A DNA stretch of 64,000 nucleotides, taken from positions 1,239,777 to 1,303,776 of the forward strand of contig CAXXVS010000001.1 in NCBI GenBank assembly GCA_963674755.2, in the 5' to 3' direction. The position numbers and the translations under genes are program-made. The DNA comes from Desulfobacterales bacterium. GTDB taxonomy: Bacteria; Desulfobacterota; Desulfobacteria; Desulfobacterales; UBA5852. Of this stretch, positions 1 to 64,000 are shown piece by piece (within the stretch, counting starts at the first letter, position 1; the number at the start of each line of letters is the position of its first letter). The notes below the pieces were generated by a model that saw only the letters and a program-made list of their open reading frames with translations, had not been told where the DNA came from and made no database searches.

Positions 1-73
1 ATAGAGAAAGCGTGCCGACCGTCAGCTGACGGTAGCGCACCAATGACGGTTCAGACACAGGGGGAACACGACA

Positions 74-2098
74 ATGACCGATGGCGGTTCTGACAATCTG
101 AAAACGCTGGACACAATCTGCATCAACACCATCCGCACCCTTTCCATGGACGCCATCCAGGCGGCCAATTCCGGCCATCCGGGCGCGCCCATGGGGCTGG
201 CGGCGGCCGCCTACGTCCTCTGGACGGAATTTTTGCGTCATAACCCGGCCAATCCCCAATGGCCCAATCGGGACCGTTTCGTGCTCTCGGGGGGGCATGC
301 CTCCATGCTCCTATACAGCCTGCTCCATCTCACCGGCTACGATGTGAGTCTCGATGATCTCAAACAATTCCGGCAGTGGGGCAGCAAGACCCCGGGGCAT
401 CCGGAATACGGCCACACGCCGGGGGTGGAAACCACCACCGGGCCCCTCGGTCAGGGGTTTGCCAATGCGGTCGGGATGGCCATGGCCGAGCGCCATCTGG
501 CAGCCTGTTTCAACCGCCCGGATGCCGCCGTCATCGATCATTTTACCTATGTCATGTGCGGCGACGGGGACCTCATGGAGGGGCTTAGCGCCGAAGCGGC
601 GTCCCTGGCCGGCCATCTCGGTCTGGGGCGCCTGATCGTGGTTTATGACGACAACGGGATTTCCATCGAGGGCCCCACGGCCATCACCTTCACTGAAAAC
701 GTCCGGCAGCGCTTCGAAGCCTACCACTGGCATGTGCAGACGGTCGCCGACGGCAATGACCTGGAGGCGATGGTCGCCGCCCTGGAGGCGGCCCGTGGGG
801 AAAGCCAGAAGCCGTCCCTGATTATGCTCAAAACCCAGATCGCCTACGGGAGCCCCAACAAGGCCGGCTCGGCGGACGCCCACGGCGCCCCCTTGGGAAA
901 GGAAGAGGTCTGCCTCACTAAAAAATGTCTGGGATGTGACGCGGATGCCGAGTTTTGCCTACCGGAAGATGTGCTAAATCGCTTCCGGCAGGCCCTGGAC
1001 AAGGGCCGCGACGCCGAGGCGGCCTGGCAGGGGCTGATGGATACCTACCGCGCACGGCATCCGGAATCGGCCGAAGCCTTGGCGCGCGTGTTGGAAGGCC
1101 GCTTGGTGGCCGGCTGGGAGGCCGATCTGCCGTCTTTCAAACCGGAAGACGGACCGCTGGCCACCCGGGCTGCTTCGGGGCTGGTTCTCAACGCCCTGGC
1201 CGCCAAGGTCGATACCCTGTTCGGTGGTTCGGCCGATTTGGCACCGTCCAACAAGACATTTGTCAACGGGATGCCTGAGTTCCAGAAGACGGCCTATGAA
1301 GGTCGCAACATTCGCTTTGGGGTGCGGGAGCACGCCATGGGCGCCATTCTGTCGGGTATGGCGCTGCACGGCGGTATCAAACCCTATGGCGGTACCTTCC
1401 TGGTGTTTGCCGACTACATGCGGCCCGCCATCCGGTTGGCCGCCCTGATGGGGCTGCCGGTCATTTACGTATTTACCCATGACAGCATTGCCGTCGGGGA
1501 GGATGGACCGACCCATCAGCCGGTGGAGCATCTGGCCAGTTTGCGGGCCATTCCGGGATTGACGGTCATTCGTCCGGCGGACGCCACGGAAACCGCCGCC
1601 GCCTGGCGTGTGGCCGTGACAAGCAAGGATCGCCCGGTGGCACTGGCCCTGACCCGGCAGAAGCTGCCCATACTGGACCGCGCGGTGCTGCCGGAGGCTC
1701 AATCCCTTGCCAAAGGGGCTTATATCTTGGCGGATTCAACAGGTAAACCGGATATTCTTCTCATGGCCAGCGGATCCGAAGTGCATCTGGTGTTGGCGGC
1801 CCGGCAGCAGCTGGCCGGCCAGGGGATTCAAGCCCGCGTGGTCAGCATGCCCAGCTGGGAGCTGTTCGAGGCCATGCCGGTCGCCTACCGGGAAGAGGTC
1901 CTGCCCAAGGATGTCACGGCACGGCTGGCGGTGGAGGCTGGTTTGCCCATGGGCTGGGAACGCTATGTCGGCAACCCCGAGAACGTTGTCGGCGTGAACG
2001 GATTCGGCGCTTCGGCCCCGGGCCCGGTATTGCAGGAAAAATACGGGTTTACGGTCGACAATGTGGTGCAGCGGGCGCTTGCGATTGTCAGGCCTTAG
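74..2098 (+). CDS. tkt: Transketolase
   Basis: 674 aa; [27 protein letters not shown] motif, [25 protein letters not shown] upstream. Confidence 0.97.
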
Positions 2099-2400
2099 GC
2101 TTAGCCGGGCAACGAGGAAACGCCGATGGCGTAAAGTGTACTGATGAAGGCCCCTTATGCCCCCTTCATGAATGTCAATGACGGAAACGCGATTTGGGGG
2201 TGGGGGGACGTGAATTCTGAGGAGCGACCGTCCGGCGCTGTATCACAGGGGGCCAACGCTACCAGATCAAAAAGGCGGGCGAAAGGCCTTGGAGGAGATC
2301 GGCTGGCGTTCGGCCGGAGCCACGCCGCCCAGGGGGCGGAGGCGGGTCGCCGAAACAGCTTTCCGCCCCCTGGCGGTTGTCGAGGGGTATTGGATCGAGG

Positions 2401-2751
2401 TCAGCCGATGGTGCGCTTTACAATGCCCAGCAGTTTGTCGGGATCAAAGGGCTTGGCCACATAGGCCACCGCCGATTTCACGGCATGCCGGCCGGCCATC
2501 CCGCTGATGACGATGACAGGGATGTCCTTCAATTCGTCATCCTTGGCCATCTTGCGGTAGAGGCGTGATCCCCACTCTTCGGGCATCTCCAAATCCAGAG
2601 TGACAAGATCGGGTTTGTTGGCCTTCAGCTTTTCCATACCTTCCACGCCATTGGAGGCCGTGTCGGTGTCATAACCGTTGTCGGAAAACAGCGTGGTCAG
2701 ATATTTCACAACCACCGGGTCATCGTCGATGACGAGAATTCGCTTTGCCAT
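2401..2751 (-). CDS. Stand-alone response regulator receiver, downstream of the tmc operon
   Basis: 116 aa; ILVIDDD, DLVTLDLEMP, KPF receiver motifs. Confidence 0.9.
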   Translation of the reverse strand: MAKRILVIDDDPVVVKYLTTLFSDNGYDTDTASNGVEGMEKLKANKPDLVTLDLEMPEEWGSRLYRKMAKDDELKDIPVIVISGMAGRHAVKSAVAYVAKPFDPDKLLGIVKRTIG

Positions 2752-2833
2752 AATCGGGCCTTTCTGTTGAAGGGTTGATCGTTCCGCGTCGCCTTAAAGG
2801 CAACATGGCAATGCTATGGTGTATCCTGTACCC

Positions 2834-3223
2834 TCAGCTCCCCTTGACATGGCAATCACCGCAGGTTACCGGCCCCGCTTCCCGGGCCTCATGGCACCCT
2901 TTGCAGTTGAGATGGTAGGCGCGAACCAACCCCATGGGGTATTCGCCGCCCTCGGATCCGTGGCACTCCGAGCACAGCATATCTTCCGAGCTTTCGTCTT
3001 CCACCAGATTGCCCTGCTCATCATATACATGGTGGCACACATTGCATTCATCGATGCCGGCATTTTCATTGTGCTCATCATGCATAAAAGTCGGCAGGGG
3101 GCGCATGGTGCTCGGGAAGCCGCTGTCGTCCACCATTTCAATATCCTCCTGGGAATAAGCCGAAAAGACCGCCAAGGCCAGCACACCCAGGAGCACGCCG
3201 ATAAAAAGAATATTTTTTTGCAT
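2834..3223 (-). CDS. tmcA: Acidic tetraheme cytochrome c3 (TmcA)
   Basis: Signal peptide, four CxxCH motifs (CNVCH, CSECH, CKGCH, CGDCH), acidic composition; start set at MQKN after GGAG RBS. Confidence 0.88.
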   Translation of the reverse strand: MQKNILFIGVLLGVLALAVFSAYSQEDIEMVDDSGFPSTMRPLPTFMHDEHNENAGIDECNVCHHVYDEQGNLVEDESSEDMLCSECHGSEGGEYPMGLVRAYHLNCKGCHEAREAGPVTCGDCHVKGS

Positions 3224-3279
3224 CAGTTTTTCTCCCTTGTCATCCATGAAAAGGACTGAAAAGTCAATGCCTTCTCGTT

Positions 3280-4623
3280 TTACAGGACGCTCTCCGGTTT
3301 TTCCATGACCTCGTAGATGATGTCACCCAGAAACTTCAGATCCATACCGATTTCATTATGGTGGATGATATCCTCGAGACCGCCGTGGCAGTTGTGGCAG
3401 GGGGCTACACAGGTTTCCGCACCGCGGCTTTTGGCATCGAACAACTGCTGCGCCTTGACCTTGTTGCCGTTGACACGCTTCATTTTCCAAGGGGGACCGC
3501 AGTTGATGACCCCGCCCCCGGCCGAACAACAAAAGTTGTGTTCGCGATTGGGGTGCATTTCCTCGACGTTTTCACAGATGGCATGCACCACGTACCGCAG
3601 CATTTCATGGAGACCGCGGCCCCGAATGACATTGCAGGGATCGTGAATAGTCACGGTCGGTTGGTATTTCTTCGGAATTTTGATTTTACCGGCCTTGAGC
3701 AACTCATAGAAAAATTCGATGGAATGCGTGACTTCAACAGGGGGCATGCGCCATCCCAGAGCCCGGTTGCCCATGTCGTAGATGGAGCGGAAGGCATGGC
3801 CGCACTCACCCATCACGATGCGTTTGACCTTCAGGCGCATGGCGGTTTCGAAGTGCATGCGCTTGGTGCGGGCCATGATTTCGTTGTCGCCCGTGTACAT
3901 GGCCATATCGCTGTTATCCCATCCCGGCGTGGCCGGCATGGTCCAGTTCAGGCCGGCGGCATTGAAGATGACGGCCGCTTGATAGATCAACTGGGCACGG
4001 AACTTGGGTTCCGGTCCGATGACCGAGTACATAAAATCGGCCCCCTCTTTTTCAACCGGGATGCGCAGCCCCTCAACCTCTTCCTGGGCTTCCTCTTCCT
4101 GCCATTGCAGGCTGTCGATCCATTCGTCTTCCTTGACCCACATCTGGTTGGAGGTCACCGAGTGGCTGTGGGCGGTATCCTGGATATACTGGGGCGATAT
4201 GCCCAGCTTATGGCAGAGGCGCCGTACGAACAGCATGACGAAGGCCACGTCCAGTCCGAAGGGGCAGTACATGGCGCAGCGTTTGCAGAGGTTGCACTCG
4301 GTGCTGGCGATCTCCGAGGCCTTTTTCATAAAATCCACGCTCACCCGGCCCTTTTTCTTCATGAGAACGGCCATGGTCTGTTTGACCTTGCCGGCCGGCG
4401 AATAGCGTGGGTCCTTATCGTAGGAAAGATAAAAATGGCAGGCCTCGCTGCACAAGCCGCAGCTCACACAGCTTTCCACGTAAGTCTTCAGTCGTGCGCC
4501 GGCCTCGGCCGTCATCATTTTCTGGTAGACTTGCTGGATCTTTTCAGGCGTCAGTTTTTCAGCGCCTTTTTCGATGCCTTCATCATAAATTTTCTTGTTT
4601 TCAACTGCTGCTTCGTCGCTCAT
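3280..4623 (-). CDS. tmcB: TmcB Fe-S/CCG-domain subunit (HdrD/DsrK-like)
   Basis: CxxCxxCxxxC motifs, HDPC, CCSAGGG and CHNC CCG-domain motifs; operon context. Confidence 0.9.
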   Translation of the reverse strand: MSDEAAVENKKIYDEGIEKGAEKLTPEKIQQVYQKMMTAEAGARLKTYVESCVSCGLCSEACHFYLSYDKDPRYSPAGKVKQTMAVLMKKKGRVSVDFMKKASEIASTECNLCKRCAMYCPFGLDVAFVMLFVRRLCHKLGISPQYIQDTAHSHSVTSNQMWVKEDEWIDSLQWQEEEAQEEVEGLRIPVEKEGADFMYSVIGPEPKFRAQLIYQAAVIFNAAGLNWTMPATPGWDNSDMAMYTGDNEIMARTKRMHFETAMRLKVKRIVMGECGHAFRSIYDMGNRALGWRMPPVEVTHSIEFFYELLKAGKIKIPKKYQPTVTIHDPCNVIRGRGLHEMLRYVVHAICENVEEMHPNREHNFCCSAGGGVINCGPPWKMKRVNGNKVKAQQLFDAKSRGAETCVAPCHNCHGGLEDIIHHNEIGMDLKFLGDIIYEVMEKPESVL

Positions 4624-4659
4624 TATGCAAATCCTCCCTGATGGGTGCGTATCGAGAGT

Positions 4660-5319
4660 CTACCAATCTTTGGCGAATCTTACCCCGCCGAATTCCGAAC
4701 CCATGTAACCACGGGTGAGGAAGAACAAAAACATGTGATTCAGCTTGGTGAAGGGGATGATAGCCAGTAGGACTTCCGCCGACAGCATGTGCAGAATCGT
4801 CACCGGCAGGTTGCCCGGCCACTGGTGGTAGGCCCAGTATCCCGTGATAAAGGGGGTCGCTACCAGACAAATGAGAACATAATCCCAGGCGGTGGACAGG
4901 AACTTGACATCGGGCTGAACGATTCTGCGCACCAGGAAAAAAATGCAGGCGCCGATCACCAGAAGGGTCATGATGTCGGTCACCCCATCCGGCAGGAACC
5001 ACCAACTGACGTCGAAAGCCTCGTTGATCAGCGTGATGTGGGCGAAAAGAAAGATCGGCGCCACAAAGATGCTGATGTGAAACACGAAGGTGATAATCGA
5101 CAGGAAGGGCCGTTTGCGGCTGTTGACGCTGGCAAAGGGAAAGATCCAGTGGATGATCGAACGGAACGCATAGTAAAAATTCCAGTATTCATAGACAAAA
5201 CCATCCTTTTTCTTGGCCAGCAGGGCCCGGCTGATCAGCTGATAGAGAATGCCGCCGAAAAAGAGGATGAAGGCCACCCAGGCCAGGGGGCCGGAGACAA
5301 AATTATATATGGCATGCAT
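4660..5319 (-). CDS. tmcC: TmcC membrane cytochrome b subunit (NarI-like)
   Basis: About 5 TM helices with His ligands (FVFH, HITL, ILHML, KLNHM); start MHAIY after GGAG RBS. Confidence 0.88.
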   Translation of the reverse strand: MHAIYNFVSGPLAWVAFILFFGGILYQLISRALLAKKKDGFVYEYWNFYYAFRSIIHWIFPFASVNSRKRPFLSIITFVFHISIFVAPIFLFAHITLINEAFDVSWWFLPDGVTDIMTLLVIGACIFFLVRRIVQPDVKFLSTAWDYVLICLVATPFITGYWAYHQWPGNLPVTILHMLSAEVLLAIIPFTKLNHMFLFFLTRGYMGSEFGGVRFAKDW

Positions 5320-5332
5320 AATGGATCTCCTT

Positions 5333-6610
5333 TCAGCCCAAAATGTCGTTGAGCGGTATGACGGTGCGGGTATAGACCGCATCGGACCCCTTGCCTTCCA
5401 GCGCGCGCAACAGGATGCACTGGCTGTCCGGGCTGAAAGCCGGATCCCATACCTTGGTATAGGTTTCTTTGAGCGGTTTCCCGTCCACCACCAAAGTGAA
5501 GCCATCCTTCGATTCGACCTTGGCGGCCACATGCTGGCTGTCCGGGCTGAAAACCGGCGCCCAGGCCATGTCGTATCCCCCGGGCCAAGTCTGTCCATCG
5601 ACACAGATGTGGTGGCGTTTGGCGGTCACCCCGATGCAGGCGAGACGGTTGCTGTCCGGCGAAAAGCAGGCATCCGTAACATAATCGTCAAAGGTGTGGC
5701 CCCAGGGCCGATCGTCGATGGCCATGGTCCAATGGCCATACTTGGGTGACGCGATGGCGGCCAATCGCTTGCCATCCGGGCTGTAGTGCTGGTGCCAGAG
5801 CTGGACGTAACGCCCGTTCCATAAAGGTTGCCCGTTACGCACCATGGTCCAGGCGCCATCGACTTTGGCGGGGGCGACGACCGCGCCGTCGGTAGGTCTG
5901 AAAACCGGCTGCCAGATGGAGGGGTAGGTGGTGTTCCACACCTCGCCGTCCACCGCGATCGTGTAGTCGTACAAATTGATGCGAACCTCGGCCGCGACGT
6001 GCTTGTTGTCGGGCGAGAAGGCCATTCCCCAGACATTGACGAAATTTTGCCCCCAGGCCTGCCCGTCCACGGCGACGGAGTAACAGCCCTCCTGGAATTT
6101 AAAAATTTCGGCTTCGCTGAAATCTTTGGTCTGAACGACGGCGGCGGTGTGGCTGCCGTCGGCCGTCATGGCTTTATGGCCGATATTGGCAAAAGCGTTT
6201 TCCCAGGGGGTACCGTTGGTGACCATCCTGTATTTCATGCCCTGTTGGACGGCGCACGCAATTGTTTTGCCATCCCTGGTAAATTGGGTATCCCAAACGT
6301 AGTCGAACTGTTCTTCCCAGGCTTCGCCGTCCACCGCCAAGGTCCATTGACCCGTATCGGAAACAATGCCGGTCAACCGGCCATCGGGTGAAAATCGCAG
6401 GAACCATACCTTGTCAAAGGTGTTTTCCCAGGCGGTGCCGTTGACGCAGACACTGAATTCCATTTCACCGGTCTTGACGACGGCGGCGATCTTTTCACCA
6501 TCCGGGCTGGCGTAGGGTTCTTCGACCCAGTCGAACGAGGTCGGCCAGTTTCCGAACTGGGCGATTTCTTTCCTGCCCACACTCCAGTCCCAACTGTTTG
6601 AAATGTCCAT
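5333..6610 (-). CDS. tmcD: TmcD Trp-rich beta-propeller subunit
   Basis: Repeated W..FSPDG propeller units; operon context. Confidence 0.85.
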   Translation of the reverse strand: MDISNSWDWSVGRKEIAQFGNWPTSFDWVEEPYASPDGEKIAAVVKTGEMEFSVCVNGTAWENTFDKVWFLRFSPDGRLTGIVSDTGQWTLAVDGEAWEEQFDYVWDTQFTRDGKTIACAVQQGMKYRMVTNGTPWENAFANIGHKAMTADGSHTAAVVQTKDFSEAEIFKFQEGCYSVAVDGQAWGQNFVNVWGMAFSPDNKHVAAEVRINLYDYTIAVDGEVWNTTYPSIWQPVFRPTDGAVVAPAKVDGAWTMVRNGQPLWNGRYVQLWHQHYSPDGKRLAAIASPKYGHWTMAIDDRPWGHTFDDYVTDACFSPDSNRLACIGVTAKRHHICVDGQTWPGGYDMAWAPVFSPDSQHVAAKVESKDGFTLVVDGKPLKETYTKVWDPAFSPDSQCILLRALEGKGSDAVYTRTVIPLNDILG

Positions 6611-6992
6611 GCCTTTCTCCTTAGTTAAGTTGCGTACAAAAGATGCTGTAAGAGGTCATCGCCGATGTTGCCACTCCCGCCGCAATGCCCGGTTGGGTCG
6701 GACCGGGGCGTTTTGACGTGTGGCAATAACACTCTGCAGGAATGTTTGTTGTGTCCACTCTCATTGCAGAGGGCGGCGGAAATCCAAATACATCCATCAG
6801 GCTATGCGTATAAAACAGACAAGCCCCTTGGCTTTTGGAAAGAAGTGGCAAACGCTCACACATGAAGGCGATGAGGCCTTCCGGTGCACGGACTTCGGGA
6901 GGGGCGGGGCGGGCGGATTCGGCAGACGCTTTTTTCTTCCGCATTGTTTCCAATGGGGCTCCAAAGCTATGGTTCATTTCGGGTCGTTGCCA

Positions 6993-7008
6993 GTCAAGGA
7001 GAGTGCCA
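6993..7008 (-). promoter_or_regulatory. Possible sigma54 promoter for the tmc operon (non-canonical -12)
   Basis: Minus strand TGGCACTCTCCTTGAC = TGGCAC-N5-TTG(A), with GA in place of GC. Confidence 0.3.
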
Positions 7009-7084
7009 TCACCGCTGCAATCGCTGTGGTAGGGAATTAACCCATCGAAATGTTTGTCGAAAATTTGTACCGTGGAGGCTCATT

Positions 7085-7102
7085 AAGTGAAGAAATTTAC
7101 AA
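7085..7102. promoter_or_regulatory. Candidate Rex operator upstream of the tmc operon
   Basis: AAGTGAAGAAATTTACAA versus consensus TTGTGAA-N4-TTCACAA (3 mismatches). Confidence 0.4.
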
Positions 7103-7366
7103 CAAGATGCGGAAAAACACAATCCAAAAGCGCTCATAACCCCTAAAAACTAACTTTCTATTTTGATAACGGTTAGTTGGTGAATTAAGGCGGTGTGTCG
7201 GGAAAGGCCGCACGACTGTTATGTTTGGCAATGCTGCCATGGCGAGCGGTCCGGAAGAAGCATTGACGGTTCTTTATCCAGGTTTGACAGAGAGGTACCC
7301 TTTACCTATAGTTTTGCTTTCAAGCCCAACCCGGCGCGAACATTTTTTCCCCCAAAGAGGCAGTCT

Positions 7367-8476
7367 ATGATTTGGCAGCGGTTAGCGACAATGGGCATGG
7401 TGGTTTTCATGCTGGTAGGGGGGACGGTTTCTTCCTGGGGAGAACCGGCCGGTATTCCGCCACTGGAGGAAAGTATCCGCCACTTGCCAGTTCTTGATTT
7501 TTGTGGCGAGCCTGTACCGTTGGACGATCCCGATGTAAAAGAACGTATGGACAAGGAGTTGCTGTTGTCGCTGTGGGATCGGGATCAGGCCCTTTTGTGG
7601 CTGAAGCGCTCGACCCGGTATTTCCCCTTGATCGAGAAGATGCTTTCCGAGGCCGGATTGCCGGATGACCTGAAATATGTCGCCCTGGCCGAGAGCGCCC
7701 TGCGGCCGCATGTCGGCTCACCCAAAGGCGCGATCGGCTTCTGGCAGTTCCTGCCGGAGACCGGCCGCCGTTACGGTCTGACGATCAATGACGCCATCGA
7801 TCAACGCCGCAACCTGGCCGCCTCGACCAAAGCGGCCCTTGCCTATTACCATGACCTGCATGAACGCTTTGGCTCCTGGAGTTTGGCCGTGACGGCGTTC
7901 AACATGGGTGAGGAGGGGCTTGAGGCGGAAATCATGGCCCAGGGCGTGCGGGATTTCTATCGTCTCTATCTGTCGTTGGAAACCCAGCGCTATCTTTTCA
8001 GGATCCTCTCGGCCAAGCTGATCTTAACGCAACCGCAAGCCTACGGTTTTGATTTGCAGGCCACAGATTATTACCCGCCGCTCCAATTTGCCTCCATCGA
8101 ACTGACCTGCTTCGAAGAGACCAGCTTGACGGTGGTGGCCCAAGCGGCCAAGACGGATTTCAAACGCATCAAAGATCTGAACCCGGAATTGCGCGGCCAT
8201 TATCTGGCCGCGGGAACCTATATCCTGGCGGTTCCGGAAGATGGGGCGCCCGGTTTCCACGAACGGTTCGCAAAACTGCACGCAGAGTGGGTTTCCCAAA
8301 GGAAGGCTCGGGTCTATGTTGTCCAGCCGGGGGATAATCTTACCACCATCGCCGAGCAGTTCCGGGTTCCCTTGCCAGCCATCCTGATCTGGAACCGCAT
8401 CGATATGAGTCGTCCCATCCATCCCGGCGATCGCCTGGTGATCTACCCCTTCGAGGAAAACACGGAGGATCCCTGA
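7367..8476 (+). CDS. Lytic transglycosylase (SLT) with C-terminal LysM, MltD-like
   Basis: Signal peptide; ALAES, GAIGFWQF, AFNMG SLT motifs; YVVQPGDNLTTIA LysM. Confidence 0.9.
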   Translation: MIWQRLATMGMVVFMLVGGTVSSWGEPAGIPPLEESIRHLPVLDFCGEPVPLDDPDVKERMDKELLLSLWDRDQALLWLKRSTRYFPLIEKMLSEAGLPDDLKYVALAESALRPHVGSPKGAIGFWQFLPETGRRYGLTINDAIDQRRNLAASTKAALAYYHDLHERFGSWSLAVTAFNMGEEGLEAEIMAQGVRDFYRLYLSLETQRYLFRILSAKLILTQPQAYGFDLQATDYYPPLQFASIELTCFEETSLTVVAQAAKTDFKRIKDLNPELRGHYLAAGTYILAVPEDGAPGFHERFAKLHAEWVSQRKARVYVVQPGDNLTTIAEQFRVPLPAILIWNRIDMSRPIHPGDRLVIYPFEENTEDP

Positions 8477-8510
8477 TTTTTATCGAGGCCGACCGGTGGA
8501 AAGCGCCTGT

Positions 8511-8813
8511 TCAGGGGAGTTTGATTTTCCGGCGGGAGAGTTTGGCAGCCGGGCGGTAGAGGATGGCGACATGCCCGATCATGCCGGCCCGGGAACAGTG
8601 CGTCTGGTGGCAGATGGCATCGACCACTCGGTTTTTGTCTTCCCGGTCTTTATTTTCAATGAATTTGACCTTGATCAGTTCGTGTTTTTCCAGGGCGGCT
8701 TCCAGCGATGCCAGAACCTCGTCGGTCAATCCGTTTTTGCCAACGAAAACCACGGGGTTCAGTGGATGGGCCAGGCTTCGCAAGAATTTAGTCTGTTGGC
8801 TGGTAAGTGGCAT
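8511..8813 (-). CDS. yhbY: CRM-domain RNA-binding protein YhbY
   Basis: LRSLAHPLNPVVFVGKNG, HELIKVK, IGHVAILYR. Confidence 0.93.
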   Translation of the reverse strand: MPLTSQQTKFLRSLAHPLNPVVFVGKNGLTDEVLASLEAALEKHELIKVKFIENKDREDKNRVVDAICHQTHCSRAGMIGHVAILYRPAAKLSRRKIKLP

Positions 8814-8891
8814 GGGTTAATTGTCATCCATTTGAAAAAGGTTGTGGAGGCTTTGGCGCACCGCGCGTTAGCTATGAAATTGGTCTCCGGT

Positions 8892-9854
8892 TCAGTTGCG
8901 GGTGACCATCAGCCGCATCGACAGCTGCTCACCGGCCGATGTGCGGCCGGCGCTTAAAATCTGGCTGTAAATTTCCTGGGTGGCCTCATTGGCGCCGGCA
9001 ATCTCAACCCACTGTCCCAGAGGCACGTTCAACCGGGTGGACGCTTCGGCAAAACGGATCGGCTGTCTGAAACCACGTGCATCCAAATAGCTGATATGGG
9101 GCGTAATTTCGAGCTGGACCATTTCGCCCACGAGAACCGGCCGGACATCGTAGCCGGTATCCACCTTTTTAAATGTCACCGGACCGCTGGTGTGGCCGTG
9201 TCCACGGGAGAGGCGGGACCAGCGTTCAGGATAGGGGACATCATAGCCCGAACTGATGTAGGCCGTGCTGCCGGATCGCACCATGACCATATAATCCCCC
9301 TTGCTTTGGCGTTGCCCTTGGCCTGCGGACAGCTCCGCTTCGATGCCTGTCGAGGCCTTATCGCCGGCCTCGATGGTGGCATCCCCCACCTGCACCCGGC
9401 CCTCAACCGAAGCCGATTGACCCTGACGGGATTTGTCATAGCCGTATTGAACGCGGATCCTGAGCTGCGGCACGGGCTGATCGATACGGGCAACCAGGGC
9501 GCGAATCTGGTTTACCACCGCCGGTTGATCGATGACGATCAGGGAATTGCTGGGGCCATCGGCGGAAATATAGCCGTACGGGCTGACCAGCGGCTGCACG
9601 ATGGTCAGCATTTCGTTCACATCCCGGTTGATGATGCGAATCTGGACCACCTCTTCGGCCGCCGCAGCCGGGAATACCAGCCCGGCAAGGGCCGCCATGA
9701 GTATCACAGGGATGAGAAGGGGTATCCGCCTTTGACGCCGGCCCGGATGCGTGCCAGGGCACCGGATGTCACCGACTGCGGCGCCGATGGGCTCCCGGAT
9801 CGCACCATCGGATAAGGTTTCTCTTGTCTGCAAAGCATGCATAGCGGCTCTCAT
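8892..9854 (-). CDS. Short secretin-like (NolW/Secretin_N domain) exported protein; start uncertain
   Basis: Signal-like segment, D..SNSLIVID..IRALVARIDQP Secretin_N motif, beta-rich C-terminus ending LGQWVEIAG. Confidence 0.7.
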   Translation of the reverse strand: MRAAMHALQTRETLSDGAIREPIGAAVGDIRCPGTHPGRRQRRIPLLIPVILMAALAGLVFPAAAAEEVVQIRIINRDVNEMLTIVQPLVSPYGYISADGPSNSLIVIDQPAVVNQIRALVARIDQPVPQLRIRVQYGYDKSRQGQSASVEGRVQVGDATIEAGDKASTGIEAELSAGQGQRQSKGDYMVMVRSGSTAYISSGYDVPYPERWSRLSRGHGHTSGPVTFKKVDTGYDVRPVLVGEMVQLEITPHISYLDARGFRQPIRFAEASTRLNVPLGQWVEIAGANEATQEIYSQILSAGRTSAGEQLSMRLMVTRN

Positions 9855-9929
9855 AAGGTGCTATCTACGATCAATCCGCGTTTTGTGGCGCTGGCCGTGA
9901 AAATCCCTGAGGCCATGGCCCCTTGGTGC

Positions 9930-11153
9930 TCAATCCAGGGCATTCCCAATACGTTCCATGGCATCCAGGACCTTTTCATGATCATTAAAGGCGCTGATGC
10001 GAATGTAGCCCTCGCCGCAGCGGCCAAAGCCCGGCCCCGGCGTACAAACGACGCCGGCTCTGTTCAGGAGCTTGTCGAAAAAGTCCCAGGCATCTCCGCC
10101 GGTATTGATCCAGACATAGGGGGAGTTCTCCCCGCCAATGAGGTCGAATCCCAAGGCCGACATCCGTTCACGAATCACGGCGGCATTTTTAAGGTAATAA
10201 TCGATCAGGATTTTGGTCTGAATCCCCCCTTCGGCTGAGTAGACTGCGGCGGCCGCCCTCTGGACGGGATAGGAGACGCCATTGAATTTGGTCGTGTGGC
10301 GACGGTTCCAAAGGGTGTGTAACACATGTTGGTGGCCCTCACTATCGTAGGCCCGGCACGCTTTGGGAACGACGGTGTAGGCACAGCGCGTACCGGTGAA
10401 GCCGGCGGTTTTGGAGAAGCTGCGAAATTCGATGGCCACTTCCCGGGCCCCCTCGATCTCATAGATCGAGTGGGGCAATGAATCGTCACGGATGAAGGCT
10501 TCATAGGCTGCATCGAACAAGATCAGGGCCTGGTTATCACGGGCGAAGGCGACCCACTGGGCAAGTGCTTCCCGGTCGATGGTGGCGCCCGTGGGATTGT
10601 TGGGAAAGCAAAGGTAAATCAAATCGACCGGCTCCTCGGGGAAGGCGGGGATGAAGCCATTGGCCGGCGTGCTGGGCATATAGACGACCTCGCCATAGCG
10701 GCCTTCCTTGTAGATGCCCGTGCGGCCCGCCATGACATTGGTATCGATGTAGACCGGATACACCGGGTCCGGTATGGCAACTTTGATATCCGTGGCAAAA
10801 AGCTCCTGGATATTGGCCGTATCACATTTCGATCCGTCGCTGATGAAAATTTCGCTGGAATCGATGTCGGCATTGCGCGCCTGGAAGTCATGTTGGGCGA
10901 TTTTTTCCCGCAAAAAGGGGTAACCCTGTTCCGGGCCGTATCCTTTGAAGGTGGCCCCTTGGGCCATTTCATCAACACCTTCGTGAAAGGCCCTGATGCA
11001 AGCTTCGGGCAGCGGGCGCGTTACATCGCCGATACCGAGTTTGATGACATCCGTGTCCGGGTTCGCTTTCTGGAAAGCGTTCACACGTTTGGCGATTTCA
11101 CTGAATAAATAGGAAGATTGCAGCTTGCGGTAATTTTCGTTGATCCGAATCAT
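9930..11153 (-). CDS. dapL: LL-diaminopimelate aminotransferase
   Basis: [40 protein letters not shown]. Confidence 0.95.
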
Positions 11154-12468
11154 CGTTACGTACCTTTCATGCCCCAAGTCGATGTTTGGAACCGGCGGCA
11201 TCATGTCAGCCGCTTCTACTTTGCATCCACCCCTTTTGAGCTCCAGCCGGCGTTCCCGCGCTTTGGAAATCCTCGCCTTATCTCAGCAACGCCTTCGATT
11301 TCTACTTAACGGTGGCCTTGACCGGAACCGAAACCTACCGTCGTTGGACGGCACAAATCGCATGATTTAAACGAATTATTTATACCATGGTCCATAGGCG
11401 CTTCTCAAGAATCAATATCGTCGTGACCAACACTCGTGACCGCAATGCTTTATGCCGACCAACGGTCAATCATATGAATATTAAACGATTGTTTGGGAAT
11501 CTGAATGCGGCAACCATTTTGAAATCCTTCAAGTTGATTGACATGAGAGAAGCATATTTCATAGGTGGACCAAAATTCGGGCTAAACGATCCGGCCAAGC
11601 GTCTTGTTATGCATACGGATAGGGGAGTGGGTTGTCGGGTATGAACAATTTTTAACGCTGCTAATTATACTTAATAGGATATAATTAAATTTTATTATAG
11701 CTATATGCAGCCATTATACCCGGATCATCATAAAATGATGAACAAAATTTTCCAGGGGAGGGCCGATGGTATCGAAGAGGCGATTACTTTCGGCACACCC
11801 ACCTGTGTGGCCAGGGGACAGATGTAAAAAAGGGGGGGGCGCTGAAAGGCTGGGTGCCCAGGCGTGTCCTTCTGGGAGATTATCATGCCCCCCCCCTCAA
11901 CGCCCTGAAGACATGTGTATTACCGACATTCCCAAAAGTTTATAATAGATATCATATTGTTATCGCAGATAAATTTGGATAAAAGGGAGGTGGACCAAAA
12001 AAAGCAACAAAATTTGATGGTTGCTAATTAAAGGGGAGGGTGAAGCCCCCCCTCCTGCAATAAGGCCCTGGGCTAGGACGGTTTCTAATACCCCGGGGTA
12101 GGACCATGGCGTTGCCGGGGCTTCAATAAAAAGACACCGTGACAGGGGGGGATCCTGTGGGGGCGATTGTTTCAGCGGGTTCTACCTGCCGGTACCAGGG
12201 GAGGGGGGCATACGACCAGAGGGATAATCCTTGGAAAGGCAACAAGGGGCTGATGGCCCCCTGTGATTTCGGCGGTGGGGTACGTTGGACCATGGCTAAG
12301 GCAAGGCCAACAGACAGAACAGACAGTTGGAATTTATCCCGGTCCTGTTTTCGATCTTGTCAATCATGGGGTAGCAGCGCTACAGTATAAAGGTAAAATT
12401 CGCGTCCCCAGGTAAAGGGCCCGGCATGGGCAGGCCACATCAGCAACTCCATCGAAGCACTACAACAG

Positions 12469-13815
12469 ATGCCTGACAATATTACGATCATTGATGACGA
12501 GGTCGTTGCCCTCAAGAGGCTGCGCCGCATCCTGGAAAACCAGGGCCACCGGGTGGCAGCCTTTTCAAGCCCTCGACGGGCTCTCAAGCACCTTGAGAAC
12601 AATGCCTGCGACCTTGTGGTCAGTGATGTCAAGATGCCGGGTATGAGTGGATTCGAACTCATGACCCAAGTGCGCAACCGCTTTCCCGGTATGGAGTTCA
12701 TTCTTATCACAGGCTATGCCTCCCTGGACGATGCCGTAAGGGCCACCAAAGAGGGCGCTTTTCATTACCTGGCCAAGCCCTTTACCCCGGATCAACTCCG
12801 CGAGCGTGTGGCCCAGGCCCTGGAGCAATGCCGGCTCAAAAAAGCGGCGCAGCCCTCAAATAGTGCGCCAGCCGATCGCGGTATGCCCCTGATGATCGGT
12901 GACAGCGCCCAGATGAGGCTGGTCAAAGAAATGGTTCAGCAGGTTGCCCCCACCGCATGCAATGTGCTCATTACCGGTGATTCGGGAACAGGGAAGGAAC
13001 TGGTCGCGCGTATGCTCCATGGATTGAGTCCGCGTGCGAAGGGGCCTTTTGTGGCCTTTAATTGCGCGTCCCTGACCGAGTCCCTGATTGCCAACGAATT
13101 GTTTGGCCATGAGAAAGGGGCTTATACCGGCGCGCAAGACAGTCGACCGGGATTGCTTGAAATCGCTGACGGCGGCACGCTTTTCATGGACGAAATCGGG
13201 GACATGCCCCATGTCACGCAGGCCAAGCTGCTGCGCGTTCTCCAGGAGAAAGAAGTTATCCGGGTGGGCGGCACACGCCCTATTCCGCTGGATGTGCGTA
13301 TTCTGTCAGCCACCAGCAAAGATCTTAAAGTGGCCGTGGAAAACGGTGCCATGCGCAGCGACTTCTTTTTTCGCATCAATGTCTTCAATATTCACCTGCC
13401 TCCCCTGCGCGAGCGTCGGGAAGATATTCCTCTGTTGGTTTATCATATTCTCCACCGTTTGCATGGCCAGGGCAGCACGCGCATCAACGCGGTTTCGGCG
13501 CAGGCCCTGTCTCTGCTGGCCGGGTATACCTTTCCCGGCAATGTCCGGGAACTAGAGAATGTCCTGGAACGGGCGGTGGCGGTCTGCCGGGACAATATTA
13601 TTCGGGCTTCGGATTTGCCGCCGGACCTTGTAGAGCTGGACCTGCAGGATTACAGACGCCCTGAGGGAAACCTGATGACGCTGGAAGAGCTCGAACAGGA
13701 CTACATTGCCCACGTGCTGAGGCAAACAGGTGGTTTTCGCCGCCAGACGGCCGACATACTGGGGATTGATCGTGCATCACTATGGCGCAAGATGAAGAAA
13801 TTCGGTTTGGAATAG
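12469..13815 (+). CDS. Sigma54-dependent response regulator (NtrC family)
   Basis: REC domain, GDSGTGKE, ELFGHEKGAYTGA, FPGNVRELEN, Fis-type HTH. Confidence 0.95.
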   Translation: MPDNITIIDDEVVALKRLRRILENQGHRVAAFSSPRRALKHLENNACDLVVSDVKMPGMSGFELMTQVRNRFPGMEFILITGYASLDDAVRATKEGAFHYLAKPFTPDQLRERVAQALEQCRLKKAAQPSNSAPADRGMPLMIGDSAQMRLVKEMVQQVAPTACNVLITGDSGTGKELVARMLHGLSPRAKGPFVAFNCASLTESLIANELFGHEKGAYTGAQDSRPGLLEIADGGTLFMDEIGDMPHVTQAKLLRVLQEKEVIRVGGTRPIPLDVRILSATSKDLKVAVENGAMRSDFFFRINVFNIHLPPLRERREDIPLLVYHILHRLHGQGSTRINAVSAQALSLLAGYTFPGNVRELENVLERAVAVCRDNIIRASDLPPDLVELDLQDYRRPEGNLMTLEELEQDYIAHVLRQTGGFRRQTADILGIDRASLWRKMKKFGLE

Positions 13816-13920
13816 ACGATCGCCGGATGATGAACGGTCTATGTAAAACTCCTGGATCAGATGGCGCCGCATGATAGAAAATGATTGGTTTTTCCGATGA
13901 CCGTATTGTCGTCATCAAAT

Positions 13921-14035
13921 GTTCGCTTTTGCAACACCATGTTTGATATTGCAACCATTCATTCCTATTCATTCCTGCCGCTGATCTTTTAGCGCATTTG
14001 CCCGTAAAGCATGAGGCTATGTTGCATATTGCAAC
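13921..14035. promoter_or_regulatory. Three candidate enhancer (UAS) sites, consensus GTT-N6-TGCAAC
   Basis: GTTCGCTTTTGCAAC (13921), GTTTGATATTGCAAC (13941), perfect-arm GTTGCATATTGCAAC (14021); each preceded by AT. Confidence 0.65.
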
Positions 14036-14110
14036 CCTCCCTTCCGTTCCATCCTTCTGTATAGTTAAATAAATACAAATATTTCAATTAGATAATATTT
14101 TTATCCGATC

Positions 14111-14126
14111 TGGCAGACCATTTGCT
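14111..14126 (+). promoter_or_regulatory. Sigma54 -24/-12 promoter
   Basis: TGGCAGACCATTTGCT (GG-N10-GC), preceded by an AT-rich IHF-like tract, 28 bp before the ATG. Confidence 0.8.
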
Positions 14127-14154
14127 ATATCCATGCCCCACAGGTGGATGAACT

Positions 14155-14583
14155 ATGTTCCGAGATATCTTGATCATTTTTGACGGCCAGAAGATTTGCC
14201 CCGAGGCATTGACCTACACCAAGGAGCTGTCCGTGCGCATGGACGCCCGGGTGAGTTTCCTGATGTTGATCAACATGTCTTTTCTGGGGCGCTTTTTCTT
14301 GGATGCCAAACGCAGCGCCCTAAACCGGATCGAAGACCGCGCCGCTCATCTGCTGTCCGAGACGGCCGAAGCATTTATCCAGCAGGGGATTGAAATCCGG
14401 TCGGCTTTCCGGGTGGGCGAACCGGCTCAGGAATTGTTGAAGTTCCTGGCTGTTCACGCGCCGTTTCAAGCCATCATCTGGGGCAGTACGCCGGAGCTGC
14501 CGGGCAAAGGCCACTGGATTGCAAGGGCGTCCGTCAGCATGGAATGCCCGCTGATTTCGGTCAGCAAAAAGGAACGAACCTAG
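14155..14583 (+). CDS. Universal stress protein-like
   Basis: MFRDILIIFDG, RVGEPAQELL, IIWGS, CPLISV USP-like pattern. Confidence 0.75.
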   Translation: MFRDILIIFDGQKICPEALTYTKELSVRMDARVSFLMLINMSFLGRFFLDAKRSALNRIEDRAAHLLSETAEAFIQQGIEIRSAFRVGEPAQELLKFLAVHAPFQAIIWGSTPELPGKGHWIARASVSMECPLISVSKKERT

Positions 14584-14680
14584 CCATGGCCCAGGCGTAA
14601 CGATATCGTTAGAGAAAGATCGCATAAACAACGCGCTGTCGACCCGATGGCGACCACATCGACATAACCTGAAAAGCGGA

Positions 14681-16504
14681 GTGTTCATGGATCCTTTGAC
14701 AACTGACATGATTCTTGTGATGAGCATGATTTCTCTGGCGATTTTTCTTTTCATCGTGGAGTGGGTACGTGTGGATGTTGTGGCGATCCTGATGATGGTC
14801 AGCTTGCCGCTGTTGCATCTGGTAACGCCCAAGGAAGCCTTCGTCGGCATGAGCAGCAACGCCGTCATTTCCATCATCGCCGTAATCATCATCGGGGCGG
14901 GGCTGGATCGCACCGGGATTATCAACCGCCTGGTGAAGCCGGTGGTGCGCATTGCGGGCAAGAGCGCTTCGGGGGTGACCATCGCCATCTCGCTGACGGT
15001 CGCCATTATCTCCAGCTTTATGCAAAATATCGGCGCGGCCGCTCTGTTCCTGCCGGCCATCCAGCGCATCAGCAAAATGCAGCGCATACCCTTGAGCCGC
15101 CTGCTGATGCCGGTGGGCTTCAGCGCCATCTTAGGCGGTACGATTACCCTGGTGGGCAGCAGTCCCCTGATCCTGCTCAACGACTTGCTGGTGCCGTTCA
15201 ATTTGGAGCCGTTCGGATTGTTCGACGTGACGCCCATCGGCCTGGCATTGGTGTTCAGCGGCATCGCCTGCTTTATTCTATTCGGCCGCTTTATCCTGCC
15301 CAGGGGCGAAGAAGAGGGGGGCAAGGCAAGGCATGAAGGCGGAGACGCCGGGCACGGGGAGGACAACTGGGATTGGGGCGAGATGTACGAGTTGAGCACG
15401 CCGGAGGATTTTACCCTTTATCGGGATCCAGTGACGGTGAGGGATATTACGGTGCGCTATTTATGCAATGTGGTGGCCATGACCGAACCGCCCGATTTCA
15501 GGTCGATTTCCCCCTCGTTGGATATGCCGCTCCACTCCGGAATCGAAATCGTGGTCTATGGCCGCCGGGAAGATGTCGATCGCTTGGCCGCCCAAGAAGG
15601 CCTGACCCTCAAGGATCGCCTGGACACGTATAAAAACGACTTGGACGCCACTCAGTCGGGAATCGTTGAGGCGGTGGTTTCGCCACGATCCAATCTGGTC
15701 GGTAAAACCCTCCATGATGTCAATCTGAGAGACCGTTTTCGCATCAGTCCCTTATGCATTTATCGGCAGGAGGAACTCTACCGCGCCCAAATGAAAGATA
15801 TCCCGCTGCAGGTGGGCGACGTGATACGGCTCTTCGGTACATGGAAGCGCCTGAAAGTCCTGCAGCAGGAAGGCGGCCTTCTGTTTAGCATCCCGACCGA
15901 GATGGAATACATGCGCCCCGAAAAAGCACTGTGGGCCGGTCTCTGGCTGACGGTGGCCCTGGTCATGATTATGGCGTTTAAAATTCAACTCTCCGTTTCC
16001 CTGATGACCGGCGCATTGGGAATGGTTCTAACCCGTGTGTTAAGCATCGATGAAGCTTACAACTCGGTCGACTGGCGGACCATTTTTCTGCTGGCCGGCT
16101 TGATCCCCCTGGGCATCGCCACTGAAAAGTCGGGCACCGCCGCCTGGATCGCCCATGCGGTCCTCAATTTAATCGGAACGGTGTCGCCGATTACCCTCCT
16201 GGGCGTCATTGGCATTTTATCCACGCTTTTCACGCTGGTCATATCCAATGTGGGCGCTACGGTGCTCTTGGTACCACTGGTTGTCAACATGGCCGTGGCG
16301 GCGCATACTGACCCCCGCATGGCGGCTCTGGTGGTGGGGTTGGCCACGAGTAATTCATTTGTGCTGCCGACCCACCAGGTCAATGCGCTGTATATGGGGC
16401 CGGGCCGTTATCGGACCGTTGACTACATGAAATCGGGGCTGCTGGTCAGTATCGTGTTTCTCATCGTCATGATCGCCATGATTGCGCTGATCTATGGGGT
16501 GTAG
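14681..16504 (+). CDS. SLC13/DASS-family permease with TrkA-C domains
   Basis: RVDVVA, SSFMQN, ILGGTITLVGSSPLI, central RCK-C region, SNSFVLPTHQVNAL. Confidence 0.88.
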   Translation: MFMDPLTTDMILVMSMISLAIFLFIVEWVRVDVVAILMMVSLPLLHLVTPKEAFVGMSSNAVISIIAVIIIGAGLDRTGIINRLVKPVVRIAGKSASGVTIAISLTVAIISSFMQNIGAAALFLPAIQRISKMQRIPLSRLLMPVGFSAILGGTITLVGSSPLILLNDLLVPFNLEPFGLFDVTPIGLALVFSGIACFILFGRFILPRGEEEGGKARHEGGDAGHGEDNWDWGEMYELSTPEDFTLYRDPVTVRDITVRYLCNVVAMTEPPDFRSISPSLDMPLHSGIEIVVYGRREDVDRLAAQEGLTLKDRLDTYKNDLDATQSGIVEAVVSPRSNLVGKTLHDVNLRDRFRISPLCIYRQEELYRAQMKDIPLQVGDVIRLFGTWKRLKVLQQEGGLLFSIPTEMEYMRPEKALWAGLWLTVALVMIMAFKIQLSVSLMTGALGMVLTRVLSIDEAYNSVDWRTIFLLAGLIPLGIATEKSGTAAWIAHAVLNLIGTVSPITLLGVIGILSTLFTLVISNVGATVLLVPLVVNMAVAAHTDPRMAALVVGLATSNSFVLPTHQVNALYMGPGRYRTVDYMKSGLLVSIVFLIVMIAMIALIYGV

Positions 16505-16545
16505 GGCCGCATCCGCAAAATTCGACAGATCTATAAGGAGATTAC

Positions 16546-17358
16546 ATGGGGGTTATCACCATATCAAGAGGATCCTATTCCATGGGCAAGGCTGTTGCGG
16601 AGAAGGTGGCGGAACAGCTTGGTTATGACGTCGTCAGCCGGGATCTGCTCCTGAGCGCCAGCGAGCGTTTTCATGTGCCGGAAATCCGTCTCGTCCGTGC
16701 CATCCACGATGCGCCTGGCATTCTGGCGCGCCTGCGGCACAATAAGCAATCCTACCTGGCCTTCATTCAGGCTGCCCTGACCGAGCGTGTATGCCAGGAC
16801 AATGTGGTTTATCACGGGTTGGCGGGTCACCTGCTGCTTTGGCAGATACCCGGAGTGCTTAAAGTGCGCATTACCGCCGATCTGGAAACGCGGGTGGTCA
16901 ACGAGATGCAGCGCGAAGGGATCAGTGCCCAGGAAGCCCGCGAGATCATCATGGAGGACGACCACCAGCGCCGCAAATGGACCCAAAGCCTGCACGGATT
17001 CGATCCCTGGGACAGCAACTTGTACGACCTCGTCATTCGTATCGACCGGCTGACGGTCGATGATGCGGCGGATTTTATCTGCCGGGCGGCCCAACGCGAC
17101 GGCTTCCGAACAAGCGAGAAACTGCTCCAGACCATGAAAGATCTGGCCTTGGCCAGCCGCATCAAGGCCGAGCTGGTGGAGAATTTCCCCGCACTGGGCG
17201 TCAAATCGGAATACGGCAACGTCATCATTTACACCAAAGACAAAGGGCATGCCGGCACGGCGCTGCACAAACGGCTGGAAGCCATTCGCAAGACGGCCGA
17301 CGATATCTACAATTTGGAAGTCCATTCGGTGAAAAGCATTCCTCGGGAGGCGGTCTGA
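16546..17358 (+). CDS. Cytidylate kinase-like family protein
   Basis: VITISRGSYSMGKAVAE, YDLVIRID. Confidence 0.85.
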   Translation: MGVITISRGSYSMGKAVAEKVAEQLGYDVVSRDLLLSASERFHVPEIRLVRAIHDAPGILARLRHNKQSYLAFIQAALTERVCQDNVVYHGLAGHLLLWQIPGVLKVRITADLETRVVNEMQREGISAQEAREIIMEDDHQRRKWTQSLHGFDPWDSNLYDLVIRIDRLTVDDAADFICRAAQRDGFRTSEKLLQTMKDLALASRIKAELVENFPALGVKSEYGNVIIYTKDKGHAGTALHKRLEAIRKTADDIYNLEVHSVKSIPREAV

Positions 17359-17413
17359 TTTACACCGCAACATGGCGGACCGGTCTCTCGTACCGACGGA
17401 AAAGGAGAACATC

Positions 17414-18241
17414 ATGTCGATTATCATCGTATCTTCGGAAGTGATGGCGTCTGAGAAGCAGACCGCGCAGGCCGTGGCCGAAGCGGTGGGCTACGAATTG
17501 CTGGGGCCGGAAATCCTGGACGATATCGCCGCCCACAACGATCTCGCGGCCGACAAGCTGGCCGCTTCCTTGAGCTGCAGTCCCTCGCCGTGGCGGCGCG
17601 AAGCCAACAAACGCTGGCTCCGCTATCTGGCCAGCATCGAGGCCGGGGTCCTCGATCGACTCAAAGCCGATAACATCGTATGTTGGGGCCTGGCAGCACA
17701 CATGTTTGTCCGGGGTGTTTCCCATGCTTTGAAAGTCCGACTGCTTGTGGATGAACAGCAAGAGGCGAAACAAATTGCCGAAGCGCAGGGCATTTCCGTC
17801 AAGAAAGCTCTAAAATCGTTGGAAAATGAAAAGCGCAATTGCGCACAGTGGTCAGCAGCGGCTTTCGGTCGCAATGAATCCGATCCGGCCATGTACGATC
17901 TGGTGATCAACCTGAGCCAAATCGATCTCGATGAAGCCGTACGCACCATTTCCAGTGCTGTCGGCTACCGCAAGTTTCAACCCATGACGTATTCTATGAA
18001 AACGTTGGCCGAGGGGGCTCTGGCGGCCCGGGTCAAAGCCCGATTGTTAGCCTCCATGTCGGATGTGCAGGTCGAAGCCAGTGATGGGCGTGTGAAGGTC
18101 ACCAGCAAAGCCATGAAACGGGAGCGGCAGAAGAAGGCGGCGGCCATCAAGGCCATGGCCGGCGAGGTGGAGGGGGTCGAATTTGTAGAGGTGCATTTGA
18201 TCAATTACGTGATTCGCGCGGCGGCGGAAAGTTTTCGTTAG
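17414..18241 (+). CDS. Cytidylate kinase-like protein (degenerate P-loop) with BON-like C-terminus
   Basis: Paralog of the previous gene (ALKVRL, YDLVINL); AAGGAG RBS. Confidence 0.8.
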   Translation: MSIIIVSSEVMASEKQTAQAVAEAVGYELLGPEILDDIAAHNDLAADKLAASLSCSPSPWRREANKRWLRYLASIEAGVLDRLKADNIVCWGLAAHMFVRGVSHALKVRLLVDEQQEAKQIAEAQGISVKKALKSLENEKRNCAQWSAAAFGRNESDPAMYDLVINLSQIDLDEAVRTISSAVGYRKFQPMTYSMKTLAEGALAARVKARLLASMSDVQVEASDGRVKVTSKAMKRERQKKAAAIKAMAGEVEGVEFVEVHLINYVIRAAAESFR

Positions 18242-18294
18242 CCTGCCCATCGCCACGGCGCATGACAACGCCGCTAGCCACCAAGGAGGTTTCC

Positions 18295-18705
18295 ATGTCT
18301 GAAAAACTACAGGTATTGCTGCTGGACGATGAACCCATCGTGGGCAAACGGCTCGGACCGGCCCTGGTCAAGATCGGTTGCGAGGTGGAGGTCTTCCAGG
18401 AACCCCTCTCGGCCCTGGCGCGGTTGAAGCAGAAGGACTTCGACATCGTCGTGACCGATATCCGCATGGAGGAGATGGACGGGATGCAGGTGCTGGAATA
18501 TGTGAACGCGTCGTCCCCCCGCACCAAGGTCATCATGATTACCGGTTATGCCATGATCGCCCTGGCGCGGGAGGCGATGGAGAAGGGGGCTTTTGACTTC
18601 ATTGCCAAACCCTTCAAGCCGGACGATCTGCGCCGCGTCATTGCCCGAGCCGCCCAAGAGCTGGGGACCTCCGTCGATTTTACACCGGCCGGGGAAACGA
18701 TGTAG
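18295..18705 (+). CDS. Response regulator receiver
   Basis: LLLDDE, TDIRM, KPF; AAGGAGG RBS. Confidence 0.92.
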   Translation: MSEKLQVLLLDDEPIVGKRLGPALVKIGCEVEVFQEPLSALARLKQKDFDIVVTDIRMEEMDGMQVLEYVNASSPRTKVIMITGYAMIALAREAMEKGAFDFIAKPFKPDDLRRVIARAAQELGTSVDFTPAGETM

Positions 18706-18740
18706 AATAGCGGCATCGTAAACATTTCCAAGGAGACACC

Positions 18741-20315
18741 ATGTCCCAGGATGACTCGGAACCAGGGCCGCGCGCACACAAGGCGGATGCCGGCAACAAC
18801 ATCCGTAAAGTCTATGACCAGATGGAGATCATCGAAGCAGCCCGGCAAGCGCTTCTGGCCCGCAAACCCTTCAGTGTCAAAACGCAGATTTTTGTCAACA
18901 ATGCGCTGGTCTTCATCCTCGTCTTAGGCGTGGCCTGGGTCCTGATCGCCAACATCTACCGCATCCAGAGCCGGTTGCAGTTCCTTGAGTTCGTCAACGA
19001 GTTTTCCATCGAAATCCAGCAGGCCCGGCGCTATGAAAAGAACTTTTTCCTCTACGGCACCAATCTCGATGACGCCCTGGAGAACATCAGCCTGGCCAAG
19101 TCTATTTTTGCCGGTAACGCCGACCAGTTTGCCTCCATCATGGGAACCGGCCAGCAGCAAAACGTGCGCGTCAAATTGGACACCTATGAGCGTTTGCTGA
19201 TGGAGCTGAAAGACATTCAGCGCCGCGATGGGGCCAAGCTGAAAGACGAGCGCTTCATGGGGCAGATCGAGAACCAGCTACGCGAATACGGCAAGGACAT
19301 TGTTACCACCGCTCAGGGGCTGATGGGTAAGGAAAAAGTAGCCCTGGCCAGGACCCTGCAGCATTCCCTGATGATCCATATGATTTCACTGGTGGTGCTG
19401 CTCGTGGTTTTGATGATTAACGCCTACCTTTTGGTGGGACGCATCGTCACCATCCTGACACGCTTTTCCTCCTACGCCCAACGCATCGCCGACGGCGATT
19501 TTACACCGATCACGCCCAGCCGCCAGTACCGGGACGAATTTACCCAACTGGCGCTTGCCATCAACGAGATGATCAAGCAGATCGCCAACCGCGAAGCGGC
19601 CCTTGTGCAGATCCACAAGATTCGTGCCATCGGCACCCTGACGGCCGGCGTGGCCCATGAGTTGAACAACCCCATGAACAATATTTTGTTAACCACCCAC
19701 ATGCTCATCGAGGACAACAGCACCCTCTCGGAGAGTGAGCGCCTGGAAATGCTGCAGGATGTGGTCGACGAAACGGGAAGGGCCAAAAATATCGTTGGCA
19801 ATTTGCTCGATTTCGCCAGGGAAAGCGCCTCGACCATGGAAACCCTGGACCTGGAAAAACTCTTGCAGGATACCATCCGGCTGGCCGAAAACCAGGTACG
19901 CATGTCGGGGATCAAGATCGAGTTGCAGGTGACGGAAAACCTGCCTTCCATTCACGGCGACGGCCAGAAACTGCAGCAGGTATTTCTCAACCTCATCCTC
20001 AATGCGGTCGACGCCTCGTCCAAAGGCAGTAAGATCCAGGTCATCGCATTGCCCCATGGACAGTCCGACCAGGTGGCCATCAAGGTGGTGGACTATGGGC
20101 ATGGCATTCCCAAACATGTCCTGCCGTCGATTTTCGATCCCTTTTTCACCACCAAGGCCAAGGGCAAAGGCACCGGCCTGGGGTTGAGCGTTTCCCAGGG
20201 GATTGTCGCCAAGCACGGGGGCAAAATCGCGGTCAGCAGCGAAGAGGGCAGCGGCACGGTTTTTACTGTGAGTTTGCCCGTGACCACATTTCCGAAAAGC
20301 ATCCATACTTTCTAA
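18741..20315 (+). CDS. Membrane sensor histidine kinase (HAMP, HisKA, HATPase)
   Basis: Two TM segments, AHELNNP, NLILNA, DYGHGI, FFTTK, GTGLGL. Confidence 0.95.
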   Translation: MSQDDSEPGPRAHKADAGNNIRKVYDQMEIIEAARQALLARKPFSVKTQIFVNNALVFILVLGVAWVLIANIYRIQSRLQFLEFVNEFSIEIQQARRYEKNFFLYGTNLDDALENISLAKSIFAGNADQFASIMGTGQQQNVRVKLDTYERLLMELKDIQRRDGAKLKDERFMGQIENQLREYGKDIVTTAQGLMGKEKVALARTLQHSLMIHMISLVVLLVVLMINAYLLVGRIVTILTRFSSYAQRIADGDFTPITPSRQYRDEFTQLALAINEMIKQIANREAALVQIHKIRAIGTLTAGVAHELNNPMNNILLTTHMLIEDNSTLSESERLEMLQDVVDETGRAKNIVGNLLDFARESASTMETLDLEKLLQDTIRLAENQVRMSGIKIELQVTENLPSIHGDGQKLQQVFLNLILNAVDASSKGSKIQVIALPHGQSDQVAIKVVDYGHGIPKHVLPSIFDPFFTTKAKGKGTGLGLSVSQGIVAKHGGKIAVSSEEGSGTVFTVSLPVTTFPKSIHTF

Positions 20316-20394
20316 TGCAAATCCAAGAAAGCTGGGGAGACGCAGCTCGACCTCTGGTCCCAGTAAAATGATATTCACGCACCCTATGCCGTAA

Positions 20395-20426
20395 AAAGGC
20401 CCTGCCAGCAAGCTGGCAGGGCCTTT
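20395..20426. terminator. Intrinsic terminator hairpin
   Basis: AAAGGCCCTGCCAGC-AA-GCTGGCAGGGCCTTT between convergent genes. Confidence 0.8.
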
Positions 20427-20644
20427 CATTTTGGATCCCTGCGGACAACCTTGCCCCGCTTTGGCTATATGCCCAGAGGGAAATGGCATTGACCGATTAT
20501 AGCGATAGCCGATCTTTCTGTCCGGAGAGAGACGTGTTACCAATGGGGGTTAAAACCCACCCGACATGGAGAAATTCTAAATCCACTGTTGACGCTTAAA
20601 ACGCGAAATACGTGTCGGGTGTAAAATGACCCCATTAGTAACTG

Positions 20645-21772
20645 CTATAGGTCATCCAACTTGCGCCAGGCCTGTCGTTTCGTCAATCGCTTGACCGCAT
20701 TCCAGGCCTCCCGCGATCGGGCCTGCAGGTCAAGCGTCCCGGTTTTCTTCTCCCAGTTGCCGACCGTTACCGGGCTGACGCCGAGAAGCCTTGCGAATTC
20801 ACTGCGCGACATGCCGAAACGATCCCGCAATCCGGCAACGGTCTTGCCGGTAATGGGACGCGTACGGCGATCAGATTGCGGTATGGTTTTGACCGAGGCC
20901 TTGGGGGGGACGGATGTCTTCTTGACTTGCGCCTTATGTCGTCCGGTTTGTGCCGGGCGCTTCCCTGTTCGCTTAGCCGCCGAAGTAGACGTTTTCTTTC
21001 GTTTGGTGGCCGTTTTCTTCCGTCGTGAGGCGGGCCTTTTCTTGGCGGGAGCCGCATCTTCCGCCATCTCGATGCCGAACACATCCGTCAGGGCCTCGTT
21101 GGCGATGCGCCGCCGGCCGCTTTTGGTTCCCGTAGCAGAGGCCGTTACAGCGGCTTCAGTATTGATCAGCTCTTCATGATCCACGCCCCGCAGCAGGAAA
21201 AGTAACTCCGGTGCCTGGTCAAGCCTTGCGCCCACACCGTAAAGCGCGGCCGCCACATGCTTGCACATGACGGCCCAGTCAGGGCAGCTGCACTCCAGAT
21301 GGATCTCTTTGGGCAGGGGGAAGAGCCCCTTGGCACGGTCGGTCACGACGGACATCACATTTTCGGAGAGCCGGCCCTGCAGCAGTTCCAGAAGCGAGCC
21401 GATCTGACCGGCGCATCTTTTTTTCACCGCGTGCCATTTTTTCCGGGGCAACGCCTTGATGGTGATTTCCACCGTGTAGATCTCGGAGCCGCTGACCATG
21501 GCGCTGATCCGGCCCTTTTCGATATCCAGGTGGCACACCGATCCGTTGCGCACGTAAGTGCGGCCGCGGGGCAAGCGGTTGTCGTAATCGCTGAACGATT
21601 CCAGATGATCGCACCAGGCCTGACCCCAGAAAGTGTGCGTAATCTTGCGGCCTTCGATTTGCACCGGCTTGATCACGTGGCCCTTTTTGCGCAGCTGCGC
21701 CATTTTTTTCAAAGCATGTGCCCGGCGCATGGCCACCTTAACGTAAGGTTTGAAACCACCATACCAGCTCAT
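20645..21772 (-). CDS. SWIM zinc-finger protein with basic linker and C-terminal XRE HTH
   Basis: RLPRGRTY, CSCPDWAVMCKHVAA SWIM motif, K/R-rich linker, LRDRFGMSRSEFARLLGVSPVTVGNWE. Confidence 0.88.
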   Translation of the reverse strand: MSWYGGFKPYVKVAMRRAHALKKMAQLRKKGHVIKPVQIEGRKITHTFWGQAWCDHLESFSDYDNRLPRGRTYVRNGSVCHLDIEKGRISAMVSGSEIYTVEITIKALPRKKWHAVKKRCAGQIGSLLELLQGRLSENVMSVVTDRAKGLFPLPKEIHLECSCPDWAVMCKHVAAALYGVGARLDQAPELLFLLRGVDHEELINTEAAVTASATGTKSGRRRIANEALTDVFGIEMAEDAAPAKKRPASRRKKTATKRKKTSTSAAKRTGKRPAQTGRHKAQVKKTSVPPKASVKTIPQSDRRTRPITGKTVAGLRDRFGMSRSEFARLLGVSPVTVGNWEKKTGTLDLQARSREAWNAVKRLTKRQAWRKLDDL

Positions 21773-21782
21773 CAAGAGGCTC

Positions 21783-24485
21783 CTAAATTTGGGCCCGGTC
21801 GATATCCAGGGTCACGGCTTGCAGCAATTGCGCATCGCTCATCTCCGTCAGCATGGCGTCGGCGCCGGTCTTCAGGATATCGTCGGCAAGGTTCGTTTTT
21901 TCCTCGATCAAGGCGTCGATCTTCTCTTCGATGGTGCCCCGGCAAATAAATTTGTGCACCACCACGTTGCGATGCTGACCGATGCGGAAGGCCCGGTCCG
22001 TGGCCTGGTTTTCCACGGCCGGGTTCCACCAGCGGTCGAAGTGGATCACATGCGAGGCCGCCGTCAGGTTGAGACCCGTGCCACCCGCCTTGAGGGAAAG
22101 TACGAAAAACGGCGGTCCGTCTTCCTGCTGGAACCTGTCGATCAGCGCACGGCGTTTCTTTACCGCGGTTCCGCCGTGCAGGACAAGGCCCTCCTGGCCG
22201 AATACGCCGCCGAGAAAGGCGGCGATCGGTTCGGTCATCTCACGGAATTGGGTGAACACCAGCACTTTTTCCTGGCGTGATGCAATTTCCTCGCAGATGC
22301 GCCCGAGCCGGTCGAACTTGCCGCTGTAGATGGGTTCGTAGGCGCCGTCGCCGAGAAACTGGCTCGGATGATTGCATATCTGCTTGAAGCGCATCAGAAA
22401 GGCCAGCACGAGGCCGCGTCGTCGGATCCCGTCAAGGCCCTCAAGGGATGCGGCCAGGTCCTTTACCGCCCTGGTATAGAGCGCGGCCTGTTTTTTGGTC
22501 AGGCCGCAAAAGGCCCTCATTTCGGTTTTGTCGGGCAAATCCGTGATGATGCGTTTGTTGGTCTTGAGCCGCCTGAGCACATAGGGGCTGACCAGTTGCC
22601 GCAGGGGGGCGTAACGGTCATGGGGCCGCGTTTCCAGGCTTTTGACGAATTTCTTGAATCGGTTGGCCGAACCGAGCAGGCCCGGGCAGAGAAAATCAAA
22701 AAGCGACCACAGATCGGAAAGCCGGTTTTCCACCGGTGTACCCGTCAGCGCGATCCTGGCATCCGCCCTGAGTAGTTTGACGGTCCTAGTCTGTTGGGCG
22801 GCCGGGTTTTTGACGGCCTGGGCTTCGTCCAGGATAACCAGCCGCCAGTCGATATCGAGCAGCCATTTGTGCCGGGGCAGCATGGCATAGGTGGTCAAAA
22901 CCACATCGGTGCCCGCAAGAGCCCCACCGGGCGTTGCCGCCCATGCGGCAAGCCTTGCCGGGTCGGTTTCCGAAGGGTGGATGAACGCGGCCCTGAGGGT
23001 CGGTGCAAAGCGCCCGATCTCAGTCTTCCAGTTCGCTAAAAGCGATGCCGGCAACACCAGAAGCGATGGCCTGGCGCCGCGCGGCCTTTTTTGCTTCAGG
23101 GCCAGCAGGAGCGACAGGACCTGAATGGTCTTGCCCAGTCCCATGTCGTCCGCCAGGCATGCCCCCAGCCCCAGGTTTGACAAAAACCAGAGCCAATTGA
23201 AACCGATTTGCTGATAGGGACGCAGGGTGCCGCGAAATCCCCTGAGGCGGCGTTCCCCGGGCAATCCGTCGGGATGGCGCAGGTTCGCCAAAACACCGGA
23301 AAGCCAAGCCCCTGCGTCGACAAAAGACCATTCCTGTCCGTCGTCGGCCTTCGCATTATCGGCCGCCAGGTCCGCCGGGGCCCCTGCCAAAAGGCGCATG
23401 CCTTCGATAAACGAAATGCCGCCGCCGGCAGCCTCGGCCTCCACTTGCTTCCAATGGTCAAGGGCCTCGGCCAGTTTTTGCCGGTCAACTTCGATCCACT
23501 GCCCTTTCACATAAACCAGGCCGTCTTCTGCGGCCATGATCTGGCGCCATTCGTCTTCCGTCAGATTCCGGTCTCCCAGGGCAACACCGACCTTGAAGTC
23601 CAGCATGGCATCGGCGCCGAAGCGGCCTTGTTTTTTATCACCGATGGTTACGGCGATTCGCGGGCGGGGGCGTTTGCGCCACCAGTCCGGCAACCGTACC
23701 AGAAGTCCGCTTTCTTCGAGCAGGGGCACATTTTCCAGCAGGCGGTAGGCCTCCTTCGGCGTCCAGGCCAGGGGGTGGAATACATCCCCGGAAGCGACCA
23801 ATTCCCTTACGAAATCGATTTTCTCCGAGGCGCGTTGCACCGGGGAGAGCAGGTTGATCAAGGCTTGCTTGTTGCGCTGGCCCGCATATTCCTGGAGGGC
23901 TTTGCCCAGGGGCTGGTATTGCACGCGGCCGGCCCTGGAAAGGCGCGGCGCGTAGGTGGCCATAAAGGCAAAAGGCAGTTGGGGATCCTGTTTGTTTTCG
24001 GCCAGGTGAAAACAGACCCGTCCGACCCGATGCCAGATCGACGCATGTGTTTTCAGCCAACCGGCCAGGCCGTCCTTTGAGGCGGCGATCTGCTGGCGCG
24101 CCCAGGTGTCCAGCTCCGCCCAAAGGTCACGCAAAATATCAGCGCTGAGATATTCCGCCCCCTGCATGGGAGGGGTGCCGCGCAGCAGGGCCGCCAGTTC
24201 GGATCCATCAGGCGCTTCCAGGGGCTCGGGGCGGTTTCCGGCAGGCTCGGGTGCGCGGCAGAGCCGGGTCAGGTAGCGGCCGGCGAAATCCCGCCAGAAG
24301 GTGAAGGGGGACGGTGGCGGCACATCCGGCCGTGTGGCGGCGAGCGTGAAAAGACCCGCCGCCTGGGATGACGCAAAGGCGGCTGCGACCCTCTTCATCC
24401 AGGCATCGGGCTCTGGCCCGCCGTCTTCGTCGCCCTGCCGTAAACGGAGGTGTCCGCTGGGTGTCAGGGAAAGATCATAGTTCAT
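21783..24485 (-). CDS. SNF2-family helicase/ATPase
   Basis: LADDMGLGKT, DEAQ, LTGTPVEN, LSLKAGGTGLNL, WNPAVENQATDRAFRIGQ. Confidence 0.95.
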   Translation of the reverse strand: MNYDLSLTPSGHLRLRQGDEDGGPEPDAWMKRVAAAFASSQAAGLFTLAATRPDVPPPSPFTFWRDFAGRYLTRLCRAPEPAGNRPEPLEAPDGSELAALLRGTPPMQGAEYLSADILRDLWAELDTWARQQIAASKDGLAGWLKTHASIWHRVGRVCFHLAENKQDPQLPFAFMATYAPRLSRAGRVQYQPLGKALQEYAGQRNKQALINLLSPVQRASEKIDFVRELVASGDVFHPLAWTPKEAYRLLENVPLLEESGLLVRLPDWWRKRPRPRIAVTIGDKKQGRFGADAMLDFKVGVALGDRNLTEDEWRQIMAAEDGLVYVKGQWIEVDRQKLAEALDHWKQVEAEAAGGGISFIEGMRLLAGAPADLAADNAKADDGQEWSFVDAGAWLSGVLANLRHPDGLPGERRLRGFRGTLRPYQQIGFNWLWFLSNLGLGACLADDMGLGKTIQVLSLLLALKQKRPRGARPSLLVLPASLLANWKTEIGRFAPTLRAAFIHPSETDPARLAAWAATPGGALAGTDVVLTTYAMLPRHKWLLDIDWRLVILDEAQAVKNPAAQQTRTVKLLRADARIALTGTPVENRLSDLWSLFDFLCPGLLGSANRFKKFVKSLETRPHDRYAPLRQLVSPYVLRRLKTNKRIITDLPDKTEMRAFCGLTKKQAALYTRAVKDLAASLEGLDGIRRRGLVLAFLMRFKQICNHPSQFLGDGAYEPIYSGKFDRLGRICEEIASRQEKVLVFTQFREMTEPIAAFLGGVFGQEGLVLHGGTAVKKRRALIDRFQQEDGPPFFVLSLKAGGTGLNLTAASHVIHFDRWWNPAVENQATDRAFRIGQHRNVVVHKFICRGTIEEKIDALIEEKTNLADDILKTGADAMLTEMSDAQLLQAVTLDIDRAQI

Positions 24486-24689
24486 GGCAAAACCCGGAGA
24501 CCATGCTTTCAGGGAATCGTCAGAGTTCAATCGTTTGGTCAATCGAACGATGTTTTGCTACTTCTGTTGCCGGGGGTTGTCCCCACAACTAATGCCGAAG
24601 ACGTAAACAATGCGCCGTTCCGCAAAATTATCACGTTGGCCGTGAGCCATCAATGTCAATGGCGATCAAACGTCAAATTGGATCAACCC

Positions 24690-24755
24690 ATGGAAATGGA
24701 GGATTTCCTGTCGCTGCATGCCGTGTTTACCGTGGAAGAGCTGGGTCGCTTTCTG
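24690..24755 (+). pseudogene. Possible N-terminal relic of an AbiEi-type antitoxin/wHTH regulator
   Basis: MEMEDFLSLHAVFTVEELGRFL resembles such N-termini, then the similarity stops. Confidence 0.3.
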
Positions 24756-25005
24756 AATATATCATGGGCGAAGGTGAAATTGGGACCGTGGCAGAATTGC
24801 CGGGTTGGGAGTTGGTTTGCCCTTCCACCGGATTTCGCGTGGTTTTGCGCTGTGTGGCGGGAAAAATTCGTTCTGCGGGTTTTTCTACTGGAAGCCGGGG
24901 CCAAAATGTCGGGGGGCGGAACCCAAAACGCCGAAACCGCCGGGCAAGCCTTGGGTCTAGGCGCATGATACAAAATCTTCCTTAAGACCGTTTTGTCGGC
25001 AGCTG

Positions 25006-25446
25006 TCAGCTGACCGATATCATCGCCCCTGCAATCACCAAAACCGCGCCGGCCAGTTTTCGGGCGCTGACCGGGTCCGGCGGGGATTCCAAGATCCCGA
25101 AATGACTGACGACGATCGCCATTCCGACTTGTCCGGCAATCAGCAGGATGAAAAACTTGCGGGCGCCGAGATAGGGGATCAAAAACGTGGTCCCCAAAAC
25201 GATAAACGCGCTGATGAAGCCAGTCAGATAGAGATAAACAGGCACCTGGCGGAAGCGGTAAACCGCACCGGTATCGCCGGAAAAAAACAGGATCAGAAGG
25301 GACGTGATGAAGGCCACCAGGAAGAAGGTGACATTGGCGGCGATGGACGACCCCAGATATCGGGATACGGAACTGTTCATGGGTAGGTAGATCGACATGA
25401 TCATCCCCATGACAAATGCGGCACCAATAAACAGAAGTGTTTGCAT
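25006..25446 (-). CDS. DMT superfamily transporter (YdcZ/DUF606-like)
   Basis: Five TM segments, PMNS, LIAGQ..IVVSHFG. Confidence 0.8.
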   Translation of the reverse strand: MQTLLFIGAAFVMGMIMSIYLPMNSSVSRYLGSSIAANVTFFLVAFITSLLILFFSGDTGAVYRFRQVPVYLYLTGFISAFIVLGTTFLIPYLGARKFFILLIAGQVGMAIVVSHFGILESPPDPVSARKLAGAVLVIAGAMISVS

Positions 25447-25554
25447 TTTTAATTTCGCTGAAGTGGATGGCGGTTGGCACAATGTTCCGGAAACGGTATG
25501 CCCCGGAAGTTTTTACTTGACAAGGTTATAGTCGTCAGCGCATAAGACGTCAAG

Positions 25555-25568
25555 TCATCATATGACTA
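25555..25568 (-). promoter_or_regulatory. Candidate operator TAGTCATATGATGA (copy 1)
   Basis: Identical 14-mer at 30482-30495; lies downstream of TTGACA (25517). Confidence 0.55.
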
Positions 25569-25650
25569 TATGAGTTGATGACTATGGTTGCCCGAAAGCC
25601 GATTTTACCCCCTTGGCGCTCACTATCAATAGAATAACAGGAGCATAATA

Positions 25651-26091
25651 ATGGATTATTTTACTGGCGGGACTATCGACCGTGTCATTATCGCCTCTCT
25701 GACTCCTGGCGATCTCTTTCTGGAAAGCATCGAGGAGATCATTAAAACAGAGAAAATCGAGACCGGTGTCATCACCTCGGGAATCGGGTCGTTCCGTAAA
25801 TTCAAGTACCACACCATCACCTGGACGGGCATGCCGCCGAAAGACCGTTTTTACGAAGTCGACGGCCCCATCGAGATCGGCGGTATTCAGGGCATGATCG
25901 TGGGGGGCGAACCTCACTTGCACATCACCTTCAACAACTGCGAAACCGGCGAGACCTCGACGGGACATATAGAATACGGCTGCGAAGTCTGCTACCTGGT
26001 CGAATTGTTCATCGAAGTGGTCAAGGGGGTCAGCATTAAAAAAGAGAAGGATCCCGACAATCCGGGCGTTGTCAAGTTCGTTGCCAAGTAA
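25651..26091 (+). CDS. PPC/DUF296-domain protein
   Basis: SGIGS, EIGGIQG, PHLHITF, GHI; AGGAG RBS. Confidence 0.85.
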   Translation: MDYFTGGTIDRVIIASLTPGDLFLESIEEIIKTEKIETGVITSGIGSFRKFKYHTITWTGMPPKDRFYEVDGPIEIGGIQGMIVGGEPHLHITFNNCETGETSTGHIEYGCEVCYLVELFIEVVKGVSIKKEKDPDNPGVVKFVAK

Positions 26092-26159
26092 ATTCCGGGC
26101 CGGTTCGCAGCCGGGCATTCCCTTCAGCCCAGCATACATACAATATGGTTGAGGATGAG

Positions 26160-26491
26160 TCGGATTAGCTGAGAACCGGCATGGAACAGGCGTCGATCCG
26201 CAACTGGTGTGCGAGGTTGTTGGCAGCGGCATCGGCGGAAACGAATATTTTCGATTGTTGTCCAAGGGTATATTGGAGGACACAACCAGCCCCGGAGGGA
26301 TGGGGCCGCTCTGGAAAGACCTGAATATTGCCGTTACATCGGCCCGGGCCCATCATTTGCCGTTGTTGACGGTAACGGCGGCCGCTCAGTATTTTGACAT
26401 GGCTGTCGCACAAGGGATGGCAACAGAAGACAGTGCGCGTCTGATGGACGTCTTGGACGGAATGGTCGGTCAGACAAAAAACCTTGCGTAA
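26160..26491 (+). pseudogene. C-terminal relic of a beta-hydroxyacid dehydrogenase (GarR/MmsB family)
   Basis: GVDPQLVCEVV..KDLNIAV..LPLLTVTAAAQYF..G...ED helical domain; Rossmann domain missing. Confidence 0.65.
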
Positions 26492-26546
26492 CGCTGGGCA
26501 AGCCCCGTTTACGCACAATGAGGGCCTGTCAGAAAAGGAGAAAACA

Positions 26547-27635
26547 ATGGGAGATGACAGTGTCGTAAAATACGATGAACGCGGGGTAATGGATGGTGGC
26601 ACCATGGGGTTGCCACGGGAGATGAACAGGGACATCTGGCTGAAAGAAGTCTTTCCGGAGTGGGGCACCTATTTAAATCACGAAATCGACCAGTTCCAAG
26701 TTCCCGACGGTGTGGGGGCCCTGTGGTATCTGGGCGCGATGAGTTGTGTGCTGAAAAGTCAATCCGGCGCTGTCTTCACGGTGGACCTGTATTCCGGTCC
26801 CAGCATATTTACGGATAAATCCTATTGCGGTGTCTGCAAAACAGCCGGTGCGCAGAAACTGTATTGGATGCGAACCCATCCCATGGTCATCGATCCATGG
26901 AAATTCAAGCGCCTGGACGCCGTCTGTGTGACCCACCATCATCAGGACCATATGGACTACTACACGATCAGTGCGGCGCTTCAGACCACCAACTGCAAGT
27001 TCATCGCCCCGCCCGAAGCGGCGCGCCGAATGAAAGAGAACATGGGTGTCCCCGAAGACCGGCTCATCGTGGCCAAGGTCGGGGAGAGTGTGCAGATCGA
27101 GGATATGAAGATCGATTTCGCACCGAATTTCGACGTCATCGCCACCAAGACCGGTTTCGATAAACCGGTTCCTTTCTCGCAAGTCGCCGTGGGCTTTATT
27201 TTCAATACCCAGGGGGGCAACTTCGCCTTTTTGGGGGATTCGCTCTACCATAACGGATACCGCATGGTGGGTGAGAAGTACAAAGTGGATGTGGTCAGCA
27301 TGGCCATGGGCAACAATGCCCCCGGCTACACCGATAAAATGTCGCCCTGGGATTTGTGGCGGGTGGCCGAGGCGCTGAATACGAAGGTCATATTGCCCAT
27401 GCATCATGACAACTGGGCGAATTGTTTTGAGAACCCGCAGTATCTGGAAGAGATCGTCAAGTGGAAAAACCTTGAAAAGCGCCATCCGCCCATGAGTGTG
27501 GTCAGCCTGCTGCCGGGGGCCCGCTATATCCATCCCACGGATAACGACGGGCGCCGATACATGTACCCGGACAACCGTGAGCTGTGCTGCTGGCAAGACA
27601 GCGAGGAATACGGACCGGACAGCGATATCGGCTAA
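26547..27635 (+). CDS. UlaG-like metallo-beta-lactamase-fold lactonase
   Basis: FPEWGTYLNHEI, THHHQDH, GDSLY, TDKMSP, PMHHDNW match the L-ascorbate-6-P lactonase family. Confidence 0.85.
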   Translation: MGDDSVVKYDERGVMDGGTMGLPREMNRDIWLKEVFPEWGTYLNHEIDQFQVPDGVGALWYLGAMSCVLKSQSGAVFTVDLYSGPSIFTDKSYCGVCKTAGAQKLYWMRTHPMVIDPWKFKRLDAVCVTHHHQDHMDYYTISAALQTTNCKFIAPPEAARRMKENMGVPEDRLIVAKVGESVQIEDMKIDFAPNFDVIATKTGFDKPVPFSQVAVGFIFNTQGGNFAFLGDSLYHNGYRMVGEKYKVDVVSMAMGNNAPGYTDKMSPWDLWRVAEALNTKVILPMHHDNWANCFENPQYLEEIVKWKNLEKRHPPMSVVSLLPGARYIHPTDNDGRRYMYPDNRELCCWQDSEEYGPDSDIG

Positions 27636-27681
27636 AGCCGCCGCCAGTTTGCTTTGAAGATTGGCGCAGGGGGTTGTGACG

Positions 27682-28482
27682 GTGCTGAAATTTTCGATTA
27701 ATACCGGCATGCTATTTACCGAACGACCGTTTCTGGATCGGTTTGAAGCGTGTCGTTCGGCCGGTTTTGCGCATGTGGAATTTCCTTTCCCTTACGCCTT
27801 TGACCCCCACGTGCTGAATGCAGCGATTCAAAAATCCGGACTTGAGCTCATCCTCTTCGACCTGCCGGTAGACGATTGGGATGCGGGTGGAAGGGGATGC
27901 GCCACGGATCCCCATGCCATAGAAACATTTCGTGGTGGCGTGGAGAGAGCCATACATTACGCTTCAATACTGAAGCCCAAATTTCTGACCTGCATCGTCG
28001 GGAAGAAAATAAAAGGGGTATCCTACGGCGAACAAAAGGCGGTTTTAGTCGACAACCTGCGCCATGCCTGCGGTTTGCTCGCGCCGGTGGGTATCGACTT
28101 GTTGGTCGAGGTTTTTAACGATTGCGATCATCCCGGTTTTTTCCTGACAAGTGTTGACGTCGCTGCCGCTTTGCTGGCGGAAGTCGACCGGCCCAATCTT
28201 AAGATACAGTTTGACACCTATCACGTGCAATTGATGGAAGGCGATCTAAGCCGGTTAATCACCAGGCATATCAACGCCATCGGTCACATCCAGATCGGCG
28301 ATGTCCCCGGCCGCCATCAGCCGGGGACCGGGAAAATCGATTTCGCAGGCCTGTTCAGGGATCTTGAAGGGCTGCGCTATTCAGGCTACATAGGGCTTGA
28401 ATACATCCCTTTGGGTGAAACCGGGGATTCCCTGGAATGGATGAAAAAAGCCCGCTTGGGGGTGGCGTATGAAGAAAAATAA
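27682..28482 (+). CDS. Hydroxypyruvate isomerase family protein
   Basis: LFTERPFLDRF, VEFPFPY, FDTYHVQ, HIQIGDVPGRHQPGTG, GLEY. Confidence 0.9.
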   Translation: MLKFSINTGMLFTERPFLDRFEACRSAGFAHVEFPFPYAFDPHVLNAAIQKSGLELILFDLPVDDWDAGGRGCATDPHAIETFRGGVERAIHYASILKPKFLTCIVGKKIKGVSYGEQKAVLVDNLRHACGLLAPVGIDLLVEVFNDCDHPGFFLTSVDVAAALLAEVDRPNLKIQFDTYHVQLMEGDLSRLITRHINAIGHIQIGDVPGRHQPGTGKIDFAGLFRDLEGLRYSGYIGLEYIPLGETGDSLEWMKKARLGVAYEEK

Positions 28483-28527
28483 AGTGATGACGTCCGGATC
28501 TGCGTATGACGAGGCGAGGAGAATACA

Positions 28528-29286
28528 TTGAAACGCGTCAGCCTGGTTGATTCCATTGTCGAGGAAATCAAAAGCAAAATTATCAACGGGGAATTCAAAG
28601 ACGGCGATATGCTGGAATCCCAAGACATGATGGCCAAATCGATGAACATCAGCCGGCCCTCACTCCGAGAGGCCCTCAGGCGGTTGCAGCTGATGGGATT
28701 GATCGATTTTCAGCATGGTCGCGGAACGTTCGTTAAAACACTGCAACCCAAAGACTATATGAGTCCCATTTCAGGCTTCCTCCCCATCGATAAAAAATCA
28801 GCCTATGAACTGCTCGAAGCGCGGCTCTTTCTGGAAAGTGCGGCCGCTGCCCTGGCCGCTCAAAAGGCTACCGAAACCGATATTGGGGCCCTGGCGGATG
28901 CGCTGGATAAGATGCAAAGGGCCGCGGATGATATGAATGTTCAAGAATTTGTAAAGCTTGATGTCAAATTTCACCTCCTGATCGCCCAGGGGTGTCGAAA
29001 CCGTATCATTCACCAGATTATCGACATCCTCCGTGGTCTTCTCCATAAATTGGTGTCCCGTGTGTTTGACAGGAACCGTGACCAATTGAAAACAACCTTT
29101 TCCCAGACAATGGCGTATCACCGGCAAATTTTTGAAGCCGTCCGATCGCGAAACGCAACCGAAGCAAGGCGCATCATGGAAGCACACATCCAAGATGTTC
29201 AGAAAAAGCTGGAAAAAAACGGCGATTTCCTTCTTACGTCCTGTGACAAGGGCACCGTGCAAACCGATTCGGAAGATAAGAGATAG
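28528..29286 (+). CDS. FadR/GntR family transcriptional regulator
   Basis: ISRPSLREAL..GRGTFV wHTH, FCD domain; TTG start with AGGAG RBS. Confidence 0.92.
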   Translation: MKRVSLVDSIVEEIKSKIINGEFKDGDMLESQDMMAKSMNISRPSLREALRRLQLMGLIDFQHGRGTFVKTLQPKDYMSPISGFLPIDKKSAYELLEARLFLESAAAALAAQKATETDIGALADALDKMQRAADDMNVQEFVKLDVKFHLLIAQGCRNRIIHQIIDILRGLLHKLVSRVFDRNRDQLKTTFSQTMAYHRQIFEAVRSRNATEARRIMEAHIQDVQKKLEKNGDFLLTSCDKGTVQTDSEDKR

Positions 29287-29287
29287 C

Positions 29288-30460
29288 ATGCAACCATTAC
29301 AAAGGATATTGCTGAAAGCAGGCCACTTATTGTGCGGCAAGGATTTCCAGGTAAAAAAAGATATGGCCGTTATGATCGAAGACGGCATTATCAAAGAAAT
29401 AAGGCCTTACGAACATGCACCGCAGGATCAGGGATTGCAGCTCGTCGATGGCTCGGCCTTGTTTCTGCTCCCCGGTCTCATCGATGCCCACAATCATCTG
29501 TCGCTTGATGCCAGCCTGCCCGCCTATCTGGAAAAAATGACCGATCCGCTTCCGGCCCTGGTGCTGAGGGCTGCCAAAAACATCGAGAAAGACGTGTTGG
29601 CCGGCGTTACAACAATGCGCTGCCTTGGGGACAAGGAATATCTGGACGTCCACAGCCGGAATTTTATCAATTCCGGCTTTTACAAGGGGCCCCGGCTTGT
29701 CCTGTCCGGCAAGGGCATCCGATCAAGTGCGGGGCATGGGTTTGTCGGCTACCCCTTCGACGGCCCGGAGGCCATCAGGCTCGCGGTACGTGACAATATC
29801 CGGCAGGGCGCGGACATCGTCAAATTTTTCGTCACCGGCACCTTGCCTTCCAAGGGCGGCATGACTTGCTTCTTCTCCCGTGAAGAAATCGAGATGATTG
29901 TCTCCGAAGCCAACCGAATGGGACGCCCCACGGCCGTCCACTGCGTCGGGGGCGTCGGGTTTGACTGGTGTCTGGATGCCGGAGTCGATGTGATCGAGCA
30001 TGGCTATTTTTTAACCGAGAAGCAGATCGACAGACTTTCCGGTTCCCGCGTAAGACTGGTGATGACCCCCGGTTTTTATATGGCTGACCAACGCATTCAG
30101 GCCATGCCCGGCCCTTTGGTGGAACCCCACCGCGAAGCAGCCGGAATGGCCCGGTCCACCATGGAAGCCATCATTCGCTCAGGCATCCCATATGCGCTGG
30201 GCACCGACGGCGTTCATGGAAGCGGGGCTATGGCTGCCGAGATGGCATGCCTGGCGGCATTGGGCGCCTCACCGCGGGCAGCATTGTCGGCGGCCACAAC
30301 TTGCGGTGCGGAAGTCTGCGGTCTGGAAGGTGTCACCGGCAGCATTGAAATCGGCATGTCCGCCGATCTCATCGGTGTAGCGGCCAACCCCCTCGAGAAT
30401 AGGGATACCTTGACGGATATCCGATGTGTCATCGCCCGGGGTGAGGTGGTGAAACCATAA
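29288..30460 (+). CDS. Metal-dependent amidohydrolase
   Basis: PGLIDAHNH, AVH, IEHG, LGTD, GSIEIGMSADL. Confidence 0.9.
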   Translation: MQPLQRILLKAGHLLCGKDFQVKKDMAVMIEDGIIKEIRPYEHAPQDQGLQLVDGSALFLLPGLIDAHNHLSLDASLPAYLEKMTDPLPALVLRAAKNIEKDVLAGVTTMRCLGDKEYLDVHSRNFINSGFYKGPRLVLSGKGIRSSAGHGFVGYPFDGPEAIRLAVRDNIRQGADIVKFFVTGTLPSKGGMTCFFSREEIEMIVSEANRMGRPTAVHCVGGVGFDWCLDAGVDVIEHGYFLTEKQIDRLSGSRVRLVMTPGFYMADQRIQAMPGPLVEPHREAAGMARSTMEAIIRSGIPYALGTDGVHGSGAMAAEMACLAALGASPRAALSAATTCGAEVCGLEGVTGSIEIGMSADLIGVAANPLENRDTLTDIRCVIARGEVVKP

Positions 30461-30481
30461 TGGGGGTGTTTTTTTTTGATC

Positions 30482-30495
30482 TAGTCATATGATGA
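30482..30495 (+). promoter_or_regulatory. Candidate operator TAGTCATATGATGA (copy 2)
   Basis: Exact match to the reverse complement of 25555-25568; directly upstream of the Mo-hydroxylase genes. Confidence 0.55.
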
Positions 30496-30538
30496 TTAAA
30501 CCATTAGATGAGTGACTGAAACGAGAGGAGCCAACTCT

Positions 30539-31408
30539 ATGGAACAAAATGATTTTACAGCCCCTAATGACATAGTTACCGTCTTTAACCACATGGAGCA
30601 AATGGGTGAATCGGCCCGGCTTCTGGCTGGTGGAACCGATCTCATGGTTTCCGTGAATTTAAGACGGAAATCGGTCGAGAAACTCATTTATCTCGGGAAT
30701 TGCGGCCTGGATCGTATCGAACAAACCGATGGCAACCTCGTCATCGGTGCGGCCGCCACCCTTACATCCATCGTCAAATCCGAATTCGTTAACCAGAAGG
30801 CGCCCGTGCTGGTTGACGCGTGCAAATCCATCGGATCGCCGGCCATCAGGAATATGGCCACGCTGGGCGGCAACATCTGCAATGCTTCGCCGGCGGCTGA
30901 TGGTGCCCTCGCCCTGCTGGCGCTGGATGCCGGGGTTACCATCGTTTCGGCCGCCGGAGAACGAAACGTCCCCATCAACACCTTCTTCACCGGCCCCGGG
31001 CAAACCGTTCTGAAGCCCAATGAAATGGTCAAGGAATTCACGATTCCCTTGGGAACACAAAACAGCCGCTGCGGCTGGTCCAAAATCGGTCAGCGCAAGG
31101 CCGAAATGATCAGCATCGCGGCGGTCGCCGTGAGCCTGCAAATCCAGCAGGGCCAGTGCCACAAGGTCAGGATTGCGCTTGGTGCCGTCGCCCCCACACC
31201 GCTTCTGGCGGTCAAGGCGGCGGGCGTTTTGGAAGGCCAGCCCCTCAATGAAGAATCGATCGAGGCGGCCGCAAAAACCGCTGCGGAAGAAACCAGCCCG
31301 ATCGACGACCCCAGAGCTTCGGCCTGGTACCGCAAACGCGTTGTCAAAGCCATGGTGGCACAGGTTCTTGGGAAAATACAAAAGGAGGAAACCGATGGCC
31401 GTGCTTAA
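30539..31408 (+). CDS. Xanthine dehydrogenase family FAD-binding subunit
   Basis: LAGGTDL, IRNMATLGGN, ASPAAD. Confidence 0.93.
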   Translation: MEQNDFTAPNDIVTVFNHMEQMGESARLLAGGTDLMVSVNLRRKSVEKLIYLGNCGLDRIEQTDGNLVIGAAATLTSIVKSEFVNQKAPVLVDACKSIGSPAIRNMATLGGNICNASPAADGALALLALDAGVTIVSAAGERNVPINTFFTGPGQTVLKPNEMVKEFTIPLGTQNSRCGWSKIGQRKAEMISIAAVAVSLQIQQGQCHKVRIALGAVAPTPLLAVKAAGVLEGQPLNEESIEAAAKTAAEETSPIDDPRASAWYRKRVVKAMVAQVLGKIQKEETDGRA

Positions 31409-31859
31409 TTTGAACGTCAATGGAACCCATCACCAGGTGGTCGTTGAGGCGACAACGACGCTGCTGGAAGTGCTGCGGGATAAACTTTTGATCACCAGCC
31501 CCAAAATGGGATGCAACACCGGTGATTGCGGCACCTGCTCGGTCCTTTTAAACGGTGAATTGATCCGTTCCTGCATCACGCCGGCCATGGTCGCTGATGG
31601 AAAAACCGTCACCACCGTCGAAGGTATAGCGCCCCCCGGCGAACTGGATCCTCTTCAAGAAGCCTTCCACGAACATCATGGCGCCCAATGCGGGTTTTGC
31701 ACCCCGGGGATGATCATGGCGGCAAAGGCGCTGTTGACCGAAAACCCGGAACCCACCGAGCAGGAAATTAGGGAAGGGCTGTCGGGGAACCTTTGCCGGT
31801 GTACGGGCTATAAGAAAATTGTCGAATCAGTCCAGGCGGCCGCGGCTAAAAAAAACTGA
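31395..31859 (+). CDS. Xanthine dehydrogenase family 2x[2Fe-2S] subunit
   Basis: GCNTGDCGTC, QCGFCTPG, NLCRCTGY; AGGAGG RBS. Confidence 0.95.
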   Translation: MAVLNLNVNGTHHQVVVEATTTLLEVLRDKLLITSPKMGCNTGDCGTCSVLLNGELIRSCITPAMVADGKTVTTVEGIAPPGELDPLQEAFHEHHGAQCGFCTPGMIMAAKALLTENPEPTEQEIREGLSGNLCRCTGYKKIVESVQAAAAKKN

Positions 31860-31891
31860 TGATGGCAAGAAAATGAAAGAGAGGTATATCC

Positions 31892-33271
31892 ATGGCTTTT
31901 CGAACGGTTGGCAAGCGTAAACCTAAATATGAAGGCCTGGCTCACGTTACCGGCGAGACGCATTTTGTTGATGATATGTTCGTACCCCGGACTTTGACGG
32001 TCAAAGCCTTCCGAAGCCCGGTGCACAAGGGCCGCATTCTCAAACTCGACACATCCAAAGCCGAGCAGATGGATGGCGTGGCCGGGGTGATCACCTATAA
32101 GGATGTTCCCGCCAATGCCTATGGCTTCGGGGCTGATCAGCCGGTTCTGGTTCAAACGGATATCCGCTATAAAGGCGAGCCCATCGCCGCCGTAGCCGCG
32201 GAAGACGAGGCAACGGCCTATAAGGCTTTGGATGCGATCATCATTGATATCGAAGAGCAGGAACCGGTCTTCGATCTTTTAAAGGCAATGGCGCCGGATG
32301 CGCCCAAAGTAATCCCTGAAGGCAATGCCATGATGTTCGATGGCCAGCCTTACAACCTGGCCGAAATGGGCGATATCGAGGCCGGATTCAAAGAAGCCGA
32401 CCATATTATCGAAGAAACGTATTTCTTCCCCGAACAGGAGCATACGGCCCTGGAGCCCCAGGTGAGCCTTGCCGTGCCTGAGACTGCCGGTCGCATTACG
32501 GTTTATTCCGTCTGCCAGGACCGCAGTATGCTTCTCGGCATGTTGGCCGGTATTCTGCAACTCGGAAGCGCGGATGCCCTGAAATGCGAGTGCGCCTCCG
32601 AGTGGGCCGGCCGGACCCGCAGCGCCTGGCGCCAGCATGCCGGCTTGAACCGTCTGAAAATGCAAGCCGGTCCGGTGGGAGGTGGCTTCGGCGGCAAAAA
32701 TGAGTTCCATGCCGACCCCATCACGGCCATCCTGGCTTTGAAAACCGGCCGCCCCTGCAAGTGGCGCTGGACCCGGGAAGAAGAAATTCTATACTCCACC
32801 CACCGCGAAGCCGTGCACATCACCTATAGGGACGGTGTAACAAACGACGGCCGCCTGGTGGCACGCCATATCAAGACCATCCGTGACAGCGGCGCCTATG
32901 TCGGTTTTAACGGGTATGCCACCGGCAAGACCAACTATTTTGCCAATGGTCCCTATTATGTGCCGAATCTGCGCGTCGAGAGTGCGGCTGTATTTACCAA
33001 CAAAGCGGTTTCCAGCACCATGCGCGGGTTTGCCGTGGCCCCGGTAACTTATGCGGTGGAGGTCCAGATGAACAAGGTTGCCAAGACCATCGGCATGGAT
33101 CCCCTGGAATTCCGTTTTAAAAATGCCATGCGCAGGGGCGACAAGCTCGTCAATCAGCAGGTGATGAAGGACACATCGATTATCGAAGTGATGCAGACCT
33201 TGGCAGAAAAAGCAGGTGTCCAGTTGCCGGATCACCTTTGCCAGATGACATCCAATGATCGGAGGGCATAA
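31892..33271 (+). CDS. Molybdenum hydroxylase large Moco subunit (N-terminal half)
   Basis: Hammerhead domain, QEHTALEP, VGGGFGGK, MRGF. Confidence 0.9.
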   Translation: MAFRTVGKRKPKYEGLAHVTGETHFVDDMFVPRTLTVKAFRSPVHKGRILKLDTSKAEQMDGVAGVITYKDVPANAYGFGADQPVLVQTDIRYKGEPIAAVAAEDEATAYKALDAIIIDIEEQEPVFDLLKAMAPDAPKVIPEGNAMMFDGQPYNLAEMGDIEAGFKEADHIIEETYFFPEQEHTALEPQVSLAVPETAGRITVYSVCQDRSMLLGMLAGILQLGSADALKCECASEWAGRTRSAWRQHAGLNRLKMQAGPVGGGFGGKNEFHADPITAILALKTGRPCKWRWTREEEILYSTHREAVHITYRDGVTNDGRLVARHIKTIRDSGAYVGFNGYATGKTNYFANGPYYVPNLRVESAAVFTNKAVSSTMRGFAVAPVTYAVEVQMNKVAKTIGMDPLEFRFKNAMRRGDKLVNQQVMKDTSIIEVMQTLAEKAGVQLPDHLCQMTSNDRRA

Positions 33272-33273
33272 GC

Positions 33274-34251
33274 ATGAAAAAGAAAGGTAAAGGCTTTGCA
33301 GCGGCGTTTTATCCCATTGGATTATCCGGCGGCGGAGACCCCAGCCAGGCGATGATACAAATGCAGGCGGATGGGACCGCCATCCTAACCCTTGGGTCCG
33401 TTGAAATCGGCCAGGGGTCCAATACGATCCTGGCCCAGATCGCCGCCGAAGAGTTGGGCTTGAATTACGAACAGATCAATGTGGTCAGCGCGGACAAGTC
33501 CAATACCCTGTTTTGCATGGGCACATTTGCCAGCCGCGTGACGTATATCGCCGGCAATGCCGTGATTGAGGCGGCCGAGGAAGTCAAACAGATTCTATTT
33601 CGTTTAGCGGCCGAAGAATTAGAGGCATCGCCTGAAGCGCTGGAGGCGGCCGATGGCATGATCCGCGTTAAAGAAGATCCCCAACGGTGCAAGCCGATCG
33701 CCGATATTACCGGTGCGTCCGGCGGGGGAACCTTGATCGTGGGCCGCGGTGCCTACATGAAAGTCGGGGCCGAGGGTGACCCCTTTTGTTGCTATACGGC
33801 CTCCTATGCAGGGGCCTACGCCGAGGTAGAGGTGGATACCGAAACCGGTGTGGTCGATGTAACCAAACTCATCTGCGTCAATGATGTGGGCAAGGCGATC
33901 AATCCTGCTTTGGCGGAAGGCCAGATCGAAGGCGGAGCGGGAATGGGGCTTGGTTCGGCGCTCATGGAAAACCGGAATCCGGGTTACCCGAATATCGACT
34001 ATGTCCCGACATCGTTGGCTGAATATATGATTCCCACTACCGTGGATATGCCCGAGCTGGAAATAGAGCAGATTGAGATCGCTTCGGACGGAGGCCCCTA
34101 CGGCGCCAGGGCCATTGGTGAAATGGCCTCCAATTGCCAGGCCCCGGCGATTATCAATGCGATTGACGATGCGGTCGGCGTGTTGATAACCGCGCTGCCG
34201 GCCACCCCGGAAAATGTGTTGCGGGCGCTTGTAGAAAAAAATCCTGAATGA
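33274..34251 (+). CDS. Molybdenum hydroxylase medium Moco subunit (C-terminal half)
   Basis: EIGQG, ASRVT, EVDTETG, GQIEGG, GARAIGE with catalytic Glu. Confidence 0.9.
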   Translation: MKKKGKGFAAAFYPIGLSGGGDPSQAMIQMQADGTAILTLGSVEIGQGSNTILAQIAAEELGLNYEQINVVSADKSNTLFCMGTFASRVTYIAGNAVIEAAEEVKQILFRLAAEELEASPEALEAADGMIRVKEDPQRCKPIADITGASGGGTLIVGRGAYMKVGAEGDPFCCYTASYAGAYAEVEVDTETGVVDVTKLICVNDVGKAINPALAEGQIEGGAGMGLGSALMENRNPGYPNIDYVPTSLAEYMIPTTVDMPELEIEQIEIASDGGPYGARAIGEMASNCQAPAIINAIDDAVGVLITALPATPENVLRALVEKNPE

Positions 34252-34349
34252 TGGCGCATTCCGGGAAAGCTTGGCGGTCAGGGGTGGTGCCATTGGCTGC
34301 CAGGCTTTCCCAAAATACTTTAGGCTGAAGGTGCAACAGGGCACGCGCA

Positions 34350-35366
34350 ATGAGGAAAATACCGGTTGAAGAGGCTGTCGGTGCCGTTTTGCCGCATGAT
34401 ATGACCAAAATCGTGCCCGGCGAATTCAAGGGCGTCGGATTTAAAAAAGGCCACATTATCCGTGAAGAAGACATAGGTGAGCTGAAAAAAATAGGGAAAA
34501 ATTTCATCTATGTGTTGGAATTACCGGAAGGCCAGCTGCACGAGGACGATGCCGCCCTGCGAATTGCGCAAGCCATATCCGGGGAAAATATCGAATGGAC
34601 TTCTCCGAAAGAAGGAAAATCGACCCTCCTCAGCAAACTAGACGGACTGCTGACAATTGAAACCGACCGTTTGCTGGATATCAACCGCTTGGAACATATT
34701 GCCGTCTCAACCATTCGGACGATGACGCCGGTCCGGGCGGGCCAGGTCGTAGCGGCAACGCGCGTCATTCCCCTTACCATCGCTGAATCCGGAATCCGGC
34801 AGGTCGAGCAGATCGCGCAGCGGTCTCCGGTTTTGCGGGTCAGACCCTATCGAAAGCTGAAGGTGGGCGCGGTGGTCACCGGCACCGAGGTCTATCAGGG
34901 GCTGATCAAGGACGGATTCGACGAATTCGTCGGCGCCAAGGTAGAGATGTATGGCTGTGATTTGACGAAGAAGATCATTGTCCCGGACGACGCCGACGCC
35001 ATTGCGGATGCCATAAGCCAACTGCTGAAATCCGGTTGCGAGCTGGTTCTCACCACCGGCGGCCTTTCCGTGGATCCGGACGATGTCACGCCCAGCGGCA
35101 TCAGACAAGCGGGTGCCAACGTTATCAACTACGGCAGCCCCGTTTTTCCCGGCGCCATGGTGCTGTACGCCGAACACGGCGATGTTCCGATTTTGGGCCT
35201 GCCGGCATGCGTCTATTATGCCAGGACAACCATCCTCGATATTCTCCTCCCGCGGATCCTTGCCGGTGAGGGGATTGTCCCGGATACATTCGCTCAGATG
35301 GGACACGGCGGACTGTGCCGGGAGTGTGAAACCTGCCATTTCCCCAACTGCGGGTTCGGCAGTTGA
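34350..35366 (+). CDS. Molybdopterin-binding (MoeA/MogA-like) protein with C-terminal Cys cluster
   Basis: HDMTKI, TGGLSVDPDDVT, GLPAC, CRECETCHFPNC. Confidence 0.85.
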   Translation: MRKIPVEEAVGAVLPHDMTKIVPGEFKGVGFKKGHIIREEDIGELKKIGKNFIYVLELPEGQLHEDDAALRIAQAISGENIEWTSPKEGKSTLLSKLDGLLTIETDRLLDINRLEHIAVSTIRTMTPVRAGQVVAATRVIPLTIAESGIRQVEQIAQRSPVLRVRPYRKLKVGAVVTGTEVYQGLIKDGFDEFVGAKVEMYGCDLTKKIIVPDDADAIADAISQLLKSGCELVLTTGGLSVDPDDVTPSGIRQAGANVINYGSPVFPGAMVLYAEHGDVPILGLPACVYYARTTILDILLPRILAGEGIVPDTFAQMGHGGLCRECETCHFPNCGFGS

Positions 35367-35378
35367 GCATCAGGAGTT

Positions 35379-36413
35379 TTGATGATGGACCTTTCGACAA
35401 CCGACAGGGATGTGAACCAGATTGTCAAGGCAAGGCAATGGGTTGAAAAAGGCCGTCGGGTGGCGCTGGCCACGGTCATCACCACCTGGGGCTCGTCTCC
35501 GCGGCCTGTCGGCAGTCAGCTGGTGGTAAGCGACAGCGAAGATTTTTCCGGTTCGGTATCCGGCGGATGTATTGAATCCACAATTCTGACCGAAGCCCAA
35601 TTCGCTATCCGGGACAATCGTCCCCAACGGCTGTCCATCGGCGTCGACGCGATGCAGGCCTGGGACTACGGACTTGGATGCGGCGGGCGTATCGATGTCT
35701 ACCTGGATCCGGTCACCTCCTGGCAGCCCCTTCTGGCCACACTTGCCGATCTGGCGGAGCGGCAGCAAGCTTTTTGCCTGATCACCGACCTGGACGATGG
35801 TTCCAAGGCGCTTTACTGCCCTGGCCGGCCGGATGTTTCGTTCGGACTGGACGACGACCTCCGATCGGCTGCCGCGGACGCCATCGAATCCAGCTATAGT
35901 CATCTGGAAAAAAGCGCTGACGGTGAGTTCTTTTTGCATGTCTTTTCTCCGCCCCCCCAAATGATCGTCGGCGGTGCCGTTCACATCGCTCAACAGCTGG
36001 TTGCCATGGCCCAGTTGATGGGCTACCAGTGTACCATTGTTGATCCGCGAACCGCTTTCGCCACCGCACAACGCTTCCCGGGAGTCGACCTGATGGTCGA
36101 ACATCCCCAAACGGCTTTGAAAAAAATTCAATGGCAGCCCGGCGCCGCTGTGGTGGCGCTCAGCCATTCGCCTCAATTGGACGACCCCTTGCTGATCCAT
36201 GCGATCCGAGCGGATGCCGGCTACATAGGCGCCTTGGGGAGCAAAAAGACACACGCGGCTAGAATCGCCCGCCTTCAGAAAGCAGGGCTTACGAACGGTC
36301 AACTGGACAGGATCCACGGACCGGTCGGGCTTGATATCGGAAGCCGTACACCGGCTGAAATCGCTCTGTCGATTCTGGCGGAAATCACCCACAGCAAACG
36401 AAAGCGTGAATAG
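35379..36413 (+). CDS. xdhC: XdhC/CoxI family Moco maturation chaperone
   Basis: GSSPRPVG, GSVSGGCIE, GLGCGG, YIGALGS, GPVGLDIG..TPAEIA. Confidence 0.92.
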   Translation: MMMDLSTTDRDVNQIVKARQWVEKGRRVALATVITTWGSSPRPVGSQLVVSDSEDFSGSVSGGCIESTILTEAQFAIRDNRPQRLSIGVDAMQAWDYGLGCGGRIDVYLDPVTSWQPLLATLADLAERQQAFCLITDLDDGSKALYCPGRPDVSFGLDDDLRSAAADAIESSYSHLEKSADGEFFLHVFSPPPQMIVGGAVHIAQQLVAMAQLMGYQCTIVDPRTAFATAQRFPGVDLMVEHPQTALKKIQWQPGAAVVALSHSPQLDDPLLIHAIRADAGYIGALGSKKTHAARIARLQKAGLTNGQLDRIHGPVGLDIGSRTPAEIALSILAEITHSKRKRE

Positions 36414-36426
36414 CGAGGCCTATGAG

Positions 36427-37035
36427 ATGCGAGAGGCTGGCAAAGGGGTTGTCTATGGTGTCATCCTGGCCGCCGGCCTATCCCGGCGTTTTGGGGTCGA
36501 TAAACTGTTGCACCCGCTTTGCGGCAAGCCGGTATTTTCATGGATCTTGGAGGCTGTGTGCGATTCCGCATTGGCTGGGGCTGTTGTCGTATGCCGGCCG
36601 GAGTTGGTCCCCCATTTGCCGTCAGATTCGAAAATCCGATCGGTCATCAACCCCACACCTGAGGCCGGGCAATCGGAATCCATGCATTTGGGGCTCGCCG
36701 CATTGCCTGAACAAACGACTCACGTCCTGTTTCTCCTGGCGGACCAGCCCCTGATCACCACGGCCCTGATCGACGAATGTGTCGATTTGGCGGAGCATGG
36801 CAGCACGTTGGCTTGTTTCAGCAGCAATGATTATCTCGGACCGCCGGCGCTATTCGGCCAAAAATGGTTTGAATGCTTGCGCGATCTCCCCGGCGATAGC
36901 GGCGCCAAAAAAATATTATTGAAGGAGCGGAGTGCGTTGCAGCTGGTCAGGGCCCAGTTCCAAGGGCAGGAACAGGATATCGATTATAAGGAAAACCTTA
37001 AATCCCTTGAGTCGTTGATGCAAAAGCACCGATAG
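36427..37035 (+). CDS. Molybdenum cofactor cytidylyltransferase (MocA-like)
   Basis: ILAAGLSRRFG, LADQP, GDSGAK, DID. Confidence 0.85.
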   Translation: MREAGKGVVYGVILAAGLSRRFGVDKLLHPLCGKPVFSWILEAVCDSALAGAVVVCRPELVPHLPSDSKIRSVINPTPEAGQSESMHLGLAALPEQTTHVLFLLADQPLITTALIDECVDLAEHGSTLACFSSNDYLGPPALFGQKWFECLRDLPGDSGAKKILLKERSALQLVRAQFQGQEQDIDYKENLKSLESLMQKHR

Positions 37036-37401
37036 GGTCTTTTCAAACGCCGCCCAGGGGATGCGCTTGGCCATCTTCCCCCAACGATTGTTACGGCGTG
37101 AGTCGGCCACCCCAGGGCAGGTCAAAATCTTCAAATCCCATTTGCCGTTTTTTCCCTGAGAAATCTGTTTATTCCAATTTACAAACAGGAATAATGATTA
37201 TTATATTACAATTTATGGGTTGATGGCCCTGAAGTTGCCTGCGGGCCGAACCTGAAGCGTGGCAGGGGATACCGCCCTTGCTGCTCAATTCACCCGTTTG
37301 CGCGACGTCAGTGTGGAACTGCGTGGTTTGCACGGTCACCTGCCGCTTCCCGTAAGGGAAGCAATTGAACCATAGATGCTTTTATCCAAGAGGAGGGTAA
37401 T

Positions 37402-37839
37402 ATGGGCACGACGACCAATAGGTTTTTTCGCACGGCTGCTGTTTTTGGCGTTTTATGCATCTTATGCGCCTGCGCGACGACAACGGATACCACCGAGTCA
37501 TCGTCCAATACCTTTCACAACACCACCAACGCCACCAGCAAATTTACCTCCAGTACCAGTCCGGGAGGAGGCTCATCCGACTCAGCCCAAAACGAACAGG
37601 CCCTGGCTTTTTCACGGGTGAACCTCGAACGCCTCAAAACCGATATGGCGCTTGGGGGCGGCGAGCACCTCACGTCGCTGGCCACCCTGCTGAATGTCCC
37701 GGCCCACAATCAGCCGGAATTTTTTGCCCTGACAAAAGCGAATTTCAATACGCTGTTCGTTTCGGAAAACACCACCGCCGAGGAATTGTTGGCAGGGCTC
37801 GACAACGAGCTGGACGCCAATCCCGGGCTGCTCAAATAG
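37402..37839 (+). CDS. DUF3015-family lipoprotein
   Basis: Lipobox LCAC, DMALGGGEHLTSLATLL; GGAGG RBS. Confidence 0.75.
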   Translation: MGTTTNRFFRTAAVFGVLCILCACATTTDTTESSSNTFHNTTNATSKFTSSTSPGGGSSDSAQNEQALAFSRVNLERLKTDMALGGGEHLTSLATLLNVPAHNQPEFFALTKANFNTLFVSENTTAEELLAGLDNELDANPGLLK

Positions 37840-37920
37840 CCGTTGCGGTATAAACGAAGGCGTCGTTTGCGAACAAGGCCGGCAGGATTCCCGATCTCCC
37901 GCAAGGTGCTTGTATGCGTC

Positions 37921-39834
37921 ATGGGTGTATCGTTAAGCATGATGCGGCCTTGTGCGCACCTGTCGTGCGCGGTGGCGGCGACCGCCGGTAGCGAAGCATA
38001 CCTGATTCAGCTTCAGGAGACGGCCCAAGCCAAAAAGCTCTGGGCGCATCGCCAATGGCAGGTATTGCTGCACTACCGGCCACGCCTTGCGGGAGAGGGC
38101 GTGGAAAGCCAGGTCGACGACCCCGCGTTTTTCCTGAGCCCTTCCGGCAAATTCGATCCCCAGGCCGAACTGTACGCTACGCTGGCCAGCTTTCTGGCGC
38201 CTCCTGATCAGGAGGAGGGGACCGAACACCCCCAGTGCCAATTCATTGCGCGCTACCAATGGCTGAAGCAGGAACTCGGCTTCGATGCCGAAGTCCTTCC
38301 GGAATACGCCTGCCCCCAATTTGACGACTGGCTGGCCGAGATGGACCCGGATGCGGTGACACTTGTCTTCCCGGTCGCCTATCTCAACAATCCGGCTTCC
38401 ATGTTCGGACACACGCTTCTGCGTATCGACTCGAATCAACGGAGCACCCCAACCCGCCTGCTCGACTTCACCATCAACTATGCCGCCGACACCCAGGAAG
38501 AGCCCGGGCTGTCATATGCCATGAAAGGATTGTTCGGGGGCTATGAAGGCAGCTTTTCCGTAGCGCCGTATTATGCCCAGGTGAAACGGTATGGGGATAT
38601 CGAAAATAGAGATATCTGGGAATACCGCCTTGCCCTGTCCCATGCAGAAGTGCTTCGCCTGTTGCGGCACACCTGGGAATTGCGGACGGCAAGCCTGGAC
38701 TACTATTTCCTGGACGAAAATTGTTCCTATCAATTGCTTTCCCTGTTGGAAGCCGCGCGTCCGTCCATGCACCTGCTGGATCAGTTTGACTTTTGGGCGA
38801 TTCCGGCCGATACGGTGCGGGCCGTCGCCCATGAAGAGGATCTGATCGCATCCGCAACCTTCCGTCCTTCCCGCCGAACGGTGCTTCAGGAAAGAGCAAA
38901 CCAGCTTGAACCCGCCTTGCAGGAGATCGCCCAATGCATCGGAGACGACCGCTGCCCGGTCGATTCGGTTGCCCAAAGGGGGCTGTCGCCCCTGGACCAG
39001 GCCAGGATTCTGGAGTTGGCAATGGATTATGTGGGGTATCGTTATGCCGCGCAAAAGGAAGATACGGCCGAAAACGATCCCCGCTTGACGGCCATTCTGC
39101 GCTATCGGAGCCGACTGGATATCCCCCCGCAGACGCCGGAAACGGAACCACCGCCCGAGAGGCCGGATCAGGGGCATCCCAGCGTACGTGCGGAAATCAG
39201 CTACGGCTACGAAAATGACCAGTCATTTTTACAGCTCAGTCTAAGGCCTGCGCTGCACGATTTGCTCGATCCGCCCGGCGGCTATATCGATGGCGCCGCG
39301 CTTGACTTCCTGGATATCGCGGGGCGTTACTATGTAAACGACGACAACCTGGTCCTGGAATACCTGGACTTCGTGGATATCGTGTCCGTACCGGCCCGGG
39401 ACCGCTTTATCAAACCATGGTCGTGGAAAGCCAATGTAGGCCTGAAGCGCATGCAGTTCGATGACGACGACCGACCGCTTACCGGTAACATCAATGTCGG
39501 CGCCGGGTTGAGCTATGAATTGGGGCCGGACGTCCGGTTAAGCCTGTTGGCCGAAGCCATGGCGGTGGTCAGTGACCGCTTTGACGGCTATCTGGCATTG
39601 GGTGCCGGTCCCAGCGGCGGGGTCATTGTTGCGCTGACCGACAGATGGCGTGTGGCGCTTTATGCGCGCGGGCTGGCCTTTGCCTTGGGCGACACATGTT
39701 TTTCGTATGACATGGCTCTCGATCAGGCCATCGACCTGACGCCGCGCACGGGTCTGCGGATTCGTCTGTCGCGCCAGCAAGAGTTTGGCAGCCCCTATAA
39801 TTCGGTATCCGCCGGGTATGTCATTTATTTCTAG
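37921..39834 (+). CDS. DUF4105/Lnb-like protein with C-terminal beta-barrel; start uncertain
   Basis: SMFGHTLLR, ENRDIWEY, YYFLDENCSY, terminal Phe. Confidence 0.8.
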   Translation: MGVSLSMMRPCAHLSCAVAATAGSEAYLIQLQETAQAKKLWAHRQWQVLLHYRPRLAGEGVESQVDDPAFFLSPSGKFDPQAELYATLASFLAPPDQEEGTEHPQCQFIARYQWLKQELGFDAEVLPEYACPQFDDWLAEMDPDAVTLVFPVAYLNNPASMFGHTLLRIDSNQRSTPTRLLDFTINYAADTQEEPGLSYAMKGLFGGYEGSFSVAPYYAQVKRYGDIENRDIWEYRLALSHAEVLRLLRHTWELRTASLDYYFLDENCSYQLLSLLEAARPSMHLLDQFDFWAIPADTVRAVAHEEDLIASATFRPSRRTVLQERANQLEPALQEIAQCIGDDRCPVDSVAQRGLSPLDQARILELAMDYVGYRYAAQKEDTAENDPRLTAILRYRSRLDIPPQTPETEPPPERPDQGHPSVRAEISYGYENDQSFLQLSLRPALHDLLDPPGGYIDGAALDFLDIAGRYYVNDDNLVLEYLDFVDIVSVPARDRFIKPWSWKANVGLKRMQFDDDDRPLTGNINVGAGLSYELGPDVRLSLLAEAMAVVSDRFDGYLALGAGPSGGVIVALTDRWRVALYARGLAFALGDTCFSYDMALDQAIDLTPRTGLRIRLSRQQEFGSPYNSVSAGYVIYF

Positions 39835-39937
39835 TGTCCGTCCAGCGTCGGGATTCCTGCTTAAAACCGGTTCGGTCACGTCCGTCTCTCAATTGGCAGC
39901 GCCCATCGGAAGGGGTACTCGGCAGCGGCCAGGGCAC

Positions 39938-40096
39938 GAGGAACTTTTGGGTCTGTCCGCAGAACGATTCCACCGTCCGGGCCGCTTGCGCATTTCGGGC
40001 CTCCTCATCCAGCAGGTTTTTCCCCGCGCCATCTTTGACCCGCAAAACGCCGCTGCCCGCGACGTTTCCCATGAAGAGCGCCTTTTCATCCCTCAT
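39938..40096 (-). pseudogene. Possible acetate kinase relic
   Basis: ATG overlaps the upstream stop; KNLLDEEARNAQAARTVESFCGQTQKFL resembles the AckA DMR..A..AVELFCYQ..K segment; operon context with xfp. Confidence 0.4.
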
Positions 40097-40731
40097 GTGC
40101 CTGGCCGCAGGCGCAGACTTTCCCCCAGATGCGAGCGGTCCCCCAGTGCTTTGAGCAACGGTCCCTGTTCCGTCATTTCCACGATGCTCAAGGAGGCCAC
40201 CGGCATGCTGATCCGGTCGCGATAGCGGCCCACATCGATGCCCAGCAGGGAACACAGCATGATCCGCGTCGTGGCTTTGTGGGATACCACCAGAACATTC
40301 CCCGAGGGGTGCCGGCGTTCAATCTCCTCGATTACCCCTGAGCTGCGGCGGGCCACGTCCACGCCCCGTTCTCCCCCTGTGGGCGCATTCCAACCGGCGT
40401 CCGCCATCCAGCGCACATATTCATCATGGAAGCGGCGGTTGACCTCCCCGGGCGTCTTCCCTTCCCACTGGCCGTAGGCGATTTCCTTCAGGCCGTCGCG
40501 CAGTTGCATTTCGAGGCCCGCCGCATCGCACAAAGGCCGGGCGGTGTCCCGGCTGCGACGCAGGGGACTGCAAAAGACGGCCGCCCAGGGCAGCGATTGA
40601 TAGGCGGCGCCAAATTCTTCCGCCATCCGGTGGCCTTCCGGGGTCAGGTCCACATCCGAATCCCCGCAATAGCCACCGGTACGGCTGGCCTGGGTTTCGC
40701 CGTGTCTTAGAAAATACAAGGTCAGGCCCAT
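40093..40731 (-). CDS. Histidine phosphatase family protein
   Basis: LRHGET, SPLRR, EIAYGQWEG, VSHK; AGGAG RBS. Confidence 0.9.
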   Translation of the reverse strand: MGLTLYFLRHGETQASRTGGYCGDSDVDLTPEGHRMAEEFGAAYQSLPWAAVFCSPLRRSRDTARPLCDAAGLEMQLRDGLKEIAYGQWEGKTPGEVNRRFHDEYVRWMADAGWNAPTGGERGVDVARRSSGVIEEIERRHPSGNVLVVSHKATTRIMLCSLLGIDVGRYRDRISMPVASLSIVEMTEQGPLLKALGDRSHLGESLRLRPGT

Positions 40732-40777
40732 AGCCCGGAGTTCTCCTTTCCGTTTTTCACGGACGATCGCTTGCGCC

Positions 40778-43222
40778 TCAGCCGGGCCACTTCCAGTCCG
40801 TGATGTCCTCGCGATCCACGCCGTATTCATAGGCGTGGTTCATACAAGCGATTTGCTCGTCGAGCAGCGCCTCCCGCACGCTGGAGCCGGTCTCACGGAA
40901 TCGGGGGATCCGGTCGATGGCGTCGATGGCCAGGCTGAAACGGTCGGTTTGGTTGCGAATCGCCAGCTCCAGGGGGGTATTGATATTTCCCTTTTCCTTG
41001 TAGCCGCGCACATGGATGTGATGCTGGCCGGGTCGGCGGTAGGTTAGGCGGTGGATCAGCCAGGGATAGGAGTGGAAGTTGAAGACCACCGGCTTGGTCG
41101 ACGTGAAGAGCGCTTCGAACTCACGATCCGTCATCCCGTGGGGGTGTTCGGTTTGCGGCACTAGACGGAAGAGATCCACAACGTTCACGAAGCGGATTTT
41201 TATATCAGGCAAACGCCGGCGCAGCAAAGCAGTGGCGGCCAGGGACTCCTTGGTCGGCACGTCCCCGCAACTGGCCATGACCACATCCGGCTCGGCCCCC
41301 TGATCGCTGCTGGCCCAATCCCAGATGCCGGCCCCTTTCGTGCAGTGCGCCACCGCGGCGTCCATATCCAGATACTGGGGGTGAACCTGTTTGTCCGCGA
41401 CAATCACATTGATATAGTTGATGCTTCGCAGACAGTGGTCGGCCACGGAAAGGAGGCAGTTGGCATCGGGGGGCAGGTAGATGCGCACCACGCCGGGACT
41501 TTTGTTGGCGACTACATCGAGAAAACCGGGGTCCTGGTGCGTGAAGCCATTGTGATCCTGCCGCCAGACCAGGGCGGTGATCAGCAGGTTGAGCGAGGCC
41601 ACCTTGGCCCGCCAAGGCAATTCGTTGCACTTCTCCAGCCACTTGGCGTGCTGGTTGAACATGGAGTCGATGACATGGATGAACGGCTCGTAGCTGTTGA
41701 TGAACCCATGGCGACCGCTCAAAAGATACCCCTCCAGCCACCCTTCCACCGTGTGCTCGCTGAGCATCTCCATAACGCGGCCCTGCATGGCCAGCTCCCC
41801 GCCATCGGCGTCCTCCGGGAAATACGCGCCCAGCCAGACCTTCTTGGCGACCTCATAGACGGCCTGGAGCTTGTTGGATTGGGTCTCGTCCGGCCCGAAG
41901 ATGCGGAAGTCCTTCATGTTCAACCGCATAATTTCCCGCAGGAAGTTGCCCAGCGTGGGAACATTCCCGGCAACGCTTTCGCCGGGCGCCTGGACCGTGA
42001 CGGCGAAGTGGCGCAGATCGGGCATGTCCAGGGGCCGGCGCAGCAATCCGCCGTTGGCCACGGGATTGGCGCTCATACGCCGGTTCCCTTGGGGAGCCAA
42101 GGCCTTTAGTTCAGGGATCAGCCGCCCCTGTTCGTCAAAACGCTCCTCCGGTTTATAGCCGCGCATCCATGTTTCCAGCAGTTTCAGATGGGCCGGGTTG
42201 CTGGCGACATCCGTCAGCGGGATTTGGTGGGCCCGCCAGAAGCCCTCCAGGTAGTGGCCGTCCACCTCGCGAGGGGCGGTCCAGCCTTTGGGGCTGCGCA
42301 GGATGATCATGGGCCAGCGCGGCCGGAAAGCCTGGCCGGACTGCCGTGCCTTCTCCTGGACCTTTCTGATTTCCAGCACGCAGTGCTCCATGGTGGCGGC
42401 CATGGCCTGATGCATGCTGTCGGGATCGCTGCCTTCGACAAAATACGGCGTGTATCCGTACCCGACGAACAGGGCCTCCAACTCCTCATGGCTGATGCGC
42501 GCCAGGAGAGTGGGGTTGTTGATCTTGTAGCCGTTGAGGTGCAGAACCGGCAGCACAGCGCCGTCGGTGATCGGGTTGAGGAACTTGTTGCTGTGCCAGC
42601 TCGTGGCCAGGGGACCGGTCTCGGACTCGCCGTCGCCCACCATCACCAGGGTGATCAGGTCCGGGCGGTCGAAAACCGTGCCGAAGGCATGGGAGATACT
42701 ATAGCCCAGCTCGCCGCCTTCGTGGATGCTGCCCGGTGTTTCGGGTGTCGCATGGCTGCCGATTCCTCCCGGAAACGAAAACTGCTTGAAAAAACGCTGC
42801 ATCCCGTCGATATCTTCGCTCTTGTCCGGGTATATTTCCGAATAGGTGCCTTCAAGGTAGGCCTGGGACAGGACGGCGGGCGCCCCGTGGCCCGGGCCGG
42901 AAATATAGATCGCGTTCAGGTCGTACTTATTGATCAGGCGGTTGAAGTGGATGTAGGTGAAGCACTGGCCGGCATCCGAGCCCCAATGACCCAGCAGCCG
43001 CGGCTTCAAATGCTCCAGATTGAGCGGCTCCCTGAGCAGGGGGTTGTCCCTGAGATACAACATCCCCAGGCACAGGTAGAGGCTGGCCCGCCAATAGGCC
43101 TCGATCTTGCGCAGCTCATCCGGACTCAGGGGCGTCCCTTCGATTGTCGCGCGCGCCGGACCGTAAGCGCTGATGCGTTGGTCTTCGTGAACGGTCATTT
43201 GTGCTTTGTCGGGAGTTGTCAT
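40778..43222 (-). CDS. xfp: Phosphoketolase (Xu5P/F6P)
   Basis: LLGHWG, GPGHG, HEGGELGY, GDGESETGP, QDHNGFTHQDPG. Confidence 0.96.
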   Translation of the reverse strand: MTTPDKAQMTVHEDQRISAYGPARATIEGTPLSPDELRKIEAYWRASLYLCLGMLYLRDNPLLREPLNLEHLKPRLLGHWGSDAGQCFTYIHFNRLINKYDLNAIYISGPGHGAPAVLSQAYLEGTYSEIYPDKSEDIDGMQRFFKQFSFPGGIGSHATPETPGSIHEGGELGYSISHAFGTVFDRPDLITLVMVGDGESETGPLATSWHSNKFLNPITDGAVLPVLHLNGYKINNPTLLARISHEELEALFVGYGYTPYFVEGSDPDSMHQAMAATMEHCVLEIRKVQEKARQSGQAFRPRWPMIILRSPKGWTAPREVDGHYLEGFWRAHQIPLTDVASNPAHLKLLETWMRGYKPEERFDEQGRLIPELKALAPQGNRRMSANPVANGGLLRRPLDMPDLRHFAVTVQAPGESVAGNVPTLGNFLREIMRLNMKDFRIFGPDETQSNKLQAVYEVAKKVWLGAYFPEDADGGELAMQGRVMEMLSEHTVEGWLEGYLLSGRHGFINSYEPFIHVIDSMFNQHAKWLEKCNELPWRAKVASLNLLITALVWRQDHNGFTHQDPGFLDVVANKSPGVVRIYLPPDANCLLSVADHCLRSINYINVIVADKQVHPQYLDMDAAVAHCTKGAGIWDWASSDQGAEPDVVMASCGDVPTKESLAATALLRRRLPDIKIRFVNVVDLFRLVPQTEHPHGMTDREFEALFTSTKPVVFNFHSYPWLIHRLTYRRPGQHHIHVRGYKEKGNINTPLELAIRNQTDRFSLAIDAIDRIPRFRETGSSVREALLDEQIACMNHAYEYGVDREDITDWKWPG

Positions 43223-44119
43223 ATAGGTACGCTCCTTTCCAGGACCAAGTCCCTGCTGTCGGCAGATAGCCCTTCTCCCTTGAATGTTACCGTTGCTCTG
43301 TCTTCTGGTTGCTTGCGGCGCTGTCGGAGGCGGGCACGCTTCTCCCCCCGTCGTGGGGGAAAAGCCAGGGGAGGAGGCTTATGGATCTCAAGGCGATAAC
43401 GTTTTCTCTAATAGTTTATCGAGAACAGGCGACAAATGGGGTCAGCAATGTATCTTGGGTGAAATCTTATCCCATCATCCATAATGGTTTCGGTTTCACG
43501 GCCGCATCCGATGGTTGGTGATTTGCATTTCACTGAGCCCATCATCCGGTTGACGCTGTTTGCCTGCCGGAAGGCATCATGAAGGGTCGGTCGGATCGGG
43601 GGGCGGATGGAACCCGGGCGTTAACCAAAGAGGCATGTCTGCCTGAGCAAATAGCGGATTACCATGTGAATAAGGATGGGCCGAATAGCATAGAAGGCTT
43701 CGATGCCCATGGCCTTATCGAAAAAGAGAAGTGGTCCTCTATAGCCGGCTTGCTTGTCGGCATCCTGCTCGCGATAATCGGAACCATGATGCTCAGGAGC
43801 ACCACCCCACAGATCGTCTATGCATATGAACATGATGATGAGGAAGAGCCGCTGGAAGAGCGGAGGTTCAGGCTCTGATCAATCTTTCTCTGCTGAAAAT
43901 TTTTCACGCCGCCGGCCCGAAATGGCTCCTGCTGATAAGAACAGTGGGAGCCATCTTTTATTTGACAGTATGATACGACTTGGTTTACAGGCAATGAATC
44001 TAACGCACTACATGCCCTGCCCCTAAATAGCGAACAATCCGAAATCCACCACAGAATTCACATCCGCTTTTCGATCCACAGCTGCTGAACCATTCAATAT
44101 CCCTCCTCAAAGCCGGCAA

Positions 44120-44210
44120 AATTTGTCTCAACCAAGGATAGGGCCATGATGCGAGGGCACCTGAAATTGCCGGTTTATTGCCTCCAGCGGTGATTTGCCT
44201 CTGGGGGCTT
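44120..44210 (+). repeat. 91-bp leader repeat, copy 1
   Basis: Six mismatches to 44927-45017; ends in a GC hairpin. Confidence 0.9.
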
Positions 44211-44275
44211 TGGGAACAATTGGCTCGTCTCAAATTCATTCTTCCTACCCATTTATGCAATCAAAGGAGGTCATC

Positions 44276-44608
44276 ATGCCGATAATCGTGATTGATACCC
44301 ATTATCCTGCAAGCCAAAACCAAGAAGTTTTGACAGCCTGGCTTGGTGCTTTAGAAAAATATCCCCCTCCCAAGGACCTTGGAAAACCCTTAATCGAGAA
44401 TGCCGTCTCAAGTGGATATGACGGTCTCAGGGTTTTTTCCGCCTTTCAGACGAACCCCGGAAAATACGAGGAGGCAGCGGCATATTTCAGAAAATTCATG
44501 ACCAGCTTTTTTCATATTGAAGACTACTACTATGAAATGGCCACCTGGGCGACCATTGAGGAAGCAATGGAATCCATCGGTGCGAAAATGCCTGAACGCT
44601 CATCGTAA
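44276..44608 (+). CDS. Hypothetical 110-aa protein, distant paralog of 45081-45380
   Basis: AAGGAGG RBS; shared YP and EEA...IG pattern. Confidence 0.75.
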   Translation: MPIIVIDTHYPASQNQEVLTAWLGALEKYPPPKDLGKPLIENAVSSGYDGLRVFSAFQTNPGKYEEAAAYFRKFMTSFFHIEDYYYEMATWATIEEAMESIGAKMPERSS

Positions 44609-44722
44609 AAGATCAGGCCTGTAAATCAGATCTGCCATTTTGATACAGCCGGTATGGCTTTATCGAGGTTGTGCCGGCTGTAATGCCTCACAAATAAGCG
44701 TCTCGGTTGACATATCAGTGGG

Positions 44723-44920
44723 CAAAAGCAGGTTGCCGCGCGCAGTCTTTTGTGTTTCTGGGCGGTAGACGAATCGGGACTCAGTGTGACCGCACTTGGG
44801 AAAAAGTTGGGTATCTCCGCGCCAGCTGTCAGCAAATCGTGCAGCGTGGTGGCGCTGCGATTATTCACGAAATGGTTATACGCTAGAGTGAAATTAAGAG
44901 AGAAAGGGCGTCCCCAAAAC
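44723..44920 (+). mobile_element. Relic of the RAYT element 3' end
   Basis: Diverged copy of ~46484-46680, including AAGGGCGTCCCC (44904-44915). Confidence 0.85.
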
Positions 44921-44926
44921 TAACCC

Positions 44927-45017
44927 AATTTGTCTCAATCAAGGATAGGGCCATGATGCGAGGGCACCTGAAACTGCCATTTTATTGCCTCCAGGGGTGA
45001 TCTGCCTCTGGGGGCTT
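44927..45017 (+). repeat. 91-bp leader repeat, copy 2
   Basis: See 44120-44210. Confidence 0.9.
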
Positions 45018-45080
45018 CTACAAGCGATTGATTCGTCAAAGCAAACCCACCCCTTCACCTTTCTGAGAAAGGAGAGACCA

Positions 45081-45380
45081 ATGGTTATCGTTATTAAAAT
45101 TTCCTACCCCACAGAATCATCTAAAGAAATGGCCAAAAGATTTATTGAAGGCCCACAGATGCCTGATTACATCATTCGCAAAGGGCCTTATGTAACTTCG
45201 GATACCAAGGAGGGGGTACATGTATTGACGGTTTACGAGCTTGATAACTCGCGGTTGGCTGAAGGGCTTGATTTCTCCGCGTCCCATGCGACGATTTTCT
45301 ATGGGGTTCCAGGATTCAAATATGAAATCAAGCCCTACTTTGAAGTTGAGGAAGCCTTGAAATTAATCGGTATGGGATAG
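45081..45380 (+). CDS. Hypothetical 99-aa protein
   Basis: AAGGAG RBS; paralog of 44276-44608. Confidence 0.75.
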   Translation: MVIVIKISYPTESSKEMAKRFIEGPQMPDYIIRKGPYVTSDTKEGVHVLTVYELDNSRLAEGLDFSASHATIFYGVPGFKYEIKPYFEVEEALKLIGMG

Positions 45381-45609
45381 CGTCACGGTATGCAGCCGGT
45401 GCAGTTTTATCAGAGCTGTGCCGGTTGTAACTCTTTCAAAATAATTGCGACGGTCGGCCCATCCGAGTGTAACATTCAAAGTGAGTGCAACAGGCACCCG
45501 TGCAACTGTAATTACAATGTGCCCTAAAAAGTGTCACAAAACACCGAAAAGTGTAATTTAGTCGTTATTACAAATAGTTATCGCGTTACAAAATTGCAGA
45601 GGACATAAT

Positions 45610-46675
45610 GGGGACGCCCTTAATTTATTAACTTGGCGTTTGATAGCGGGTTTGATACGCTTCCGCGCATGCCACGCCAATCCCGCTTAGACGCCCCCGG
45701 CGCCCTGCACCACATCATCGTTCGCGGTATCGAGCAGCGCAATATTTTTGCCGACGATCGTGATCGATGCGACTTCCTCGACCGTTTGGGCGCTATTGTT
45801 GAAGAGACCAATACCGGCTGTTACGCCTGGACCCTGATTCCCAACCATTTCCATCTCTTGTTGCGCACTGGCAGCGTTCCAATAGCCACCGTGATGCGGC
45901 GTCTGCTGACCGGACATGCCGCACGATACAACCGCCGCCATCGCCGCAACGGGCATCTGTTCCCAAATCGTTACAAATCCATCCTCTGCCAGGAGGACAG
46001 CTATTTCCTGGAACTGGTGCGTTACATCCATTTGAACCCTCTGCGGGCCAAACTGGTCGAGGACATGGACCGCCTCGGTAAATATCCCTTTTCCGGCCAC
46101 AGCGTCATCATAGGCAAAACTCATCGATCCTGGCAGGATATCGATAGAGTGTTAAGTCATTTTGGGCAACAAAGAGGACCGGCGCGTCGCAGCTACCGTT
46201 CGTTTGTCTCGAAAGGAATAAAGCATGGAAGGCGACCGGATCTCACCGGAGGCGGATTGATTCGGAGCCAGGGTGGCTGGGAGGCGGTCAAAAGCCTACG
46301 AAAAACCGGAGAGCACCGCAAAAGCGATGAACGCATCCTCGGCGATAGTGATTTCGTCAAAAAAGTGCTGGCCCAAAGCGAGGAGGCCTTGGAGCGAAGG
46401 GCATCGGCATCGAGGATATTGCCGAGCGTGTGGCGCATCTGCTCGGAATGACATACGATGAGGTATGGCTTCCCGGCAAATATCAAAAGCAGGTTGCTGC
46501 GCGCAGTCTTCTGTGTTTCTGGGCGGTAAACGAGTTGAGATTCAGCGTGACCGCACTTGGGGAAAAGTTGGGTATTTCCGCACCGGCTGTCAGCAAACCG
46601 GTACTGCGTGGCGCTGCAATTGTCCAAGAAAATGGCTATGCTATTTTGGGAAGTTAAGAGGGAAAGGGCGTCCCC
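45610..46675 (+). mobile_element. REP-associated tyrosine transposase (RAYT/Y1 HUH) element with 12-bp terminal inverted repeats; ORF from 45669 frameshifted near 46400
   Basis: HHIIVRG, PNHFHLL, YIHLNP; C-terminal HTH in another frame (46430-46657); GGGGACGCCCTT...AAGGGCGTCCCC. Confidence 0.85.
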
Positions 46676-46680
46676 AAAAC

Positions 46681-47548
46681 GCCCCCAGAGATCTTTATGC
46701 CGGCGATGATTTTGGGCTTCAACTGGATGAGACCGTATACGCCCTTGATGCCAGCATCATCGATCTTTGTTTATCCGTGTTCCCGTGGGCGGGCTTTCGA
46801 AAAACCAAAAGCGCGGTGAAGTTGCATACGCTCTTGGATCTAAGAGGGAACATTCCCTCTTTTGTTGCCATCACCGACGGGAGATATCACGAGGTTAATA
46901 TCCTCGACGTTTTGCTGATGGAACCCGGCGCGATTTACATCATGGATCGCGGCTATCGCGATTTTGAGCGCCTTTACAATGTGGACCAAGCCGCTGCGTT
47001 TTTTATTATTCGGTCCAAAGCCAACACGCGAATGCGACGGCTTTATTCACAGCCTGTGGATAAGCCCTGCGGATTGCGCTGTGATCAGATTGTCGTTCCA
47101 GCAGGATTTTACGCGGCCAAGGATTATCCGGGAAAGCTTCGCCGGATTAAATATTACGATCAAGATCGGAAGCGCCATCTTGTTTTTCTAACCAACCATT
47201 TCAAATTACCGGCGCTACAGGTCGCCGAACTTTACCGCTACCGCTGGAAGGTGGAACTCTTCTTCAAATGGATCAAACAGCATCTGAGGATCAAGGCCTT
47301 TTACGGTACATCCGAGAATGCGGTGAAGACGCAAATCTGGATCGCCATTACGGTTTATGTGTTGGTGGCGATCATCAAAAAGCAGCTGAAAATCGAGTTG
47401 AGCCTCTACACAATTTTACAGATTTTGAGTTTGACTAGTTTTGAAAAATTATCGCTATTACAGCTGCTTACGGAAAACGAATACAAAAATCAAATTACTA
47501 CCGGACATATGTAGCTGAATTTATTCGATTCTTAACCGGACACTACTG
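46681..47548 (+). mobile_element. 5'-truncated IS4-family transposase with right end
   Basis: ALDAS, KLHTLLD, MDRGY, YRYRWKVELFFKWIKQ; stop at 47512-47514; end sequence TAACCGGACACTACTG. Confidence 0.88.
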
Positions 47549-47656
47549 ATATTATGTGGAATACTACATAAGAAAAGCAAACTTGTTATTTTGTTCTGAA
47601 TAATGGCAATTTTTAATATATTTCGATTTTCTCTAATTCGTTTAGGGGGAGTTGGG

Positions 47657-48385
47657 CTAATTGGCCGTTGTCGGTTTCGAGATAGTACATGATCCAGGCG
47701 GGGCCGTTTGGTTGCTTTTAATAATACCTTGAAAAACTCTACGACCTTTCTCAGTTAAACTCCAATAATTCTTTGGTTCTCCTGTTGTAACTGCAAATCC
47801 ATGCATGTGAAGCCATGATAATAATTCATAGACCTTTTCAATTGCAACTTTAGTTTCCTTTTGTATACCACGCACAGTTCTTCTGCTGTATTTACTTGCC
47901 CCTAATGCTTTTATTATCTTTGGCTGATCTTCTCCAACAAGGCCGTATGATTGGATACGAAAAGCACCATTAGATTGTTTCTCAGTTTCAGGATCTTCAA
48001 TTTCTGGTTCAGTTTCCTTGATAATGATTGGATCAACTTCTTCTTTCAGATTTTTAACATCACGTTTGGCTTCTTCTGCGGTTCGAAGAACTTTTTGAGA
48101 AAGGGATTGGATCATTGATCTTGAAGAAATTGCTCCAAGTAAACAAAAGCCAAAAAAAACATAATAATCTACAGATTTTGATTTACTTTCTAAAATATCA
48201 GTTAACAAGGAGCTTGAAATTGTGTTTAAGAATAACGGCACAAGAAATGATGCTCCAACACCAACAATAATAGCCCACCAAGCTTCTCTAAATTTGGTTT
48301 CTGTAGATCTTCCAAGCACAAAGTTAATGAAACCCCCCAATACTCCTGCAACAAAAATGATTAAAATAACGATGTAGTTTTCCAT
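47657..48385 (-). CDS. Three-TM YLATT-like (YEATS-associated) protein with C-terminal wHTH-like domain
   Basis: GVLGG, LVPLFLNTISSSLL, FGFCLLGAISSR; coiled linker; WSLTEKG wing; AT-rich. Confidence 0.6.
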   Translation of the reverse strand: MENYIVILIIFVAGVLGGFINFVLGRSTETKFREAWWAIIVGVGASFLVPLFLNTISSSLLTDILESKSKSVDYYVFFGFCLLGAISSRSMIQSLSQKVLRTAEEAKRDVKNLKEEVDPIIIKETEPEIEDPETEKQSNGAFRIQSYGLVGEDQPKIIKALGASKYSRRTVRGIQKETKVAIEKVYELLSWLHMHGFAVTTGEPKNYWSLTEKGRRVFQGIIKSNQTAPPGSCTISKPTTAN

Positions 48386-48805
48386 TTATACAACCTTTAT
48401 TATTGAAACTCTATTTACAACCTTCCACCTATCTGGAACATATTTTTAAAGGAGGAAAACCCGTTTGACATTTAAAAGACGCTGGCTTGTTAAGTCACAA
48501 TGTGTTTGGCATTTCGGATGATTCTCTGGATGTTTTTGGTTGTTGATCTGAGCCGATCATCGATTTGATAGGGGAAATGGTAGTCGGCAGCGTCCGGGTC
48601 TGTCAGCCATTTGGTTATCGAATTCATAGGCGATTTGTTCAGGATTGTTAGGCGAATAATTAATAATTAAGATGCGACCCTATTCGGTTCCCTATTCGGT
48701 TCCTTGTTGGAATATTTTTGTTTAGTGAGTTTAAGTTATAGATTAATTGATATGAAGTGGGATATTTGGGGTTGAATAGGTTTGCCAGAAAATTAAAGGT
48801 TGATT

Positions 48806-50524
48806 TCATATTTCGTAATCTTCAATCCTAAATAATTTATCATCCTCAGACAATTTTAAAATAAAGAATTCTTCATTGTCTAATTGTGAAGGGAGCTTGT
48901 CTTTAAGTATTGATGCCACGAATTGTATATTGCTTCTATTTACTAAATCAGCAATTTTAACCAATTGATTATCATGCATAAGCTCCTTCTTGTCATTTAA
49001 CAAGAAATGCATGCAAGGGATATTCTCTTCATCTGCAAAAAAGGTGTATGCTATATCAAAACAAGAAATTTCACCTTGTTTTTTACCAGAGCTGAAATTT
49101 AGATTAAAAGCGCTGAATTTATATAACTGCTGACCTTTACTGTTGGTAACTTTATCGTGTTTTAATGCATATTGTTCTCCATACAAGGTGTTTGAAGTTG
49201 ATGAAAAATGCTTATTAAACTTATTAATTTGAAGTTTCACTGTTGCTTCAAAATCATCAGAAAAAAGATCATCATTTATAATTTTAAGTTCTTCATTGTA
49301 GGCTTGTAAATTTTTTTCAACCTCTTCTAATTGTTGAATTGTGCTCTCATAATCTCCTTTTTTCCTATACTTTTCGTTGAGTTCAACAATTAGGTTTTCT
49401 AATTCTTCAAAAGAATCACTTTTTGATATAAGAGCAGAAAGCTCAGCTTCTTTTTTTAGTAATAACTTAAGATCAATATTCTTTTCATTAATAATTTTTC
49501 TAAGAGCTGGAAGTTCTTTGGTGATATAGTTAATTTTTTCATTAATCATCTGATTGTGATAATGTACCATATCCTCAAATGACTTTTGAATAGAAGCAAT
49601 GTTTATTTTGGCTTGATTATATATTATTTGCAGCTGCTGAAAATCAATTTCCGAAGTGCTAGACGATAATTCCTTCTCAGTTTCAAGAATTAAATCTTTC
49701 CTTATATTAAATTTGCTAATTTCAGAGCTTAATAAATTTATCTGATATTTTATCTGATTTAATTTTTCTAAATCTTCCTCGAAATGTTCATTGATATTTA
49801 AATTTTCCCGTTTTTTGTTTAAATTTTCTATATCAATATCAAGTAAAGATAATGCCGCTTCATATGCAGATTTTGTTTGAAATTTTTCTAAACGGTTTTT
49901 AAAGCTGGTTTCTTGTTTAATTTTTTGTAAAATTTCTTGTTTAGTATTACCCTTAGAAAAATCGCAACCTAAAAGAAACAAATACAGAGTTTCGTATTCA
50001 GCATCGGTAGTGTACTTATCAAGCGTTTTAAGCGTATTATTGATGCTTAAATCTTTATAACGAATGTTGTGTGAGATAATCTGTCTAAATGTAGGCTTAT
50101 AGGCTGAATGCTCAGGAAAGAATAATTCCTTTAATTTTTGTTCAAAATCGACTTCGGTATAATTTTCACCATTTATTTTACGCATTATTTTATTTCTGGA
50201 CAAAAAATTACGCTCTATAGTAAAAGTTTTAGCATTTTTATCGTAAAAATCATCCGCAATACATAAAGAAATTACAATATTATTTTTTATCAAGAAATCT
50301 TTTACTAGTTTATAGATAATTTTTTTAGATTCAGGATCTTCATAAATTATTTTTTGCTTTGCGCCAAAACAAAAATCGATTAATTTTAAAACAGTTGTCT
50401 TACCTACGCCATTCCCTGTAATCTTTCCTTCACTTTCATCAACAATAAGATTTATACCCATTCGAAATTGGATTTCACGAATTATTTCAGACGGGCTAGA
50501 AATCGTAAGGGATTTTAGGAACAT
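48806..50524 (-). CDS. SMC-like ABC ATPase (DUF2326) of an ABC-three-component/Lamassu system, LmuB-like
   Basis: Walker A GNGVGKTT, long coiled coil, FSSGKKQGEI signature, FLLND. Confidence 0.85.
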   Translation of the reverse strand: MFLKSLTISSPSEIIREIQFRMGINLIVDESEGKITGNGVGKTTVLKLIDFCFGAKQKIIYEDPESKKIIYKLVKDFLIKNNIVISLCIADDFYDKNAKTFTIERNFLSRNKIMRKINGENYTEVDFEQKLKELFFPEHSAYKPTFRQIISHNIRYKDLSINNTLKTLDKYTTDAEYETLYLFLLGCDFSKGNTKQEILQKIKQETSFKNRLEKFQTKSAYEAALSLLDIDIENLNKKRENLNINEHFEEDLEKLNQIKYQINLLSSEISKFNIRKDLILETEKELSSSTSEIDFQQLQIIYNQAKINIASIQKSFEDMVHYHNQMINEKINYITKELPALRKIINEKNIDLKLLLKKEAELSALISKSDSFEELENLIVELNEKYRKKGDYESTIQQLEEVEKNLQAYNEELKIINDDLFSDDFEATVKLQINKFNKHFSSTSNTLYGEQYALKHDKVTNSKGQQLYKFSAFNLNFSSGKKQGEISCFDIAYTFFADEENIPCMHFLLNDKKELMHDNQLVKIADLVNRSNIQFVASILKDKLPSQLDNEEFFILKLSEDDKLFRIEDYEI

Positions 50525-50739
50525 AATTCAACCAGGTCTTTTCTAAATTCAGCTGTGTCAATAATATAAAGCCAATCAAGGCATAAGACAAATACCGGAA
50601 AAGACATTTTCTGCACTTGATTGACTTTTTGATAGAGTTCTAACATTCCAATTTTATTGTTATCATGCAACACTTTCAGGACAATAGCCCCGTTAAAATA
50701 GATACTATTTACAGGATGTACGTTATCAGGGAGCAGCAT
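50515..50739 (-). CDS. ABC-3C middle component, LmuC-like
   Basis: 74 aa, MLLPDNVHP..SIYFNG..LDWLY; overlaps both neighbours. Confidence 0.8.
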   Translation of the reverse strand: MLLPDNVHPVNSIYFNGAIVLKVLHDNNKIGMLELYQKVNQVQKMSFPVFVLCLDWLYIIDTAEFRKDLVELCS

Positions 50740-51694
50740 AGTTATAACCTACAGGATTTTTAAATATCTTACAACGAATAAATGCATCAACTGTCAATAT
50801 ATCAACACATAATTCTAGTTCGTCTATAGGAATATGGACATAATTTGAACTTGCAAGGATTTTATTCTTTATTGCATCAAGTACAGAAAAGAAAACATCA
50901 TCTGGGTTTTCATTATTCTTAAATCTCAAATATTCCCGTTTAAACACGGCGAGAACTGAATTGCTTTTATTTTTCCCTAAGCTATCGAATTCAGAATATT
51001 TTGCATCAACCTTCCCATGATACAGGCTATACTCTTCAACTAAAAGCTTTGCTGATTTTAATTCGTTATATTCAATTTTCCTTCCTATTTCAAAGTGACT
51101 TAAAGAATCAGGGTTGTTTACATCATCCCATTTTTCTTTTGCCAAAATATTGATTATTGATGCTAAATTAGAATCCAATTTAACAATATCTATTTCATTT
51201 CCGAGCTCTTTCTTAATAAACTGGTAAATTTGTTTTAGTCTTTCAATATCATCAGTTAAAATTGTATTGAGGATTGAAGTTACATCATAAATATCTTCAG
51301 ACGGATTAAAGGATATTAAAAATGGATTATTAAAAGTATGTTTTCTCAAACTCGAAGCATCTTTTGCAATTGAAATAAACTTAAATGTATAATTTTTATA
51401 TGTTTTAATTAAATTTTTCCCTAATGCTAATTCTACTTTAGGTTTAGTATTTTTTGCAGAAACTTGAACAACAATTTTGTTGGTATGGTCGATCAAATCG
51501 ATTGCTTCAATATTTTGAAGAGATTTGTTCATATTTTCTAACTTATAGTCATAAAGCAAATTAAAGAAATGAAGATAAAAATTTTCAGAATGCATGTGTA
51601 GGCTTAACATATTTAGTTTGCCATTAGTAATAATTCGATTGGCAAGGGTATGTATTTTCTCTTCGATGTAATTATAATATAGAATTCTATTCAT
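50726..51694 (-). CDS. SMEK-domain effector with ABC-3C C-terminal domain, LmuA-like
   Basis: HSENFY, AIDLID..VQVSA nuclease-like N-terminus; DAFIRCKIF C-terminal motif. Confidence 0.78.
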   Translation of the reverse strand: MNRILYYNYIEEKIHTLANRIITNGKLNMLSLHMHSENFYLHFFNLLYDYKLENMNKSLQNIEAIDLIDHTNKIVVQVSAKNTKPKVELALGKNLIKTYKNYTFKFISIAKDASSLRKHTFNNPFLISFNPSEDIYDVTSILNTILTDDIERLKQIYQFIKKELGNEIDIVKLDSNLASIINILAKEKWDDVNNPDSLSHFEIGRKIEYNELKSAKLLVEEYSLYHGKVDAKYSEFDSLGKNKSNSVLAVFKREYLRFKNNENPDDVFFSVLDAIKNKILASSNYVHIPIDELELCVDILTVDAFIRCKIFKNPVGYNYAAP

Positions 51695-51809
51695 TACTTG
51701 CCACTCGCCTTTTTGTTAGTAATTTTGTATCTTGGCATGCAACCTGAGGGAATTGGTTTTTACAAAGCAAGTTTTGATCATAAAATAAAGAAAAGCAATG
51801 ACAATTTTA

Positions 51810-52198
51810 TCAATCACTATTCAACGATATCGGCGGCAAGTTCTCCACTATCCCACGATGCAAATTGATGTTGGTATGCTGGTAAATCCGGGTTGTGGTT
51901 TCGGTGCGGGAGTGGCCGGCCATTTCGGAGACACCTTTAAGGTCGCCGCCGGCGTTTAACGCCGCCGTCACGAAGGCGTGGCGGAAGGCGTAGGGCGGCA
52001 ACTTGCGGTTGGGATCAATTTTGGCTTTGCGTTTGACCCGCTTGAACGCGCCGGCGATCCGTTTAATTGGTCTCCCGCGCCAGGTGATCAAATAGCGGCT
52101 GTCGTCGCCGTCTTTAGCCATTCATTGTTTTAGCATGCGGTTGAAATCCGCATTCAGCGAAATCAAACACGAATCGCAGCCGCCTTTGCGGTCTGTCA
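51810..52198 (-). pseudogene. Tyrosine integrase C-terminal relic
   Basis: YAFRH, AGHS, IYQH catalytic motifs; in-frame stop just upstream of 52121; N-terminus absent. Confidence 0.85.
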
Positions 52199-52832
52199 TA
52201 ATTGGGATTTGTAGGAAGGGAATGCCGGCTGCCTAAAGGGCCAATAGATTCAGGTATTGGAGCCCAATAGACTCGCTATCGCTTAACACACTGAAATTTA
52301 AAGGACAAGGGAAATTCATGATGAACCAGATGGTTAAGGAGCCCGTGACGTGTCTCAAAGATCTGGGAATTTCACTGATGAATTTCCGAACGGTTCTGAT
52401 CATGACCCGGCGTGGATTGAGTTGACGCTGTAGGAGGGGACAGGGTAGGGTTTGAATTGATTACCACACTTCATAATTAAAGAATGCTAAATGGGACAGA
52501 GTTATGCTCCCCAAAATCATAGGCATAATATTCGGCGTCCTGGCAGTGGGAATCTACGCTTGGAAGTTTAAAGAGACGCCTCTATGCCGCCCATGAATTA
52601 TGTTGCCGCTTGGCCTCGGCGTCGGGTACGCTGCGTTTTGGTTGGCTAAGAGGATGGTTTGAGGGTGAGGTCGTTGATCTATGGACGGGCGACGTGGGAG
52701 ACTCTACGTGGATTGGTTTGACGTTGTAGCTGCGTGATTCTGGCTCCATGCGCAGGAAGCTGCGCTTTCTCTTACCTGGGTTTACTTGGATATATAAGCT
52801 GGCTGGTGGGTATAGCGGTGGGTATTAAAAGA

Positions 52833-52866
52833 AGGGGGTTAGAGACGATGATCTCTAACCCCCTGT
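52833..52866 (-). terminator. Terminator-like hairpin after the tRNA 3' fragment
   Basis: AGGGGGTTAGAGA-cgatga-TCTCTAACCCCCT flanked by A/T tracts. Confidence 0.75.
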
Positions 52867-52872
52867 TTTGTT

Positions 52873-52895
52873 TGGCTCCCCAGCACGGACTCGAA
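52873..52895 (-). repeat. 23-bp duplicate of the tRNA-Asn 3' end (att-like)
   Basis: TGGCTCCCCAGCACGGACTCGAA identical to 55803-55825. Confidence 0.9.
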
Positions 52896-52929
52896 TCACG
52901 CCATTGGCGTGATTTCGGCCCCAGGACCT

Positions 52930-53277
52930 CAACCATTGCGGACTCGGTGGTTAATCCCGCCTCTGGCGGGACTCTGCCGACGTTTGGTCCTGAAGATACC
53001 GTGCAATACCGCGTTTTTTAATCTTACGCTCCAGCGATGTGGCTTCGCTGCGATCATCACAGCGGTGAGTCCAAATCACCTTCCAAGGGCCTGCGAACCG
53101 TTTGGTGGTCTTGGATAGCTTATAGTCTGGGTCGTTGTGCTGCCGGAGTCGCTGCTTGACATTGGTGCTTTGGCCGCAATAGTAGCGGTTGCTGACGTCG
53201 CTATAGAGGATGTACACCCAATAGGCCATAAAAAAGCCCTGCCGAATAGCCGGCAGGGCTTTTGTTTTTGGCTCCCC
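52930..53277 (-). repeat. 348-bp direct repeat copy B (tRNA 3' end, terminator, GIY-YIG, pseudo-tRNA)
   Basis: Colinear with 55464-55811. Confidence 0.92.
52951..53229 (-). CDS. Small GIY-YIG nuclease (92 aa), copy B
   Basis: WVYILYS..YYCGQS..RLRQHN..LERKIK. Confidence 0.9.
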   Translation of the reverse strand: MAYWVYILYSDVSNRYYCGQSTNVKQRLRQHNDPDYKLSKTTKRFAGPWKVIWTHRCDDRSEATSLERKIKKRGIARYLQDQTSAESRQRRD

Positions 53278-53451
53278 GAGTGTAACCCTCTTCACAGCAT
53301 TCTCCAATTGCCAGGAAACCGACAACTAATTGGAATTAAACAACTTTATAAATGACAGACAGTTTTCTCCAAGAGTAAGTGATTTAAGGGCATTTTCCAA
53401 TAATCATATACAGAATTATAGGCTTTGTGGTGCAAACCGTCGTTCCACTTT

Positions 53452-54333
53452 TTACTTTAGCTTGGCGGCGAGCCATTCCAATGCTCCCGGCGTCGTCTGC
53501 CATGCCGCTATATTTGCATAGGCATATGCCACAGCCTCTGAATCATCGCCAAAGCCGTAATGGTCCGGCAGGTTTCGTGGCATTTTCTTGCGGCCCAGGA
53601 GATAGGACGGTACGAACTTGTTTTCGGCCAAAGCGGCTTTGAGCGATGCGCCAGCCTTGGGGGAATCGCCGTACTTTCTGAAATCCAAGAGCAACCGCGA
53701 GTACATCCAGGTGGCCATGCCATCATCATCGAACTGTTTGAACAGTTTTTCAGCATCCTTGTCACGGCCGAGCTCAAGCAGGCATGGCATCAATAGATCG
53801 CGAATGCCCTGGTTGTCGTTTGGGTTGAGCCGCAGCAGATCCTGATAATGCTCAACCGCCTCTTCACGCCGGTCCGCGGCCCACAGACATTGCGCCAACC
53901 CTGCTCGCGCCCGCATGTAAGGCCGTGTTTCCAGCAAGCCCCAGAAATGGCCGACATCCTCAACGAAAGCTTGCTTTCCGATGGCGCGCTCGCCTGCTTC
54001 GACGCCCTTGGTGTACAGGTCGATGGCTTCTTCCACCGATTTTGCCGTTTGCTCGGCTAAAAAAGTGTAAGCGTCCGCACAATCCGGCGAGATCGAAAGC
54101 GCTTTTTTGGCCAGCACCACGGCCCGCTGGCGTGTCGGAGCCTCCCAGGCATCATACATGAGCTGCTGGGCCTCAGCCACTGCATCACTTTGCCGCCCCC
54201 CAGGGCCAATGCCCGCAAAGATACCTTCCATCGACTGCATGGAAGGAAATTCAAACGTCGCCGAGTTGGCAGCCTGCTGCTTTGGCTTTTTCCTGGCCCT
54301 TGTCTTTTTCTTGGCCGGCTTTTTCGTGCCCAT
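53452..54333 (-). CDS. TPR-repeat protein of unknown function
   Basis: AQQLMYDAWE, SPDCADAY, FWGLLETRPYMRAR, LNPNDNQGIR. Confidence 0.8.
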   Translation of the reverse strand: MGTKKPAKKKTRARKKPKQQAANSATFEFPSMQSMEGIFAGIGPGGRQSDAVAEAQQLMYDAWEAPTRQRAVVLAKKALSISPDCADAYTFLAEQTAKSVEEAIDLYTKGVEAGERAIGKQAFVEDVGHFWGLLETRPYMRARAGLAQCLWAADRREEAVEHYQDLLRLNPNDNQGIRDLLMPCLLELGRDKDAEKLFKQFDDDGMATWMYSRLLLDFRKYGDSPKAGASLKAALAENKFVPSYLLGRKKMPRNLPDHYGFGDDSEAVAYAYANIAAWQTTPGALEWLAAKLK

Positions 54334-54418
54334 TACATATCCTTTCCGGTTGGAAGAACTTACCTCCGTCGGCCGATATCCATTAAGCCAGCCGCCCTAA
54401 TAAAATCAGTTGGCAGCC

Positions 54419-55396
54419 TTAATTCCGACTGTTGATCAGATTGACGATTAGTTTGATCATTGTCTTTTTATCCGCAGGTTTGCTTTCGGCGATCATCAGC
54501 GTGATAGCCACCAGAGCATTGTCGGCGATCCGCTTCGTTCCATCTTTGCGGTAAAGCGCTTTGTTGCCCGCCAGAAAGGCAATAAACAGGGCGGCTGCAA
54601 TACGTTTATTGCCGTCGCTGAAGGCGTGGTTCTTAACCACGAAGTAGAGCAGATTGGCGGCCTTTTCCTCGATGCTGGGATAAAGTTCGTCGCCACCGAA
54701 AGTCTGATAGACTGCTCCTAATGCGCTTTTGAATCCCTGGTCCTTTTCAAGCCCGAACAAGCCGCTAAATCCGGGTTGCATGGCCTTGACGATCCCCATG
54801 GCCGCATCATAGGTCATGATGTATGGTGCCGGACGTGTAACCTCCTCGATGACCAAGGTCCCGTGATCGAAACGGTCCAGTGTCGTCAAGGCATAGGCAT
54901 AATCGGTGATGACGTTCAAAAGTCCTTTGGCTTCATCCAGGCCGATGACCTGGTGAGCCAGAGTCTTTTCCAACAGACCGACGGTGCGGCGCAAATCTGC
55001 CATTTTCTGTTCCTGCTCCTGAAGCCGCTTTTCATTGAGGGTGAATCCTCGCACAAGATGCTCCCTCAATACATTGGTGGCCCAGATGCGGAACTGGGTG
55101 CCGCGTTTGGATTTGACCCGGTAACCCACTGAAATAATGACATCAAGATTGTAAAAGCCAACCTTGCGTCTGACTTGCCGCCCTCCTTCATTTCGAACTA
55201 CCGAGGATTCCTCGGTAGTTCCCTTCCGGGTCAACTCACCTTCCTTGTATATGTTGCGGATATGCAGGCCGATGGTGTCCGTGTCCTTGTCAAACAGCTC
55301 AGCCATCTGACGCTGGTTGAGCCAGACCGTTTCACGGTCCAACTGTACTTCGAGTTGCACCCCTCCGTCATCAGATTGATAAAGAATCACATCCAT
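54419..55396 (-). CDS. RhuM/Fic-Doc family protein
   Basis: ETVWLNQRQMAELF, VGYRVKSKRGTQFRIWAT, Fic/Doc motif HAFSDGNKRIA. Confidence 0.9.
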   Translation of the reverse strand: MDVILYQSDDGGVQLEVQLDRETVWLNQRQMAELFDKDTDTIGLHIRNIYKEGELTRKGTTEESSVVRNEGGRQVRRKVGFYNLDVIISVGYRVKSKRGTQFRIWATNVLREHLVRGFTLNEKRLQEQEQKMADLRRTVGLLEKTLAHQVIGLDEAKGLLNVITDYAYALTTLDRFDHGTLVIEEVTRPAPYIMTYDAAMGIVKAMQPGFSGLFGLEKDQGFKSALGAVYQTFGGDELYPSIEEKAANLLYFVVKNHAFSDGNKRIAAALFIAFLAGNKALYRKDGTKRIADNALVAITLMIAESKPADKKTMIKLIVNLINSRN

Positions 55397-55484
55397 CAAT
55401 CCGGCTCCTTTTCAAACGAGCTCAAATTCGATCTTAACGCGTGAGGATCTTGTCGTTTTCGGCCAACCATTGCAGACTCGGTGG

Positions 55485-55763
55485 TTAATCCCGCCTAAGG
55501 CGGGACTCAGCCGACGTTTGGTCCTGTAGAAACCGTGCAATTCCGCGTTTTTTAATTCTACGCTCCAGCAATGTGGCTTCGCTGCGATCATTACAGCGGT
55601 GAGTCCAAATCACCTTCCAAGGGCCTGCGAACCGTTTGGTGGTCTTGGATAGCCTGTAGTTTGGGTCGTTGTGCTGTCGGAGTCGCTGCTTGACGTTGGT
55701 GCTTTGGCCGCAATAGTAGCGGCCGCTGACGTCGCTGTAGAGAATGTACACCCAATAGGCCAT
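55485..55763 (-). CDS. Small GIY-YIG nuclease (92 aa), copy A
   Basis: 84/92 aa identical to copy B. Confidence 0.9.
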   Translation of the reverse strand: MAYWVYILYSDVSGRYYCGQSTNVKQRLRQHNDPNYRLSKTTKRFAGPWKVIWTHRCNDRSEATLLERRIKKRGIARFLQDQTSAESRLRRD

Positions 55764-55798
55764 AAAAAAGCCCTGCCGAATAGCCGGCAGGGCTTTTT
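55764..55798 (-). terminator. Intrinsic terminator of tRNA-Asn (duplicate at 53230-53263)
   Basis: AAAAAGCCCTGCCG-gctatt-CGGCAGGGCTTTTTT on the minus strand. Confidence 0.85.
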
Positions 55799-55802
55799 AG
55801 TT

Positions 55803-55878
55803 TGGCTCCCCAGCACGGACTCGAACCGCGGACTCGGTGGTTAACAGCCACCTGCTCTGCCGACTGAGCTACTGGGGA
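55803..55878 (-). tRNA. tRNA-Asn(GTT)
   Basis: 76-nt cloverleaf TCCCCAG...GGTGG-CTGTTAA-CCACC...GGTTCGAGTCC...CTGGGGAGCCA with encoded CCA. Confidence 0.97.
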
Positions 55879-56071
55879 ATAAATTTTAAGGCCAACAATT
55901 GGCGCGTTGCCGCTTCCCGAGACTCGGTGGTTAATCCCGCCCCTGGCGGGACTCTGCCGACTGAGCTACTGGGGAATAAATTTTAAAGCCAACAATTGGC
56001 GTGTTGCCGCTTCCCGAGACTCGGTGGTTAATCCCGCCCTGGCGGGATTCTGCCGACTGAGCTACTGGGGA
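55879..56071 (-). repeat. Two tandem 96-97 bp units, each a palindrome-substituted 5' tRNA-Asn fragment plus a 42-bp spacer
   Basis: 55921-55975 and 56018-56071 = tRNA nt 1-24, then TCCCGCC-N2/3-GGCGGGA, then nt 35-48. Confidence 0.92.
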
Positions 56072-56140
56072 TCAGATCGAAAGAATTGCTAATTATCCAA
56101 CCCCCCCTATTCTGTCAAGCAAAAATTAAACAGCCTCTAT

Positions 56141-57934
56141 TTAAGAGATATCCACCTTGCGCACCCGCAGATGCAGCTCCTCCAACTGGGCGGGGCTGGC
56201 CTCCGAAGGAGCGTTGGTGAGCAGGCAGGCTGCGCGCTGGGTCTTGGGAAAGGCGATCACGTCCCTGATGGATTCGCTGCCGCAGAGCATGCTCAGGATG
56301 CGGTCCAGGCCGAAAGCGATGCCGCCGTGGGGCGGGGCCCCCGATTCCAGGGCCGAGAGCAGGAAGCCGAATTTTTCCTGGTATTCGGCCTCGGGAAGCC
56401 CCAGGGCCTGGAAGACCGCTTTTTGCATCTCCGGCTGGTGGATACGGATGCTGCCCCCGCCGATTTCGGTGCCGTTCAGCACCAGGTCGTAGGCCCGGGA
56501 ACGGACCTTGTCCGGCTGGCTGGCCAGCAGCGGGAAATCTTCATCCAGCGGGGCCGTAAAAGGATGGTGCAGGGCCTCGTAGCGTTTTTCGTTCTCGTCG
56601 TATTCCATCATCGGGAAATGGGTGATCCATACGAAGCGGAATTTCTGCGGGTCGATGAGGCCCAGCTTCTGGCCGAGGTGGTTGCGCAGATGCCCCAGGG
56701 ATTCGTTGACGATTTTGGGCTGGTCGGCCACGAAAAAGACGATGTCGCCGGGTGCCATGTCCAGGCGTTCGGTCAGGGCCGCTTTTTCCTCATCGGAGAA
56801 GAACTTGGCGATGGGGGACTGCCAGGCATCTTCCTTGACCTTGATCCAGGCCATGCCCTTGGCGCGGTAGACGGCCACGTATTCGGTCAGATCGTCGATT
56901 TCCTTGCGGGAAAAATGGCTGCAGCCCTTGGCATTGAGGGCTTTGACGATGCCTCCGTTCTTGACCACATTGGCGAAGACCTTGAAGTCGGAGCCGGCTA
57001 CGATATCGGAGAGTTCCTTGAGTTCCAGCCCGAAGCGCATGTCGGGTTTGTCCAGCCCGAAGCGCTCGATGGCTTCGGCATAGGTGAGCCGCTCAAAAGG
57101 CGGTTTAAGCGTCTGGCCGATGGTATCCCGGAAGAGGGTCGCTATCAGGCCTTCGCTGATCGCCATTACGTCCTCTTCGCCGATAAACGACATCTCCATA
57201 TCGACCTGGGTGAACTCCGGCTGGCGGTCCGCCCGCAGGTCCTCGTCCCGGAAGCATTTGACGATCTGGTAATAGCGGTCGAACCCGGAGATCATGAGCA
57301 GCTGCTTGAAGAGCTGGGGGGATTGGGGCAGCGCAAAGAAACTGCCCGGGTTGACCCGGCTGGGTACGAGATAGTCCCGGGCCCCTTCCGGGGTGCTACG
57401 GGTGAGCACCGGGGTTTCGATGTCCAGAAACCCTTCGCCGTTCAGAAAGGAGCGAATACTGGCCGTGGCCTTGTGGCGCAGCATGAGATTCTTTTGCAGG
57501 GCGGGGCGGCGCAGGTCCAGATGGCGGTGTTTGAGCCGGATGGTTTCGGAGGCATCCACGTTGTCTTCGATCATGAAAGCCGGTGTCTGGGCCGCGTTGA
57601 GGATCCGCAGTTCGGTCACCAGCACTTCGATTTCGCCGGTGAAAAGCTGGGGATTGGTCATGCCTTCCGGGCGGTGCTCCACCTTGCCGCGTACCGCGAT
57701 CACGAATTCGTTGCGCAGCACCTGGGCCTTGTCGTGAACTTCCGGGCTGACGGTGGGGTTGAAGACCACCTGGGTGATGCCCTCCCGGTCCCGGAGATCC
57801 ACGAAAATAACCCCGCCGTGGTCCCGGCGCCGTTGAATCCAGCCCATCAGGATCACTTCGCGGCCGATGGCTTGCGCGGTGAGCTCCCGGCAATGGTGGC
57901 TGCGTCTCATTGTACCCAGTATGTCTTCAGTCAC
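56141..57934 (-). CDS. aspS: Aspartate--tRNA ligase, probably non-discriminating (Asp/Asn)
   Basis: [38 protein letters not shown]. Confidence 0.96.
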
Positions 57935-57997
57935 TGCGATGACTCCTTGTTGTCCGAAAGATGGGAAAATACGATCGTGCGCGGTCGTGAAGGGGGA

Positions 57998-59269
57998 TCA
58001 GCCGCCGCTGTTTGGGAAACGTTCCAGCAGGCGGTCGGTCACCTCCGGCACCGGAATGTCGACCTGTTCTTTGCTGGCCATGTCGCGCAGGGTGACGACG
58101 CCCTGTTCCAACTCGTGTTCCCCGACGATCAATACGTGGGAAGCCCCCAGTTTATTGGCCCGCTTCATCTGACTTTTAAGGCTCTTGTCGCTGAATTCCA
58201 TATCCGCGGCAATACCGGCTGTGTTCAGCCGGCTCAGCCACTGGAAGGCCTGCTCCCGGGCCTGGTCGCCCAGGGCCGCAATGAAGAGGGGCGGACAGGG
58301 AAGATCCGGCTGGCGCCGGAGGCCGACGATTTCGGCCAGGCGATCCAGGCCGATGGCAAAGCCCGTGGCCGGAATGTCAGGTCCGCCCAGCGCACGGGCC
58401 AGGCCGTCATAGCGTCCGCCGCCGGCAATGGCGTTCTGGGCGCCTAAGGCACCGGTCTGGATTTCAAAGGTGGTGCGCACATAATAGTCCAGGCCCCGCA
58501 CCAGACGGTCGTCCACCATATAGGCCACCCCCTGGCTTTCCAGGGCGCGGCGCACGGTCGCGAAGTGCTCGCGGCATTCTTCGCACAGATAGTCCGCCAG
58601 GGCCGGCGCGCCGATGGTGGCTTCGCGGCAGCCGGGCACCTTGCAGTCCAGCACCCGGAGGGGGTTGGTCGTGCGGCGCCGCTGGCAGTCGCTGCACAGG
58701 GCGCCGCTGGCGTTTTCCAGGAACGCCATCAGGGCCTCCCGAAAAGCCGGGCGGCACTGGGGGCAGCCCAGAGAGTTGATATGGGGCTCGGCGTCGTCGA
58801 CCCCCAGGGCGGTCATCAGGTGCACGAGCACCAGGATCAATTGGGCGTCCACATAGGGCGAGGTCAGCCCGAAAATTTCCGCATTGATCTGGCTGAACTG
58901 GCGATAGCGCCCTTTCTGGGGGCGTTCCCGGCGAAACATGGGGCCGATGGTGTAGAATTTATGGACCGCCTCCCGGGCGTAGAGTTTGTGCTGCAGGTAG
59001 GCCCGCACGATACCGGCCGTGGCTTCGGGCCGCAGGGTCAGCAGATCGCCGCCGCGGTCCTGGAAGGTATACATCTCCTTCTCGACGATGTCCGTGCTCT
59101 CCCCGATGCTGCGGGCAAAAAGTTCGGTCTTCTCCAGCATGGGCAGCCGGATCTCCCGGAAACCGAAATGGCGGAAGATCCGTTTGGCCTCTTCTTCGAT
59201 GCTCTGCCAGAGTTCGGTCTCCCCAGGGAGGATATCCTTGAAGCCTTTGACGGATTGCAGGGCTGCCAT
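57998..59269 (-). CDS. hisS: Histidine--tRNA ligase
   Basis: LRPEATA, FRRERPQKGRYRQF, RGLDYY, GGGRYD. Confidence 0.97.
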   Translation of the reverse strand: MAALQSVKGFKDILPGETELWQSIEEEAKRIFRHFGFREIRLPMLEKTELFARSIGESTDIVEKEMYTFQDRGGDLLTLRPEATAGIVRAYLQHKLYAREAVHKFYTIGPMFRRERPQKGRYRQFSQINAEIFGLTSPYVDAQLILVLVHLMTALGVDDAEPHINSLGCPQCRPAFREALMAFLENASGALCSDCQRRRTTNPLRVLDCKVPGCREATIGAPALADYLCEECREHFATVRRALESQGVAYMVDDRLVRGLDYYVRTTFEIQTGALGAQNAIAGGGRYDGLARALGGPDIPATGFAIGLDRLAEIVGLRRQPDLPCPPLFIAALGDQAREQAFQWLSRLNTAGIAADMEFSDKSLKSQMKRANKLGASHVLIVGEHELEQGVVTLRDMASKEQVDIPVPEVTDRLLERFPNSGG

Positions 59270-59563
59270 TATTTTCGTCGCTCTTTTCCCAGAAATGGCA
59301 CCGCCACGCTTTTCCCCGGATCGTGAATCCGATGGGCGGCGGCTTTGATTAAAATCATATTGTCTATATTAACTCCAACCTGCAAGTCAACAGCGTTGTT
59401 GGCCCCGTCAACGTCGAAGACCGCGGGTCTTCCGCCCGGTCCCCGGCGGCGGGAGGGGGATGGACATTTCAGGTGGAATCCGCTAAAAGCCAAAGTTTAG
59501 CGGATACTTACATCGAATCTTGCCCGCGGCCCTTGCCGGGCCTGGCTGAATGGAGGCGTGACC

Positions 59564-60541
59564 ATGCGAAAATTATTGTTGTCGGTGCTCATCGGGAGTT
59601 TGTGCGCCCTGCCCCTGAATGCTTTCGGCGCCATGACCATCAAGCTCGGGGTGGTGACCAAACCCGGATCGGCCCAGAATATCGTGGCCGAGAAATTCAA
59701 GGAGCTGGTGGAGCAGCGCTCCGGCGGGGATATCGCCGTCAAGATCTTCCATTCCAAATCCATCGGCAATGAGACCGAGATCCTGCAGCAGATTCAGATG
59801 AACACGATCCAGATGGGGATCGTCACCGTGGGCCCCTTCGACACTTTCGACCCCATCGTGCGGGTGATCAACTATCCCTTCCTTTTTGAAAGCAACGAAC
59901 AGGCGGACGAGATCCTGGACGGCCCCCTGGGGCAGGAAATTCTGACCAGCCTGGAGAGTTCCGGGTTCAAGGGCCTGTGCTTTTCGGAAAACGGTTTCCG
60001 GAACCTGACCAACAACAAACGCCCGGTGCACAGCCCGGAGGATGTCGCGGGACTGAAGATCCGCGTCATGAATTCGGTGTTGCACAAAACCATCTGGCAG
60101 ACCCTGGGCGCTAACCCCACCCCCATGCCCTGGCCGATTTATACCGAGCTGGAGCAGGGTGTGATCGACGGCCAGGAGAATCCCCTGTGGGTGATGGAAG
60201 TCTACAAATTCTACGAAATTCAAAAGTATATGACCATGACCCGCCACGTCTATTCGGCCCATATCGACGTGGCCTCACTCAACTGGTGGAACACCCTGGA
60301 TCCGGCCACCCAGAGGATGATCCAGGAGACCATCTACGCGGCGGCCAAGTTTCAGCGGCAGGAAAACCGTGCCCAGAATGCGGACCGCTTGAAGCTGCTG
60401 AAAGAAAAGGGCATGGTCATCGACGAGACGCCGGATATCGCCGCCTTCCGGCAAAAGGTGGCCCAGCTTCAGAACGACGCCATCTACAGCGACCCCAAAG
60501 TGAAGGATCTCCTGCAGCGCATGCTGGCGGCCACCCGCTGA
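59564..60541 (+). CDS. dctP: TRAP transporter substrate-binding protein (DctP family)
   Basis: Signal peptide, ENGFR, GLKIRV, IDGQENP. Confidence 0.93.
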   Translation: MRKLLLSVLIGSLCALPLNAFGAMTIKLGVVTKPGSAQNIVAEKFKELVEQRSGGDIAVKIFHSKSIGNETEILQQIQMNTIQMGIVTVGPFDTFDPIVRVINYPFLFESNEQADEILDGPLGQEILTSLESSGFKGLCFSENGFRNLTNNKRPVHSPEDVAGLKIRVMNSVLHKTIWQTLGANPTPMPWPIYTELEQGVIDGQENPLWVMEVYKFYEIQKYMTMTRHVYSAHIDVASLNWWNTLDPATQRMIQETIYAAAKFQRQENRAQNADRLKLLKEKGMVIDETPDIAAFRQKVAQLQNDAIYSDPKVKDLLQRMLAATR

Positions 60542-60556
60542 TCGGTGGGCCACGGC

Positions 60557-61063
60557 ATGGTCATGAAGAGCGCAGGGCGTCGCCGAGGGCTGCTTGACGG
60601 ACTCAGCCGGCGCACCAACGCCCTGGTCGAAGCGGCGCTTTGCAGCCTCGGGCTGCTGATGGTGGTCGTGGTGGCGGCCCAGGTTTTTTTCCGCTATGCC
60701 CTCAACCATTCCCTTTTCTGGTCGGAGGAGCTGGCGCGCTATATCCTGGTCTGGCTGACCTTTCTGGGGGCCACGGTGGCCTATCGCCGCGGGGCCCACC
60801 CGCGCATCGACCTGTTGTCCGACCGTGGGCATCCGGGCCGGGACAAGGCCATACGCATCGGAGCCCATCTGGTGGGGATGGCCTTTTTCACCTTGCTCGT
60901 CCTTTACGGGACCCAGTTCGCCTACTTTGTACGCCTGCAGATTTCACCGGCCCTCCAGCTTCCCAAGTGGATCGTCATGCTGGTCCTGCCCGTCAGCGGC
61001 CTGCTGATGCTGCTGCACGCCCTGGCCGCCATTACGGAGGAGATCCGGGAGCACGACCGGTGA
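60557..61063 (+). CDS. dctQ: TRAP transporter small permease
   Basis: QVFFRY..WSEELARY..H.RID. Confidence 0.92.
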   Translation: MVMKSAGRRRGLLDGLSRRTNALVEAALCSLGLLMVVVVAAQVFFRYALNHSLFWSEELARYILVWLTFLGATVAYRRGAHPRIDLLSDRGHPGRDKAIRIGAHLVGMAFFTLLVLYGTQFAYFVRLQISPALQLPKWIVMLVLPVSGLLMLLHALAAITEEIREHDR

Positions 61064-62340
61064 CGGCCGAAGCCCTGCTCATAAGCCTCCTGGCGCTCCT
61101 GGCCCTGAACACCCCCATCGCCATTGCCATCGGTGGGGCGTCGGTGGTGGCCATCCTGGTCCAGGGCGACTTCCCGATGATGGTCATGGCCCAGCGCATG
61201 TTCGGGGGCACGGACTCGTTTCATCTGCTGGCCGTGCCGCTGTTCATGTTTGCCGGAGCCCTGATGGAAGCCGGCGGTATCAGCCGCCGCATCATCGATT
61301 TTGCCAATGCCCTGGTGGGATGGCTGCCCGGGGGGCTGGCCGCGGTGACCATCGTGTCCTCCATGTTTTTTGCCGGGATTTCGGGATCGGCCGCCGCCGA
61401 TGCCGCCGCCGTGGGGGCCATTCTCATACCGGCCATGAAAAAGTCGGCCTACGACTCGGATTTTTCGGCGGCGGTGCTGGCCTCGGGGGGATCGATCGGC
61501 GTCATTATCCCGCCCTCGATTCCCATGATCATCTTCGGGTTCTTGACCGGGGCCTCCATCGGCCAGCTGTTTGCCGGCGGCATTCTGCCGGGCTTGCTGG
61601 TGGGCCTTTCGTTGATTGTCGTGGCTGCCCTGATTTCACGCCGCCACGGCTACGGCGCCACCCTGCCCTTTACGCCCCGCCATGTGTGGCATACGTTTCG
61701 GAAAGCCCTTTTGGCGCTGGGGGCGCCCCTGATCATCCTGGGGGGGATTCTGCTGGGGATCTTCACCGCCACCGAATCGGCCGCCGTAGCGGTGGTCTAT
61801 GCCCTGGTGGTGAGTTTGGGGGTTTACCGCGAACTCCGGTGGCGGCAGCTCCCGCGCATTATGATCGATGCTTCGGTCATGGCGTCGGTGGTCATGTTCA
61901 TCATCGCGGCGGCTTCGATTTTCAGTTGGATCGCGGCCATCGAGGAGCTGCCTGCCCGTTTGGCGGCCGTGCTGCTCGACCTGACCACCCATCGGGTGCT
62001 CTTGCTGCTGCTGATCAATCTGATGCTGCTCGTGGCAGGGACCTTCGTGGAGACCACCGCAGCCCTGATCCTGTTGGTTCCCATGATCGTTGCCATGCTG
62101 CCGGCCCTGGGCATCGACCTGGTGCAGCTGGGCGTGATTGTCGTCACCAATCTGGCCATCGGTATGCTCACCCCGCCCATGGGCATCTGCCTGATCGTGG
62201 CCGGGACCATCTCCGGAGACCGGATGGGAACCATTGCATGGCGCATCGTTCCCTTTCTGCTGGTGCTGCTGGTGGATTTGATGGTGGTGACTTTTTATGC
62301 ACCGTTGACTATGGTGCTGGCGCGCCTGGTGGCCCGTTAG
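61060..62340 (+). CDS. dctM: TRAP transporter large permease
   Basis: LAVPLF, ISGSAAAD, IPPSIP, TATESA, TPPMG; GTG overlaps the dctQ stop. Confidence 0.93.
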   Translation: MTAEALLISLLALLALNTPIAIAIGGASVVAILVQGDFPMMVMAQRMFGGTDSFHLLAVPLFMFAGALMEAGGISRRIIDFANALVGWLPGGLAAVTIVSSMFFAGISGSAAADAAAVGAILIPAMKKSAYDSDFSAAVLASGGSIGVIIPPSIPMIIFGFLTGASIGQLFAGGILPGLLVGLSLIVVAALISRRHGYGATLPFTPRHVWHTFRKALLALGAPLIILGGILLGIFTATESAAVAVVYALVVSLGVYRELRWRQLPRIMIDASVMASVVMFIIAAASIFSWIAAIEELPARLAAVLLDLTTHRVLLLLLINLMLLVAGTFVETTAALILLVPMIVAMLPALGIDLVQLGVIVVTNLAIGMLTPPMGICLIVAGTISGDRMGTIAWRIVPFLLVLLVDLMVVTFYAPLTMVLARLVAR

Positions 62341-62530
62341 CCCGTATCCGTTCAGAAATGGTCTTTTTGGCCCTGGCCGGTCGCAGCGGGCTTGATCAGA
62401 ACCAAAATCCTCATTTCTGATTCGGATACCCTTTGAAATTTTGGTTGTTAATGATTGATATACAACAGGTGGTTTGCTAGATGCGTAGTTGAAGCAGCTT
62501 CTCTAATGAGCGGAATAGAAGGAGGACATT

Positions 62531-63322
62531 ATGGCAGCAAGCGTGACGATTCCCCGCCTTTGGGCCATGAAGGAGAACCAGGAAAAGATCGTGGTGGTGA
62601 CCGCCTATGACTATGCTTTTGCCCATCTGGCGGATGCGGCCGGAATCGATGCCATCCTGGTGGGGGATTCCCTCGGTATGGTGGTTCAGGGGCGCAGCAA
62701 CACCTTGCCCGTCACCATGGATGAGATGGTCTACCACACCGCCATGGTGGCCCGCGCGGCCCGGCGCGCCATGGTGATCGGCGACATGCCCTTCATGGCC
62801 TACCAGGCCGATAAGGCCGAGGCGATTCGCAACGCGGGCCGCCTCGTCAAGGAAGGCGGCGCGGCGGCTGTCAAACTGGAAGGCGGCGCCTCCGTAAGCG
62901 CTTTGATTAAAGCCATCGCCGGAGCCGGCATTGCGGTGCAGGCCCATATCGGGCTGACGCCCCAATCGGTGCACCAGATGGGCGGCTACCGTGTCCAGCG
63001 CGATGAGGATCGCCTGATGGAGGATGCGGTGCGGGTGGAAGAGGCCGGGGCGTTTTCCGTGGTTCTGGAGGGCATTCCCACCGCCATCGCGGCCAAGATT
63101 TCCAGCCGCTTGCGGATTCCGACCATCGGCATCGGAGCCGGACCGGCCTGCGACGGCCAGGTGCTGGTGCTCCACGATCTGCTGGGGTTGAGCGAACGCC
63201 ACGTCCCGAAATTCGTCAAACAATACCGCCAGCTGGCCGCGGAGGTGCGCAACGGCCTGACGGAATATGCCGAGGACGTGCGCGGGGGGAAGTTCCCGGG
63301 GCCGGAACATTGCTATGACTGA
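62531..63322 (+). CDS. panB: 3-methyl-2-oxobutanoate hydroxymethyltransferase
   Basis: TAYDY, LVGDSLG, VKLEGG, HIGLTPQ, IGIGAG, DGQVLV. Confidence 0.97.
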
Positions 63323-63355
63323 GAGCCCCCACCATCGACAGGAGAAGTCCTTGCC

Positions 63356-64000
63356 ATGAAACCCACTTTTGCCATTGTCGGCTGCGGAAAAGTCGGGGTC
63401 ACCCTGGCCCGGCATCTTGGGGCGGCAGGCTACCGGCCCGTTGCCTTTGCCAGCCGCCGCTTCGGCCTCGGCCCATACGGCAGCCGAAGCCGCGGGTGGC
63501 GGAAGGGTGTGCCGGGAGGCCTGGGAGGCAACGGGGGATGCGGATGTCGTCTTCATTACGACGCCCGACGGCGCTTATCCAGACGATTGTCCAAACCCTG
63601 GCGGACCACAAGCGGCCTTAAGCGCGGGGCGGTGGTCCTGCACTGCAGCGGCGCCCTGGCCTCGACCGTCCTGGCACCCGTCTGCGGAAGCGAGGCGCTC
63701 ATACCGGTTCCCTGCACCCTCCTGCAGAGTTTTGCCGCGCCGGTGCTGACCCACAACCCTTTCAAGGGCATCGTGATGGCGGCCGAAGGGGACGATGCGG
63801 CCCTGGCGATCTGCCGGGCGGTCGCCGGTGCGCTGGAGGCGGAATTTCTTGACGCTGGAAACGGAAAACAAAGCCCTCTATCACGCCGCGGCCGTGGTCG
63901 CCTCCAATTATCTGGTGACCCTGCTGGCGGTCGCCACCCGCCTGCTGGAGGGCAGCGGCATTCCCTCTGAGGCGGCGCTCAAGGTGCTGCTGCCGCTGGT
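63356..64000 (+). pseudogene. Rossmann/DUF2520 protein (PanG-type ketopantoate reductase); frameshifted, runs off the window
   Basis: IVGCGKVG, ADVVFITTPD, LHCSGA and LYHAAAVVASNYL lie in different frames. Confidence 0.7.

Follow-up and report, generated by a model that had tools for sequence, protein, structure and literature searches.

Two small GIY-YIG genes of a Desulfobacterales genome end within hairpin-patched copies of the neighboring tRNA-Asn gene: a candidate selfish cassette

Introduction

Why should a nuclease gene borrow its last codons and its stop from a tRNA? The question is raised by two minus-strand genes in a window of Desulfobacterales DNA (the whole stretch analyzed, 64,000 nucleotides). 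A sequence-only reading of this window had noticed that both genes end with nt 15–24 of a tRNA D-arm, a palindrome and a stop codon lying in the anticodon loop. It had proposed that the gene is physically fused to its putative target, either because insertion at a tRNA completes the ORF or because the palindrome-bearing copy is a cleavage-resistant version of the site. Here we describe the anatomy of the locus, follow the gene tail and the hairpin through related genomes, and weigh the explanations that they suggest.

Results

Anatomy of the locus

The two 92-codon ORFs are GIY-YIG genes by Pfam, and their 3′ ends are built alike from nt 15–24 of tRNA-Asn, a 17-nt hairpin and nt 35–51 of the tRNA, the stop codon being in each case the TAA of the anticodon loop (Table 1). 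The coordinates thus confirm the architecture described from the sequence, including its second occurrence at 52938–52981, and the gene end is indeed fused to tRNA-derived DNA. In both copies the hairpin replaces tRNA nt 25–34 rather than merely interrupting the tRNA, and the encoded tails read SAESRLRRD (copy 1) and SAESRQRRD (copy 2) up to the stop. A 40-nt pattern made of arm, hairpin and block matches the window three times, at both gene ends and in one upstream unit (0.00 expected from 100 shuffles); folding z-scores are modest, about −2 to −3.

The intact tRNA-Asn(GTT), the sole Asn tRNA found by ARAGORN in the 6.7-Mb genome, is separated from the copy-1 start codon by 40 bp. The pseudo-tRNA of copy 1 ends after nt 51; that of copy 2 runs to nt 76, with a second, composite patch of 42 nt in place of nt 52–53, followed by intact nt 54–76. 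Read along the minus strand, the locus comprises a promoter-like TTGACA, two patched units, the intact tRNA, a terminator-like hairpin, copy 1, a RhuM/Fic and a TPR gene, an att-like repeat, a terminator, copy 2 and another terminator. No sigma-70-like promoter for the GIY-YIG genes was found on the gene strand. The two copies differ at 16 codons, 8 of them synonymously and 8 nonsynonymously, and both keep all invariant GIY-YIG residues. Altogether, gene and tRNA copy overlap at the 3′ junction of a compact cassette composed of a terminator, a 92-aa GIY-YIG gene and a hairpin-patched partial copy of the host tRNA.

Table 1. Features of the tRNA-Asn locus, in window coordinates (nt, tRNA position)
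Feature	Position	Strand	Remarks
Promoter-like TTGACA	56113-56118		5′ of the two upstream units and the intact tRNA
Upstream unit A: tRNA nt 1-23, hairpin (56032-56047), nt 35-48, spacer	55976..56071	-	absent 5′ of the tRNA in same-genus genome G001
Upstream unit B: tRNA nt 1-24, hairpin (55935-55951), nt 35-48, spacer	55879..55975	-	
Intact tRNA-Asn(GTT), anchor	55803..55878	-	ARAGORN; sole Asn tRNA found in genome
Terminator-like hairpin, tRNA to copy-1 start codon	55767..55796	-	identical sequence at 53233-53262, before copy 2
GIY-YIG copy 1 (P0001, 92 aa), Slx1/UPF0213-like fold	55485..55763	-	Y6, Y17, R27, H31, E67 intact
tRNA nt 15-24 arm within ORF 1	55506..55515	-	one mismatch
17-nt hairpin within ORF 1, substituting tRNA nt 25-34	55489..55505	-	
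tRNA nt 35-51 block, copy 1	55472..55488	-	TAA 55485-55487 is the stop of ORF 1
Cargo between copies: RhuM/Fic gene (54419-55399), TPR/ST7-like gene (53452-54333)	53282..55463	-	
Att-like repeat of tRNA 3′ end, before copy 2	53269..53281	-	putative function
GIY-YIG copy 2 (P0002, 92 aa)	52951..53229	-	
tRNA nt 15-24 arm within ORF 2	52972..52981	-	exact match
17-nt hairpin within ORF 2, substituting tRNA nt 25-34	52955..52971	-	
tRNA nt 35-51 block, copy 2	52938..52954	-	TAA 52951-52953 is the stop of ORF 2
Composite 42-nt patch for tRNA nt 52-53	52896..52937	-	ends in hairpin variant with compensated stem pair (52896-52912)
tRNA nt 54-76	52873..52895	-	23-bp direct repeat of 55803-55825; bounds 2930-bp insertion
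Original tRNA terminator region	52833..52872	-	directly 3′ of the tRNA in the empty site of G001

Empty site and traces of an island

The same-genus genome G001 provides an empty site, where the tRNA-Asn is directly followed by the terminator that lies here beyond copy 2 and where the upstream units are missing. Relative to it, the window carries an insertion of 2930 bp, flanked on both sides by a direct 23-bp repeat derived from the tRNA 3′ end. A GIY-YIG gene stands behind tRNA-Asn in 3 of the 11 same-genus genomes with a located tRNA and at 8 of 30 loci overall.

A gene that adjoins a tRNA, is absent in relatives and lies in an insertion bounded by a tRNA repeat could be that of a homing endonuclease, which would cut the unpatched tRNA gene (recognized by sequence or as a cloverleaf) and be copied by donor repair, the patches being destroyed, resistant sites. 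The replacement of fixed tRNA segments by the patches also fits, and there is a precedent in phage SegB, which cuts tRNA genes, those of its own phage included at a low level (PMC2330249). We consider this explanation unlikely: the only intact tRNA-Asn remains exposed beside the gene, the single 92-aa domain lacks the C-terminal DNA-binding part of SegB, repeats other than tRNA are patched by the hairpin as well (see below), and immunity needs no conserved, covarying stem. The idea of a cleavage-resistant copy is weak on sequence grounds: the single-copy tRNA remains unpatched 40 bp away from the gene start, the patch would shield only a dispensable copy, and non-tRNA DNA carries the same hairpin as a patch.

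The insertion contains no integrase, its four genes being the two GIY-YIG genes and the RhuM/Fic and TPR genes; a fragment of an integrase gene is found beyond its borders, at 51810–52121. The att-like junction suggests that the cargo region between the copies is likely a remnant of an integrative island. Because the motif adjoining the att-like repeat recurs before the GIY-YIG genes of three other loci (L001/L078, L002 and L017), an island using the tRNA end probably separated the two copies or brought them. Four contig sets showed no circle or precise excision joint; a single contig record among them matches 55070–55653 without difference and possibly comes from the source sample. In genome G004 (L105/L294), three upstream patched units with a spacer close to that of the window precede tRNA-Asn, and this locus has no nuclease match.

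Two neighboring loci deserve mention. An ABC-three-component-type locus (SMEK plus CTD10, MC6, and a DUF2326 ATPase-like protein) at 48806–51694, a candidate defense system, adjoins the integrase fragment, and at 45633–47514 an ORF resembling a Y1 transposase precedes one for a DDE transposase.

The gene tail changes with the host tRNA and is not conserved as a peptide

The sequence-only reading expected the tail to change with the host tRNA while the SRxRRD peptide persisted. The first expectation was borne out. A third GIY-YIG gene of this genome (C3:1147786–1148203, L098; 83 aa, 39% identical), located behind tRNA-Asp, ends in the Asp D-arm and a hairpin that takes the place of the entire anticodon arm; the stop lies in the loop, and the tail reads EDLVRTSR. 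Likewise, Pro-, Ser-, Ala- and other Asn-linked genes end within the sequence of their own tRNA or just before it, and there are mirror layouts in which the ORF enters the 5′ end of an intact tRNA (Pro, Ser, one Ala, one Asn). Among 240 full-length GIY-YIG matches in the fetched loci, a query-biased set that includes outgroups, ARAGORN places a tRNA no more than 400 bp away in 137 (Asn 73, Pro 33, Asp 13, Ala 10, Ser 3, others 5) and none in the other 103. On the protein tree, isotype labels change 18 times against 44.1 after shuffling (83 of 232 rows kept after thinning, with weak branch support). Protein clades thus appear to keep mostly to one isotype, which would also suit homing; the labels, derived from 16-mers, are noisy, L002 and L212 being labelled Phe and Asn-linked by inspection.

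The peptide itself does not persist. In the best 120 of 236 homologs, the C-terminus is RD in 36, ESRxxRD in 33 and GC in 16, and the 118 of these 120 that have a KxRG motif continue for 8–66 residues after its last occurrence. Of 99 Asn-clade ORFs, 33 stop at the TTAA of the anticodon loop, 24 within the 5′ arm and 8 within the hairpin; 8 have their stop further on and 1 before the arm, the other 25 having no clear arm (19) or no hairpin (6). The distance from KxRG to the hairpin at site 24 can be divided by three in 47 of 63 loci, and the hairpin is out of frame in 16. A functional SRxRRD peptide was rejected on account of these variable ends, frames and stops; AlphaFold confidence also drops in the tail, to 77 and 54 for the last two blocks. 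Given this lack of conservation, the tRNA-derived tail is probably incidental, translation reading through passively until it meets a first stop. Insertion at a tRNA therefore completes the ORF only trivially, through the stop that the tRNA contributes. The fused tail is of little interest in itself, and annotators should not take such tails or the patched copies as functional.

Conservation resides in the hairpin and its junctions

In an alignment of 97 17-nt hairpins, each of stem pairs 1–6 is standard in 92–95. Pair 3 changes from C-G to A-T on both sides in 6 of the 97, pair 7 is C-G in 51, T-A in 29 and G-C in 7, and the loop takes 43 different forms. GNA loops are enriched (23 against about 6 expected), their reverse complement mildly so (10/97); GNA triloops are unusually stable in DNA. 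Apart from tRNA, no Rfam family reached threshold. A hairpin lies within 300 bp of the gene for 87 of 95 Asn-clade genes.

The junctions with the tRNA are also fixed. Of the 63 patches with both arms, 42 join nt 24 to nt 35 (24|35); the others are 38|47 (4), 38|54 (4), 24|64 (3), 49|60 (3), 58|62 (2) and five singles, and some of these rarer junctions look like deletions between two patches. Junction 24|35 recurs with a variant hairpin in a distant nuclease clade (L229), and the Ala-linked clade has a different hairpin over tRNA nt 27–43. The tRNA-identical arm 5′ of the first hairpin measures 10 nt here (family median 13), and 7–17 nt at site 24 (n=63) compared to 6–16 nt at site 38 (n=7), so that, within this small sample, tRNA identity follows the hairpin and not the tRNA coordinate. 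Moreover, arms match the allele of their own host. Arm nt 14–24 show 0.83 mismatches with the host's tRNA-Asn against 2.67 after shuffling (n=29; 0/5000; relatedness not removed), and block nt 35–49 show 2.05 mismatches with the local tRNA-Asn against 4.0 (n=21; 0/5000; relatedness not removed); this tracking could stem from relatedness or from later gene conversion. What is conserved is found at the DNA level: a 6-bp stem with a variable loop, fixed tRNA junctions and arms matching the host tRNA allele.

That the arms flanking the hairpin keep to the host allele on either side raises the possibility that hairpin and arms form a protein-bound scaffold, as single-stranded DNA or as the 3′ end of the mRNA, which would pair with the tRNA gene to aim a nick, or else a tRNA-like RNA controlling the message. 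The site-38 loci, in which nt 9–22 have decayed and about 12–16 nt beside the hairpin remain (n=7), would agree with such a role, as would the reported ability of Ssn to cut when the hairpin is split over two oligonucleotides (PMC11893778). We nevertheless regard both versions as improbable, because hypervariable 3-nt loops with a GNA bias suit DNA better than RNA, only tRNA exceeded the Rfam threshold, and dispersed hairpins have no tRNA arms; in addition, SsnA shows no RNA binding (PMC11893778).

Two further patches were noted on the way: a tRNA-Val copy beside an Asp-linked cassette (L084:1070–1145) carries a hairpin although Val is not the nuclease's own tRNA, and a third type of hairpin (CCTGAG...GAAGG) patches the T-arm region of some Asn copies (L007, L174, L200).

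Hairpins away from tRNA genes

The hairpin pattern has 53 matches in this genome against 5 expected. The majority lie in an intergenic repeat, about 200–250 bp long and dispersed, of which 34 copies were found (for instance at C2:2570028 and C3:2524177 of this genome, G000), with a core bounded by the same arms as the hairpin. At one site of this repeat, 17 of the 34 copies are unpatched and 17 have 4 nt replaced by related hairpins; none of the dispersed hairpins is flanked by tRNA arms. Similar repeats are present in relatives G005, G007 and G010.

Among 41 relatives, at least 2 hairpins away from the cassette were counted in 7 of 9 genomes with the cassette and in 1 of 32 others, the subtraction of matches at the locus being an estimate; hairpin counts in these 32 stay near the reversed-pattern control (9 versus 7). 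In a sample of 300 genomes of the phylum, at least 3 hairpins occur in 17 of 20 cassette genomes and in 22 of 280 others, a count from which matches at the locus were not subtracted and which includes many assemblies that break at hairpin arrays. In both comparisons the groups and thresholds were set after the data had been seen, and kin are not independent, which inflates the contrast. The remaining 3 of the 20 cassette genomes have 0–2 hairpins; the 22 others, out of 39 genomes reaching the threshold, are those without a verified intact Asn or Asp cassette, 16 of them in cassette-bearing families and 6 not. The hairpin is thus not specific for tRNA, and it is enriched in genomes with the nuclease.

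The hairpin-rich genomes without a detected nuclease, the 13 Y1_Tnp matches in this genome and the att-like junction with its cargo between the two copies would all fit a model in which islands duplicated the tRNA, another enzyme (e.g. an HUH Y1 transposase of the RAYT/TIRYT type) spread the hairpin and the GIY-YIG gene hitch-hiked. This is, in our view, quite unlikely. At the family level, Y1_Tnp does not track the hairpin, being present in 37 of the 41 relatives; the duplication reaches the D-arm and even the 5′ end of the tRNA, beyond the 3′-end repeat at the att-like junction; and the hairpin is closely associated with the Asn-clade genes, as noted above. Y1 transposases were also rejected, again at the family level, as the partner of the hairpin: G021 and G028 have 22 and 24 matches with 0 hairpins, and G008 has 1 match with 13.

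The protein and its relatives

The two copies match PF01541 with 62.4 and 66.3 bits (cut-off 22.6), their only other Pfam match being a weak one to PF10544, and residues Y6, Y17, G19, R27, H31, E67 and K71 are invariant in 39 alignment rows. P0001 and P0002 are thus placed, from their sequence, in the GIY-YIG superfamily and keep the catalytic Tyr/Tyr/Arg/His/Glu set. The AlphaFold model of P0001 is a confident single domain (pLDDT 89.2), whose closest folds are UPF0213 and the Slx1 catalytic domain (PDB codes 1zg2, 1ywl, 7cq3 and 6seh; Foldseek E 9.5e-4 to 4e-2, phmmer agreeing). The chain extends no more than about 10 residues beyond the fold and has no separate C-terminal DNA-binding domain, TIGR01453 being far below its cut-off. 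We assume that its relatives correspond to the group labelled 'SLX1-like, cd10449'.

UPF0213-like rows lie elsewhere in the tree, mostly without tRNA or hairpin context. Five Ssn-like rows form a branch without P0001 (99*, in a tree of 80 columns only), and, on the same 80 columns, the AU test does not reject their joining with the Asn clade (p 0.54). Thirteen Ssn-like proteins, used as a proxy for SsnA, match the query with E values of 3e-8 to 2e-5 over 29–70 residues. The SRM motif has 0 matches around both copies and in the window and 1 match among 95 Asn-clade loci; the pattern as rendered also matched only 3 of the 21 rows in a loosely drawn Ssn-like group with flanks that appear NTS-like on inspection. 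A single scan of viral contigs with the Asn-clade alignment gave 34 pattern matches, none confirmed as viral carriage. Finally, in five metagenome loci (L150, L162, L164, L171, L180), a different small GIY-YIG family lies directly behind the Asn cassette.

Discussion

The combination of gene and hairpin, which recurs at tRNA genes, is likely selfish. In the mechanism that we infer by analogy with Ssn, and to which we assign a probability of about 0.5, a hairpin-binding nickase would expose DNA identical to the tRNA, host recombination would place the unit beside the tRNA, and selection would keep the whole tRNA. We favor it because SsnA cuts upstream of a like hairpin and because tRNA identity starts 10 nt before the hairpin here. 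More specifically, (i) the Slx1-like protein would bind the hairpin when the DNA is single-stranded, as the presumed sister family Ssn does; (ii) it would nick about 10–15 nt 5′ of the hairpin, where the tRNA-identical arm starts; (iii) as the nicked end would be homologous only to the tRNA gene, host recombination would copy or duplicate the unit beside it, the insertion step resting on host repair since a hydrolytic nuclease cannot join DNA; (iv) only products that keep a full tRNA would survive; (v) pieces consisting of the hairpin alone would behave as non-autonomous patches and spread into spare copies of the tRNA and other repeats; (vi) integrative islands using the same tRNA end may carry the cassette from strain to strain.

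A bolder version, which we hold to be rather doubtful, would make of this a mobile system free of integrase and transposase, in which a 92-aa Slx1-like nuclease works on a 17-nt DNA hairpin, the host-derived arms of 10–15 nt serving as a replaceable guide that aims the nick at one tRNA gene, while the hairpin is introduced by itself, as a replacement patch, into other stem-loop DNA. If so, swapping the arms would retarget the system.

We found no description of the cassette in the literature listings searched. The locus provides a small Slx1-like GIY-YIG protein, of a common kind, with a candidate substrate that has a defined hairpin and fixed junctions, as well as with an empty site and a predicted cut window. 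If the hairpin-binding nickase is the right explanation, it would explain a type of short palindrome that is widespread in uncultured bacteria, make tRNA genes a safe harbor for an integrase-free element and add a second family of tiny hairpin-directed nucleases to Ssn.

How does the cassette compare with known systems? Certain integrative elements restore the 3′ end of the tRNA that they enter, the insertion being bounded by a 3′-end repeat and the tRNA staying intact. The insertion described here shares both traits with these elements. Unlike them, its 2930 bp contain no integrase, the duplication extends to the D-arm, and mirror layouts duplicate the 5′ part of the tRNA. The PDB entries cited above for UPF0213 and Slx1 proteins, the closest in fold, carry no link to tRNA genes.

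SegB, a free-standing GIY-YIG homing endonuclease of phages T4/T6, is likewise encoded among tRNA genes and can drive segmental amplification of tRNA regions (PMC2330249, PMC13096335). The passages on SegB in these two papers differ from what we observe for P0001, since they describe a phage-borne enzyme with a C-terminal DNA-binding part, double-stranded DNA cutting and no isotype preference, and they contain no hairpin-patched tRNA copies. Its authors suggest (PMC2330249) that SegB tolerates exposed tRNA sites through low expression.

The REP/RAYT and TIR/TIRYT pairs (Di Nocera et al. 2013, PMC3733652) also tie small dispersed palindromes to the gene of a small DNA-cutting enzyme. The co-occurrence of dispersed palindromes with the enzyme gene, here counted among non-independent kin with post hoc thresholds, recalls their REPtrons and TIRtrons. 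Their enzymes are HUH tyrosine transposases, whereas this cassette has no HUH Y1 gene, and the term 'GIY' has no match in that paper (PMC3733652).

The closest parallel is with the Ssn nucleases and their NTS/SRM hairpins (SsnA, cd10448). In the review file of Chenal et al. 2025 (PMC11893778), SLX1-like proteins form the sister clade of Ssn, and the Ssn authors call small bacterial Slx1-like GIY-YIG proteins sparsely characterized. Both families are single-domain GIY-YIG proteins of about 92–94 aa with the conserved Tyr, Tyr and Glu at matching positions, and in both a hairpin with the same 6-bp arms lies beside the gene and is dispersed in carrier genomes. SsnA binds this hairpin in single-stranded DNA, and its cut falls a few nt upstream (PMC11893778), by our reading of the substrate lengths about 9 nt before the arm. 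The two families differ in that (i) the Ssn-like proteins that we fetched have a C-terminal segment that P0001 lacks and form their own starred branch; (ii) the window has no SRM match, and the flanks essential to Ssn, as represented by the SRM pattern, are missing; (iii) the hairpin replaces parts of a duplicated tRNA here, whereas it flanks the gene as inverted repeats in Ssn. The word 'tRNA' has 0 matches in the main text of that paper, and the supplement matches listed are a gene annotation (PMC11893778). In conclusion, these likenesses suggest that the cassette likely works in the manner of an Ssn/SRM or RAYT/REP pair, its membership in either being putative.
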